The notes under the pieces are model-generated. The model searched no databases, was not told the origin of the DNA, and saw only the letters and a program-made list of their open reading frames with translations. The translations under genes and the position numbers were made by a program. Positions 1 through 64,000 of a DNA stretch of 64,000 bases are shown in pieces; the stretch's first letter is position 1; each line of letters starts with the position of its first letter. This DNA comes from Massalongia carnosa (lineage: Eukaryota): NCBI GenBank assembly GCA_965645245.1, contig OZ287075.1, forward strand, positions 1,798,001-1,862,000, given 5' to 3'.

Positions 1-781
1 CTCCCCCCCCTTTTTTTGTACTTTTTTTTTCTGGTTCTTCCTCTTCCCACTTCCTATCCTGCCGCATCTTTCCCCCCCTTTTCCGAAATCTCGCTTCCCT
101 TTCTCCTTCTCCCAAGTTGTTTGACCAGTTAACTAGTCCATCACGCGTTTCTGAGAGGTTTCCTTCTTTCAATTCTATCTATATACATACATACAAACAC
201 GCAACGGACCAACTTAAACTCACCATCCACTCATTCGTTTTTCTCTTGGGGTGGTGTGTTTGCCAGTAGTAAATCTTTGTTTAATATTAGGCGGGTTATC
301 GGACTCTTTAGCGAAATAGAGTAAGGAAATAACAAGGAAACTAAGAAGAAAATACTCTCATAAAAGCGACTTCACTCCCCATATCTTCCCCTCCCCCTTC
401 CCCCCCACCCATATCAACCTCCCCTAACCCTAGTACTTGTACCTTAGGAACGAATACTGAGTTGAACGAGGTAGGATGAGTCGTGGAGGAAAGAAAGTGA
501 TGGAGGGAGAGATGCAAAAGAGAGAGAGAGAGAGAGAAAGAGAAATTATCCCGAAATTAGAAAGGATTGGGTGGTTGAATGAAGGGAAATTGGCAGGGAA
601 GGCACGTGAAACCGGGAGGGAATGAACGATCCAGTAACTAACCAGGATAGGAAGATGGAATGGAATGGGGGAGGAAATCGACAAAAAGGGAAATCCTTCA
701 GTTATTTTTTGAGAGTTGCCGTAGCATCGCGCCCCTTGAAATAATTAATATACCTATTCAATGATATGTATATATATGTGA

Positions 782-1661
782 CAACGCATCTCCGCTTTCT
801 GTGAGAAGATCAAGCGCAAGCTGACTGCCTCGCGCGGTAGACGACGGCGCGCCCTCAACGCTACGCCGGCTCAGCGTAAGCGTGACTGGTATACGAGGCA
901 GATTGCTCGAGTCCGGCCTGCTGACATGATAGAGGACACTCCGACGGACAGAGGGCTAGCCAAGATCTTCAACAATCAGTGGAAACAGACCTGGAGCGCG
1001 TATCAGGCGGCTCATCAGCGTCATCCCTGCGCTGCGCTTACTGAGGATCTTTCGATAAAGAGACTGGGATTACATAAGAACTTCAGCAAATCCGAAAGCA
1101 GCCTCATCATTCAAATGCGTACTGAGCGTATTGGCTTGGCGGATTATCTCTTCTCTCGTCGAGTTCCCACGTTCGCTTCGCCGGCGTGTAGCTGTGGATG
1201 GGCACGCCAGACGCTCAAGCATGTGCTACTCAGCTGCCCCAGGTTTGTTAACGGCCGAAGCAACATGTGCAGAGACGCCGGAACGACGGATTATCGCCGC
1301 CTTCTGACCACCGAAAAGGGCTTACGAGCCTCCGCTCGCTGGCTTATGCGGACTAATCTACTGACACAGTTTTCGCTAGCTGTAGAGTGTCTTTCTTCCT
1401 CCCCCTGACTGTCGCGTAGTGATAGTCACAAACTCTAGTTATAACAGAGGCAGAAGGTAGTCTCTTGATACACATGTGTGTCGTAGACGTGGCGCTGGCG
1501 AAACGTAGCATTCGCGAAGTGAGGTCGAGCGATCACGTGTAGGTATACAGATGAAGGTTTTTTTCCCCTCGATGAGGGTTTTCCTTCTTTGAAACTTTGA
1601 TAGCTTTTCTCGCATGGGTCGGCTGTAGCTGATGTCACAACGAGTATGAATTTAATAATAA
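782..1661 (+). mobile_element. 5'-truncated non-LTR (LINE, Tad1-like) retrotransposon insertion
   Basis: ORF 926-1408 encodes a LINE ORF2 C-terminus (QMRTERIGL, CxC...H...C zinc knuckle: CSCGWARQTLKHVLLSCP). The 3' end reads GAGTATGAAT plus a short (TAA)n tail. A 13-bp target-site duplication TATATATATGTGA lies at 769-781 and 1662-1674. Confidence 0.9.
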
Positions 1662-2257
1662 TATATATATGTGAATTATGTACGTCCCGAATCTAGGATT
1701 GGTAAATTATCGTCTTTGATCAAGAAAGGGAATAAGTAAAGCCGCTTTAGATGGAGCACCGAGGGATGAGGAGCCTGAAATAGCTGCGTGGAGCTGGCCT
1801 CAATTGGCTACCTACCTAGTACGGTATTTCTTTCCTCAACAACGGCCTTCTCTATTTCCCTAACAAGTCGACCAGGTAAATTATATGCTATAGGATAGTA
1901 AAATTTACTAGGCGATTTTACTATCCTAACTCGCGGGTGACAAAATTCTGCAAATGAAAAACAATCCTTTGATCGAGATCCTCTTTTTACGCTAATGACA
2001 TCTCGATTTATGTAAGTAACCCTCTTCTAATATAGTTAGTTTTGCTGATGTTTCTAGCTAAAAAGAGTAACTTTTATCATAAATTTGTTTGTTGGGGTAC
2101 GAAAGAAAGGAGCGTTTAGACCCAAGTACTGTTTTCGTTCGAAGACTTTTGTCGCTGGCGAGCCTAAGCAAGAAGAAAGAGGTTAAGGATATTATTATAA
2201 AAGGGCCAATATTCTTTCTTGCTTCCGAAGTAATAAAAAAATAAAAGAAAAAGACAT

Positions 2258-2357
2258 TGATGAGGGTGGGACTCGAACCCACGCAGGTTTCCCTACTAGG
2301 AATGTAAATGTTAAGATAACCTTAACCTAGCGCCATAACCATCTCGGCCACCTCACC
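2258..2357 (-). tRNA. tRNA-Leu(AAG) with short intron
   Basis: Minus strand reads GGTGAGGTGGCCGAGATGGTTATGGCG-CTAGG-TT-AAG-G-[~18-nt intron]-CCTAG, then a long variable arm AGGGAAACCT and GTGGGTTCGAGTCCCACCCTCATCA. The acceptor stem pairs, and a T-run (Pol III terminator) follows. Confidence 0.93.
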
Positions 2358-3180
2358 GAACACTTTCTTTGAAACGTAAAAAATAAGCTATATAAAGAAT
2401 ACTGAATAGATAGGTTTCCAGTCTAATCGATGGCTTTCAACTTTGCAGGTCGAAAATAGTAGGAGTAATAACAAAAACTTTTATTGCAAAAGATAAGCCT
2501 AAATTGGGGTTTATTGCCTTGAACTTTTCAATAAAGTCTTAAGTGCCACCCCTCTTTAAAGCGACCCTGCTCCCTTTCCCGATCGAAAAGGGCAATCATC
2601 AATCCTAAGTTTGAGGTGTCTGTAGAATCGTATGTATATACATGTCATATCCGCACATCATATAATTATTATTACTACCGCTGTCAAGGATACAAATGAG
2701 CAACTTTCGGTATCTATCCACCCATTTCAACAAGAAGGAGCCCCTGGGGGGAGTTTTCTCCCGCCGGGTATGTATCCTTTCATCTGTTTCCTTTCGTGGA
2801 ATTAGAGTGGGCGCAAACTTGCCCAAAGAGAATAGATTCTTGACAAAACAAGGCATAATTATGGGTTGGGAGGGAAGTGGTGGGGGTGTTGACCCACTAA
2901 GATCCTTTCAAGGCCTATTTGCCTGTGGGATTTTTGCTAATGCAAAGCTGCAAAGATGGACGATTTAGGTTTGTCTTAGCTTCATTGGTATGACTGTAAA
3001 TCTTTTGATCTATGTTGGTTTCCTCAGCTTGCACACCAATGGTTAAAAAACGGGCATTGGGGTTCTGCTTTACTTTCCCGTAAGTCTGACAGAATATGGG
3101 CATGCCCGCATGGTTAAGTATCTTTTTTCGGGAGTAATGGTTGTATGAGATTCGCTACTAACTTTGCTGAGCTATGGAGC

Positions 3181-3872
3181 TCAATAACAACTAAAAATCA
3201 AAGTGTTTTCATCATCTAGCGCCGCGATGTGGCCCATCAAAACCTCTCGGTTCTCCTGGAGGGCACCTATCATGGCCGAACCGTCGGCTTCGTTGAATTT
3301 GCGAGGAATTCGCCAAAATTGTACCAAAACACCTTGATTGTCCCAATACTCAATTCTCGCAAGCAGCTTTTCCCACAGATCCCTGTTCGCGACGGGCCGC
3401 CTGTCGGAAGTAGTCCAACCACGCTGTCTCCACAAGGGCAATCGTTCGCAAATCCCTAGCACCACGTATTCGGAGTCGCAAGCAAGAAGGACTTTATCAC
3501 AGCCTTCACGGTTCCAGGCACGAATTTCAAGCGCGACAATAGCGGCTCGCAATTCCGCGCGGTTTGAGGTCTCCGGACCATCTCCTTCCAGCCGACTAGA
3601 GAGGTGATGTTCCTGACTCCACTTGACCCCGTATCCAGCGCGCGCGGACGGTGTTCCATTGCCCACGCATGATCCATCGATGAAGATTAGCATTTGTTGC
3701 TTGTTGTCCTTGCGGATCAAGCGAAAGGCCGGCACCGAGCCACCATTGATCTTATTTACGAAAAGATCAGCAGGTGTAGCTGATGTAGTCGGAGGATAGA
3801 AACGGCGTAAAGCTGCAGCTTGCTGGTGGGGGATAGGAGGTAGATGAAACAACGGGTTTGGAGTCATCTTGG
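3181..3872 (-). CDS. Ribonuclease H1-like protein (main exon; the 5' end probably lies in upstream micro-exons)
   Basis: RNase HI motifs IFIDGSC.GNG, TSNRAELRA, CDSEYVV, VANRDLW and WRIPRKFNEAD. No TIR, LTR or RT nearby, so it is read as a cellular gene. Confidence 0.85.
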
Positions 3873-4854
3873 CTGGATCAGCAATTTGACGGTGCACTCA
3901 GGACATCGGTGGAAACGTTCTCTTTCAAGCCCATGGAGTGAATCGCTCAATCTTCCAGATTGAACAAGACTCGCAAACATACGCATATGGACAGCTAAAA
4001 CGATAGAGAAAAGGATCTATATATGCCAGGCATCCCAGGGATATAGCAGTGACACGTACCTTTCTTGATACCGTAACCTGTTCACAAACTGTCAGCTGGA
4101 CGGGAATGTAGAGAGCGAAAAGGAATGATAGAAATGGAATTGCGGACACATCAAACTATTTGTCGCTAGTGAGGAATCGAACCAAGTGGGACACGGAAAG
4201 GGCAAAACCCTTGATTTCCGAGATAGGATTGATGAGCAATACATAAGAGATTTTTGTGTTGCACTTTTGACGCTGCCTACCGGGACTTTGGTGCCATTTG
4301 CTACCAACGATAGTACTGCCTTCATGCCGTCGTCGTGTTCACCGTTTCAACTCGCATGTTCGTGGTCGAGCGGGCAAGGCAACATTCGACATCATGTCAA
4401 AACCGGGCGACTCATTGAGGCTAAGAAGATATATAATCAACCAATGCTTGTGTTGATTCATACTGTTTTGGCGTTATTTGCTTTTGCCACTACTATATAC
4501 CGAGGTTAACTGTCTTACCCGATATGACTTCATCTTCTAATCGCATGGAACATTCTATGGGAATCTATAATTCCGCACGACAAGGTCTCTGCGACGAACG
4601 CGATGGAAGTTTCTCGAAGACTCCATGAAAGTCATATTCGGTGTATATATTTAGGCAAATAATCTCACCTCTTTCTTTCTTTAGATAGTTCAGTTAGTTC
4701 AGTTCAATTTAGTTATAGAGCTTCAAGCGCAGCATATCAGCCTTTTCATTGATTCAGTGCAGTTCCCTCAGCCCCTTTTATTTCAATAGCTTGAAAACTC
4801 CATGGAAAATAAAAAGAATCACGACGGAAGCGGCACAAAGGTCCATGTAAACAC

Positions 4855-4918
4855 AGTACAGAGTACGGAGTACAGAGTACCGAGTATCGAGTACCGAGTA
4901 CTATTCGAAGTACGGAGT
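4855..4918. repeat. Degenerate 7-bp tandem repeat (GAGTACN)n
   Basis: agtacagagtacggagtacagagtaccgagtatcgagtaccgagtac... visible directly. Confidence 0.7.
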
Positions 4919-5374
4919 TATTTCTAGCGATTCGTATGACATGTCCGTTGGGCATGTCAGCCCACGTGACCTCGTTTCCTTCTAGTGCAAGCGACTTTGA
5001 GTCTAGCCGTTTACGTGATGGTACAGAGGTACAAAGGTACCTTGTACATACACAGGGGTAACGACCTAAGATTCTCCCCCCCGAGATTTCTCCGTCTTAC
5101 TGTGGACGACGGCACCAGCATGCATTTTATTTTACATATACGTGTTCATACCGGCCGTTGACGATTTTGGGATTTGGAATCTGGGATTAGGGGCCTTGGA
5201 GAGACATTAGAGCCTACTCAAAAGTTCATATATCAGAACAAAGAACGGCAGTGACCCTGGTCTGACACCAGATGCCGATGTTTCTCCCGGCAAACAACCT
5301 GCTGGTTCCTCCTGGCCTAGAAATACCTTTTACGCCCGCCAACTGCATCAAGCGCGTTAAGCAATAATCAATAA

Positions 5375-6755
5375 ATGGCAGAATATATTCGGCTTGCGCT
5401 TGACCGTATCCAACAAGCACCATTGCATTTTGTGCTTTCGTTCCTCATAACCACAACCCTCGGAATCGCGTTGTTGGTATGATCATAGCGATCGCCCTTT
5501 GCTCGTAGATCATTGACCTTGCGTAGATATATCTTGCCATATTCATTGCCGCCCCCTTTCCCCGAAGGCCATTGGGGTCGGAAAAAACATTCAGAACAGT
5601 CGAAACGAGCGGAGAGACCAGCCTGGCAAGACCGTTACGTTGCTGGCACGATACCATCCAGGCACGGGCACAAGAGGCGCTTAACGAGAATGAACATTTC
5701 TCAGACGGAGAGATTGAGATTGAAGAGGCAGACGTGTTCATGTCACTTGTTGTACCCGCGTACAATGAGGAGAACCGAATCGGCATCATGTTGGCTGAAG
5801 CGGTGGAATACCTGCAGCAAGAATATGGAAACAGCAGTGCAATATCAAATTCAAACGGTACCACCAAACGGCGCAAGGAGAAGAAGGGAGAGATTCCCGA
5901 TGGCCCAACCCCTCGTCCCTCACCCGATGACTTCACATCCAGCGTACCCACCGGCTGGGAGATCCTAATCGTGTCCGACGGCTCCACCGACCAAACCACC
6001 GAAACTACCCTCAGCTTCGCCCGTGACCTCGGCCCCGATCTATCGCCCAACATCCGCGTCATCGCATTGCAAAAGAACCGAGGCAAAGGCGGTGCCGTCA
6101 CGCACGGCATGCGCCATGTTCGAGGTCAATACGCCCTCTTCGCCGACGCCGATGGAGCGAGTCGCTTCGCGGATTTGGGAAAACTCCTGCAAGAGGCACG
6201 GAAGGTGCAAGATCACCGGGGCAGAGCCGTGGCAGTAGGATCGAGAGCGCATCTTGTAGGCAGCGAGGCCGTCGTGAAGGTTCGTCTCCAAGCCTCTTAT
6301 CCCTCTTCCCTACAAACTAACCCCTCCCCCCCCCATAAAAAACTCGGTGCTGGGATACTGGCAGATCCACTTTCCACGCTAACGCCTCCCTTGCCCAAAC
6401 GCAGCGTACCCTCATCCGCAAACTCCTCATGCACTCCTTCCACCTCCTCCTCCGGCTCCTCACGCCGCCTGCCACTTCCGCCATCCGCGACACCCAGTGT
6501 GGCTTCAAGCTCTTCACACGCGCGGCGCTTCCGCACATCATCCCGCACATGCACTCGGAAGGCTGGATCTTCGACGTCGAGATGCTCATGCTGGCCGAGA
6601 GCGCGGGCATCCCCGTCGCCGAGGTGCCCGTCGGCTGGCAGGAGGTCGGCGGAAGCAAGTTGCGTGTGTTGTGGGATAGCCTGGGCATGGCGTGGGGGTT
6701 GGCTGTGCTGAGGGCTGGGTGGGGGGTGGGCGTTTACAGTCGACGGCGGCGGTGA
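5375..6755 (+). CDS. ALG5: Dolichyl-phosphate beta-glucosyltransferase (GT2); exons ~5375-5476, 5527-6279, 6405-6755
   Basis: N-terminal TM; motifs SLVVPAYNEENR, IVSDGSTD, NRGKGGAV, FADADGAS, IRDTQCGFKLF and WIFDVEML. GT-AG introns keep the frame. Confidence 0.93.
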
Positions 6756-7414
6756 GGAGAATTTTGGGGGGGGGGGTTCCTTGGGACGGTTATATAGATA
6801 AGTACCTAGGTTTAAGGTTTAGGGGTATGGGATGGCATAAAATCCGTTCTGGGACGCAAGATAGAGAAAGCGATAGAGAAAGAGAAGCCGAATACCTTTT
6901 TCTAGTCTACTATGTAACTCCAAAACCGCGTTAATCAGCCAAAAGTCCAAAATAACATAAAATAAACACCTCCCCCCAAACCTTTCGGGGGGGGGGGTTT
7001 TTTCGAACAATGTCCCCCCACGGGGACAAAAGTTTTTTTTGGGATTTTATGTATATAGAGTACGTATGTATGTATGTATGTACCTCCTCCGCCCGTTCCC
7101 AAACCCACCCGCGGTCTAGCAATTTTTAACTAAGTATGAAGGATGGGGAAAGAGGAAAGCCCCACTAAAAAAAAAAAGAAAAAGCTGGGGCTGAACAAAG
7201 CGGCTAAAAAGCTAGCTTTGCTATGTATGTAAAAAGCCCAACTTAATCAGCCAATCAATCAGCGTCAAGTTGGTAGATTCGTTCATTGATAAATAAATAA
7301 GATGAACCGCCAACCCACGCGCCCCCCCCCAACCACCTTTCTACCGCCCTTCTATCGCTTCCTCTCCAACGCCTCTTTACCCCCAGTAACCTCATCGTCC
7401 TTGCACCCCTAATG

Positions 7415-9080
7415 TCAAAACCCCTGCTGCCGTCTCCACTTTGCCTCCCACCCCGGAAACCACGGGCTCTCCTCCAGCGTTCGCACATCCCACCCCTCGG
7501 GCACAATCCCTCGCTCCACCTGCTCCCTTGCCCACACCTCTAGCGTCGGGATAACCATGTGTTCCACGTGCCATGTGTTCTTGTAGCGCATCATGTTCTC
7601 CTTGCCCTCGCGCAGGACTTTGGCGCACAGCGCCGGCACGTAGGCCTCGTCGCGGAACTCGGTCAGCGGAGTGAAGAGAGCTTTGAAGTTGAAGACGATG
7701 CAGCCCGAGAGTGGCAGGCGGCGCAGGGTTTGCCAGTCGACGCGTAGGTGGATGCGGGTAAGCGGGAGATCCGGGTTTTGGTTCAGGCGGTGGGCTTCGT
7801 GAGGGTGGTTGGGGGGCATGAAAAGCGGAGTGTCGATTTCGAGGCCCCAGGAACCGCGCTGGATGGGTCTCGAGGTGGGAAGTTTGGAGAAGTATCTGAA
7901 GAGCAAGGTAAGTTTTGGATTACAGGAATGGCCAAAAGTGGGCTTACCGGTCCATGGAAAACTCCATCTTTTCTTTGTAGTCTGGGATTGGAGAGTGGAT
8001 TTCCTTTAATTGCATACCGAGTTTTGTGTCGACGCTCCACCCCAGCGAAGAACAAATAACGCCGGCGCGGAAATAGTAACACCCGTCGTCCGGATTGCGG
8101 ATCATGACAGCAAAATCTTCGGGCACGTTTTCCAAGAGCACATGCAGCGGATGCATACTGTTGATAACGGTCTCGTTCTTCAAAATTCCGTTGTGAAAGA
8201 CATAGTCTTTTTCCTCCGAGCGCGTCAGAGAAAAGTATCGTGGATAGCGAGCGCAGAGGAACTGGAGCGCAAGCTCCATGATCTCTTTACAGCCTAGTTC
8301 GCTACCAGGGAGATAATTGAGTACATGCTTGCCGTGTTCCTTAAATAGTTGTTTGCGCTCTGCGACTCGAGAGGCGTAATTTTGCTCAACTTCGAGCCAC
8401 CAGTCGGGTTCGAGTTTGGTGAGCGCTGGTGAGGTCAGTTTGCAGATCCAGCCCTACGAACCAAAACAAAAAAGGTCCTTACACATGGTTTGATGATAGG
8501 CCCATCGAAGCGGTCGATAAGGCCTGGCAAGGGCCGTTTCAACCTTGAAGTCCTCGTAGGCTTCCGGGAGTGGTACACCGGAGAGCTCAGCGTAGTTTGG
8601 GAAATCCCCAAGAGCTTTGACCTCCTCCATAGAAAGCTCGGTTGGCGTATAGGTGGAAGGCCCGCATTCTCGGTAATCGGCGGTGAATGAAATGAGTCCC
8701 TTCTTGAAGTCTACCTGATCTAGCTTGTAGCTTTGAACGTTTCCCTGCTGAGCTGAAGGGAAGGTTTTGACAATTTTGGCCAAACTTTCTCGGCGGGACG
8801 GTGGAAAGAGGTCCTCGTAGCCAACCGGCGAAGGAATATTTGTAGGCACCCTTTTCCCGGGAGACACAGATCGAGGTGGTGTCCTGGACGTCGATATTCG
8901 CCGTGCTCGATCCACGGTTAGTATCCATGAAAACGCGCGCTTGACCACACCCTTCCGCTGGCGTTTCTTCCTCAACAGATACAAAGTACCGCTCAGCACG
9001 GCACCCATTGCAATCACTACTAGGTATTGACCAGAGCACGTTGAAAATCTCCGCAATATCTCAGTGCAGCCGTAAAACAT
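7415..9080 (-). CDS. DUF3445 / heme-dependent oxidative N-demethylase alpha-subunit-like protein; exons ~9080-8483, 8425-7948, 7895-7415
   Basis: Motifs RPYRPLRW.YHQTM, LEPDWWLEVE, VPEDF, IHSPIPDY and LRVDWQTLRRLPLSG typical of fungal DUF3445 proteins. Start codon uncertain. Confidence 0.8.
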
Positions 9081-11552
9081 GATGGGAGGATAGAATTGAG
9101 AAGTGAAAGCTTGAGGAATTCGAGAAATGCAGGTCGTTTTCGCAAATGGGAACAACAGCCTGGGCCAACAGTTCTTGATGTACAACAAGTTCCCGTTATT
9201 CACATCTCACATTCACCCACCGCAGCACACATTGATCGTTGTTTCACATCCGCCCTGCGCCGATGGGGTTGTGGCGCCAGTAATCGGTCATCGGTAAGGC
9301 GCGTTGGCCGTTTGCTTTCCCACTTCCTTCACGGTCGGGCCAGTCCACCATGAATCTGCTGATATGTGTTTGCAACGTTGTTACTTCAGGCCGACGACCT
9401 CGAGCGTCGAGAGTTAAGTGATGGATCCTGCAGCAAGTCCGTAAGGAGGTTGCCTTGACGATTGTAAGGTGCGATGCAATCAGGTATTGCCTTGCAAGCC
9501 AGCTGACTAGGTTCGATTGGTTCCAGAGAAAGAAAGATCGCGGTTGGATGTGTGGGTAGGTGGATGAGGGAGTGGCCGGCCAAGATGGAGTTGATCTGCG
9601 GGATGGGAAGGTAAGAAACGAACAGTGAAAGAGATCGAGTCGTCTAGAAGCCGTGGGACGAAACGTCTCTCAAATGCCGGGATCTTGCACCGATGCAGCG
9701 CTTGCACACATTGTGTAAGGTGTGGAGTGGATGTCGAAGCCTAAGGCCAAAGCTTATGGGCCGCGGTGTGAAGCTCAAATCACACACCACCGAGTCGTGT
9801 GATTCTATCTGATTTCTGATCGAGTTGGGTTTGGATCGATGACTTGAAGCAGCGCACAGAGTACAGAGAGGAGCTACTCTGTAGTTGGTTCCAGCCCGCC
9901 ATGAATCCATTCAATCCATAATCATGACTAAATGAAAAACTCCTCTTCCCCAAAGCACGCTAAAAGTAAATAGCTTCCCTCGAACTTCGAAACCCTATTT
10001 TGTACAGAGTACTAACCCTAACTCCCATATCGGCCTGCCTTCCACTCCATTCCACCTTCCTTTTCTTCTCGTCCCTTCGCTTACCCTTCCCTTACCTATC
10101 TACTCGGTGCTTTTGCTACCCCTAAAACTTTCCTTTTCTTTACCTCCCTTCGCCCTTTCACCTACCAAACAACCTACAGCGTAAAGAGTGTACTTGTACT
10201 TTCTGGTTCCCGATATCTGGAGATACGGGGGCGACCATCGTATCCCTCCATGCCCCTTCATGCCCATCCATGCCCATCCATGCCCCGACGCCTTACCCTC
10301 TCAGGAAACATATTCCCCGTTCATTCATCGCGGCTTCCAGACCCGTGACCCTCAATCACAATCCCTTGGGAATTTTCTCACTCGGTTGTCTCAACCGTAT
10401 AGTTCCGCACACAACACAATCATCCCGTTGGTCCCCGTTATCACCCTTACTTTCGATTTACGACATCTCTGCGCCAAGGAGACTTCATCCCTTGTTCCAT
10501 GGGGAAGGTACATAAAGGATAGGTTCGAGGCGGATGACAGAACTCTCCGATATTCCACGTCAAAATTAGCCGAGCATCCTAACTTCTGCTGGTGGAGACT
10601 TTTGTCATCCGCCTTGTGATTATTTGTAGAGAAATGACGCTAAAGCCATGGTGTACGTGGTGGAATATCTTACTAATATAGTGCCTTCAGGTCATGTGGC
10701 TTCACTTATTAGGTAATTGTGGTGTTCAAGGGCCAAAGGTTTACAAAAGCAAGTGTGGAGATAACTAGCCTAGACAACACCCTTGGTGAACTTGCTCTTG
10801 TCCCATTCGAGTAAAAGTTTCCCGACCAAACAAGATATGTATAATCAATCCATCATGACCACGAATCCTCCCACGAGGGACGGATTGCCAGAGCACCCAT
10901 TAGGTGTAAGAATAAGTATCCTAGCCTGGGTGCGCGCCGTTTTTCTGATGGTCGAAAAGCCTCAAGACTCTGAAGGATTATCAGACCATGACTTACGTCC
11001 CTAACACTATTCAAATCCAGGCTCAGTATATGATCTGAATTATTATCTGCTCGGTGCTCCTCTATATGTACTGCTGGAAAGCCTGCAATAGGCGCCTCAT
11101 TTGCAATGCTCAAATACAAAAATCGTCTTACGGGCCTCTGCCATTTGCCCAGCCCGCTAGCTGTTCGTGAAGACGTCAAGGGTGAAATAACCACCCAACC
11201 ATGTTCGAAATGAAAGCCCAAGTTCTAAAGGCGCGCACGCTAATCGTCAGGTATGGAAAATCGAGTGGAATAGTAGGTTTGATCAACAAAGGACCAAGCG
11301 GCAAAACACTTATACCCGGATGGGACTTTGCTAAACCGGCATTGCTTTGAGCCCTGTCAAAATGGTGGATCGGAGCTTCTGATCTTGGAGTGAGGACACG
11401 CTTGGGAGATTTGCTAGCCACCGAGATGGCTTAGCTATAGCTGGGGAGCCAAGAATCAAAGCCTGGCATTCAAAGACGCTGCCAATGTGAAATAAAATGC
11501 CGCCGGCTTGATGTCAGATTAAGTGACTCAAGGAACATATGTGGAAACGCGC

Positions 11553-13222
11553 TCAATCATCGGGGTTTGCAACCTTAAACACACAAGGTTAGCCAAGGCT
11601 CCTCAAATTCGAGTGATCGACATGGGACTGACGCGTAACATTCGCCGCGAATAATCTTGATCGTCCCGAAAACTCCTTACGCTGACACGACTTCCGTTAT
11701 CGTTGTTGGGAGTCCATAAAGCTGTCGGTTCCAGTCGTTGGTCGATAATGCGAGGATAGCTAGCCCGGTGATCGATCGGCGTGCCTGTGTCCGCAGGACT
11801 CTTCTCCGTACCACTGCCTGCGCCCCAACCACTTGTATATAAACCAGGTAACATTCTGTCATCATTGCTTCGTTGATTCCCACTGATGAGCCCCATTTGG
11901 CTCAATCTGCTTGGACGACGTTGTGGGGTATCATCGCCAGCAATGGATGTAACTGCGATTGCACCCGCTGTACGCCTGCGGTGAAACCAATACCGAATAA
12001 AAAGTGCGACAATTGCCAGTATTAACAGGACTATGCCAACGATCAGGCCTGCGGCCTTCCCTGCATTCGAGAGAAGTCCTCCACCATGATTCGATCTTTC
12101 GGGTTGTGCCGTAGACAGAGGGGGTGCAGTAGGTGTGATTGTTAGAGTTTTGACCTGACCGGTCACTGTAATAACGGAGGTGATTGGTGTGGCAGACCAG
12201 GTGGAAGTATCAGATGGTGGGGTTGAAGGTACAGTTGGTGTGGTGGATGTTATTGGGAGGATTATAGGAGTCGGGCTGGAAGGCTGTGAATTAATACTGT
12301 GAGAAGATATAGTGGTTTGGGGTGCTGGCGTGGGAGTCGTTGAGCTCGTCAGAGGCGTCTAATTTATAAAAACAAATCGAGTTAGCTATCAACCTTGCAC
12401 AGGCAGTCCCGTATATATCTTGCTTAAACATCATTGTGAACAGTCCTAGCTCGATAGGAGGGGTTAAACCATACTATGGAAATAATGGAAATTTGAACCG
12501 ATGGCGAAGCCGTGACTGTTCTCTGAATAGTCACAGGACTTGAATTCGGTAAAGAATTCTGTACAAAAGACGTTAAAAAAAGCGTTAACGAAGAAACGTG
12601 CGCCGTAGAGATATATTTGGGTGAAGAAAGCACGTTTCCAAGAAAAAGCACAGCCGCCGTTGATGTATAGGGGACCGCCGGACGTGGTGACGGGAAAGAA
12701 TTGGTCAAGGCCACTCCTGGAGATATGTTACTGACCACCTTAGCGCTGCTTTCCGCAGCTTCCGTTGAGCTACTGCTTGAAGACGGACTACCGGCCAACC
12801 CCAGTGTACCAGAAGGGCTCTTGCTTAAAGCAATGTATCCAAACAATCCAGCCGAAGCAGATCCACAGTTCTCGGATGGGAATCCTGGACAAGCCTCATC
12901 GCAATCACCCGCTGAGGCAGTCTCTGCTGGAATGTAGTCCGAGCACCAACAATTCTTGTACTGGACCACGGCGAAAGCATAGTTGGCCTTGCAGGTCTCA
13001 AAGCAGGCACCATTGGACTGAAAGATATTCGACACTAGAATTCCCAAGGTTAGCATAATCTATACAAAGCCGCTGTCAGCTGCATTACCCCTTACCACCT
13101 GCGAAATCCGCGCCAGTATTTTGTGTGGAGCAGTATATTTGGTCCAAGGCAAAGACATGCGCGATGTTAAAGACTAGTGACAGAACTAAAAGCTCAACGA
13201 AGCGGGCTCGAGCTTCAACCAT
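11553..13222 (-). CDS. WSC-domain cell-wall-integrity sensor (Wsc1/Slg1-like), multi-exon
   Basis: Signal peptide; Cys-rich WSC domain (QSNGAC...C...YAFAVVQYKNCWCSD...C.GFP.ENCG); S/T-rich stalk; single TM (GLIVGIVLLILAIVALF); tail DQRL...SFRDDQDYSRR and terminal VANPDD. Confidence 0.88.
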
Positions 13223-14922
13223 TCTGAATGTAGCTATCGGCTTCTTCAAGGCAAAAACACACGATCCGAATAGCGAGCGAGTCATTAAAAGCCTTGCTAG
13301 ATTAAGATGACACAAGACTTTGATGGCAAACTGATTGTCAAAATGTGAAATTATTGAAGGGTCGCCGAGGATGTGAGAAAACCAGCGCCGACGAGGTCGG
13401 AGAATCCTATTCCAAATCATTTAGTACTACACCGAACGTGGAATAGAAGCAAGGATACTTGATTGACAGTCACACGAACCTCACAATATTAAAACCAAAT
13501 CTCTACAGTCATGTAGCGCAGGCCTCCTTCTATGGTGTAACACGAACGAATGGGCTCCTTCACCATAAGGGATAAATATAAGACATTCGACACTGCTGCC
13601 CCAGCTGAATGTGCTCAGCGAGCGGGGGGCATTGTCGTCTGAAAGATGGACGGACGACAATGGGCATTGGGTTTGGGGGGAGGTTTAGATGAGGTTGATG
13701 ACGGATCGTTCAAGAGAAAGGACGGATGGTTTTTCCCAGATTCAAGATTGCATTACAGAGTTTGTATCGGAGGACATGGGCAAAAACCCAAGGCCGCCAT
13801 TCCTTATTGGGATGGTCGGGAAATACAACGCGAAGCGATGCCACAACAAGAGTTCCAGATCAAGTCAACTTCTCTTGTTGATTTCTAGTGGAATGGACAA
13901 TGAGAAGCAACTAAAGCTTTCATTCTAAGCCATTAACACACACTCAGACACATATTCACCTATAGGTACACAAATTGCGTTACCAACTGGCTACAATTAG
14001 AACGATGTTGTTTGAGGGGAAGGAAACATCCTATCCTTATCCTACACGATGTGCATATCGTAGAGCATACAGAGTATCCACACGATAAGCAAAGATACCA
14101 CACAACAAAGCTAGTCGGCCAAGAGGCGCTTTAATTGAAGGAGACTATACGTCTCGAGGAAATAGTCTATTAACGCTTTTGTTGTGTCTGTATACTATAT
14201 ACAGAGGGTAATGGGATCATCAGAAATCATACCCCGAAATAGGAATCGTGCAAAGCCTCCCGCGTGCCAAGACCCCTTTCTTCCTGCCTTGATTATCCGT
14301 CACTGCCGCTTTGCCTCGGGAAATTGACAATCGACAAACTTAAGTGGCTATCATGACGCAGAGCATTGTTGACCGTCGCTTCTACGACTCTGCAAGCTCC
14401 CACATGATTACAAAGCGTCCACAACTATCAAGAGATATCCGCAATCCACTCCTCTCGGGGAATCGATCAATCATCAAGATCCGAACCTCAAACGTCATTA
14501 GCGCCACGGAGAAGCGAATTGCTAACTGATTGGCTAATTAAGAGATGATGATCGCCTGAGACGGGGAGATGCATGGAAAGCTTGATTCAAGGCTGACTAC
14601 GTTTCCTATTGGGTGACCCATTTCTTTTGAACAAGAAGACTTTCTTCCACTCTTGTTGTCTATAGCAGAGAGTATCGTCGACTCCATACACATCGAATGG
14701 GATACGTTTGAGATACGAGCAAACCTTTAATAGTTCTAATTATAGCGTCCTATTATGTACTATTTCATTGACAATCTAAATTCCGCAGGCTCTGCTATTA
14801 AATGGGAAACCCGATCTTAAGTAGCCTTAGTGAGCTAGTACTATGTGTACTGAAGTTTTTTTGACTGGTTAAGACTAAGTCAAGTTCACATTTACTGGCG
14901 ATTCAAGGCAGCGTAACCTTCT

Positions 14923-16145
14923 TATTTTCCTTCAAGCTTCTTCTCCAGCTCAAGGATCTTCTTCTTGATCAAAGAAAGTGTCTTCGGCACTCCTATATTT
15001 CATTCCAAATGCTTTATTTGCTGATTCAATCTCCATCCTCGGGTAAATGATATTGTCTTCGCTATCCTTGGGCAGTCTTCCTTCGAGCTCGGGGAGCCTT
15101 CTAAGGATGTGGACGATTTTAACAAACGAGATTGGATTACCAACCAAGAAACGCTTATCCTGAGCACCAGGCGCTGTCAATGTCGAAATGTGTGCTTGAG
15201 CCAAATCGCGAACGTCAACCTGTTAGTCAAGGTTAGCCGTTATAAGCATAGGTGTGCGAGCTTGAATGCTATGTCACTGAGCAATGCCGGTGAAACCTAC
15301 GTATGCAGGGAATGATGTTGGTGGAACTTCCTGATTGGTGCCGTTGAACAACGAATAGAATACATCGTTGCTGAAGTTGATACTTTTCATTGTCTTAACG
15401 TTTTGAATCGGTGGCCCGAATATCAAGGGCGGCAACAGTACAGTCACACTGTAACTCGGCTTCTCGTTGGACACATAGGCCCAGATGGCTTTTTCTGCTA
15501 GCTTCTTGCCAGCGCAATATGAGATATATGGGTTTTGAGCTCTGATTGCGTCCTCATTGGAGATCTACGTCCATCATTAGAGGAAGAGTTTATAGGAGAA
15601 ACTAAAAAAGACTTACGAAGTTCCAAGCCTTGCTCGTCAATTCACGCGTCTTTAAATCCTCAGGATCGCCTGTTGTGATGGCATTGATAGATCCAGTGAC
15701 TGAGATTGCTTTTAAGTTCTTCCCTTACTTTGTCGCTGATTGCAAGAGCTCGGTATTTCTAAAAGATAAATCTCATTAGCATGTATTTTCATTTCCTATA
15801 TTAGTTCATACTTATGCTTCTGTCAACTTACCCTTTAATACTTGGCTCCGCAAAGTCTCTCTCAAAATCCGTATTTTTAGGATTATCGAGGACCGGCGCC
15901 GCTACGTGAACAACATAGTCGAAGTTATTCTTCTCAAACGCCTCATCCCATACGCCAGCTCTGGTGTAGTCTGCGACAGAAACAAAGGATAATTTGCCTC
16001 TCCATATTGGGTGGATGTTGAGAATCCCGTCGCCTTTCTTGACATCTCGGAGGGATCCAGTCACGGTATGGCCTCGAGAGATCAGAGCATCAATCACGTG
16101 TGCAGCGACGAAGCCGTTGGCACCAGTAACCAAAGTATGAGGCAT
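14923..16145 (-). pseudogene. NAD(P)-dependent epimerase/dehydratase (GRE2-like aldehyde reductase), apparently disrupted
   Basis: LVTGANGFVAAH Rossmann motif, VVHVAAP and SYCAGKKLAEKAIW (YxxxK). In-frame TAA at 15725-15727 in exon 2 and a probable frameshift near 14968. Confidence 0.75.
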
Positions 16146-16863
16146 TTTGAGCACCTAATAGCGGATATGCGCCCAACGATTGAATGAGCCCGGGTGGAGG
16201 GAGATATGTTAGCAGATTTTCTATGGGGTACAAATATTGTTGAAGTCGCAGGAGAAGAGTTGTGGCTATATACCCTGTAAATTATCTCATACGCATATTA
16301 AGCACATTTTACATCCGTAACTTCCGGAACCAACTTCCCATGTAACGTTAATCCATCACTAAGTTCATCGCCTGCTGCAACTTTAAAAGCGGGAAGCGGC
16401 TTTTCCACCCAAATATCCTCCAGTCTAATTCCATTACCATCATATCATATCAATTGGTTTTGATAGGCGTGGTGAAAACCCCGCGCCGAGTGAGGTCATG
16501 TTATTAGTATGACATTGATTGAGAGCAAACTTTGATCAAGATGCGCTTAAGTAATGTAGAAAATCTTTGTTTCACTTCGCTTCAGCCGACCACTTGCAGC
16601 GGCTAACTTAGTTAGTCTTTTGACTAGAATTGTGTCTTTTGCCCAGTAAGGCTGAACGCCGCAATAATTACACATTTTCATTTGCCTACTCATCGATCGA
16701 TTTCTCTTATGTTTTGATAAATAGTGATGAAGATAAACCGAGCATATCTAAATGAAAATCAACCTTCAGGTTTTAAAAGTAGAAGTAGATAATAGACTAA
16801 TTACGGAAGTTAGTGATAGATTCTAACTTACTGAAAAACCTTAAATTTAAATTTGTTTACATA

Positions 16864-18805
16864 ATCGTGCTAGACCACTTTCGGAATGCAGAGAGCACCC
16901 CTTAGTGCTTACCGGCTCAAAGACGCTACCGGCTCAAAGACGCATTTTTCAACACCTCAACATTAAAAAAATCAGACCTTCATGAAAAGACGTCCAAATA
17001 GCTTCATTTCGGGTTTAAAATCTACTGCTCAGTCTGTTCTACTAACAGGCCCTGCCCTAGTAAAAACCGGACGTTGTCTAACTGGGTTGATGAGGCCTTT
17101 TTCCCCTTATTAGCCTCCCTTTGTTCCTTTCGTCTAGCCTTTTCTTCCTCTTTTTTTTGACGAATTGAACATAATTCTCTACATTGACTGACTTTTATGA
17201 CTCCACCCTTTGCAGCTACCTGACCCCCGAGAGCGGCCCGACTTTTACGCGATGTGGTGGCTTTTTGCACTTGCTGAAGGTCCCGCGTAGTCAAATCTAG
17301 GGTGTTGGCGGAGGTGATGGAGGCCCTAATAAATTTCTGAAAACCGTCCACTGTTTTTTTATCCATCCATCCACCGATCGGCCCGGCCGCGGTCAATGCC
17401 CTTTGCAATTTGTGACCGAATTTTCTGATTGATTCGGGGCCTCGAGGGGTGCGCTCATGAAATTGAAGAGGTAGGGGGCTCGGGGTGCGGGGTTCATTCC
17501 TAATTTCCAAGGCTGCAGCTTGCTTCTGACGAATGACGTCGAGTACCATGTTCGGATTGAATGGGACGATGCCGGTGGTCCTGAATGCATGACGAATAGT
17601 AGATGATTTGAATGTCTTGTTGCGAAATTCCTGGAATGCGGCTAAAAATTCCAATTTTCCAAATTCCGTGTCTCCCATTCGTATCGCATGATCAATGGCC
17701 TCAGCATGATAGTGTTTGTACGGCTGAAAAACACCTACATCTAACGGCTGAGTCAAATGAGTAGAATGTGCTGGAAGACGAAATAGAACGATCTGATTTT
17801 CAGTGGCCAGCTTCAAAAACGGAATGGTTGAATGAGACCCAAACCCGTCGATGACTAGAAGTAGCCAAGCTCCACGTCTTTTAGTCCGTGTATGCTCGAT
17901 GAAATGACGAAGCCAATCCATGGCTAAATCGTCATTTGAATAGCCGGTCTCGCTGGTCCCAATCAACGTCTCTCCGTCGAGATCGTTGTGTTGACACCAT
18001 TTATGAAGAATATGAATACCCGAAAGAATAAGTAATGGTGGAATAACGTCACCGGCCGAGCTGATACACTCTACAGAAGTAATGTAGTCACGATTATCCG
18101 GATCAGTCATACGAAGAGGCTTTCGTGGGTCCAAGGTGATTACTATTTGAGCTCGTCCGCATCCAATTCGAAAGCCTGTTTCGTCCATATTCCATACATC
18201 CAGCTCCGTTATTCCCTTTTCCCTCATCACCCTTTCTAATTTGCTGAAATATTCAACCATATCGTTAACGTCGTGACTATTTTTTCGATCGACTGCGAGA
18301 GGCTTCTGTTTTCGTACATGAAGCTCGGGATTTCGATCAAGAAATCGCTTCAGCCACTGATGACCAAGAGTACGATTCTCAAAACGAATCAGATAATTTG
18401 CAGCCCCCACGATCAATTTGGGTCGCGCACACATGTTGGCCTTGTCCAATCGCTCGATGTAGTCACGAACAGCTTGTTCTTGCTCATCCGTCAGAGCTTT
18501 GTTGGTACTAGGTCGACTGCTTTTGGAGTTGCCTCCATTCCATCGTTTTTGAACCGTACGAGGGGCAACGTCAAAAGCTATAGCTGCAGCTCGACAATTA
18601 GTATACAAACCATCATGTAACGCGTCAATTGCACTGTCAATTCGATCCTCGATAGCTGAATATGAATTGACCATTATGTTGTTGATTGTTGACGTGTCGA
18701 AGTTGAGGTGTAAAATGTTGAAAATGCGTCTTTGAGCCGGTAGCGTCTTTGAGCCGGTAAGCACTAAGGGGTGCTCTCTGCATTCCGAAAGTGGTCTAGC
18801 ACGAT
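16864..18805 (-). mobile_element. Fot1/pogo-family DNA transposon, full-length (1942 bp)
   Basis: Perfect 85-bp TIRs (16864-16948 and 18721-18805, starting ATCGTGCTAGACCACTTTCGG), each with two copies of TACCGGCTCAAAGACGC. TA duplication on both sides. Confidence 0.96.
17022..18674 (-). CDS. pogo/Fot1 transposase (HTH-CENPB plus DD35D), intact, 550 aa
   Basis: Uninterrupted ORF with WNMDETGF, LVIDGFGSH and TQPLDVG; 35 residues between the 2nd and 3rd Asp. Confidence 0.95.
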   Translation of the reverse strand: MVNSYSAIEDRIDSAIDALHDGLYTNCRAAAIAFDVAPRTVQKRWNGGNSKSSRPSTNKALTDEQEQAVRDYIERLDKANMCARPKLIVGAANYLIRFENRTLGHQWLKRFLDRNPELHVRKQKPLAVDRKNSHDVNDMVEYFSKLERVMREKGITELDVWNMDETGFRIGCGRAQIVITLDPRKPLRMTDPDNRDYITSVECISSAGDVIPPLLILSGIHILHKWCQHNDLDGETLIGTSETGYSNDDLAMDWLRHFIEHTRTKRRGAWLLLVIDGFGSHSTIPFLKLATENQIVLFRLPAHSTHLTQPLDVGVFQPYKHYHAEAIDHAIRMGDTEFGKLEFLAAFQEFRNKTFKSSTIRHAFRTTGIVPFNPNMVLDVIRQKQAAALEIRNEPRTPSPLPLQFHERTPRGPESIRKFGHKLQRALTAAGPIGGWMDKKTVDGFQKFIRASITSANTLDLTTRDLQQVQKATTSRKSRAALGGQVAAKGGVIKVSQCRELCSIRQKKEEEKARRKEQREANKGKKASSTQLDNVRFLLGQGLLVEQTEQ

Positions 18806-19147
18806 TATAACTTCTCTTCGAACTTTATCATAAACAGGTTGTGTAGTTGAGTGATAGTAACATTGCTACCATTCCGGTTCAGCTATACGATCATATCGCC
18901 AGTTCAAGACTCGGTCGTCGGCCACGAATTACTAATTAAACAAAGAAGAGACATACGAAGTTGTAGCGGACAGGCCTCGTCATGCCAGCTCTCTATCCCT
19001 TAAATTTGATCTAATCTATCATTTATTGTACATAGATCTTAACATCCAACGGAAACAATCACTCACTGCTACTTTGAAACTCTTTTTACTACTTGAAATT
19101 CGTTTATTGTTTTCCGAATTAAAGCTCTCTAGAAGGAACCTTTTGCT

Positions 19148-20111
19148 ATGGCGCTCGCAGCTAACTCCCTGCTGGCTCTGTCAAACCCCTTGGTGACACC
19201 AGACCAACTGTCCAATTCCAGCTCCCAGCTCGATGGCGTTTCCACTGACCTCGAAAGCTCCATACGGTTTGCTGGAGTGCAACTTACACAGGCGGCGGGG
19301 ATTTTGCTTCATTTGCCGCAAGAGACCATTGCGCAAGCAGTCGTGATTTTCTTGAGGTTCTACATAGGAGCCGAGGGAGGAAGCTTCAGGATTAGTTCGG
19401 CGAAAGTAAGGCACCTTAACTGTTGCTGTTAGCATGATGACCATCGGGTCAGCTAACGAGAAAGACCAGGACTTCTCAGCTGCTTCACTTTACATGACCG
19501 CGAAGATCTCAGCTTTCCCACAAAGTCCTCGCTCGGTTCTTAACGTCTATGCATATATCCATTCCAGCTTGGCGCTGAATCACTCGCCATCTCCAACGGC
19601 AGGTTCCAAACCCCATGCCGAGTCTTACTATCTCACTGAGGGCGAGTACCAACATACTTGTGCCATCCTCATGCGCTCGGAGTCTATTCTCCTGCGCTCT
19701 ATTTCTTTTACCACAAACGTTGTCTTGCCACACCGGCTTGCCCTTACGTATCTTCAGACCCTAGGAGTCCTTCCGTCCACCCCTTCCCCTAAATCCCGCG
19801 CTCTAGCAGCACGTACGTTAGCCCATCTCAATACCACCCTCCTCTCGCCGCAACTCTTATACTTAACCCATCAGCCCGCCGCGTTAGCTGTGGCCTCTAT
19901 ATATCTTGCCGCCAGAGAGACGGGGGTTAAATTGTCGACGTGTGAGTGGTGGGAGGTATTTGATGTTGACCGAGAAGAGCTTGGCTTTCTAGTGGTAGGT
20001 TTGCAAAGCTGCGGGGGGTGGATTGCGGATGAAAAGAAGAGATGGTCGGAGCAGCATTGCCCGATTACAATCGAGGAACTGGAAGCAGAGATTAAGAAGA
20101 GTGGTAAGTAG
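19148..20111 (+). CDS. Cyclin-L-like cyclin-box protein; intron ~19406-19469
   Basis: SSQLDGV...SIRFAGVQLTQAAGILL.LPQ..IAQA.V.F.RFY, SLYMTAK, ALAVASIYLAAR and WWEVFDVDREELGFL match the fungal cyclin L pattern. Confidence 0.85.
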
Positions 20112-20445
20112 ATGGGGTAAGTTTTTATGCAGCATGCACGGAGCATCTACATTGCTATTCGAAACGCTGGGAAGGACGCCTTGGATTTGCTTTGGTAATG
20201 AGTCTCTCTATCAAGAAAATCGTGCAAATATCGGTATCAGGGGCACGCTCATCTTAGAGATCGTTGACAGGTCAAGGCAGGGGCGCTGGACATGTTGAAG
20301 AAGCTTTCCTACCTAAGTACTAGTTAGTCATGCAACTGGCCACATTCTCATAGTTTGCGTTTAAGTCCAAATCAAAGGGAGTGGATATGTAAGATTTGGA
20401 GAACTGAACTTGTCCCGATAGAAGGTTCATGAGTTCGGGTAAGTA

Positions 20446-21774
20446 CAGTCCCGTGCCAAAAGTCTGCGGCCCAACCCGTGATTTCGCGTTTTCAACTCAT
20501 CAACCCCCTATCTTCCACCTCATCATTTCACCATGCTTCGTGCTTCTTTGACCCCCATAAGTGGTAATCGGCCTCGTAACACTGAATTGACGCCATATCA
20601 ACGTGGTATGATTGTTGGGGCCCAGGCGTTGGGGCACACACCGACCGAGATTGGGAAGACTCTTAATTTCACTAAATCGACCGTGCAGAGCCCCATTCAG
20701 AAGCACTCAGTTCGCAACGACGGCGTGTCTAAATCACGTTCTGGACGGCCTGAAGTGCTGTCAGAACGCGATCGACGTTATATCATCAAGCATGCACGAA
20801 TCAATCCACGAATCACTTATGCACAAATCAAACTAGAAGTGGGGCTCGGCTGCAGTCGTACGACTATTTATCGGGCACTCAAACTGTATGGTTTAACCAA
20901 CTGGGTGGCTAAAAAACGACCTTTATTGACGCCTGAGGTGGCCAAGAAACGATTGGATTGGTGCTTGCTGCGGCGTGAGTGGACTTTTGAGCAGTGGTCA
21001 AGAGTTATATGGTCAGATGAGTGCTCGGTGGAAAAGGGGTCAGGAAAACAGCGTCAGTGGGTGTTCAGATTGCCGAAAGAAAAATGGAATAAAGAGATGA
21101 TACAACCTGTCCCCAAAGGCAAAGGAGTCAGTGTCATGGTCTGGGCAGCTTTTTGGGGAGATGACAGGTCAGATCTTTACAAATTGGCTCGTGATTTTGC
21201 TGCGAAGAAGATGGGGTACTCGGCGAACTCATATATGGAATTATTGAACGATAATCTGCTTGGAATTTGGCAACCGGGCCTCATTTTCATGCAGGATAAC
21301 GCACCTATACATAAGGCTAAAAAGGTGATGGAATGGTTCAATGAGAACGGCATAGAGGTCATCGATTGGCCCCCCTATTCACCTGATTTAAATCCCATCG
21401 AGCACGTTTGGTATGTGCTCAAAAAGCTCGTCTATCAAGTCAACCTGAACATAGATTTGGTGATCGGCAGTGATGAAACTGTTCGTGAGGTACTTTGGAA
21501 AGCGTTAGAAGAAGCCTGGACGTTGATAGATGTGAAAATGATGAGGAGGTTAATAGAGAGCATGAATAAGAGGATAAAAGCGTGTATAGCGTCGGAAGGA
21601 TGGTATACTAAATATTAAAAATTAATTTTTGGGGGAATTCTTGTTTAGTATGTATGTAATCATTATGTAAAGTTTCAAGACATTTCAGCAATCGTGACGT
21701 GGTTGATTGTTGATTGAATAGAATGATTGAAATGTTGGTGGGGTGCGGGGCCGCAGACTTTTGGCCTAGTACTG
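20446..21774 (+). mobile_element. Tc1/mariner (Tc1-like DD34E) DNA transposon, 1329 bp
   Basis: 27-bp imperfect TIRs CAGT....GCCAAAAGTCTGCGGCCC (4 mismatches) with TA on both flanks. Confidence 0.93.
20533..21618 (+). CDS. Tc1-like transposase, intact, 361 aa
   Basis: HTH region with RSGRP, WSDE, FMQDNAPIH and WPPYSPDLNPIE; 34 residues between D and E. Confidence 0.94.
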   Translation: MLRASLTPISGNRPRNTELTPYQRGMIVGAQALGHTPTEIGKTLNFTKSTVQSPIQKHSVRNDGVSKSRSGRPEVLSERDRRYIIKHARINPRITYAQIKLEVGLGCSRTTIYRALKLYGLTNWVAKKRPLLTPEVAKKRLDWCLLRREWTFEQWSRVIWSDECSVEKGSGKQRQWVFRLPKEKWNKEMIQPVPKGKGVSVMVWAAFWGDDRSDLYKLARDFAAKKMGYSANSYMELLNDNLLGIWQPGLIFMQDNAPIHKAKKVMEWFNENGIEVIDWPPYSPDLNPIEHVWYVLKKLVYQVNLNIDLVIGSDETVREVLWKALEEAWTLIDVKMMRRLIESMNKRIKACIASEGWYTKY

Positions 21775-22181
21775 TATCTTTAAATATTAGCAGAGTCCAA
21801 TAGGAGGGGCGCCGGAGATGGGCCCGACTGAGCCTTCCTACATAAGGTTGAGATATTTAAAGTCCGGCACCACTGGCCCAACGCTCTTCCCCTTTTTTAT
21901 CGGTCTGGAATCATGTAGTTCGGCACGTCACGTCCTCTTATCAGGTCGTCTCACCAACTACAACTTATTTTCTCCTCATTCGGGACCTGTCAAGATAAAG
22001 CTCGAAAATGCAGATATAACGCCTAAGGCTGACCGGTATCCAGATCTATCGTCCGCCTGAGCCAAGCAAGTAATAGTGAGTCCATTATGCGAAGATTTTT
22101 TTTCACAGATGCACAGATTCTTACCGAACTCTCCCAGTTACCCACTTGTATCTTGTACTAGCAGGTCCATCACCCTTAGCT

Positions 22182-23420
22182 ATGCCTGACGCAAGCAACG
22201 ATAGTGAAAATCATTTAAACGAACGCAAGATCTTCCAAAATCTGGACCATGTGCCTTTTCAGCAACGTGTCGTCTCCGCAAGTCAGTTACCTGTGATTCC
22301 CACTTCCATATCAGCGTTTTCGCACGCTGCTTCACCACGTTATGTGCAACAGTATCGTGCCTTGATAGAGGATCAGCGGCAAGTTTTCGAGGCAGAGCGT
22401 GTGCTCTGGCATGTGGAGCGAGTAGAGCTGCACGAAAAGATCGCTCAGCTTGAAACCTCATTGAGTCAATATCAGGCGATTGCTTCAAGCCATGATTTTC
22501 GGCCCATAGATACCAATAGGCCTGCAACGAGTAAAGGCTTGAGCGTTGGGGGCGTCGATGGAGTGAAGCGTATTAGCGCTGGTGATGAATTCTGGAGAGG
22601 CTCCGGGGGCAAGAGTGATGCTCAACCTACAAGAACTTTTGGGAATTTACTACCACCTTCGATGTTGGTTGACCGTTTGCCGGGGGTTTCGGATAACTTT
22701 CTCACGCATAGAATGAAAGCAACCTCGTTCCCGGTAAATGTGATTGATTCTGAAAATCTTCGCATAGGCAGCCCACGTGCGGTTGAAACAGATAAAAATC
22801 TGGATGGTATTACCTTTCGAAAGAGCAGCTTAGCACCTACTATTACGGAGAGCCTCATCAAACCTGAGGGATCATCATCACAAGTATTCAAATCTCTGTC
22901 TCGTGCGTCTTCAGTGCTTGTTCCGCTGCCATCTTCTTCATTATCACCAGGGTACGATCCATATACGAAAGATGCTGGTCATACACCGCTGGCGCGTCGA
23001 TCTGAGCTTAATCTTGACGGTGTAATATCAAGCGATTTAGCCACACCTACCAAGCCAGAAGTCGAGAAACCTCCGCTTGAACCACCCCCATCCGTAACCA
23101 AGCTGCCGTCGGAGCGTGCCGACTCATATTTCCCGGCTCTTGGAGAGGAAACGGACGGAGATGCCATATTACAAGGGCCCCTAGGACTAACTAACAATGG
23201 TCCTGAAGATAACAAATTTCTCACCGAGCTTGACTCGAAGCTTTTTCAAGCTGCAAACTCCAACATATTAGCGCCTCCTGCATTTAGTGAGTTAGACAAG
23301 GAGAACATGGGGAAAGACAAAAGTTTCGATGAGCCTGAACCTGAGCCGAAGCTACGGATCAAGCGAAGCATGAATTTCGGGAGTCAATTCGGCGCTGCGA
23401 GCTGTGGGAAAAGGTTTTAG
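22182..23420 (+). CDS. Hypothetical fungal protein (N-terminal coiled coil, largely disordered)
   Basis: Single long ORF; coiled-coil segment EDQRQVFEAERVLW...; C-terminal PKLRIKRSMNFGSQFG. Function unknown. Confidence 0.7.
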   Translation: MPDASNDSENHLNERKIFQNLDHVPFQQRVVSASQLPVIPTSISAFSHAASPRYVQQYRALIEDQRQVFEAERVLWHVERVELHEKIAQLETSLSQYQAIASSHDFRPIDTNRPATSKGLSVGGVDGVKRISAGDEFWRGSGGKSDAQPTRTFGNLLPPSMLVDRLPGVSDNFLTHRMKATSFPVNVIDSENLRIGSPRAVETDKNLDGITFRKSSLAPTITESLIKPEGSSSQVFKSLSRASSVLVPLPSSSLSPGYDPYTKDAGHTPLARRSELNLDGVISSDLATPTKPEVEKPPLEPPPSVTKLPSERADSYFPALGEETDGDAILQGPLGLTNNGPEDNKFLTELDSKLFQAANSNILAPPAFSELDKENMGKDKSFDEPEPEPKLRIKRSMNFGSQFGAASCGKRF

Positions 23421-24031
23421 GTATCGTTTCAGATTTGGACGAAGAGCAAGGGCAAAATCTTATCACTAGCAATGCATAACGGGAAGCGTATTACGAGAGG
23501 AGTTTGATACCTATTTGCGGCATCCTTAATGATGTACAAGGGGATCACAGGTTGGATCATCCGGGTTCTTCGGAAAAGTAAGCGTCGACAACGCCATCGG
23601 TTTATCCAATTTGAGCAACGCCATTAACGAGGGATATTATGGCCCTACTCCACGCAGATCTCACATAGGTGAACTAACCCCTTGCATAGCCGAACTCCTG
23701 TGAGTTGAGGAATGTGAATGAAACCTTCTGCAATAGTGTGCTTATTTCATCCTTACTCATGAACATGACGAGATCAGAAGACCAGACTTACCATTCAGTC
23801 TGTTCTACTCCATTAAAACCCCTCCTTTGCCACGTCCGTTATTCCCATCCATCCATCCAGCTCCATTCCCTAAATTTCCCCGTTCATTCATCATTTGCCT
23901 ATTCTGTTTCCTTTTCAATCAACTCCCTTCTTATCTAATCATCCATCTCACTTCGCTCCATCCATCCATCCATTCCCCACGCCCTAGAACAGAACTTTAC
24001 AACATCCACCCTCCCGCAAAAACGCAGCTAA

Positions 24032-24510
24032 ATGCGTCCCCCCCCCTCGCTCACCCTCCTCTTCTCGACGGCCGTACTCCATTTCGTCGCGCTCGCCACC
24101 GGCTCTCCGGTCCCGTACTCGGCTGCCAAACTCGCGGCTATTGATAGCTTGCGCGCTGGGGGGGCGACGGAGGTGGGAATTTTTTCTCTCTTCTCTTCTT
24201 CTCTTCTTTTGTTCGTCCATTTCCGCCCAATCTTCTCCTATCTACTACCTCCTTTCCCTCCCCACCAACCCATCCAAGCCAACCCTTAGCCCCAACCTTC
24301 CCCACCTTGGGTAACACGAAGAAAAAAACCAAAGGCATCAATCGCTCACCGGTACCCCCTCTCCCACTCTGTCTCGCCGCTCGCCTATGCCTCCGTGCCG
24401 GTCCCGGTCCCGGTCCCGGTAGATTCGCTATCGCCTTTTACGGTCCGCTCGGGGGAGGGGGGGGGGGGGGTGGGAGGAGAAGGAGGAGGAGGAGGAGGAG
24501 GAGGGGGTAG
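24032..24510 (+). CDS. Possible small secreted protein (2 exons, ~24032-24172 and ~24335-24510)
   Basis: Signal-peptide-like N-terminus MRPPPSLTLLFSTAVLHFVALATGSPVP; GT donor after GATE; GC-rich putative second exon. Embedded in low-complexity DNA. Confidence 0.35.
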
Positions 24511-24863
24511 GTTAGGATAGGATAGGGGGGAAGGGGGTTATTATTAAAGGGGTGTGGAGAGGTAGAGATGCTAGGGAGAAAGGAAAAAGGAGGGAGGGGG
24601 GTGAATATCTAGATTAGATTAAATTTTAAAAAAACCATGTATCTAGGTGTGGATAACAATCGGACTGGGACTGGGTATCTAGGTATACCTACCTAAGATG
24701 CCTTAAAAAGCGTGGGGGTTGGGTTTTCGAGGTGAAACGGACTTTTTTCTAAAATATAGCGCCCCTAACTCTTTTGAAAGCAACCAATAAAACCTCCCTC
24801 CCCCCCCCGATCAAAACGGGGAAAAGAGACATTCTCCCGCCCGCCAAAAAAAATTTACAGAGC

Positions 24864-26100
24864 TCAAACCCCCATCGTAAAATCATGCTCAATCCCCGGC
24901 GTTACACTGGCCATGAACTTAAGGAACACCACCAAGTACTGGTCCACGCGGATCGCTACTTCGTCCTCCTCTCTCTCCCCCGCCGAAGATGTAGCTTCGT
25001 GCTGCAGCACTTCCCACTCGTCGCCGCCGGCTCCGCCAGCCGCCGCCACCCCGGCCGCTATCCCGCGCTTTTCCCTCTCCGAAGAAGAGGAAATTTGGAC
25101 GGCGCTCATTTCGTCCACGAGACCTTCCATGCCGGCTTCCACGTTCTGTCCTTGCTGAGCCTTCGTGGGGCTACTCCCGTTCGCAGCCCCGCGTCGTATT
25201 TTCCCTAGCCGGATCTTCAGTGCGGCATCGGCGCGGTCGAGCAGGGCTTTCATGACGGGGGCATGCTTGCACGGATGCACGGATGCCATCTTGACACCGT
25301 GCTCGAAGAATGGGAAATCCTCTAGCGTGACGGTTTTGTCGGCGTAGTCGCCAACGATATCTTCCATCATGAGATGCGGGGGAAGGGGTTCCGAGGGGGA
25401 GAGGTAGCCGGAGAGGTAGAGGCGCGGGGTACGGTAGTATGGGGTGTAGGTTATGTAGAGGGTGTAGGTTCGTAAGGGGCTGTGATGTTCCCCGGGCAAG
25501 GGAGTTGTTTAGTTCTTTAAGCGGGGTTGGTTAAGGGGGGACAATGGAAGGAGGAAAGAGGAGCTCTTACGAATTTATTCCCTTGCCCTGAGGATCTCGA
25601 ATAATAGCCTCCTCATCGTCCTCCTCATCTTCCATATCCGGAATCTCCTCCTCCTCTTCCCTTTCCCCAACCTCCCCGCTCTCGTCCACAGTCCGCACAT
25701 CCCTCATCCGAGCCTCCTGACTGGCTGCTAACCCCCCGGTCCTCAACCACCCATCGTCTTCCCCCCCAGCTTCCCCACCCCCCCCATCGGCGGTGGTAAA
25801 GCCGTCCTGCACCATCGCTTCATCTTGCCCCGCGTCGCCGGCGAAATTCTCGTCCAGCCGCCGGTGACAGGGCACTCCGCGCGTGACGAGGAACTGTTTG
25901 CCAGCGGGGAGGTAAGCGACGCGTTTTGAAGCGGGTGAGGCGTCGGCCCAGGACCAGGTAGGGAATTTGTAGACGATGTAGTCGCCCGCCAGGACAAATT
26001 CCTCTGGGGTGATTTGGCCAGTAGTGCGGAAGGTGGAGGTATGGGTGATGGGGGCCCAGCGGTCACGGAGAGTGGATAGGGTGGAGTGGAGGACGTTCAT
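24864..26100 (-). CDS. ATG3: Autophagy E2-like conjugating enzyme Atg3; exons 26100-25571 and 25479-24864
   Basis: [51 protein letters not shown], catalytic SVHPCKHA and [25 protein letters not shown]. Confidence 0.97.
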
Positions 26101-26497
26101 GGCCTGGAATTTTTTTCACAATAGTGATGGAATTTAACCGTCTTGAATTTAGTTGATAAGATAGTTTGAAGGAGAGAGTATTTGTAGCTTAGAAGTTGCT
26201 GTTTGTTCACGGGCGATAAGGGAAGGGTTTTGAATACGGATAACGAAAGCGCTACTGCGTAATTTACGCATCATCGCTGCCTGCACTGTATTGCCCGTGT
26301 TGCAACGAGAACGTGACTCAACTGAGAATGTGATCGAGTCATACATAGCATCACTCAGCTCAATAGGCGGAAGAGCGATAGAAGCACATTCTGAGCCATG
26401 GACATTGTTGCAGTTGCTCCTTCATCCTGAATTGGGTAGTGCGTGAAGCTAGGGTTTCAACAGTCGAACAACCAGGTACCAAATCGTACCTAAAAAA

Positions 26498-27554
26498 ATG
26501 GCACTCCCTCAACCCGCTATGGCAATTCCCCTCGAACTATCACCAGGCGCTCTGAGACTAACCACAAAACCCACCGCATCAATCCACTACACCTTCGCCC
26601 AAGGCACTACCACCACCCACCCTCACCAGCTCGTAGTCTTCCTGAACGGCCTCCTCGCAGACAAAGCGTCCTGGCTAGCGGTCATGGCAAGCATCATCCG
26701 GCATCATAAGTCCACCAGCACAGGCTTCCCTTCTATGCTGGCCTACGACCGCTACGGCCAGGGAGTAACGGAAGACCGCGATCCCAAAGATCGCGGCCGG
26801 GAACGAGGGCACGGGCATGATGTCGCAGACGCCGTGGAAGATCTTCATCAGATCATTGCGCAAATGGCCCAGCTGCGGCTGCATGCGACGGTAGACCAGT
26901 TACAGTTAGTGCTGGTAGCAAATTCCATCGGGTGCGCCATCGCGAGGCTTTATGCGGAAAGATATCCTGGGACGGTATCGGCGCTGCTGTTGCTCGATTC
27001 TATCATGGCAAACTCGAATTTTGACTTCTGGCCGGATCCCGATGCCAAGGAGTTTAGTGAGGAGCTGTTGCCGCGGGACGTAACCGTTGAGGTGCTCAGG
27101 GAGCAAAGGGCCAGATTCGCAGCCATGTTTAGTCATCACATAGTTAACAGAGAAGGATTGAGCAGGAGGAACCTAGCCGACCTGTTGCCTCTTAGCGACG
27201 GCCCAAAACTCCTTGGGCCAGAGCAAGGTCAGGAACCGTGGGTGACGATTATTGGACATGATTTCGAGCGTTTCGCACAGGAAAGCCTCAAGGTAAGTTT
27301 CAACCCCTTCATGTATAGCACGTCATGTAGTCAACGGTACCTGTTAGAGCATGGAAACCCCAACCTCTTTGTCGATGCAGTACACAAATCCTATATGGCA
27401 TGCCTACAATCTAGGCCTCGCCCAAATCACAGATGAACGACGCAGCAGAGGGCCAATAATCGCCGAGGGCTGTGGGCATTTCATCCAAAGGGATGACCCG
27501 AACCTCGTCGTCAGAGAGTTGTGTATGCTGTTGGACAAACTCAATGGTCAATAG
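26498..27554 (+). CDS. Alpha/beta-hydrolase fold protein; intron ~27293-27347
   Basis: VVFLNGL, AYDRYGQG, nucleophile elbow VANSIG, LLLLDS and C-terminal GCGHFIQRDDP. Confidence 0.88.
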
Positions 27555-27735
27555 TGCTAGGCTCTAGACCTTTAGTTCCATTAAGAATCCTCCTCCGAAG
27601 AAAAGATGCTAGCGGTTGGCCTTTAAGGGGACAAGCATGTGAAAATTTTGCGGCGAATCATCATGTCAGATTTGAGATTGCTCCGATGAAACACAAGGTA
27701 GAAATCCAGCTTAGAGCTCAAGTCTTGAAATAGAT

Positions 27736-29003
27736 TCATAATTTCGACTGCTTCGTACCCTTCACTCCAGAAACTGCCTCATCCGAAAGCAAAAAATCAG
27801 GATACTTGAAGCCTGCACCGGAATTCGATAACTGGGTCCGCCATGCCGCTCCATCGACTGAGCACCATTCCATCAGTATTGACAATGATCTCAAGAGAAT
27901 GCCTCTGCACAGAAAAACTCACCAACAAGCGTCTGACCCGTCACGTAATTCGCTGCGTCGGAAAACAAATACACCGTTGCATCCGCAACCTCCTTCACCG
28001 TTCCCCATCTTCCTAATGGAATGCTCTTTTTCGAAGCGTCTTTCTGGTCCCCCTTCGCCAACCGCTCCATACCTTCCGTGCCGCCGATCGGTCCAGGAGC
28101 AATCACGTTCGACGTCACTCCTCGCGGGCCGAATTCAATCGCTACCGCGTTCGAGAGTGCGTGCACGCCAGCTTTGGCAACGCTAACATGCGCCTGGAGG
28201 GGCACGCCGGTAAAGTGGATTGTTACCCCAATGAAGATGATGCGGCCGCCGGTTCCGGATGGAGATGCTGGATGAAAGTAAGGGGGCCGCGGAGCAAGTG
28301 GGAGGGGTTCTGCACGCTTACCGGTTTTGCCATCGCTTTTGTGCTTCGCGGCCGACTCGACAAGGCTGGGAAGCGTGGCTTTGAGCGTGTTGTAGGAGCC
28401 CAGCACATCAATGTCTATGACGGACTTGAACGCATTGGGGCTGAGCTGGGTAATGGGCGCAAGAAAGTTGCCTGCCGCTCCAGCGCTGGAAAATTATTAA
28501 TATCATCAATAACAATATAAACCCCTACCTTAACCCCCCCCTTCACCCTCACCCCGGGGATTTCCAAAAACATTGAAACTCACATTACAAAATCAATCCC
28601 TCCCAGCTCCGCCACACACCTCCCCACCGCCATCTCCAAGCTCTCCACCCTCCTCACATCGACCCCCCCGATCCCCAATACCCTGGCCCCCTCCCTCGCC
28701 GTCGTGATTTCCCCCGCCATCCGCTCCGTCTTCTCCACGTTGCGGCCCACGATGCATGCGTTCGCGCCTAGGTATACCAGCGCTCGCACTTGCGCACTGC
28801 AGATCGAGCCCGCGCCGCCGGTGCAGAACACGACTTTTTGGTCTGGAAGCGTGCTCGTTTTAGCAAATGTGTGCGTGCGTGCGAGCGTATGGAGTTATTG
28901 AAGTATTGGGGGGGAGGGGGGAGAGGAAGGTTTGTGATGCGTACATACCGAAAATCCCATCTTTCCAGATCTCGCTCACGTAGTCGCTTTTGGGAAGGGC
29001 CAT
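27736..29003 (-). CDS. SPS19: Peroxisomal 2,4-dienoyl-CoA reductase (SDR), multi-exon, C-terminal PTS1
   Basis: IWKDGIF, FCTGGAGSIC, AGAAGNFLAP, QAHVSVAKAG and NVIAPGPIGGTEGMERL; the last exon ends ...GTKQSKL*. Confidence 0.92.
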
Positions 29004-29498
29004 GATTTATGATCCCCAGGGATAAAGGGGGGGGGAGGAAGTTGCGGTGACGTGAGTTGAGCAAAAGACAATGGGATGGAACTACTTTTAAGTAAATGGG
29101 GGAACCACCGAAGTGCGGAGGAGTAAGCTGATAAATATGTCGTCGCTTACTCGTATATGTACGTAGTTAATATCCAAACTTCTTCTTCCTTGGATAGCTA
29201 ACTAAACTAAATAAATGCTGATGAGGGGCGAGGAGGAGGAGAAGAAGAAGAAGTGCACCTAATCGCTATCTTAGTTAACTGTTAGTTAACTAGTTATCTA
29301 GCATTTGTTCTTGCCCGTTCGTTCGAATCTTGTGGGAGAAGAAACAAAGCGATGGGCAGCTCTGCAAAGTCAGTCAGTCCTACACAAAAGCCCAGCCCAA
29401 TCGTGGCTTCGGAGCCTTCCTCTTTCATCATTATCAACAACAACATCGAAAACATACCCGCTATCGGGCTTGGGAACTCTCCCTGCAAATAAGGCAAA

Positions 29499-30226
29499 AT
29501 GTCCCGCCGAACCACAGTTACCCTCCTCAAATTTGTCGGCACCATCTCTCTCGGGCTACTAACTGTAAGCTCGCCCTCCACACACGCCCTCCCCCCCGTG
29601 CTATACCTCCTTACGTCACACTTCCCTTCCCTCCTCTCCCCCCCCCCTCCCTCCCCAAAACTTGCCCATTTACTTACTTTACTAACCGCCCTCTTCCCTC
29701 AATTTCTTTCAACAAACAGGGTCTCTCAACAACGCTCTCAACCACCTCTCTCCCAGCCCTGCTCCTTCTCCCCGCCGCGCCCCCGGCCTACACCACCTCG
29801 CAGCACCTCCAGCAGCTGACCGCCCGGCACCAATCGCTGCTCGCCAGCCTCGGCGCCGGCTCTCTGGTGCTGGCGTTCGCGCTGTCGCCGGCCCGTGGGC
29901 GCCATCCGTATCTCCTATGGGCGACGCTAGCGGTCGGGGCGGGGTTCTGGCGGGAGGCGCTGGGGGCGGTGGTGGGCGGAAGGAAGAGAAACGGGAATGG
30001 GAATGGGAATGGAGTTGCGGAGGGGAAGAGGGGTAGGAGCGCGGGAAGAGAGGATTCTGGTGAGGCGGGGTGGGATTTTGGGGATGGGGAGGCGGCGGGA
30101 GAGGTTAATGGAGAGGCGGTGAGGGAGGGGGTGGAGGCATGGAGGGGGCGGGAGGCGCTGAGAGCGGGGATTTTGGCTGTCGGGTGGGTGGTTAGCTTAG
30201 TGGGGATTTGGGGGGATGGGGTGTAG
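29499..30226 (+). CDS. ATG33: Atg33/Scm4-like mitochondrial membrane protein; intron ~29565-29719
   Basis: LKFVGTISLGLLT|GLS...LPALLLLP, GRHPYLLW, VNGE.V and C-terminal VGIWGDGV resemble filamentous-fungal Atg33-like proteins (recalled similarity). Confidence 0.7.
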
Positions 30227-30491
30227 GTAAGGATGTTTCGGGGTGATATTGAGGGATGAATTAAGGGGATGAGGAGCAGGAGTGGGGATTGCGGCATTTG
30301 TTAGGTTGATGCTTGGGCTTCTGGGGGGGTTGTGACCATTCTGCTCAATGTTTCTATTTTATTTGAGGAGGAATAGGGAACTTGGTCTGCATGGACGAAC
30401 TGAAACGGGGGAGTAATTCTTTTTGTATCCACGCTTTCCAGGACCCTGCACTCGTCAAATCCATATACCTCTTGCGTTTTCCGCCCTCATT

Positions 30492-32072
30492 TCATGCCCT
30501 ACTTTCTTGCCTCTCCCCGTCCCTCTCCCCATTCCTCTCCCCATCCCTCTCCCCATCCCTCTCCCCATCCCTCTCCCCATCCCTCTCCCCATCCTCCCGG
30601 CCCCGATACCCCAGGAACATCTTCAACATGCCCAAATCATAGCCCGCCTTCAACCCACCCGCAATAAGGAACGCAACCCAGAATTTCCCCTGCCCAGCCA
30701 ACCACCCCGTAGCCACGGGTCCCCCACTCTGACTCAGGGTCTTCACCATGTTCACTACGCCCATCACCGCCGTCCTCTCGGTTGGCAGCACGACTGCGGC
30801 GAGAAATGCCTGGCGCGGCGCTTGGTCCATGCTCTGCATGCTGGACCGTAGCGCTAGGAATGTCATTGCGAGGGCGGCACTGCTCGGAAGGGGGATTAAG
30901 GCTAGGAAGATGGCAGAAGGCAGATGCGTGAAGACCATGGTCTTGATCAGGCCGATGTGTTTCGAGATCGACGACGCCACGAGCATGGAGATGGAGGCAA
31001 GGATATTTGTGACAAAGAACAGCGTGCCAAGTTGTCCCTCGGGAAGGGAGAACTTGCGCGTGAAGAAGTAGGTTATCCACGATTGAGGGGTTAAGCCGCT
31101 GGCAAAGGAGTCAAATAGGAAAAGAAGACAGAGCCTGATGAGAACGCTGCGAGAGGCTGGCGAGATGGCTGGCCATATTGACTTCTTCGGCTTTGTTGCG
31201 GCAGCAGCTGGCTTCCGCGTCGTATTCCCATCGAGGCCATCTTCATCGTCGGAAAGAAGACCTTCGGCTTCGATCGCTCCTAACTCGACAGCCTCATGGC
31301 GTTCCTGCTTCGCAGGCTCCGGTTCGCATTTCTCGCTGAGCATCAGGGAGAGGCCAAGCTTTACACCACCCAAAAGAGCATAGAGGCCGAAGATCACTCG
31401 GTATGCCCGCGTGTCTGCCCAGCCGCTAATCGTCTTCAGCTCTTCGACTATCCATCCGCACAGAATAATTCCGCAAGCCGAGCCTGCGGTGCCCAGAAGG
31501 GTGTACCAAGCAAATATATCGCTACGTATCTCCGATGGCGTGAGCTGCGCAAGCGTAGACTCTTCAATGGCTCTGAATGGGCCAATCTCACTTCCGCTGA
31601 TGTAATAATTAGCTCTTGTCTAAATGTAAACTCCTTGATATAGGATGAATTTTCAGATTGATAAGTCGAAAGTAGTTCACCTTGGACTTATGACACCAAA
31701 AACGCTCGCGGCTACCAAAACCCAATAATTGCCATTGAATGCAAACACAACCCCGCTCGCGGTCATTAAGCCCGCCCCTGCAATCAACGTTCTCCTTCGC
31801 CCCAATCCATCGGCAAACAGCGTCAGGCAAAAGCTAATCACCACATCTCCCAAAAGCGTCAGGGTCATGAACAGCCCAATGCGGGCGTCGGAAATATTCA
31901 AGCTAGAGAGGTAGAGAGCAAGAATGAGGGTCGAGGCTCCGTAGGCGAAGAGTCGCACGAACCGCTGAAGACACAGAAGCTTGGTGTCTCGCGGGGAACT
32001 GAGGATTGAGTCCACTCCCAATTCGGACTTCAATCGCTGGAGAAGAGAGTTGGGTTTGTTGCTCGAGGTCAT
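30492..32072 (-). CDS. MFS transporter; exons ~32072-31682 and 31597-30492
   Basis: QRFVRLFAYG, ADGLGRR (motif A), GVISP|SGSEIGPFRAIEES, MVFTHLPS and MDQAPRQAFLA; many TM segments. Confidence 0.92.
30511..30593. repeat. 12-bp coding minisatellite (CCTCTCCCCATC)n encoding (GERD)n
   Basis: About 7 tandem units at the MFS C-terminus. Confidence 0.85.
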
Positions 32073-32253
32073 GATGATAACGTATCAAGCGTTTCTTCAG
32101 CCATTGCCCACCGACTAGCCCTATTCTATGTTGAGAACAACAGCTATGATATTTTCATGGCCGCTTATGATACCAGACGTAGAGAAAAGCTGATGAGGAA
32201 TCGTAAGCTTTATCTACCTAAACTAGTTAGCCTATCAGATTTGGATAACTAAC

Positions 32254-32489
32254 CACGCGGGGACCAAAAAAATCACAATTTTCACTCCCCCAAAAATCCT
32301 CCATCATCAAACAATTTAATTATTATGCAACATCATCAAACATCCCAATTAGAATCTCATGATTATCAGGAAGTATATCCTACATCTACTAAAGCCAAAG
32401 AACAAGTCGTGTGCAAATTTAACGATGCGAATGAGAGGTTTTTCGTGGAGTAAAAAGTTCGCTGTCCCAACTTTTTTGGTCCCCGCGTG
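32254..32489. mobile_element. MITE-like element (236 bp)
   Basis: Perfect 18-bp terminal inverted repeat CACGCGGGGACCAAAAAA (32254-32271 / 32472-32489), further imperfect subterminal complementarity and an AT-rich core. No clear TSD. Confidence 0.6.
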
Positions 32490-35057
32490 CCAGCCTGATC
32501 GCGGAAGGTAGATGCCAATTATCAAAGCAGTTGGCTGGTTTCCTTATCATGTATAGCTATCGACGCAAAATGCGCTCCGTTCGTACCAATTTCGCACGTC
32601 AGAGAAGTGGCAGTTCTTCAATAATCGATTTGTGATAGGAGGATTTAAGAGCTTTAAACTGTATCTACAGGGTATTGCATGATAAGCGTAAATACAAATT
32701 ATGCGCATTATCTTATTGAAGCGCTTGATTCTTTATTTCGGGCCCCATCCCCACAAAATTCGTGCAGTTCGTCTCACCTTATAAGAAGGTAGATACCGCA
32801 GATATCACCGCAGCCCTCACCTTGTAGCCTAAGTTAGATGGAGCTGATTCCCGCCGTGGGCACATTCCTCAACCCAGGAACGAACTTTCCAGCCCAATCC
32901 AGGAGAACAAGAGCTGTAAGCCGGGAACGGAGTTGCTTGTAGTGTCGAATTGGTCCCTGCCGTACCTGCCGCTAAACATGTCGTCACGGCTTGCTCGTAT
33001 CTAACATTCACGTTCGCTATCTGTATTTTCTTTTCCTTCTCAGTGCTCCACATATGTCGCTCACCACCACGCGCTCTGATCGGTTGCTGCAGCTACTACT
33101 CGTTGTTGCCACTCATAATAACTTGTTTACGGACTTCCACGACCCGACGTGCTGGAATCGCTGAGCCCAGTATTCGACCAGGAGAATTTCCTAGATGATA
33201 TTGAATTTCCAAGCACTTCCACAAACCCATCGATATAAGCGTTGCATCGCCGAACCTGGAGGGCGATTGCAGCACAGGCGATCAATACAAAATGATCAGC
33301 GGTAAGGAAAATGAGTCTGTCATCTTGAGTAACTCGATTGATTCTTTCGCCATGGAGAATCCGGGCAGCTCAGGCAATCCAAAGTCAAGTAAGCGATTTC
33401 AGCCCGCACGCCGAAGCAAGTCTGAGCTCACCGCACCTAGCAGAGCTTGGGGAGACCAGCTATCTCATGACTAAACTTCCTTCGCTTGATTACGATCCAG
33501 CCACTGCCCAAACCCAGCTCATTGAAAGCACTATCAGCTCAGACCTTAATTTAGGGAGCCTATTCGCTGCCCTAAGATTCCCCACATGTTTCGGCTTTAA
33601 GAAGCCATATTGTTGCGAAAAGGAGGTTTCATATTTGAAAGTGGCAAACAACTGCAATCCATGTATGTCATATGCGTAATGCCTTCCCACGACCCTCGGT
33701 CGAAATATCTCGAGCTCAGCTATCAAGCTCGTTGGTGAATCCTCATGCGGCTAATGCACGTTTGTAATTGTGGAGATGCCGCCGATGGCGATCCTCGGGT
33801 TCCATGAGGAAGGAAGGCATACCAATTTTGTTGTGATGGTGTATACGTTAGTTTTCTCTCACTATCTCCGTGCATATAAGGGAAATAACAGATGAAACAA
33901 TACATAGGAACGCAAAGGACATGGTTGTTTTCAAGTGGCTTATTCGCCAAGAGCAAAAGCAAATTGAAGTTTCACGGTCAACCAGACGGAGGGGATCTGA
34001 AATCAAGGGCTAAATGAAACGGTAAAGAAGTTGTAAACTGAACGAATAGTTAACTAGATAAGTGAAAATGTCTGGGTTGCCCCTGGTATGATCCATGAAC
34101 GTGGCAAGAAAGCTCATAATCGAGAAAGCTCATAATCGAGAGTGCATGATACCAGGAGACCGTACTGATACCAGAAGGTGAGAACCAGTCGCAGAAACCG
34201 ACAAGGAACGTAATGTCTGTATGACAGTTCGACGGATCTAGCACCCATGCGAGTGGATGGGTCTTGACGCTAAATGCGTTATGGGATGGATTTGAGGATT
34301 TCAAAACTTCATCCCTATGTTGATTTTATGTCTAATTGGTGGACCTCGTCGACCAGAACAGCAACCCCGCCTGTAGGCAGAATAGATTTGGAAGAAACTG
34401 CATAGCCTGATCTTTTGTTTTCGGACAAGAGCGCTGATGTCGAGGCCTTGTACAGGATGGGTTGTTCATGACATTTTGTCTGTATCGAGTACAGCGACTT
34501 TCTAGCATCAACATGGTTTAGTTCAAGCTAACCTAAAACCTTTCAGAAGCTGGCTCGAGCTTGAAGCTTCGGAGAGGTACTGGACCAATCAGAGCCAAAG
34601 ATTTTATGATCTACCGACGATCTGCCGATGACCCCGAATCTCTGCCAAGGTTCCCTCAAGACGAGCTTGTGAAGTCCTCCCAGTTTTCCACATGGTTAAT
34701 CAGGGGCGCCTGCAGATTTCCTTGCTCCTGGCGAATGATTGAGCGCCTTCTGTTAACCTACCGTTACTCTGTACAGGTACAAAGTACAGAGTACATCGTC
34801 GAAAACAAACAGGTACACAGTATTTATTTGCGATAGACAGATGACAGATGCACAATCTATGCTAGCTGATGACGTTCGGCTTCGTCGGAACGGCGCAGTC
34901 AGCACCCACACACAACATCGCATCAGGCGCTTCGCAATCGCTGCATAGGGCCAGCTAAAGATCCTCTCCTGATTGTTTTGGACGGAGAATGTCCGTTGTG
35001 TGAGCAAAAGCTATGGCTTAGCTGCTTTGATGAGTCTTGCTCAACACCAACGCGTTC

Positions 35058-36983
35058 ATGATGCCCCTCCATTTTCCAACCTGGTCGCAAACCAAAACGA
35101 CCTCCAAACAAGGATTTGATAAGGTTTACAAGGTCGTCGACAAGCTCGGAGACCCTGTCAATCGTCTGTCTCATAAGATAGGGTCTGAGGCGTTTTGGCC
35201 GACAACGCTGGATAAAGAATCGGACAAGGCTGCCCGGATCCTACGAAGCTTCTGCAAGGATGGGTTCTACATTGATGACGCCGAAGGGCAACTTCCTGCA
35301 GGCGAAGCACCGAAAGGTAAAGCCAGAGTGGTGAAGAAAATCCCTACCGAAGTTATCCAAAAGGCAAAAGGACTAGCGGTTTTCACCACGATGAGAACGG
35401 GCTTGTGGGTGAGCGGGGCTGGAGGAAGCGGGATACTAGTTGGCAGAACCGCGACGGGAGAATGGTCGCCTCCCTCAGGGATCATGTTGCATACCGCGGG
35501 CTTGGGCTTTTTGGTTGGGGTGGATATATATGATTGTGTGATTGTAATCAATACCAAGCAGGCTTTGGAGGCTTTTATGAAGATACGATGTACATTGGGA
35601 GGAGAAGTTAGCGCAGTGGCGGGGCCTGTGGGTGTAGGGGGAGTGTTGGAGACGGAGATCCACACTAGGCAAGCACCTGTGTGGAACTATCTCAAGAGCC
35701 GGGGCTTTTACGCAGGAGTTCAGATCGATGGGACGGTGATTATCGAGAGGACAGATGAAAATGCGCGGTTTTATGGGGAACGGATCGGAGTTGCCGAAAT
35801 TCTGGCCGGCAAAGTGAGACACCCTCCCTATGAGATTAGGACGTTGATGGCAACGATCAAAGCGGCTCAAGGGGATACCGATGTTGACGAACAATCCCTG
35901 CCCGCTCCGGAACCTACGCCCGGTGATCTAGAAATTGAAAAAGCCATTGTCAGTCGATCGAGTTCTTTCGGTCTACCCGTTGAAAACGACCCCGATCCCT
36001 TTGGTGTCCTTGCTCTGGAGAAAGAAGGCTTTGAAATCAGAGAAGCTGGTACAAAGAGTCGTCCGAGTGTGGAAACATTCGAATACCGACCGTCCCCTAC
36101 CAGCCCAATCTACAGCACCTTTGGCCGCCGCAGTCTCGATGGCAGCTACAAGCGCGACAGCAAGCGAAGCAGTAAACAGAGTATCGCCAGCATCGATCGC
36201 GGCACGCAAACGGAACCGTTTGGGCTTGGCCCTTATGAGGAATTCCTTAGCTCAGGCGGGCACTACAGCCCCGTCCGGAAAACCACCGAGAATCTCACGG
36301 TGGAAAATGACGAGGGGTTCGAGCCCGATCGCTCGGCCACGGTAGAGCCTATCCTAGAGACCCACGAACCAACCTTGCAACCAGTCATATCTCGGGCCCG
36401 CCTCGTTACGATCCCAAAGAGGATCCCTCCGACGCTGCCGCCCAGAAGTCCCTACCGAGCCCAAGCCACTCTCTTAACCACGGAATCTCCCAGCAGCCCG
36501 GTAGAAGTCAAACCTCAAGGCCTAGGCCTCGACTTCAACCCCTCCCCTCCCCAAGACCCTTCTCTCAATCCTGACAACGAAACCAGCACCACTACCCCAT
36601 CTCCTCGGAAAGAAGACTTTGACAATGACCTCGCCCGATTGCATCTCTTCCCCCGCACCGACCCGGATCGCCTATCCCCGCGCAAAGAAGGGTTCGACGA
36701 GATATCCATGAGCGGGTCCGATTATTCCCGCGACACGCTCGTCGTGGCGAGCGAGCGCGAGGTTTCCGATTCCACTCTTACTTGGCTTCGACACGACATT
36801 GGGGATGGGAAGAACAGCGAGAAAGGGGAAATCCGCCACGAGGAGCGGAAAGACCTGCAGGAGGAGCGGCAGGATCTCGAAGGCGCTAAGGAACTTGTAG
36901 AGGTTCCGGGTAGGTTCGAGGAGTTCCATTCGGTGCCGAGTACGCCAGTGGATGGGGGCAAGCCGGTGGGATTTTTGGCGTGA
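35058..36983 (+). CDS. SYLF (Ysc84/Lsb3, DUF500) domain protein without SH3, with a long disordered C-terminus
   Basis: EAFWPTTLDKESDKAARIL.SF, SGAGGSG, WSPPSG, GFLVGVDIYDCV.VIN, KSRGFYAGVQIDG and ERTDENARFYG. Confidence 0.9.
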   Translation: MMPLHFPTWSQTKTTSKQGFDKVYKVVDKLGDPVNRLSHKIGSEAFWPTTLDKESDKAARILRSFCKDGFYIDDAEGQLPAGEAPKGKARVVKKIPTEVIQKAKGLAVFTTMRTGLWVSGAGGSGILVGRTATGEWSPPSGIMLHTAGLGFLVGVDIYDCVIVINTKQALEAFMKIRCTLGGEVSAVAGPVGVGGVLETEIHTRQAPVWNYLKSRGFYAGVQIDGTVIIERTDENARFYGERIGVAEILAGKVRHPPYEIRTLMATIKAAQGDTDVDEQSLPAPEPTPGDLEIEKAIVSRSSSFGLPVENDPDPFGVLALEKEGFEIREAGTKSRPSVETFEYRPSPTSPIYSTFGRRSLDGSYKRDSKRSSKQSIASIDRGTQTEPFGLGPYEEFLSSGGHYSPVRKTTENLTVENDEGFEPDRSATVEPILETHEPTLQPVISRARLVTIPKRIPPTLPPRSPYRAQATLLTTESPSSPVEVKPQGLGLDFNPSPPQDPSLNPDNETSTTTPSPRKEDFDNDLARLHLFPRTDPDRLSPRKEGFDEISMSGSDYSRDTLVVASEREVSDSTLTWLRHDIGDGKNSEKGEIRHEERKDLQEERQDLEGAKELVEVPGRFEEFHSVPSTPVDGGKPVGFLA

Positions 36984-37345
36984 AAACGTTAAGGGATCGT
37001 ATGGTCTTCGCCCGGGGGTGGGGTGGTTTATGGCGTTACATATTCATCCCTAATATTATTATTTTATATAGAGATCTATAGAAATGAATGAAGTTATAAC
37101 AGTTTGATGTTCGGTTTCATATTATGCAAACTTGGCCAATTGCTTTCTTATTTCTTTCTTGTGTTATTCTCATACCTTCGGTCGTTGAAAATATCGTTCC
37201 CGTATACATATTTTCTTTGGGAAGGTCCTTTTCTTTCTTACCAAAAGCACGTATTCCTACATCCACCTTGTTGCTACTAGGACTGTTATAGGTGAAATGA
37301 CGATGTTAAGGACTTACAAACAAGTTATAAGTAATAGCTCTGTGA

Positions 37346-40300
37346 ATGACTGAACTAGCTTAGTAGGATACTCTTCATCAATTGCTTCTGCGCAAAATGC
37401 CATTTCAAGCTGAGTCGTTGAAGCAGCTGAGACTTTCTGAATATATTGACATCGTCCGACTGCGTAATTGCATCCATAATTGGTCTCACAGATGTAAGCT
37501 ATCGGCTAGCTAGCTAGCTCACTATATAAATCCATTTGGGCAGTCAAAGAAGCGCCTCAGAAAATAGAGAGGCTCTCAAAAGAGCTTAAATAGCTTTACA
37601 GTCTGCTTCAAAATGTTGCAGAACTTATTCCACTTCCTAATCATTACGGAAGATGGACAGCTTATGCAGTCCTTGCTGCAAGAATGTCAAGCAGAGCTCA
37701 CCAAAGTTGAGAAAACTACCGCACCCTTCCATGAAAGGCCTGGTAAAATCAAAGATTTGGCGAAACGTGTTCAATAGAAACAATGCATGACGGTATCCGA
37801 GACATTGGGTTCCTCACACGTAGGAGCCAGCAGCAGAGCAGCAGCTACGTAAACTTGATCATGGCATAAATCACCTGGAATCGATGCTTTCAGACCTCTC
37901 TTCGATAAAACTTGCCGAAAAATATATATCCACGCCACACATTGGTATAACATTCTGGGTTCGAAGCAATAATGCTTTCGTTGATGCTGATGAGATCAAG
38001 TTTCTATTCTGCAGTTTTGGACTCACGATCAGACTCTGCAAATTTTTAAAGAGAAAGTCAAGTTCCTGCTTAACGAGTACGAACAACTGATGGGCTTTTG
38101 TCATGAGGCTTCAGCTTTACGGATTCAACAAAGCCTTGAGAAGATGATCATGATCAATCGCAAGGACTTTCAAGTCATATGTTCAATTATCCTTGGACGT
38201 CGACACATATCCTAGGTCAAGCCGACGCAAAGGACGCAGTGGGGAGAATGTCTCATTTCAATACAATAGGACATCTTGAATTGAAATTTGAAAAGATTGA
38301 AGATGGTAATGGCTCACCGAGAAGCAATTCGAATACTTCTTTCCATTGTAACCCCAAATGATGATATTTATAGCACGGGTGTATATGCTTCGTCCGGAAA
38401 GGAGATGCAAATGGGATTTAATATTTTAATTATTCGGAGTTTACGTGAGATAAGAGTGTTTCCAGATCACCATTACGGCACAGCCTACCAGTTGCTCACC
38501 GCGCTGAGAAGAGACAATCTCCTCGACATATAGCTTATACTTTCTACTAAACAAGTTAGGCCTTAGGACAGAGATTGGGCAGGTCGGAACTTGCTAAGTG
38601 TATAATAACTCTCCTCATTTGAAGATGTAGCCATATCACTAATGTTTGCTGTTGTTTACCTGACAGGCTTCTCTGTAAATAATCAAAGTGGCAGAATTCT
38701 TGACTATCTGTTCCAAGCTGTTTGGGACTTAGAGAACTCTAGTCATCTGCTGTTCTATATCTGGATGAACTTTTTCAAAATTTGCGTGAGCGTCCTACGC
38801 TCATGAGAAAAGATCTCGAGCCATGGCTTCGAGCCTCCAGGCGAGCATTCGACGTAGATCAAACCTTAGACATTCATATTTTTTTCTCTGGTTCATTCTG
38901 CATAAAGCTAAGGCCAATTAAAACGTCGAAATTATTGATGATATTTGGAGTCATCTTATCAACCATGGAGTGAACAAGAACACCCAGACGAGTTAACCAC
39001 GGAGACTGCACTCCTCGAAACGGCACAATCAAACTGCAAAGATAGTTCGACGTGGACGCGAGTACTTCTGCAGTATGGCGCAGACTATTTGGCTGTAGGT
39101 ATTAACGGAAGTGGTCCCCTGCATTTGACGCTCAAGCGTGATACATATGCTTGTTCCCATATGCCCATCATTTCCCACGAAGAAATTCAAGAAAATCTGG
39201 TGCTCCTAATCCGAGGCGAATGTTCAATTGACGCTGTTGAGCACTTTAGACAGACTCCAACCGACATGGTACAAAAAATAAAATAAGCCAGTGCGCTAGA
39301 GCTGTCTGGATACGTGCGCTTATGGAAGTGGACAACTTTGATTGCAAGATGGAAAGGTTGTTAAGTGAGAAGGTAAGTTACAGCCTTGTGTTGTTTTTAT
39401 GATGATGATGATGATGATGATGATGATGTATTCATACTCCGATATGACACCGGCCGTAGGCCAGCCCATGCGGGCAAAGCTATCTAAGTTATGTTACATG
39501 GAAAACCTTTCACAGGTGTAAAAACCATGTCCCTTGATACCCGTCCGATGTGACTACGGGTCGACGTCGGGCGGGAGACGCAGTGCAAAAGACGTGTGGG
39601 AACTGTAATGCCTTGTGAAAAGAGAAGAAAGAAAGAAAGGTTCAACTATTGTTGATTTTACAATAATGTTGATGCTAGTGAGAATTGATTCAATAAGCCT
39701 GTTTTCATTAGCCAAGCAGTTAGTATCTTCAGAGTTTTTGATGATTTGGTCAGCTGCTGATAGTCGCTCGTGCCGGCGGCGCGAAACATCTGTTCTCTAT
39801 TGTCAATAAGTCTGCAGAACATGATTACATGTTCTGGAGTTTGTCTGTGCCAGCCACATGAGCAGGCCGGTGAGGTGACGGAGGGCACCCGGCGCTTGTA
39901 GGGGAAGTCAGCTAACCCGATCTTGCCAGTGCGGATTTGAGTTGTTAGAGCGCTTTCTGCCTTTTTTAGCTGCGTGTGTATTTTCAGCCGTTTTTTGCTC
40001 AGTGGGACTGATAGTGCTATGGAGGGTTCGATGACGCTATTTTGTTATGCGCACCACGAGTCGTTCCAGACCTTCATTTGTCGTGCTTTGATTGTTTGCA
40101 TCTGCTTGTGTCGGGCCGTTGCCGCAACGGTAGCTTCGCGGTGCCACGCCGGGTAGACTTCGAACCATGGTGGGTGTGCCTTTGGTGGTTGAACTATTTT
40201 TGAGTCGATCAGTAGTGTTGTTTTTATTGTTGAACGAGACGTACACATTATACGCGCTCGACTACTTTGGAAAAAGCGAGCTCATGCACACAAGAAAAAT

Positions 40301-40693
40301 AACAAAACACTAAAGCTAGAGTGGCCGGTGTTCGTCTATGAGAATCAGTTAGATTAGTTCTATGACGGTGAATGCTTCACAGAGTGTGAATACAACGATG
40401 ACGATGACGATGCCGAATATGGAGGTGATGAATGAGGTTGAGGACGGGGGACGAAGAGTGATGGCGATGACGATGGTGATGAAGGGAATCAATAACGAGG
40501 ATGCAGACGAATAAGGAGGAAGAGAAACGAAGGACATCCCCAAGGAAGACCAAATCCAGCAACTAAGACCAAGGCCGCCTTTTAGGACCGAGACCTGGAG
40601 GGCCGAATCTTCATCCGACACGTGGGTTTTAGGCGGAGTGCTTTGCCCACTTTTTGTGACTAGATATACCATGGTAGGGACTTTTGTACTCTG
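37346..40693 (+). pseudogene. Decayed gene: fungal N-terminal helical (HeLo-like/STAND N-terminal type) region plus ankyrin-like repeats, split by a LINE
   Basis: Fragments LRLSEYIDIV and LLQECQAELTKVEK...AKRVQ*, ankyrin-like LLQYGAD...GPLH and LLIRGECSIDAV...QTPTD. Many stops and frameshifts; acidic coding-like sequence resumes after the LINE at ~40230-40690. Confidence 0.45.
39401..40214 (-). mobile_element. 5'-truncated LINE retrotransposon insertion
   Basis: ORF2 C-terminus TQIRTGKIGLADF...CSCGWHRQTPEHVIMFC. The 3' end reads GAGTATGAATA plus a (CAT)n tail. 13-bp TSD GTGTTGTTTTTAT at 39388-39400 and 40215-40227. Confidence 0.92.
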
Positions 40694-42162
40694 ATGATAG
40701 ATTGATGTGGGAGATATTGAAACGTAAAGTGTGCTATTGTTGTCGTTGTTTATCGTCAGTTGTGTTGGGTTTTATCAGTTTAATAACTATCTATGATTGA
40801 TGAGCATATTATACATGTATACTTTGTTGCATGAACCGCAAACAGGAGAATAAGAAATGCAAAAGGGGGTTTATATGTCGTTATCTCCCGCTCCTCCCTC
40901 TGGAACTATACGTTTGTATTCAGCTGATGAAGATACAGCAGACCAAGATTTTGTTGTTTTTCTCTATCAGTTTGATCGAAATCGTATGCATATCGTTTTA
41001 CACTGAATGCCCAACAAGGTAATCCTCGTGGGGGCGTTGCAAGTCCGAAAAAGCATTTCCCAAATTGATACTCTTTCTCTTGCTCTTGCAATGCGCCACT
41101 CAAAAACTGCTAGAATCAGCCATTACTCGGGCAGAACAACGAGCGGTTCAAACAATCAAGAAAAAAAGGTAGATGTAGAACGAGTTGAGAACTTTAGAGA
41201 GGCCGATGAAATAGACATAGGAAAGCATGGAATTTGAGGAATCACAGATATTGCCACAGAGGGGCCAATTTGTTGGAGTGGACATTCTATCCTGTCCGCC
41301 ATTACGTATACTTTGGTGTGGGAGAAGAGGGTAAACATACCGTAGCTTGTCTACTTTTAAGCAATAAGTCAGAAGGTTTTGCTCCTGCAACCTGATAAGA
41401 CCGGTAACCGTTCAACAGAGAAGTAAGTTTAAGTATAATTTGCTTTTTACATGTTGCGTTTACTTCCTGATCGACTGAGCATCCGACCTACGAAATATCA
41501 TTAAAACATCTTTCGCATACAGCTGAAACGAGTCACAAGCTTTCCAAGAGTCAAAACTGAGATGATAGTGTCATACAAGAGCAGCATCAGACAGTCGAAT
41601 CTCCTTGGTGAATGCTCAAACCCTCCCGATCCAATAGATGCATCATATCTATTGCTGCGTCTAAGGTTTGCGAAGCTAGACCTAGATCTATCGAAACCTA
41701 TTGAAATATAAGTAAGCGATTCTACAGACTTTTCTTTACCTCAACACTAACAGCCCAAGCGGCTTGCGTTCATCGCTTTCTTAATTATGCCACCACTCGA
41801 TGTTATAGACTCCTAGCACTGGTTTCGATGTTCATGTAGATTTAAGCTTCTTCAGGTGCGGCATTTGGTATGTATTTAAAAACCATGCATATCGTTGGCT
41901 GAAAGCTTTTTTGATCATAAGCAAAATGGAGAAAGTATCATGGTATTAAGAATTGGGTCAACAAGCACTAGAGATTCCAACTACACCTATGGTTCGAGGA
42001 AGCTTTCTTTCCCTTCGCCTGCCTAGCAATCACGTGATTTCGCACCAGGCTCGCGACATCTTAACACTTGTTGCCTACAGAGATTCCACGTTTAAACGAA
42101 ACTTCTTTCTATCTTCCAATCTTTCAGAACTCGCATTCTAAATTCCCATTGTTCCCTTCAAT

Positions 42163-44977
42163 ATGCCTCCAGTGTTCAAAGATTGTACAATAGCCTTAAG
42201 CGGAACATTCGAAGATACTCATAGTAAGCTTGAATCTGGGCCGGGGAGGCATGTCCAGTGGAACTATCTGCTTCAGCTGACTTCTTGATACGAATTTCAG
42301 AGAACATTGGCAACCAAGTTGCAAGCAATGGCGGTACACATTCCAATAAAGTTACCAATACTTGCACCCATCTTGTGGTTACCACAAAGGACTTTGAAGC
42401 CAAAAGCGCAAAAGGTAGGTTAATCATGTTGAGGTTTGCTCATAAATCAATTGGTTTGATTTTCACTGTTTCGTGGTCTAGGACGTAGTATAATTTTCAC
42501 TTCTGATGCCATCACACAGTAGGCTTCTTGAATTTGTTATTTGATTGTTCACTTTGGGTGATCTTTCATGTCGAGAGTAAGGAGTTTATTTGTTTTATTA
42601 GGAAGGAAACAATCTGAAGCAATGCGTCATTTTGTACTCTGCAGCCTTCACCCGATCAATCAATTCAGCTTGAACTTAATTGCTACATCTTATACCTTTT
42701 TGGGCATATTCACAATCAAGGTTATTTCCTTACTTGGTTCTTCAATAGCTAAACTTGGTTTCTTTCAAAGTGCAGCAAGCCAGCAATAATTCTGAGATCA
42801 AAGTTGTCGGTTACGAATGGCTTGTTGACTCTATTAGTGCTCGGAAGAAAGCCAGTGAGGAGAAGTACGAAATGGCCCAGCCTGCTGTTAAAGATGTAGG
42901 CAAAAAGGGCAAGAAACGAGCTCGGAGTGAGACACCTGTGGCCGCCGAGAGTGCTAGCAAGCAGGAGCAGGAGCAACAGAAGCCGCCAGATAAGAAACTA
43001 AAAAATGGTCAAAGCTCGACATCACGCCCAATCACCGTCCCGGTTGATGAAGTACTGCGAGACGGTAAGTTGCGGAAACTGCTGGCTTACTTGCGATTAC
43101 ATATGGTCTTGTAGTGTTATAACTTCCGGCCACCTATACAGTTACCTCTTGAATGAGTAGTTACTAACAAGACATTAGACAAGTTCGTTGTGTTCATCGA
43201 TGATGATGGGACAATATATGATGCAAACCTGAACCAAACAGTCTCAGGCGCAAATGCAAACAAGTTTTACAAAGTTCAGATTCTCAAGGAAAGGAACGGT
43301 GAGCTGTTTCACACCTATACGAGATGGGGTAGAGTGGGAGAAAGGGGTCAGGACAGTTTTGTTGCGCAGAAAGTTGGCTTAGAATACGCCAAAGCAATGT
43401 TTGAGAAAAAGTTCCGGGAGAAGACTGGCCATCCGTGGGCTAACAGGCTCAACCCACCCAAAAATGGCAAATATACATTTCTTGAGAGGAATTATGATGA
43501 GGATTCCGACGAAGAGAACGATGCTGATAAAAAGCCCTTGGAATCCTCCAACCAGCAAAATGGTAGGGATACGCGTCCTGATGAGCCGGAGAGCACCTTG
43601 TCAGAACCGGTGCAATCCCTCATACAGCTTATATTTAACATTCAGTTCATGTCTGCTACCATGAACGAAATGAATTATGACGCGAACAAGCTTCCGCTGG
43701 GGAAGCTAAGCAAACGAACTTTAATGGCAGGGTTCGAGAAGCTCAAGGCTCTCGCAGAGCTTTTGGTAGATGCATCGCTTGCTACTTCAGTACATCAAAT
43801 GGGGTATAACGACGCAATTGGGCATCTGAGTGATGCCTATTACACTGTGATTCCTCATATATTCGGCCGACATCGTCCACCAACTATCGCTACCGAAGAG
43901 ATGTTGAAGAAAGAGATTGTTTTACTAGAGTCGTTGAGTGACTTGGGAATTGCAAACGAGATCATGAAGGATTCCAAAATTGGCGAAGGAAAGAGCATGC
44001 ATGCCCTTGATCGTCATTATAGTCGTCTTGAGATGGAGGAAATGACACCTCGTACGTGTAGCTTCTACTCCCGATGATAGTGCCGGAAGTCACTTCAACA
44101 GCGGTATATTTATCAAGACGACATAATACTTACACCACGCAGTTGAAAGCAACACAAACGAGTTCAAGCTGCTTCAAGATTACCTCTTAAACACCCGTGG
44201 CTCAACCCACAATCTTAATTTTAAGGTATCCTTTCATCTGCCTGTTACGAACGAAACCTGATGCCTAATATACATCCTTTAGCTCCAGGAAATATTCCGC
44301 ATCGAACGGAAGGGTGAAGGCGACCGCTTCGCCAAATCGCCCTATGCCAGCATTCCAAGCGATCGTCGCCTGCTTTGGCACGGATCCCGCTGCACTAATT
44401 ATGGCGGGATTCTCTCCCAAGGCCTACGCATCGCCCCGCCGGAAGCGCCCGTCAGCGGGTACATGTTCGGCAAAGGAGTTTACTTGGCTGACATGTCGTC
44501 CAAGTCGGCCAATTACTGCAACTCGTACTCCTCGGGCAAGATCGCGCTACTGCTACTCTGTGAGGCTGAGTTGGGGAAACCGATGTATGAAGTGACGCAT
44601 TCGAGTTATCAAGCCGGGGAGGAAGCGAAGGCGAAGGGGTGTGTTGCCACGTGGGGCCAGGGAACCACGGGGCCTGTTGGCTGGAAGGACGCGGGATGCG
44701 TGCATAACAATCTCAAGGGTATCTTGATGGTGAGCTCCTAGTCCACTGGTCCGTGGCTCACTTCCCAGCATCGTCTGCTAACCCAGATCCACACTCCAGC
44801 CCGACACAACCAAAGCCCCAGGTCCAACGACTGCAAATGACGCATCTTTGCTATACAACGTACCTCACCCTACAATCCCTCCATTCCAGATATCGCTAAC
44901 CCCTAGCAAAGGAATACATCGTCTACGATGTCGCCCAGATCCGTCTCCGCTACCTCCTTCGCGTCGAGATTAGTTAA
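42163..44977 (+). CDS. Poly(ADP-ribose) polymerase (BRCT-WGR-regulatory-catalytic), multi-exon
   Basis: BRCT ([22 protein letters not shown]), WGR ([16 protein letters not shown]), regulatory LPLGKLSK, and catalytic triad LWHGSR / GVYLAD / YNEYIVY. Confidence 0.95.
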
Positions 44978-45571
44978 AGAACAAACCTAGGCGCCCCCCC
45001 CCCCTAAAAACCCCTCGATTTCGGTTTCGCGTTATGGTAGACTTCTCCTTCTGTTCCCTCACCCCAAATTTCTCTCCTTTGCCCTATGTGAAGTAGCAAA
45101 GAGTTTTTACATAAAATCAAAAAATCCCCGCGGAATCAAGAACTGGCCAACCCTCCCCCCCCTCGCGGCAAAACCCGTAGCAAAGCCCCCACAGCAGCGT
45201 TCTGGGAAAGGCACATCCTACCTACTTACCTACCTACCTAGCTATTCCCCCCCCCCCCCCCTTGTGAACAGGAGAGAGGGGCTAGGATGTTTAAGATAGG
45301 AAAAGATGGGAAAAAGCGAACGAGGGGGGGAGGATGTACATAGGTACGAGTGCTAATATATGTATACTATGTATCGACTAATTGATGCATTGATGGATTG
45401 ATGGTCAGCGATGTATCGATATGCATAAGTATAGGGAAGAACCCTGATTAGGAACCCCCCCCTTTATTTCAAAAAATAAAATAGCGGTTTCATAACAGAT
45501 CGTGATTCACTTGTGTCCCCTGCATCATATGTAGTTATAGAGTCCCACCAGCTCAAAAAATATATATATAT

Positions 45572-47901
45572 CTACACTCCCCAAACCCCGCCTCCTAGCC
45601 CCGCCGCCAACCCCCCCACAACCACCATCCACCATCGGCCCCTCACCGCCCCGGCCCCGCTGCTGGGGCTATACGCGCTAGGCGCCGGCGCAGATGTCGT
45701 CCCGTTCGGGCTAGCGTCCGCATGTTTCCCCTCCTTCCCAGGCACCTGGCCGCCCAGGCGATCGCCCGAAAAGGCCGTCCCGTTGCCGCCGACGCCGGGA
45801 AACAAATGAGTGGAATTGCCGTCGATGACGATGTAATCATGCACCAAGGCCGTCCCGTTCACCACGGCGTAAAACTGGTCGTTGGTGCAGGTGACCAGGT
45901 CCAGGATATAGCACGTGGGCTGCGCGCTCGGCGGCGGGGCCTGCCGGACTTGCGACGCCACCAGCTCGCCCTTGGTGCTATAGTCTGGAGAAGTCTCCGT
46001 GTTGACGGTCCCGGTGGCGATGTCGAGGCCGAAGACGGCACGCTGGAAGATACGGTAAGCGGTTTCGGGCTGGTAGGAGGGCACTTCGTGGCCCGCTTGG
46101 TAGACGCGCGAGAAGCTGTAGTTGCCGTGCTGCCGGACTTGGCCGCCGACGTAGCTGCTATTGACGACGATGTCGGCGTATCCTGCAGCGCGGAAGGCGG
46201 GGCTTTGGCTGTAGTTGACCGCGAGGGAGGCTTGTTCGCCGCCGATCCCTAGTGAGTTTACTTAGCTGAAGTAAACGATAGGAAGGGGATTGTGAGGTGG
46301 GTAGTGGAAGGGTTAGGACAAAATCGAGGGAACAAGACGCAGCTTACAGTTACAGGCGTAATCTCGATCGCCAAACATCAGGGAGACCTTGACACCCTTC
46401 TCAAGCAAGTACGCTATATCGGCCAATTGGCCACCGCGGATGTCTTTCCGAGCATAATCTCCGGTGGCGTCAAAGGCTGTGTAGACTCCATTGTTGGACT
46501 CAGTGTAATTAATCGGTACCCCTAGGGCGCCTTGCACCCAATGTTGCGAGAGAAAGCCCAAAAAGTACGGATGGGGAAATGGAGTTGGGTCAATGGATGC
46601 GATATCGTAATAGTTGCGGCCGGAATAGGAGATATATTGCCCCTCCACTTCGTCTTCGCAGTATCTAGATGCGTTCTGGCAAACCGCATTGACAAAGTCG
46701 TTGGCGCCAAACGCGTTCGGATCGTACTCCGACGCAAGGGATTGACAGTGCAGAATCTGATCCTTGCAACCGGTTACCGGGCGATAGAAATTGTCCAGGG
46801 ACTGTTTGTAGAGAGTCTCATTGATGGCTTGAATCCCATAGGTATTGTTGTGGGCAAACTCGGGGTACGAAAGTTCTTGTTCCAAAAGATCTATGCAGCC
46901 GTTCACTATGCCTAGCGTATCTAGATGAATTTCAAAGGTATCCCCCACTTCGGTAATGGTCTTGTTGGTGATCCGCTCGTTTTGCTCCTCAAAGAATGCG
47001 CTAAACGCCGGTCCATACCGACCGCCGTACTGGATCTACGTAAGCGACACGTTCGCATTGGGAACAACAATGTAACTCACAGACTCAGTAAAGATGGAGA
47101 TTTTATCATTGTTGGGCTTGTAGGCTGGGAACTACAGATCAAGAATCAGTAGGTTCGGTCGCGAGGATCTTGGTCTTCTGACCTCCTGAAACCATGCTTG
47201 AGCAAAATGCCACAGTGCTCGGGCGGCATTGGCCGTATCATTCGCTGTCGATGTGGGGCTCTGAGATGGAAAAGTGCCGACGTAAAAGGTGTTATTCTGC
47301 TTGGGAACTCCTTTGGAAAAATCCTCTAAGGTTATCTCGCCCGTTTGCGTATCTAAGGTTCCGTTACTGGGTATATCGTATGAAAATCCGACTTGGTTCG
47401 GTTGGTCGATATAAAGCATGTTGACCTCGTTATTCCAGGACCAGGGATTCAAGGTGGATGAGTTTGAATCGACATTGATGTTACACGGCCCGTTTTCTTG
47501 CAGCAAACCTATCAGGGATGACGAACCGGGTCCTCCGTTCATCCAGATGGAGAGAGGTGCATTGGCCGGATCTTTCCGCGATTCGAAAAACCAAAAGAAT
47601 GTATTGATCGAATAATTCTGGTACTGTTTTACATCCGCCAGCGTTCCAGGTGGTAAATGGACGTATCCTGCATAAGACTTGACACCTGGGGTTGTCTCGC
47701 AAAGTCCTGGCTATGAGGAATATATTACTATTAGCACGGATGAACAGCAATCCTGGCAGGGTCAAGACCCACCTCTTTGTAGGATATGGAGATGCCATTG
47801 TCTAACTTGGACTGAACCGTCGTGACGCCCTTGGGGGTAGGAGGGAAATGTGCGAGGGCCAATCCTACCCATCCAACTAACGCTGCTGCCCAAGACCGCA
47901 T
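45572..47901 (-). CDS. Serine carboxypeptidase (S10), secreted, with possible GPI-anchor tail; multi-exon
   Basis: Signal peptide; [40 protein letters not shown] and [12 protein letters not shown]; hydrophobic C-terminus. Confidence 0.94.
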
Positions 47902-49208
47902 TTTTTCAAAACCACCAAAGTGACAATGATGAGCACATGAAAGGAACGAACGAAAAGCAGGAGAGATCCAGTAGAACAGAAATAAAACTGATGGGAGCAA
48001 GAACTGGTAATCAAAATAACTTTAGACATTCTCAAGGTCTCGGTTTGAGGCTTGAAGAAGCAGGTGGCAGCCACCTGCTTGCTTTGGATGGCGGGCCGAG
48101 TGAGATAGATTACGGACATTCAGTCGACCCCAGTCCGGTTGCTCTCATTCAAAAGTCGTAACGATTATCGAGTTTAGCGACACGAATTTATGAAAATACC
48201 CCACAGCCACTCGGGAGATATTCGGGAACCAAGAGATAAATCCTTAAAGAATAATGACTTTATCGTACTGGCCAATGCTTTGCACAAGCTAATGAGCTCA
48301 TGAGACGCATAGAAGCGTGACGCTGATTATCGATGAGTCTGCCACGCCGTCAAAGCTTCTCTCCCGAGATGCTGCATGAATGATTAAAGACCTTCCAGAA
48401 ACGGACTGAGTCCCCCGACCTCCGGTTCCTGTGTCGAGCGCATCTAGGCGATGCTCGGGGGGGATCAACCGAGAAAGCGAGGAGCTTATTCATCTATCAT
48501 CTTTTTCATCATATCAGCTTTGAGTTTCTTGATTTTCCGAGCGCAGATCTTCCTTGTAATCCGGCAATCGTGAGATTAAAACGCTTGTAACGGATGTCCC
48601 GTGTAACCAACTGGGTAAACAACTGGACATCTTGTTTCTAGATGGAGCGATTGGGAATAATTGGCTGGATGCATTTATTCCCTCTTGTCCAAACTCCGTA
48701 CTATGTATTCAGCCATCCTTCTTTTCCTGCAATCCTTTGTTTCTCTGCCTTGACAGTAGCGTCTTCGTGGTAAAGCTTATGGACTGCGATAAGATAATGT
48801 GAAAGGGAAGGTAAGGGAGAGGGGAAAGGGGAAAGGGGAAGCCGTTGATCTGCATCAGGAAAGTCATTAGGCTCGGCAGTCGGTAGTTACTTATCCACTC
48901 GTGACTCGTACCCTAACCCGCTAGTCAGCCCGAGTAGCTCGGAAATGAACTTCGTAAAGTGAGCGAGGTAATTACGTAAACAGCACGTGAGCACCTCCAT
49001 ACACAGTACCGAACACGTAACGATACGTACGTTCAAAAGTTTTCTCGGAACAAGCTTCTAGTGATGAAGATTTCGGTCAGCTGAATTAAACATAATCAGA
49101 CTAGTGATGGGTTAAGTGCGCATCATCCAACTCGGAACGTTCGCCAGACAATCTTCATGTAGTGAATCTGTTCAGGGAACCTCCTCGCCCTAAACGCATG
49201 CCTTTTCT

Positions 49209-49899
49209 AACTAATACCGGGACTCATTCTCTAGGTTAACACCCCCAAGTAAGCTAATCGTGCTAAACCACTTTCGGAATGGAATAAGGGATGCCCTTCC
49301 ATTCCGAAAGTGGTTTAGCACGATTAACTCGATTGAGTATAAATTTCCCTCGGACGCAGAAACAACTGAAGAAAACATTCTGAAATTCAGGTGTGTTTTA
49401 GACAGTCGTTTGATGCTTCCTCGATGATCGTTTTCAATGAATTGAGCTTCATTTCGTATTTACATTCGAAAGGCATGAAACAAATCCACTTCATCTACTT
49501 CAATCGATTGGATAGCTTCACCGGAGACCACCTCTTCATCTTGTGCCGGCTCATCATTCCTCTCTCTGCCCCGTCCTCGCCCTCGCCCCCGTCCTCGATC
49601 TCGCCTCCGCCTCCGCCTCCGCCCCCGGCCCCGCCTCGGAGGCCCATTTAACATCTCCTCGACATGTTCGAACTCTGATAACTCCCGTTGAGTAGAGTTA
49701 TCAGCCTTTCGTTGCTCTTTCCGATTGTAAACGCATCGCGATTGTAGGACGCCCTATGAAATGCATGCAGGTATGAGTGCGAAATTTTCGAAGTTCCAGC
49801 TCCGGAACGGATAAACTATCCAATCGGGTTAGCCTAGTTACTTGGGGGGTGTTAACCTAGGGTGTCAAGGTAGTGAAAAGGGGTGTCCCGGTATTAGTT
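49209..49899 (-). mobile_element. Internally deleted Mutator (MULE)-like element with long imperfect TIRs
   Basis: Inverted blocks AACTAATACCGGGAC, CTAGGTTAACACCCCCAAGTAA and GCTAAC.CGATTG at both ends. Internal minus-strand remnant GRP...NSTQRELSEFEHV followed by an RG-rich stretch resembles fungal MULE transposase C-termini. Confidence 0.65.
49257..49324. mobile_element. 68-bp TIR-only pogo/Fot1 micro-element nested in the MULE TIR
   Basis: Perfect 28-bp inverted repeats with a 12-bp spacer and TA on both sides. The first 25 nt match the TIR of the 16864-18805 element at 24/25 positions. Confidence 0.88.
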
Positions 49900-50471
49900 C
49901 CCCTTTTTAACCATGATGAGACGTCTGAGGTATATCAGCCTTGAGGCTAGCCGGTACCATTCAGATCTTCGTGGGTAGGAGAGGAGGATTAGTCCTAGCT
50001 ATTTGTTCCTCACTCGGTTGTCAAGTCATTCCTCAAATATCGAGTGTCTCTAGATATGATATAGTCTGCATTGATCTACCATATCCGATCTCTTTATATC
50101 TGTTGATGAGAGGGCCTGGGAAACGAAGCTATCCAAGGGTCACATGACTTCGCCGAGCTATCGGCACTTTTGAGTTTTTTCCGGTTGAGTCTTGATAGTC
50201 TTTCTAATAGTTATAGATGGTCCTTTTCCTTAGACATAGAGCAAGCACGCTCGTAGCAATAGCTACAACAACAGCATCTACACATACAGCTCACATACAG
50301 AGACACGAGGCACGAGGCATACAGTGACTAGTCTAGCTATTGTTCTTATTCTCTTGTTTGTTTGTTCTCCTGTACTTCCAGCAGTAGTGGACCACGCACA
50401 CCACCCAGTTCATCCCTCCAACACCGTGAAAAAGACCGGGGCTACATCCGGTGTGAAGGTAACAATCAATC

Positions 50472-51793
50472 ATGCACCCTTCACAGCATGGAGGGGCCGA
50501 GAAATACGAGGTGGCCATCATTGGTGACGGTGGAACCGGGAAATATAGTTTGATGGCTGTTGTAAGGGAGAACGCAGGCCTGGACCCTATATCGGACTAA
50601 TTATGGATGAAAGATAGACGATGAGGCTTCACACGATTGTCCCCCCTTTGACAACAGTTCTGAACGGATGGTAACAGCCGATGGAACACCATGTGTTCTG
50701 TACTTATCAGCCATACACCCCGCGACATATCACTGCATATGGGAGCTAGTTATTCACCATAGCGACGCCATTGTCATGGTTTATGCTGTTTCTTCGCGAT
50801 CATCGTTCGAGACGATGCAGAGGCTGTATTTACGTTTAATCAAAGCAATTGGCCCTAGAGCAGACAAGCTCCCGCTATGTATGATTGGAAACTAGAGCGA
50901 TCGATGGAAAGAGAGGGAGGTCTCGCTGGCCGAAGGATTAGCATTGGCAGAGGAGTGGTGCTGCGACTTTTTCGTGAGACATCCGCTAAAACGGGCCAAA
51001 ACGTCGAAGAGACTTTTATCGATCTTGTAAGAATGATACGCCAAACTCAGTATATCGAGGTGAACACGCGTGAAAACGAGTATAGGCGGAAGGGGCCTCT
51101 CGAGTTCATCCAACGACGGCTGCAATCTCTTACATTGGGTTCACGACGCAAAACAAATTGCTCTGTGGACCTTGTAAATCTGAACCTTACAACTCGTCAA
51201 AGCTGCAGAAAGTAACGACAAACAAGCCATCAAAAAATTATTTGATGGGCGAGAATGTGTTAAGGGCTATCCGGTGTTAGAAGAGATCCCACTCCACACT
51301 GTAGTTACCGCGGGGCACGGCGCCATAGCTGAAAAACTCCAGGCCAAAAGGGAGGCTGTCTGCGCGCCAGGCCCTCGAGGTTCTATACCGCTTCATGTAG
51401 TAGCGGCAAAGGGCGATCTCGATGTTCTCCGCCTATTACTTAATCGATGGACCGATCCAAATCAGATGGTCGCAAGTATGGAACTGCCCTTATGGCAGCA
51501 GCCTCTCACGGCCACTTAAATCTCGTACAGATGTTACTAGATCATGAAGCCGACGTCAATATCAGAGGTGGGCTTTGTGGTACAACGCTTCACGTCGCTG
51601 TCGTGATGGGAAGACAAGTGTGGCAACCCTATTGCTGGAATATGGTGCGGAGGTGGATGCGAGAGGGGCGGGCGGTTGTACTCCATTGCAAATAGCCGCT
51701 TTAGCCGGCCATATGGAAGCGATACGCCTATTCTTAAGGCAGAAGCACAAGCCAATCTACGAGGTGGGCAATATAAAGAGGCCGTTAAGCTGA
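50472..51793 (+). pseudogene. Ras-like small GTPase fused to ~6 ankyrin repeats, disrupted
   Basis: KYEVAIIGDGGTGK (P-loop), intron ~50562-50613, VMVYAVSSRSSF, IGN*SD (G4 with TAG at 50893-50895), frameshift then ETSAKTGQNVEETF (G5). Then PLH..AKGDLDVLRLLL, TALMAAASHGHLNLVQMLL and TPLQIAALAGH across frameshifts. Confidence 0.82.
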
Positions 51794-52439
51794 TACAAGA
51801 CCATAGCATAGGCATTCCGCCACAGAAATATGTTTGGATTATGTTGAATTAGAAAAAATTGTATGAAGCACTGCACAGAATCTGGTAGATCTGATTCATC
51901 TCGAGCCTCGTACGTCTATAAAATTCTTAGAAAGACGGGGGAAGAGCGCCTGATACGACGTCACCTACAACCGCAGCTATGTACTGCACTAGTAGGATGC
52001 AACAACCAACCCCTAACCCTATATTCCGCTAAGCAAATTCCCACCACCATCACTTAAAAAAAAAACCTCCCCAAAACCCTAAAATTCGCTCATAATTCCC
52101 TACCTAAACCTGCACTGCACTGCACCGCACTGCACTGTCAACCTTCAACTCGCTCTGCCATTTCCGCAACGAGAGATCATGTAGGTAGCTTGTGGGGTTC
52201 TCCCGGCCTCTGGCTTGTGGGGGAGAATTTGGTCCCTATGAATTAGGGGGGATATGGAGGGGAAGGAGAGGAGGGGGAGGGAGAAAGGAAAAAGAGAAGC
52301 ACGATCCTTTAAACCTTCTGCTCGTGGCGCAACTTTGTCATTCTTCTTCAAATCTAGTTTCTTTTCTTTTCCTTTTTTATCAGTTCTTCCTCTATCCGAC
52401 GAATACGAACTTATTCACTTGTCCAGAAATCCCAAAAGA

Positions 52440-53287
52440 TTCAAATGACTGCATCCTCCAACATTGCCAGCACCAAAATTGAATCGAAAACGGACATCAG
52501 AGTCTTAGGCTTGCAAGTTGACATCAAATTGAAATGAGGACCACACATTCGGAAAACGCAAAAGAAAATGGTCAAACAATTCATGGCATTGGCAAAAATC
52601 TCCACATCGACCTAGTGTGCCACCTTTACCAAAGCAAGGCAAGTTTACAGCGCCGTAGTGCGTCCGATCATGACATACGAGTCAACCGTACGGCACATAC
52701 CCAAAGAAGTCAAAAAGTCAAAAACGTCAACGAGTAAGCTCTCCGTCATGCAAGACAACTGTTGTCGCATCATAGCCGGCGACTTTAAAGCCACTTTCAT
52801 TTCAGTTCTTGAAGCAGAGACATACATAGCACATACATAGCACTCATAAATGCACACCTCGACACGTTACAGGCACAGATCAGACATCGACTCAGAGTCG
52901 AAGGTCAAGCGAAGGTCATTTCTTCCGCATGCAGTAAAATAATTAACAAACTCCGAGGCAAGTTAAATCGTAAACGCCTTCAAAAACTCATCTCGAAAGA
53001 ACTGAAGCATCTGGATCAAAAACCTACTGATCGACGCAAAAATCATTCAATCACTCACAGCACACTCATCATGATTCGAATCCTTCTCAGCGCATTTCTG
53101 CGAAGTCTTAGTAGCAGCGTCGGCTCGTCAAAAACAAATGCAGACAATTAAAGCACGACAGCTGAAAGTCTGAAACGACTCGTGACGCGCATATCAAATC
53201 GCGTCATCGAATCCTTCATAGCTCAATCAGTCTCACTGAGCAAAAACGACTGAAAATACACACGCTGCTCAAAAAGACAGAAAGCGC
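52440..53287 (+). mobile_element. Hypermutated LINE ORF2 fragment (RT C-terminal region)
   Basis: IRVLGLQVDIKLK*GPHI, ARQVYSAVVRPIMTY and VLEAET. Positions ~53060-53287 align by eye to the reverse complement of 39953-40180. Confidence 0.88.
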
Positions 53288-54951
53288 AGGTTAGCTTGCT
53301 TTGCTACGTAAGTATTTAGAAGAAGCAAGAAACAAAGAATCATGAATGAATTTGAAACCCAGAAAAGAAGGGAAAGAAGAAAAGCCATAAACCCCATTTC
53401 TTCTTCTTCTTCTTCTTCTTCTTCTTCGTTACTCTCATATTTTGTTTCCTAGGAACTCAAAGCCGAAGAAGGGAGAGAGAAAATATATAGCAGGAAAGAA
53501 TAATCAAAAAAGGAAAACAAACATATTTAACCCATGCATCTAGAATCGGTAGTTCGAGTGTATTCCCCCCCTCCTTCCCTTCGAGTGTAGGATTTGAACT
53601 GCCATGTAACCTATTTCCTCGTCGTAATAACAAGAAAAATCTGAAAGCGAAAGAATGCCTAGTTAACAGAGAAACTAGAAATCTCTTCTCATCGTCCAGT
53701 CGGCCCAAATATCTCCTATAGCTAATCGACGAACGAACGAAAGAACGAGCGAGCGAGCGATCGATTGATCGTGCTCCCCCTCCCCTCCCCTTCCATCAAC
53801 CCCGGGTGGGGGGAAGGGAAAGAGAAGACGAATGAGGGGATATAAGCAGCATTTATCTATTTGTCTTTCTACCTGTTATAACGTAGCGACCTAGATGAAG
53901 AACGATGAAGATGTAGGTATGTCGAGATCGAGATCGATATCTAGCAGGATTTTTACTTTACCTATCTACATACCTATGTTCTTCGTTGACGGGTCTACGA
54001 ACATGGTTTCATAAAGCTGAAAACGGAAACCAAAATTGCTTGTTCTACGGTTTCGTTTCTGCGTTTTCGGGTCTTTCCTGTTCTTCCCTTTCCGTCTTAG
54101 GGTAATTGTACGAAGAATAGGAGAGAGAATGAGAAGAAGGATGAGAAAAATGAGAAGAAGGGGGGGAGGGGGGGAGAATGAGAGAGAGGAAGTGAAAAAG
54201 AGATACTTACCTAGATATCTCAATTACTCTACAGCATCTTCATTATCATCCTCATTCTCATTTTCATCTTCAATCTTTTCCTTTCTCCCCCCTCCCCTTC
54301 ATCCTATCTTAACAAAAACCCATTTCTCCCCTCTTCCTCATATTCCTCCATCACCAACCTATCCATTCCCGCGTCCTAGTCAGCCTGTCAGCTATATCCA
54401 GCCCCAATGCCCCTACCCTTCCATCCCCCTCCGTTTCCTCTCGGGCAGTACCCTCCCTCGTTCGGCTCAGGCCTAGGGGAAGGGTTACTTTAGTTCCAAT
54501 TGCGGTTGCGCTCGCAATTGGCGATTTTTGGGTAGATGAATGGATATGTATATGAATGGACAGATGACGGTACGGGAGAAAAGGGGAGGGGGAGTGAGGG
54601 GAGACGAGGTATTGGGGATTTGGAGAATAGGAGAATTGGCTGGGATTAATTTTCTTTTTTCTTTCTTTCTTTTTGCTGGAGGGAAGGAAAAGGGTAAGCG
54701 AGTTTTTGAAGTTGAAGTTGAAGTTGAAATCGGAAAGGAAAGGGGATGATGCCAAAGTGCCAAATGTGGGTTATTTCCACCCCCCAACTCCTACAAGTGA
54801 GAGAGGAATGGAAATAAGGAAGGAAGGGGAGATGTGATACGATACGATATAAATGAAACGAAACGAAACTGTGAAGCTGGGGAAGTTTTGGTTTTTGTGG
54901 TTGGGCTCCCCCCCAACTCTTTAGTTTAAATGATAAAGTAGGTAGTAGGCT

Positions 54952-55219
54952 GGTAGGTAGGTAGGTAGGTAGGTAGGTAGGTAGGTAGGTAGGTAGGTAG
55001 GTAGGTAGGTAGGTAGGTAGGTAGGTAGGTAGGTAGGTAGGTAGGTAGGTAGGTAGGTAGGTAGGTAGGTAGGTAGGTAGGTAGGTAGGTAGGTAGGTAG
55101 GTAGGTAGGTAGGTAGGTAGGTAGGTAGGTAGGTAGGTAAGTAGGTAGGTAGGTAGGTAGGTAGGTAGGTAGGTAGGTAGGTAGGTAGGTAGGTAGGTAG
55201 GTAGGTAGGTAGGTAGGTA
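54952..55219. repeat. (GGTA)n microsatellite, ~67 units
   Basis: Near-perfect array with one variant unit at ~55140. Confidence 0.97.
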
Positions 55220-55573
55220 TGTAGGTGACTTGCTTGCTTGCTTGATCTATGGTTATTGGTATTGGTGTTAATATTTTCGGTTTCCTAGTTAAATATTATT
55301 TTTATCAAATAAAGGGAGGGGAGGGGTGAAAGAGGACTTAGGATGAGTAGCATTAGTATGTTCGAACACATATCTGAAGCGCTAGGTGGAGCGGCGGTAC
55401 AGCAGCAATAGGTATAATAAAACCTTACATGAAAATGCAAAGCTTAACGACAGATATGAACCCATTTTACTTCCTATGCCCCCTCACCCCCGGCCAGCCT
55501 ATCACGACAAAAACGCCTACCTGCCGCCTCCACATACCTCATGAATAAAAGCGAGCAAGCAATCACCTCCCTC

Positions 55574-56440
55574 TTAACGATTTCCATCCAGCTCGATCCG
55601 CTGGTCGTGACCCCCCAGTTCCGCCATAAGCCTCGCTTCCCCTTCCGGGTGGCTCCCCCGGAACGATCGGGAATCCCCAACCTCGATCACCTTCGCTGCG
55701 CCTGCGGCCGCGGCTGCCTGTTGCTGGCCTTGGCTTCGTCCGTGGCGGAAGGCCAGGAAGGCTGCTGCTAGGCTGGTGACGATCGCGATTGGAAGGCCAA
55801 TCCCTATGCCGAGTTTCGCTGCATTGGAGAGAATTGGGGAGGACGATAGCTGAGGGGAAGATGAAGAGAGTGTAGGCTGCGCCGTGGAGTTTATGGTGCC
55901 GGTTTGCAAGGGCGTGGATGTTGTCGTTATGACGGTGCCCAAGCTCGTCGTGATGGTAGCTATGCTGGATGCTGGAATGGTGCTGGAGAGCGAGGTGGTG
56001 AAGGTTGAGAGGGCTAGGCCGGGAAAGCCTACTTGTGAACAGGCGGCGTCGATGTAGGAGAACACGGCTGCAAGGTGATGAGCATTTCGATTACATAAAA
56101 CCCTTGCATCGGCTGGAGATGGCCAGATTCGCTCCGTAGCGGCTGGGGGACGAGACGCTTACCGATCTGGTCCTTGACCACGCAGTTCTCGGGAACATGC
56201 TGCTCAAGGCTGTCTAGGAAGAGCGTGGATGTACAGAGACAGTTTAAGTCCATGGGTCCACATGTCACGGCTCCGAGAGCGGTTTTGTAGGGACTCTGCT
56301 ACAGCATGGAAGTTGACGTTAGTCGTTTGGTCCGTCATAGACGGGAGGAAGGGGCACATCCATACATAGCATGAGGGAAGCTGTGCGAGAGCAACACAAG
56401 CGTACAGAAAAAGCGTGAGACATATTCCTAGACGGCTCAT
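55574..56440 (-). CDS. CFEM-domain single-pass membrane protein (3 exons)
   Basis: Signal peptide; LPSC...TCGPMDLNCLC...ENC...AAC; S/T-rich stalk; TM GIGIGLPIAIVTSLAAAFLAF; tail with AEL/IELDG motifs. Confidence 0.8.
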
Positions 56441-58324
56441 CGCGGCGGACTGCGGGTTGATTGTTATATGCTCAACGCTTCAAGCTTTTCGACGGTATGC
56501 AAGAAAGGTGCTCGATAAATGGAATCACGATGGAATGAGATGGTCAGGAGATGAGAGCAATACCCCATCAACGTACATGCTGAAGTCCCTCGCAATCTTC
56601 CATGCATCCTTCGTGGCCCAGTTCACATCCCACCACGAGTAGATGTTCAAGGTCAGAGAAGTCTCAGCCTATCGGAGAGGTGAGATGTTGGTGCTAACTG
56701 GATTGGTGACTAAATGGTGGTTTCAGGACCGAGTATAGAACTCTGAAGGCGTACCGAGACCAATGGTCCCTCTCCCTGCGCGTAACGCCCAGCCACCTTC
56801 CTGTTGCCTATGGAGGGTTGCATGAAGAAGATGCTTGAGGGATTGCTTGAAATTAGATAAGATGGCGGCGATGGTACCCTATAGAGTATTGGATATACAA
56901 ACGAAGGCGGAGCGGAGATGGAAGTGGAGGTGCACCGTGGAGACTCCGCATCATCATCACCATCATCATCATCGGAAGAGTTAAAGTCAGAGAATGCTAA
57001 CTTAACTCCCGCTGGAACTATTCCATCTACAGAGCACTCTGTACCTAGTATTTCATTCTTCAGCTGGCGTCTTGCGCAATGGTCTTCATTGTGACGGCTC
57101 GCTGCTGCTACACGCAATACACGCAATGTGAATCTCGGACTTCCACATGCGAACATGATACACTGGATGATGGCTTAGCTAACTAATATTATCAACAACG
57201 GCTGGGTATGCCCAAGAGCGCTCCAGGCTTCTGGGCCTGGGATCGCAGCGTCGAAGCAACTGACTAATAGAATCGGAGGTAAGTCACTCGGTCATCCCCC
57301 TGAAAGCTTCTTGAGCGTGTTTCTCATACTTGAACTTGTGCGTGTGGGCTTTCATCGACGGCGAAGTGACACAACAGTTTCCTCCTCTCGTGTCTTGGTT
57401 CTCTTTCACTCGTCAACGCGGCCTGTTCAAGAAGTCTCGATGCATCTAGTGACCGGGGCTTCTCGTGCCAATTCCGACCATGAAACAGCTATGGATGCAT
57501 GATCGGTCTGTTGTGCTTGACCTCGTTCAATCACCTCCCTTCTGAGTATCGAGCATGAAGGAAAAGAACCGCTCTGCAAGAATTCCAAAGCTTTTCCTTG
57601 CGAGGAAGTGATACATAAGTCTCAGGTTCCTTGCTTAGCTCTTCTCATCGTATGCTCTGTACTTTATGAGCTCGAGCTGCGAGCGAAAAGGGTCCTGCTA
57701 GAAACATTCGTCAATCTCTTCGCTTGATTCGGAAGGCGGCCACTTCACTCGCATGACTATTACACATGTTTCACCACGGATTTACTTTATTCGTGCATGA
57801 ATTAGTTAGTATTTCTTCGATATTTCCAAACCTGTCCGACCAATATCCCATTGCTAGCTTTTAAGCCGTGGATTTCTCAGAACATATACTCCCAAAAGGG
57901 TCTTGATCGCAGGCCTGTTGAACCCGTTGGCGGGCTCACCATCGGTCCTGTTACCAGGACAAGTCACGACATAGATGGAATGGAAAAAAACGCATCAAAA
58001 GCCTTGAGATCCACCTTAGCAACAATGGTGGAAACGACACTGTCGACAAAGAAGCCACAATGCACCGAATATGTACAATGTCGGATGTTGATGGTACGTC
58101 TGCAGCACCCGTAGCGCAATACATAAAGAAGCATGTCGTCTAACCTGGTATTAACTCAATGTTGCTCTGCTTCGGACGATTCGAGGTCCCTAACTGTAGG
58201 GTTGAGGGTGGAGCTGTGGACGAGGCCTGGTCCAATATAGTGATCTATCCCCTCCTGCAAGCCGCGGGTCAAACCCTTAAGTACCGCCCTTCACCTTACA
58301 GTTCTTCTTGCCAATTGCTTCATT

Positions 58325-59183
58325 ATGCGTACCAGTATTTTCCGTCTTGTCATCTTCATATCCCCAACCATCAACTCTGTCCGCGCAGGTTGGTTCGACA
58401 ATACACCAACCCCGGACTCTGTTGATGAACTTGGCGATGATCCATCATACTCAAGCAACGATATAGCAAATAATGCCATCAACAACTGGGGATCTACGGA
58501 CGAAGCCTTCAATTTTGGAGACGTTCTGAAGCCAGCATTGACTGCCGATGCTAGCATCGCCTGTGCTCCCGGTAATAATCGACCTTCCGGGAAACTACGG
58601 GCAAGAGGAGAAAGCTGTAAACTTGATGAAGCCCCCACCGAGGAAGAAACGACAGGCTCTGATCAATCCCCGGGCAATGCGCCAGTCGTGCCAGTCACCA
58701 AACCGCCTTCGCCCCCTAATGGTCGCCCAACGATCCTAACTGGCGCAGGCAAATCGGTCGATTTCCAGAACCTTCCCTTCCAACCCCCCAGACCCAACAG
58801 TCAATGCGGCTCCTACCCAGACACACATCTGGTCAGGTATTTGATCTGCGACTCGGGCGTTCCGGCAGAAATAGTCCAGAACGGCGCTGTACTGTACCAC
58901 GCTATAGAATGTAAGTCGCTTGTTTAATTTGCCTTGCGTACCAGCGCTCCAACGAATCTAGAAACATGGCCCCGAACTTTTCTAAGAGCATCCGTAGTGT
59001 ATGGTCTCAGGAAGTGCACACCTCCCAAAAATCGATGGTGTTGCGATGCGTTCTATGGGCCCTACGACGCTCGAGAAGTAAGTTCATCTCCTTTCCAGAC
59101 TGTCACCAAAAGCCATTGACGCTGACAGCTTTTGGGCCTGATAGCGTGGCATTGCAGTTACCTGCAGCCGACTGGTTGGTTGA
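58325..59183 (+). CDS. Putative secreted cysteine-containing orphan protein (probably 3 exons)
   Basis: Signal-like N-terminus, acidic/Pro-rich linker, KLRAR processing-like site and Cys-rich end (LICDSG, RWCCD). GTAAGT donors at 58910 and 59078; the exon-2 acceptor is uncertain. Confidence 0.55.
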
Positions 59184-60116
59184 TCGACTGGCCCCGTATG
59201 CTGGAGAGGAGCTTGGCATGCTAGATTTGTTTGCGCGGGGACCTGCATTCCATCGGCCTTCTGACCCCAGGGGTGTTTCTTCCACGTTCTGCCATTGGTT
59301 CATAGTTAATTTTTTTCCATTCTTCTAACTATCGTTTTCTACTTTTTCTCCGGATAAGCTTCCTGATTATGCATCGTAGTAGTTTCTCAAGCTAAAAAGA
59401 AAAGAACAAAAAAAAACCCCTTTACCTGAAAACCACCTCTGCCTGAGAATGGAAAGCTGAATAGAAAAATAACCCTGCTCCGAAAGATTCCGGAATGCGT
59501 CTACCAACTAGCTTTTGGTTTTTTTTTCCGTGTCGCTTCTGCCACACGCCGTCTGTCTTGTTGCTTCATTAGGTAGGTACCTAAGTATATACATACATAC
59601 ATAGCTAGACGTCGAATAAACACCACCCCTCACACCGCGTAGACTAATCCGGGCGAATTTGGATCTCTCCTTTTCGTTTTCTTTCCATTCCCCTATTTTC
59701 CTTTTTCTTCTTTTTCATCTTCTCCATATTTACTCTATAAAAAGCCCCCCCTCCCCTTTCCTAACAAAACCATAGGTTCCAAGAAAACCTACCTACCTAT
59801 ATATCTATCTCCAACCTGTATATTCTAGTATTCTAGAATCCTATTGTTGTTAGCCCATCTCCAACTCTTATGCTAGCTACATATGTATAGGGATGTATAA
59901 ATACGCAATTCATCCTCTTTTTAAAAAAAATTTTATTTTATCAAACTATGTTTTTCGCGCATCTAATTCCTCCCTTTTTATTCCATTTTCACATTTCTTC
60001 TTGCATATCACCCCCCCTCCCCCCTTGTTTCTATTCTCACTTTCTATGTATTCTTGATAATATCTGTCAGCCAGGTAGGTAGGTAGATCGCTTGAATACT
60101 ACTACTACTACTACTA

Positions 60117-61988
60117 TCCGTGCCGCGTAGCTGGCACTCAGTCCTGCAAACTGAGTGCCGAACACCCATATAACCGTTTCACCCATATAACCGAAATTTA
60201 AATACTTTGACCAACCACCTTGATAAATTATCATCAACATCATCATGTCTTCCACTTATCAGGAAACTGAGGCTCGAATTCAACTAGCTATTGATTATCT
60301 ATGAAAAAATCCTACAGCTAAAAGAGCTAAAATTGCGCGTCAATTCGACGTGCCTTCGCAGCGACTTCGTTTTCGACTTCAAGGTCATCCCCCCGCATCT
60401 GACGTACGAGGACTGCATGGACGTCGATTATCATCTGATCAAGACTTGGCCTTAGTCTTATATATTCAACGAATGATCGAATTAGGCCTTCATCCTCGTC
60501 TTCGAATGATAGAAGCAGCTGCCAATAAGTTGCTAATGCAGGGCTGGACTGATTCGACCCCACCACAACCATTGAGTCATGCATGGGCCACGCGATGGAT
60601 GAGTCGTCATTCTGAATCTCAGAAGATTAAACGCAAGCCTATTGCAGCCGTACGAAAGAATGCGGAGGACCCGGTCGTTTTACGAGCTCATTTTAATCAG
60701 TACAGTCAGATAGTGCATGAGCATGGCATATGTGATGAGGACAAATGGAATTTTGATGAGACGGGCTTTCGATTGGGCATCGCACGATCAGATTGGGTCA
60801 TTACTTTAGCAGATGACAAGCAGAAAAAGGTGTTTTCTAAAGATCCAGACAATCGTGAAAGTTTGACAGCCATCGAATGTATAAATGGCGCTGGGGGCAG
60901 CATTCCTTCATTTCTCATACTCAGTGGATTGATGATTTAAGGTTCATGGGCCGAAAATGATTTGAATGATGGAGTCATGCTTTCGACAGCCGAGACTGGT
61001 TATTCAAATGACTGGTTATCTATAGAATGGCTGAAGCATTTCGATAAGCACTCAAAGAGTCAAAAAGGGGCGTATCGACTGCTAATGATGGATGGTTATG
61101 GGTCGCATCATACTATTGAATTTATTGAGTACTGCAATGAGGCCAAAATTATCCCCTTCGGCCTGCCACCTCATACGACTCATCTGTTGCAACCATTGGA
61201 CGTCGTAGTTTTTCAGCCCCTGAAACATTGGCATGCTGAGGCGGTTAAGGATGCAATGGCCCATGGGGACGAGACGTTTAATAAGGTAGAATTTTTGAAT
61301 GCTTTCAGCTCGTTTCGAAATAAAGCATTCAAAATTTCGACTATAAAATCAGCATGGAAGGCCGTGGGCATCATTCCTTTCGATCCGTCCGCTGTATTCG
61401 ATAAATTGGGATCAGGGGCCTCGTACATTGAGGCCGATCCTTTGGCTGATATTTATGATCAAACACCTGATCATTCGGATAATGATCTTTCGGACCCGCA
61501 AACTCCGAAGAATTTGAGTGCTTTGCTTCAAGCTTCGTATGAAATTGAGGCTCAATATCCGAAATTCGTCAAAGGCGCTTTAGCATGTGCTCGAGAAAGC
61601 GAGCTGTTATCGGATCAATTAGCACTGACTAAAGCAGCCGAAAACGCTTGAAAGGTGAGGGCCAATCAGAGCAAGCATTACGTTCAAAAAGGAGGAGTTA
61701 TTCAGGTGGATCAATGCAGAAGAATGACTTTCGAGCGAAAGGAGGAAGAGGAGCAATTGGAGTCGGATCGTCAGAATAAGGCTGATCGTCAACAACGAAA
61801 GCGATGGGGGCCGATATTTAGGGATTTGAAACGGAAGATACCATATTATATAGTGAGTGGCTCGTATGGTTTATCAAAACGTTGATAACCTGATGTTTTT
61901 TGGCCTGTAGGTGAAATAGTGAAATTTTCGGTTATATGGGTGTTCGGCACTCAGTCCTGTGGACTGAGTGCCAGCTACGCGGCACGGA
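60117..61988 (+). mobile_element. Fot1/pogo-family DNA transposon (1872 bp) inserted in a (TAC)n microsatellite
   Basis: 60-bp TIRs (60117-60176 / 61929-61988, starting TCCGTGCCGCGTAGC), TA duplication, and (TAC)n on both sides. Confidence 0.94.
60245..61885 (+). pseudogene. pogo transposase with three in-frame stops and no frameshift
   Basis: WNFDETGF, MMDGYGSH and LQPLDVV; stops at 60302-60304 (TGA), 60938-60940 (TAA) and 61649-61651 (TGA), all in one frame. Confidence 0.9.
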
Positions 61989-62514
61989 TACTACTACTAC
62001 TACTATTACTATTACTACTAAGGACAACTACGATAGAAAAGCAGGCTTTTGGCTTAGATCTTGAAGAAAAAGGTAAAAAACAGAAGGGGGAAGAAGAATG
62101 AAGAGGAGGAAGAGGAGGGGGGAATGGGATGAGGGTAATAAATGAAATCACGAGGGTTTGAGAATCACCGGAAAGAAGAAAAATTAAAAGGATTGTTTGC
62201 TTCTTTCTTGTTTTTCTTTCTTACCCTTTCGATATACTAAATCCTACTCTAGAAAAAGCGCACTTCCCAAATATTATGTCGGGAAGCGGGAAAAAAAGAA
62301 AAAGAAAAAAAAGAAACTGAGTCATGTTGTATTGTATTATGGGAATTTTGATGGAGGAGAGAGGGGTTGGGTTTGGGTTTGGGTTTTTGTAATATGGGTT
62401 CTTTCTGGATTGATGAATTGATGGATTTTTTAGTGCTCCTAACAGATACCATGTTTTCATTTCCCTTTCTCCCTCACCTTATTCCCCTCGCTCCTTCCCC
62501 CAAAACCCCCAAAG

Positions 62515-63276
62515 TCAAGCCAACCCTTCCGCCCCCCAACACTGCCTCGCGCCCCCCAGGGGCTTCAAAAACCCCACCCGATCCTTGGTATAGATCTCCA
62601 TCGCAACCGTCAAGTCGCGCGCCTCCGCCTCCTCCAGCGCGCCCGTTTTGACGAAGTAGACCGCCGGCATCGCTTCTAGCGCTGTGTATAGCCCAGAGCC
62701 GCAGCCTGGGGGTTGAGAAAGGGAGGGGGGGTTTGAGTGAGTGAGTGAGTGAGTGAGTTGGGGGGAGGAGGGGGGGGGGGGGGTTTGGAAACAAGGGAAG
62801 AAAGGAAGGAAATTTTCGGGGAGAAATACCACTGCAAAAAAACCTCTCGTTCTGTTTCCCCGAATCGCCCTTCGTGACATATCTCTTCGGCTCCCCGCGC
62901 GTGATGGTGAATGCCTCGCGCGAAACGACGGCGTTGGCGGTGTAGGCACCGCCGGACCACTTTTGGCTATTTACGGGAATGTTAATGTTTACCTTTCACT
63001 TTTTTATGGCGAATGCAAAAAAAAAAGGGGGGAGGGGTGGAGGGGTGGAGGGTTTTCGGACGGAAAAAGGGGGATGGATTTAAAATACCAGTCCTTGCAG
63101 TGGCACAGAACAGTTGAGTGCGGTTCTCCTGGGTACCTGATTAGCACGGTCGAGTTCGGTGTGGGGCCGTTTGGGAATGCAAAAGGGGGGGTTTTTGGGT
63201 GGTGGTGGGTGGAAAGGACATGATTACCCGAGTATTCGAACGCGATGGCGCCGCAGAGGCAGGTCCCTGTAGACAT
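62515..63276 (-). CDS. GFA/Mss4-like (CENP-V family) zinc protein, multi-exon
   Basis: TGTCLCGAI, LCHCKDCQKWSG and ERFFCS.CGSGLY give the CxC, CHCxxC and CxxC zinc ligands. Confidence 0.85.
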
Positions 63277-64000
63277 TTTTCCCTTTCTGTTTTCTGTTTT
63301 CTCTTTTCTTTGCTTGTTTTGGAGGGAGTCTTGATGATGGTGTACAAAGTCGGGAAATATAACCTGTCGGGATAGGGGATGAGGATCGGGATGTGGTAAG
63401 AGGGATGAACGTGGTGGTAGAGGGTTATAGCAGAGTGTTAAGGGGGTGTATATATATGTATATGTCTGTAGCTATGTAGGTATCTAAACCCGATACTCCG
63501 TACACGGTACTTTTGTAAAAAAAAACAAAAAACAGACAAAACGTTTAAACCCAAGAACCCAGGTCTCGTCTTGTCCCATCTAGAACGCCCATCTCGACCC
63601 GTCTGGACCCGCGATCTCGACTCCCCAACCTAGTCAACTCGGTTCGGTTTCGCTTACATATGTATGTACATACATGTACCTTACCCGTTTACTTTCCCTT
63701 AGGGGGAGTTCTTAGGCAATACCTCTACTACAAGCCAATATAAGGCAAGGCAATGCAATACAAGGCAAGACGGTGGATGCGAAAATGGGGGAGAAAAGGC
63801 TGCACGAACAGGTTTTTCGCTTTTTGGGGGCGATTGGATGGAGAGGGATAGTTGGTTGGTTGGTTGGTTGGTTGGTTGGCTGCAAATACGTAAAGGGCGT
63901 TTTTGAGTTTCTTCTTCAACCCCCCCCCGGGTTATCATCATTGTTTGAGTTCATTAGAGATCAATTCGATGAAACAATCCGATAACGAACGAAATGGGCT

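Follow-up and report, generated by a model that had tools for sequence, protein, structure and literature searches.

N. crassa RIP follows the order CpA>CpT>CpG>CpC, and T. reesei also places CpC last, according to the relevant sections of PMC5496416; of all contexts, CpC is thus the one least favoured in those RIP systems considered here that have been studied by experiment. A survey of 1,239 genomes concluded, in its excerpted text, that RIP-like defences share a CpA preference (PMC12543289). For the lichen fungus Cladonia rangiformis, DNA transposons are described as largely spared in the sections of PMC12542154 on its repeats; since neither 'CpA' nor 'dinucleotide' occurs in the main text of that paper, the context there is not reported, and the excerpts of the two lichen papers, PMC12542154 and PMC13535494, give none. 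CpC>TpC is named merely as one of four possible classes in the pertinent part of PMC2621366, and CpC figures only as a minor or double mutation or as a plot colour in the excerpts of PMC8959702, PMC5555474, PMC5737583, and PMC5381539; 'CpC' does not occur in the main text of PMC7882544. The string 'CPC' in PMC5602860 and PMC9073689 was rejected as a dinucleotide, as it belongs to strain numbers. CpC-dominant RIP was not found in the article texts searched, and an earlier case is possible. Clutterbuck is said to have described, in 2011, varied RIP contexts across ascomycetes.

In the lichen-forming ascomycete Massalongia carnosa, by contrast, CpC is the dominant context of C:G>T:A change in a set of retroelement copies. 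The signature works like RIP, yet it is not canonical CpA RIP, and it is real and reproducible within the genome. The window analysed here is a stretch of 64,000 nucleotides (contig OZ287075.1, positions 1,798,001 to 1,862,000), and its mutated LINE copy comprises the following features.

52395..53287, plus strand: fragment from inside a LINE of subfamily A (family with APE endonuclease plus RT), covering a C-terminal portion of ORF2; 87.3% to consensus A
52995..53287, plus strand: hardest-hit section of the fragment, 1-3 CC/GG per 100 bases
52535..52537, plus strand: TGA stop replacing the family TGG of the K-W-G motif, a minus-strand CpC>TpC change

Homology begins at 52395, slightly left of the 52440 given by the original prediction. 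Stops and small indels break the reading frame, whereas intact relatives code for both enzymes, endonuclease and reverse transcriptase (Pfam domains RVT_1 and Exo_endo_phos on an intact family copy). An 11-base tandem duplication within the fragment, at 52815-52836, also shifts the frame. The best 40 of 275 candidate LINE relatives were scored, and the reference for the window copy was the consensus of the 29 best other subfamily-A copies in the genome. These 29 lie at 93-99% to their consensus and the window copy at 87%; CpC hypermutation is absent from all 29. Against this multi-copy consensus, the comparison proposed in the original prediction, CpC sites do mutate more often than the others: the window copy has 98 substitutions, of which 65 are C>T or G>A, and by 3′ neighbour C>T changes affect 42/94 CpC, 8/134 CpA, 6/103 CpG, and 9/96 CpT sites. 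With the other CpN sites pooled, 42/94 stands against 22/336 (Fisher p = 9e-17 for CpC versus other contexts). CpC sites are changed 5 to 8 times as often as other CpN.

The two strands of the window copy are hit alike, as had been claimed (CpC losses plus 28/60, minus 14/34; strand difference p = 0.67). Isolated CC dinucleotides became TC in 24 cases, CT in 1, and TT in 2, with 30 unchanged, and the imbalance of 24 to 1 identifies the 5′ C of CC as the target. By consensus bin, CpC losses reach 13/22 and 7/10 in bins 2100-2400 versus 3/18 in bin 1650; the consensus region matching 52995..53287 is a mutation peak in other subfamily-A copies too. The codon changes originally proposed (K-W-G>K-*-G, YGS>YES, ATP>ATF, and DTK>DIK) all hold against the 29-copy consensus. 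The right flank of the fragment is also somewhat CC-poor (index 0.52, versus 0.93 for the window), and there is no mutated partner close by: one copy lies 13 kb off and another about 55 kb off, and both are clean.

The prediction had drawn its pattern from an alignment with a second copy, near 40 kb, taken as a less mutated sister.

39411..40215, minus strand: 3′ fragment, young and unmutated, from LINE subfamily B, a negative control, 99.3% to consensus B, CpC 0/80

Over 266 bases (39950-40215, minus strand) the two are 78.6% identical, and the CpC bias reported from that alignment is indeed there, with C>T or G>A at 14/26 CpC, 4/40 CpA, 3/37 CpG, and 6/26 CpT sites. Every change cited as an example exists, three TGG>TGA included, but at least gccc>gctc is a difference between subfamilies. 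The 40-kb copy is not a sister: it belongs to subfamily B, at 99.3% to its own consensus, and the window copy to subfamily A, so the pairwise comparison is partly confounded and the 40-kb copy is ruled out as an ancestor. The alternative that the 40-kb copy is the derived state is likewise ruled out; both subfamily consensuses retain the CC sites and an open frame, which makes the window copy the derived one.

The CpC signature recurs on other contigs, both in further LINE copies and in LTR elements, where the prediction had suggested looking. After removal of position duplicates and exclusion of segments with <170 bases or >8% transversions, 15 of 103 LINE segments were called hypermutated (p<0.001), on six contigs (C1, C9, C16, C18, C19, and C21) and in both subfamilies, A and B. 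These 15 have lost CpC at 1250/1718 sites (73%), CpT at 499/1712 (29%), CpA at 233/2201 (11%), and CpG at 130/1705 (8%); in the remaining 88, the values are 227/19443 (1.2%), 210/19790 (1.1%), 520/25941 (2.0%), and 325/19642 (1.7%), respectively. The fraction 15/103 is no genome-wide rate, since mutated copies were located by targeted pattern searches and clean ones by similarity rank, which yields mostly clean, young copies. Nor are the 15 segments 15 independent events, as they include pieces of one element, one duplication on C21, and copies with shared sites. Between some copies mutated sites are shared beyond chance (odds ratios 12-26), in part because mutation peaks in a common consensus region.

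Less typical copies were also seen. A copy on C2, below the p<0.001 cut for hypermutation, is lightly mutated and strand-biased (minus 9/43, plus 2/74, p = 0.002) and looks like the outcome of a single RIP round. A few older LINE copies (L042/L077 at C6:1822192, L030, and L073) show a mild CpA excess, 30/224 CpA versus 4/154 CpC, hinting at a second, weak process of CpA type. At 782-1408 the window holds a 208-codon open frame that looks like the 3′ terminus of yet another LINE subfamily, with CC depletion too slight to flag.

As RIP would demand, the directional C:G>T:A excess lies in repeated DNA, both in the window copy and in the heaviest LINE copy, which has 545 C:G>T:A changes versus 50 reverse transitions. 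The context preferences of the mutated copies also bear on UV damage at dipyrimidines, conceivable in a sun-exposed lichen because both preferred targets, CC and CT, are dipyrimidines. UV mainly mutates C preceded by a pyrimidine. Here the 5′ base of the target C is without effect (5′ pyrimidine odds ratio 0.91, p = 0.41), and it is on this point that UV fails. In addition, TpC is a product rather than a target, CC in the heaviest copy having become TC 190 times, CT 10 times, and TT 32 times, and neighbouring DNA retains its CC. We find UV barely credible as a source. The +2 base has a modest effect (CCA 381/433, CCG 359/448, CCT 264/366, and CCC 154/310).

An LTR element shows when the changes arose. 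On C21, a Gypsy element set against one near-intact relative has changed at 484/622 CpC, 282/648 CpT, 118/709 CpA, and 79/437 CpG sites, with CpC equally affected on the two strands (218/275 and 266/347); values against six further relatives are similar. Its two LTRs differ at 12/14 surviving CpC, 15/57 CpT, 6/45 CpA, and 5/39 CpG sites, and this divergence at CpC places the mutation after insertion. Both properties are pertinent to the possibility that an APOBEC/AID-like single-strand DNA deaminase edited retroelement cDNA during transposition, an enzyme class the original prediction had left as an option. Such enzymes typically produce dense clusters of C>T changes, and the families known to be affected are all retroelements, none of 30 pogo loci being CpC-rich. 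Still, cDNA editing fails on strand symmetry and on the LTR pair of one element diverging at CpC after insertion. APOBECs, moreover, read the 5′ neighbour, which has no effect here. A search for the APOBEC3 family was blank, but so was its control, which makes the result uninformative. The deaminase option fits poorly, and we regard it as very unlikely.

Also on C21, a 115-kb stretch (1180000-1295000) forms a repeat-rich block, possibly centromeric or heterochromatic, in which elements are nested and in which a 50-base tandem array and an ~8 kb inverted duplication (1188380-1196097 / 1230985-1239198) also occur. In several tracts of this stretch, each multi-kb long, CC observed/expected is 0.04-0.2 and the GC content is close to 30%, and a tract of like composition is found on C16. 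Clean copies are interspersed with saturated ones inside the block. Wherever a relative turned up, the CC-poor tract lay in a repeat; the changes may be confined to repeats, as judged for single-copy flanks from composition. One CC-free element, at C21:1.262 Mb, gave as a query a single match at 69%, to a locus whose frames resemble those of LTR retroelements, the rest being short. Canonical RIP is recognized by CpA>TpA dominance and a positive composite index; here CpA stands at 11% versus 73% for CpC, and the composite RIP index is negative on every tract tested (-0.83 to -1.07) because the products are TpC/GpA. The ratio (CpC+GpG)/(TpC+GpA), in turn, drops from about 0.9 to 0.02-0.34 in mutated tracts.

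The C21 LINE copies at 1.193 and 1.232 Mb represent a single duplicated event, and the later duplicate agrees on sites, with 295 mutated in both, 55 in neither, and 5 discordant. Such common mutated and spared sites argue against an assembly artefact, in which base-calling errors at modified cytosines would have produced the pattern. Read support for the mutated window copy does consist of shared sampled words only. Even so, four sequencing runs, one from a second study and the best possibly from the source sample, contain 0.26-0.62 of these words, and just 62 of 861 31-mers of the window copy occur in other fetched loci. With so few 31-mers common to other loci and the words nevertheless present in four runs, and with the signature also in an unrelated public assembly (L203, below), an artefact is highly improbable.

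The process looks switched off, as only older copies are mutated. With the transversion rate as a rough proxy for age, one inflated by subfamily divergence, 0/76 segments at <1.5% transversions are hypermutated versus 15/27 above. After the C21 inverted duplication, the copies gained 23 CpA, 7 CpT, 6 CpG, and 5 CpC differences, with no fresh CpC burst. Targeting is also patchy, since most repeats, including 12 of the 27 older LINE segments, escaped untouched. A young DNA transposon family serves as a further control.

16861..18808, minus strand: intact pogo-like DDE transposon (DDE_1 plus HTH_Tnp_Tc5) of a young family with no CpC excess, a negative control

Fifteen other pogo copies are >=99.8% identical to this element. 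In 30 pogo loci, from the best 40 of 209 candidates, no CpC-rich copy was seen, with <=8 of about 200 CpC sites changed per locus; the sampling of DNA transposons comprises pogo loci only and is not grounds for calling DNA transposons spared. Two pogo copies at C6:1639094-1642936, head to head and 98% identical, should be a strong RIP substrate, yet they are unmutated. The window also carries a Tc1-like transposase frame of 378 codons (20482-21618), another pogo-like element, which has inverted ends and a single internal stop (60097-62008), a MITE-like remnant formed by a 78-base palindrome of two ends like those of the element at 16861 (49252-49329), and a long four-base microsatellite (54938-55226).

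What might have written the signature? RID, DIM-2, and DNMT5 homologues, the genes that the original prediction had wished to see inspected, were all found. The PF00145 profile gave six matches, corresponding to four genes of RID, DIM-2, and DNMT5 type: a DIM-2-like gene on C6 with a BAH match and long open frames; a gene on C18 that is DNMT5-like by its architecture; and two of RID type, long and short. The long RID, on C15, has open frames and is intact; the short one is not.

C17:566527 (L038:2852-4479): short RID paralogue, a pseudogene, PF00145, E 2e-28

The short RID has a RID-type C5-MTase domain with the PPC catalytic motif and the common N-terminal region, and it shares 37-48% identity with RID-like proteins of long and medium length. 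In a quick 119-row tree it belongs to a separate 22-row clade (SH-aLRT 97), apart from the long RID. Its variable region, presumably the target-recognition loop as in bacterial enzymes, reads LIAT, versus C-[IVM]-TT in long RIDs. An in-frame stop at codon 390 of 503 leaves no intact frame through the final motifs, and two aspartates invariant in 12/12 aligned short-clade proteins are replaced. No other letter was seen at the stop in any of four sequencing runs, which represent at most three samples from two studies, two of the runs possibly being the source (X5 and X6, with small shares, were left out). In the run from the second study, a second individual, there is also a frameshift, and 15 changes fall within exons (5 silent, 9 missense, and 1 nonsense). 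Derivation of the stop from TGG by the CpC process was dropped as an idea, as short-clade relatives carry other residues there. Among the lichen RID-like gene models, P0033 and P0045 have added exonuclease, HRDC, and PMC2NT Pfam domains, probably from merged neighbouring genes.

Intact short RIDs exist in other lichen fungi. Of the 24 loci that a metagenome scan yielded, six carry the short RID in intact form, and the three intact loci that were compared are syntenic with C17. In one of these assemblies (L203:1-3625, JAABUQ010000063.1), an AT-rich insertion that measures at least 3.6 kb and contains 2 CC/GG in 3,300 bases lies upstream of a short RID that is intact, at a distance of about 6.4 kb. 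L200, 99.5% identical across the remaining 18 kb, lacks it, and L205 matches L200 at that place; the insertion is therefore polymorphic. No comparable CC-free tract was seen in the other 23 loci of the scan. The L203 tract has no Pfam match, although one of its frames holds a fragment that we take to be reminiscent of a RecQ-type helicase motif. It is one chance sighting by composition, read without an ancestral copy, and it could be an element mutated beforehand and then moved; the link between short RID and CpC rests on two species.

RIP-type genome defence with an altered target, preferring CpC, most probably explains the signature. The changed spectrum affects both strands, several families, and several contigs, acted after insertion, and is restricted to older copies. 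Homology sensing, timing in the sexual cycle (RIP acts after fertilisation and before meiosis), and a methyltransferase as the agent are what we infer. Repeated DNA would be recognised by homology sensing; a C5-cytosine methyltransferase of the RID/DIM-2 kind would modify C, and deamination would convert it to T, with mainly the first C of CC targeted, CT less so, and CA or CG little. Several rounds would leave both strands mutated. Older LINE and LTR copies would have been attacked in this way once inserted, and the process would have ceased or lost strength by the time LINE and pogo elements underwent their recent expansions.

The short RID on C17 is the likeliest writer, a hypothesis that we hold tentatively. 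It is favoured because the halt in M. carnosa goes with a short RID that has been lost, and a fresh CC-free insertion in another lichen fungus goes with one that is present. It is possible, but somewhat doubtful, that the writer was instead the long RID or DIM-2 with a CpC/CpT preference, the short RID being a bystander; this would include a variant in which DIM-2 methylates heterochromatin at CpC and the methylated DNA then deaminates slowly, outside the sexual cycle. Both genes have long open frames, the heaviest tracts are concentrated in the repeat-rich C21 block, and a DIM-2-dependent RIP route exists in N. crassa, according to the pertinent section of 10.1101/344036. In that same section, however, DIM-2 RIP has a stronger CpA preference than that of RID, and in the excerpt of PMC7979813, CpA methylation exceeds CpC in Pyricularia. 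Under an intact long RID and DIM-2, recent repeat change in M. carnosa leans to CpA (2.0%, versus 1.2% for CpC), and clean copies sit beside saturated ones within one C21 block. Returning to the short RID, one can envision that in some lichen fungi RID was duplicated and the copy retuned to CpC; where it is intact, polymorphic insertions are stripped of CC, and here its loss stopped CpC-RIP and let LINE and pogo elements expand. This fuller scenario falls somewhat short of probable.

If true, a short RID first retuned and then lost would amount to a natural gain-and-loss experiment tying the target-recognition region of RID to RIP context. The case bears on what sets that context and on whether RID itself writes the mutation, questions made testable by a pair of RID paralogues whose recognition regions differ, with one of the pair tracking the CpC signature. 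Standard indices can miss CpC-dominant RIP, and so fungi scored as RIP-free may not be.

Among described systems, RIP in N. crassa and T. reesei, which depends on RID and DIM-2, resembles this one in its C:G>T:A changes in repeats, on both strands once several rounds have passed and dependent on the dinucleotide, its AT-rich dead transposons, and its RID and DIM-2 genes; it differs in that the order here is CpC >> CpT > CpA > CpG and most repeats escaped. As with the signatures in the excerpted text of PMC12543289, C>T change is directed at repeats in Pezizomycotina and recent activity can be separated from ancient, yet the CpA preference drawn as a conclusion there is missing in M. carnosa. 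Cladonia rangiformis is likewise a lichen fungus with low-GC retrotransposons and RID and DIM-2 homologues; its RIP, scored by GC content, covers 37.5% of windows in the sections of PMC12542154 describing it, and the process is apparently far rarer here. The same base, the first C of CC, is modified by M.CviPII and M.CviQIX, chlorovirus C5 methyltransferases; as described in the corresponding part of PMC9636781, these enzymes are viral and methylate only, and thus offer a chemical precedent rather than a relative.
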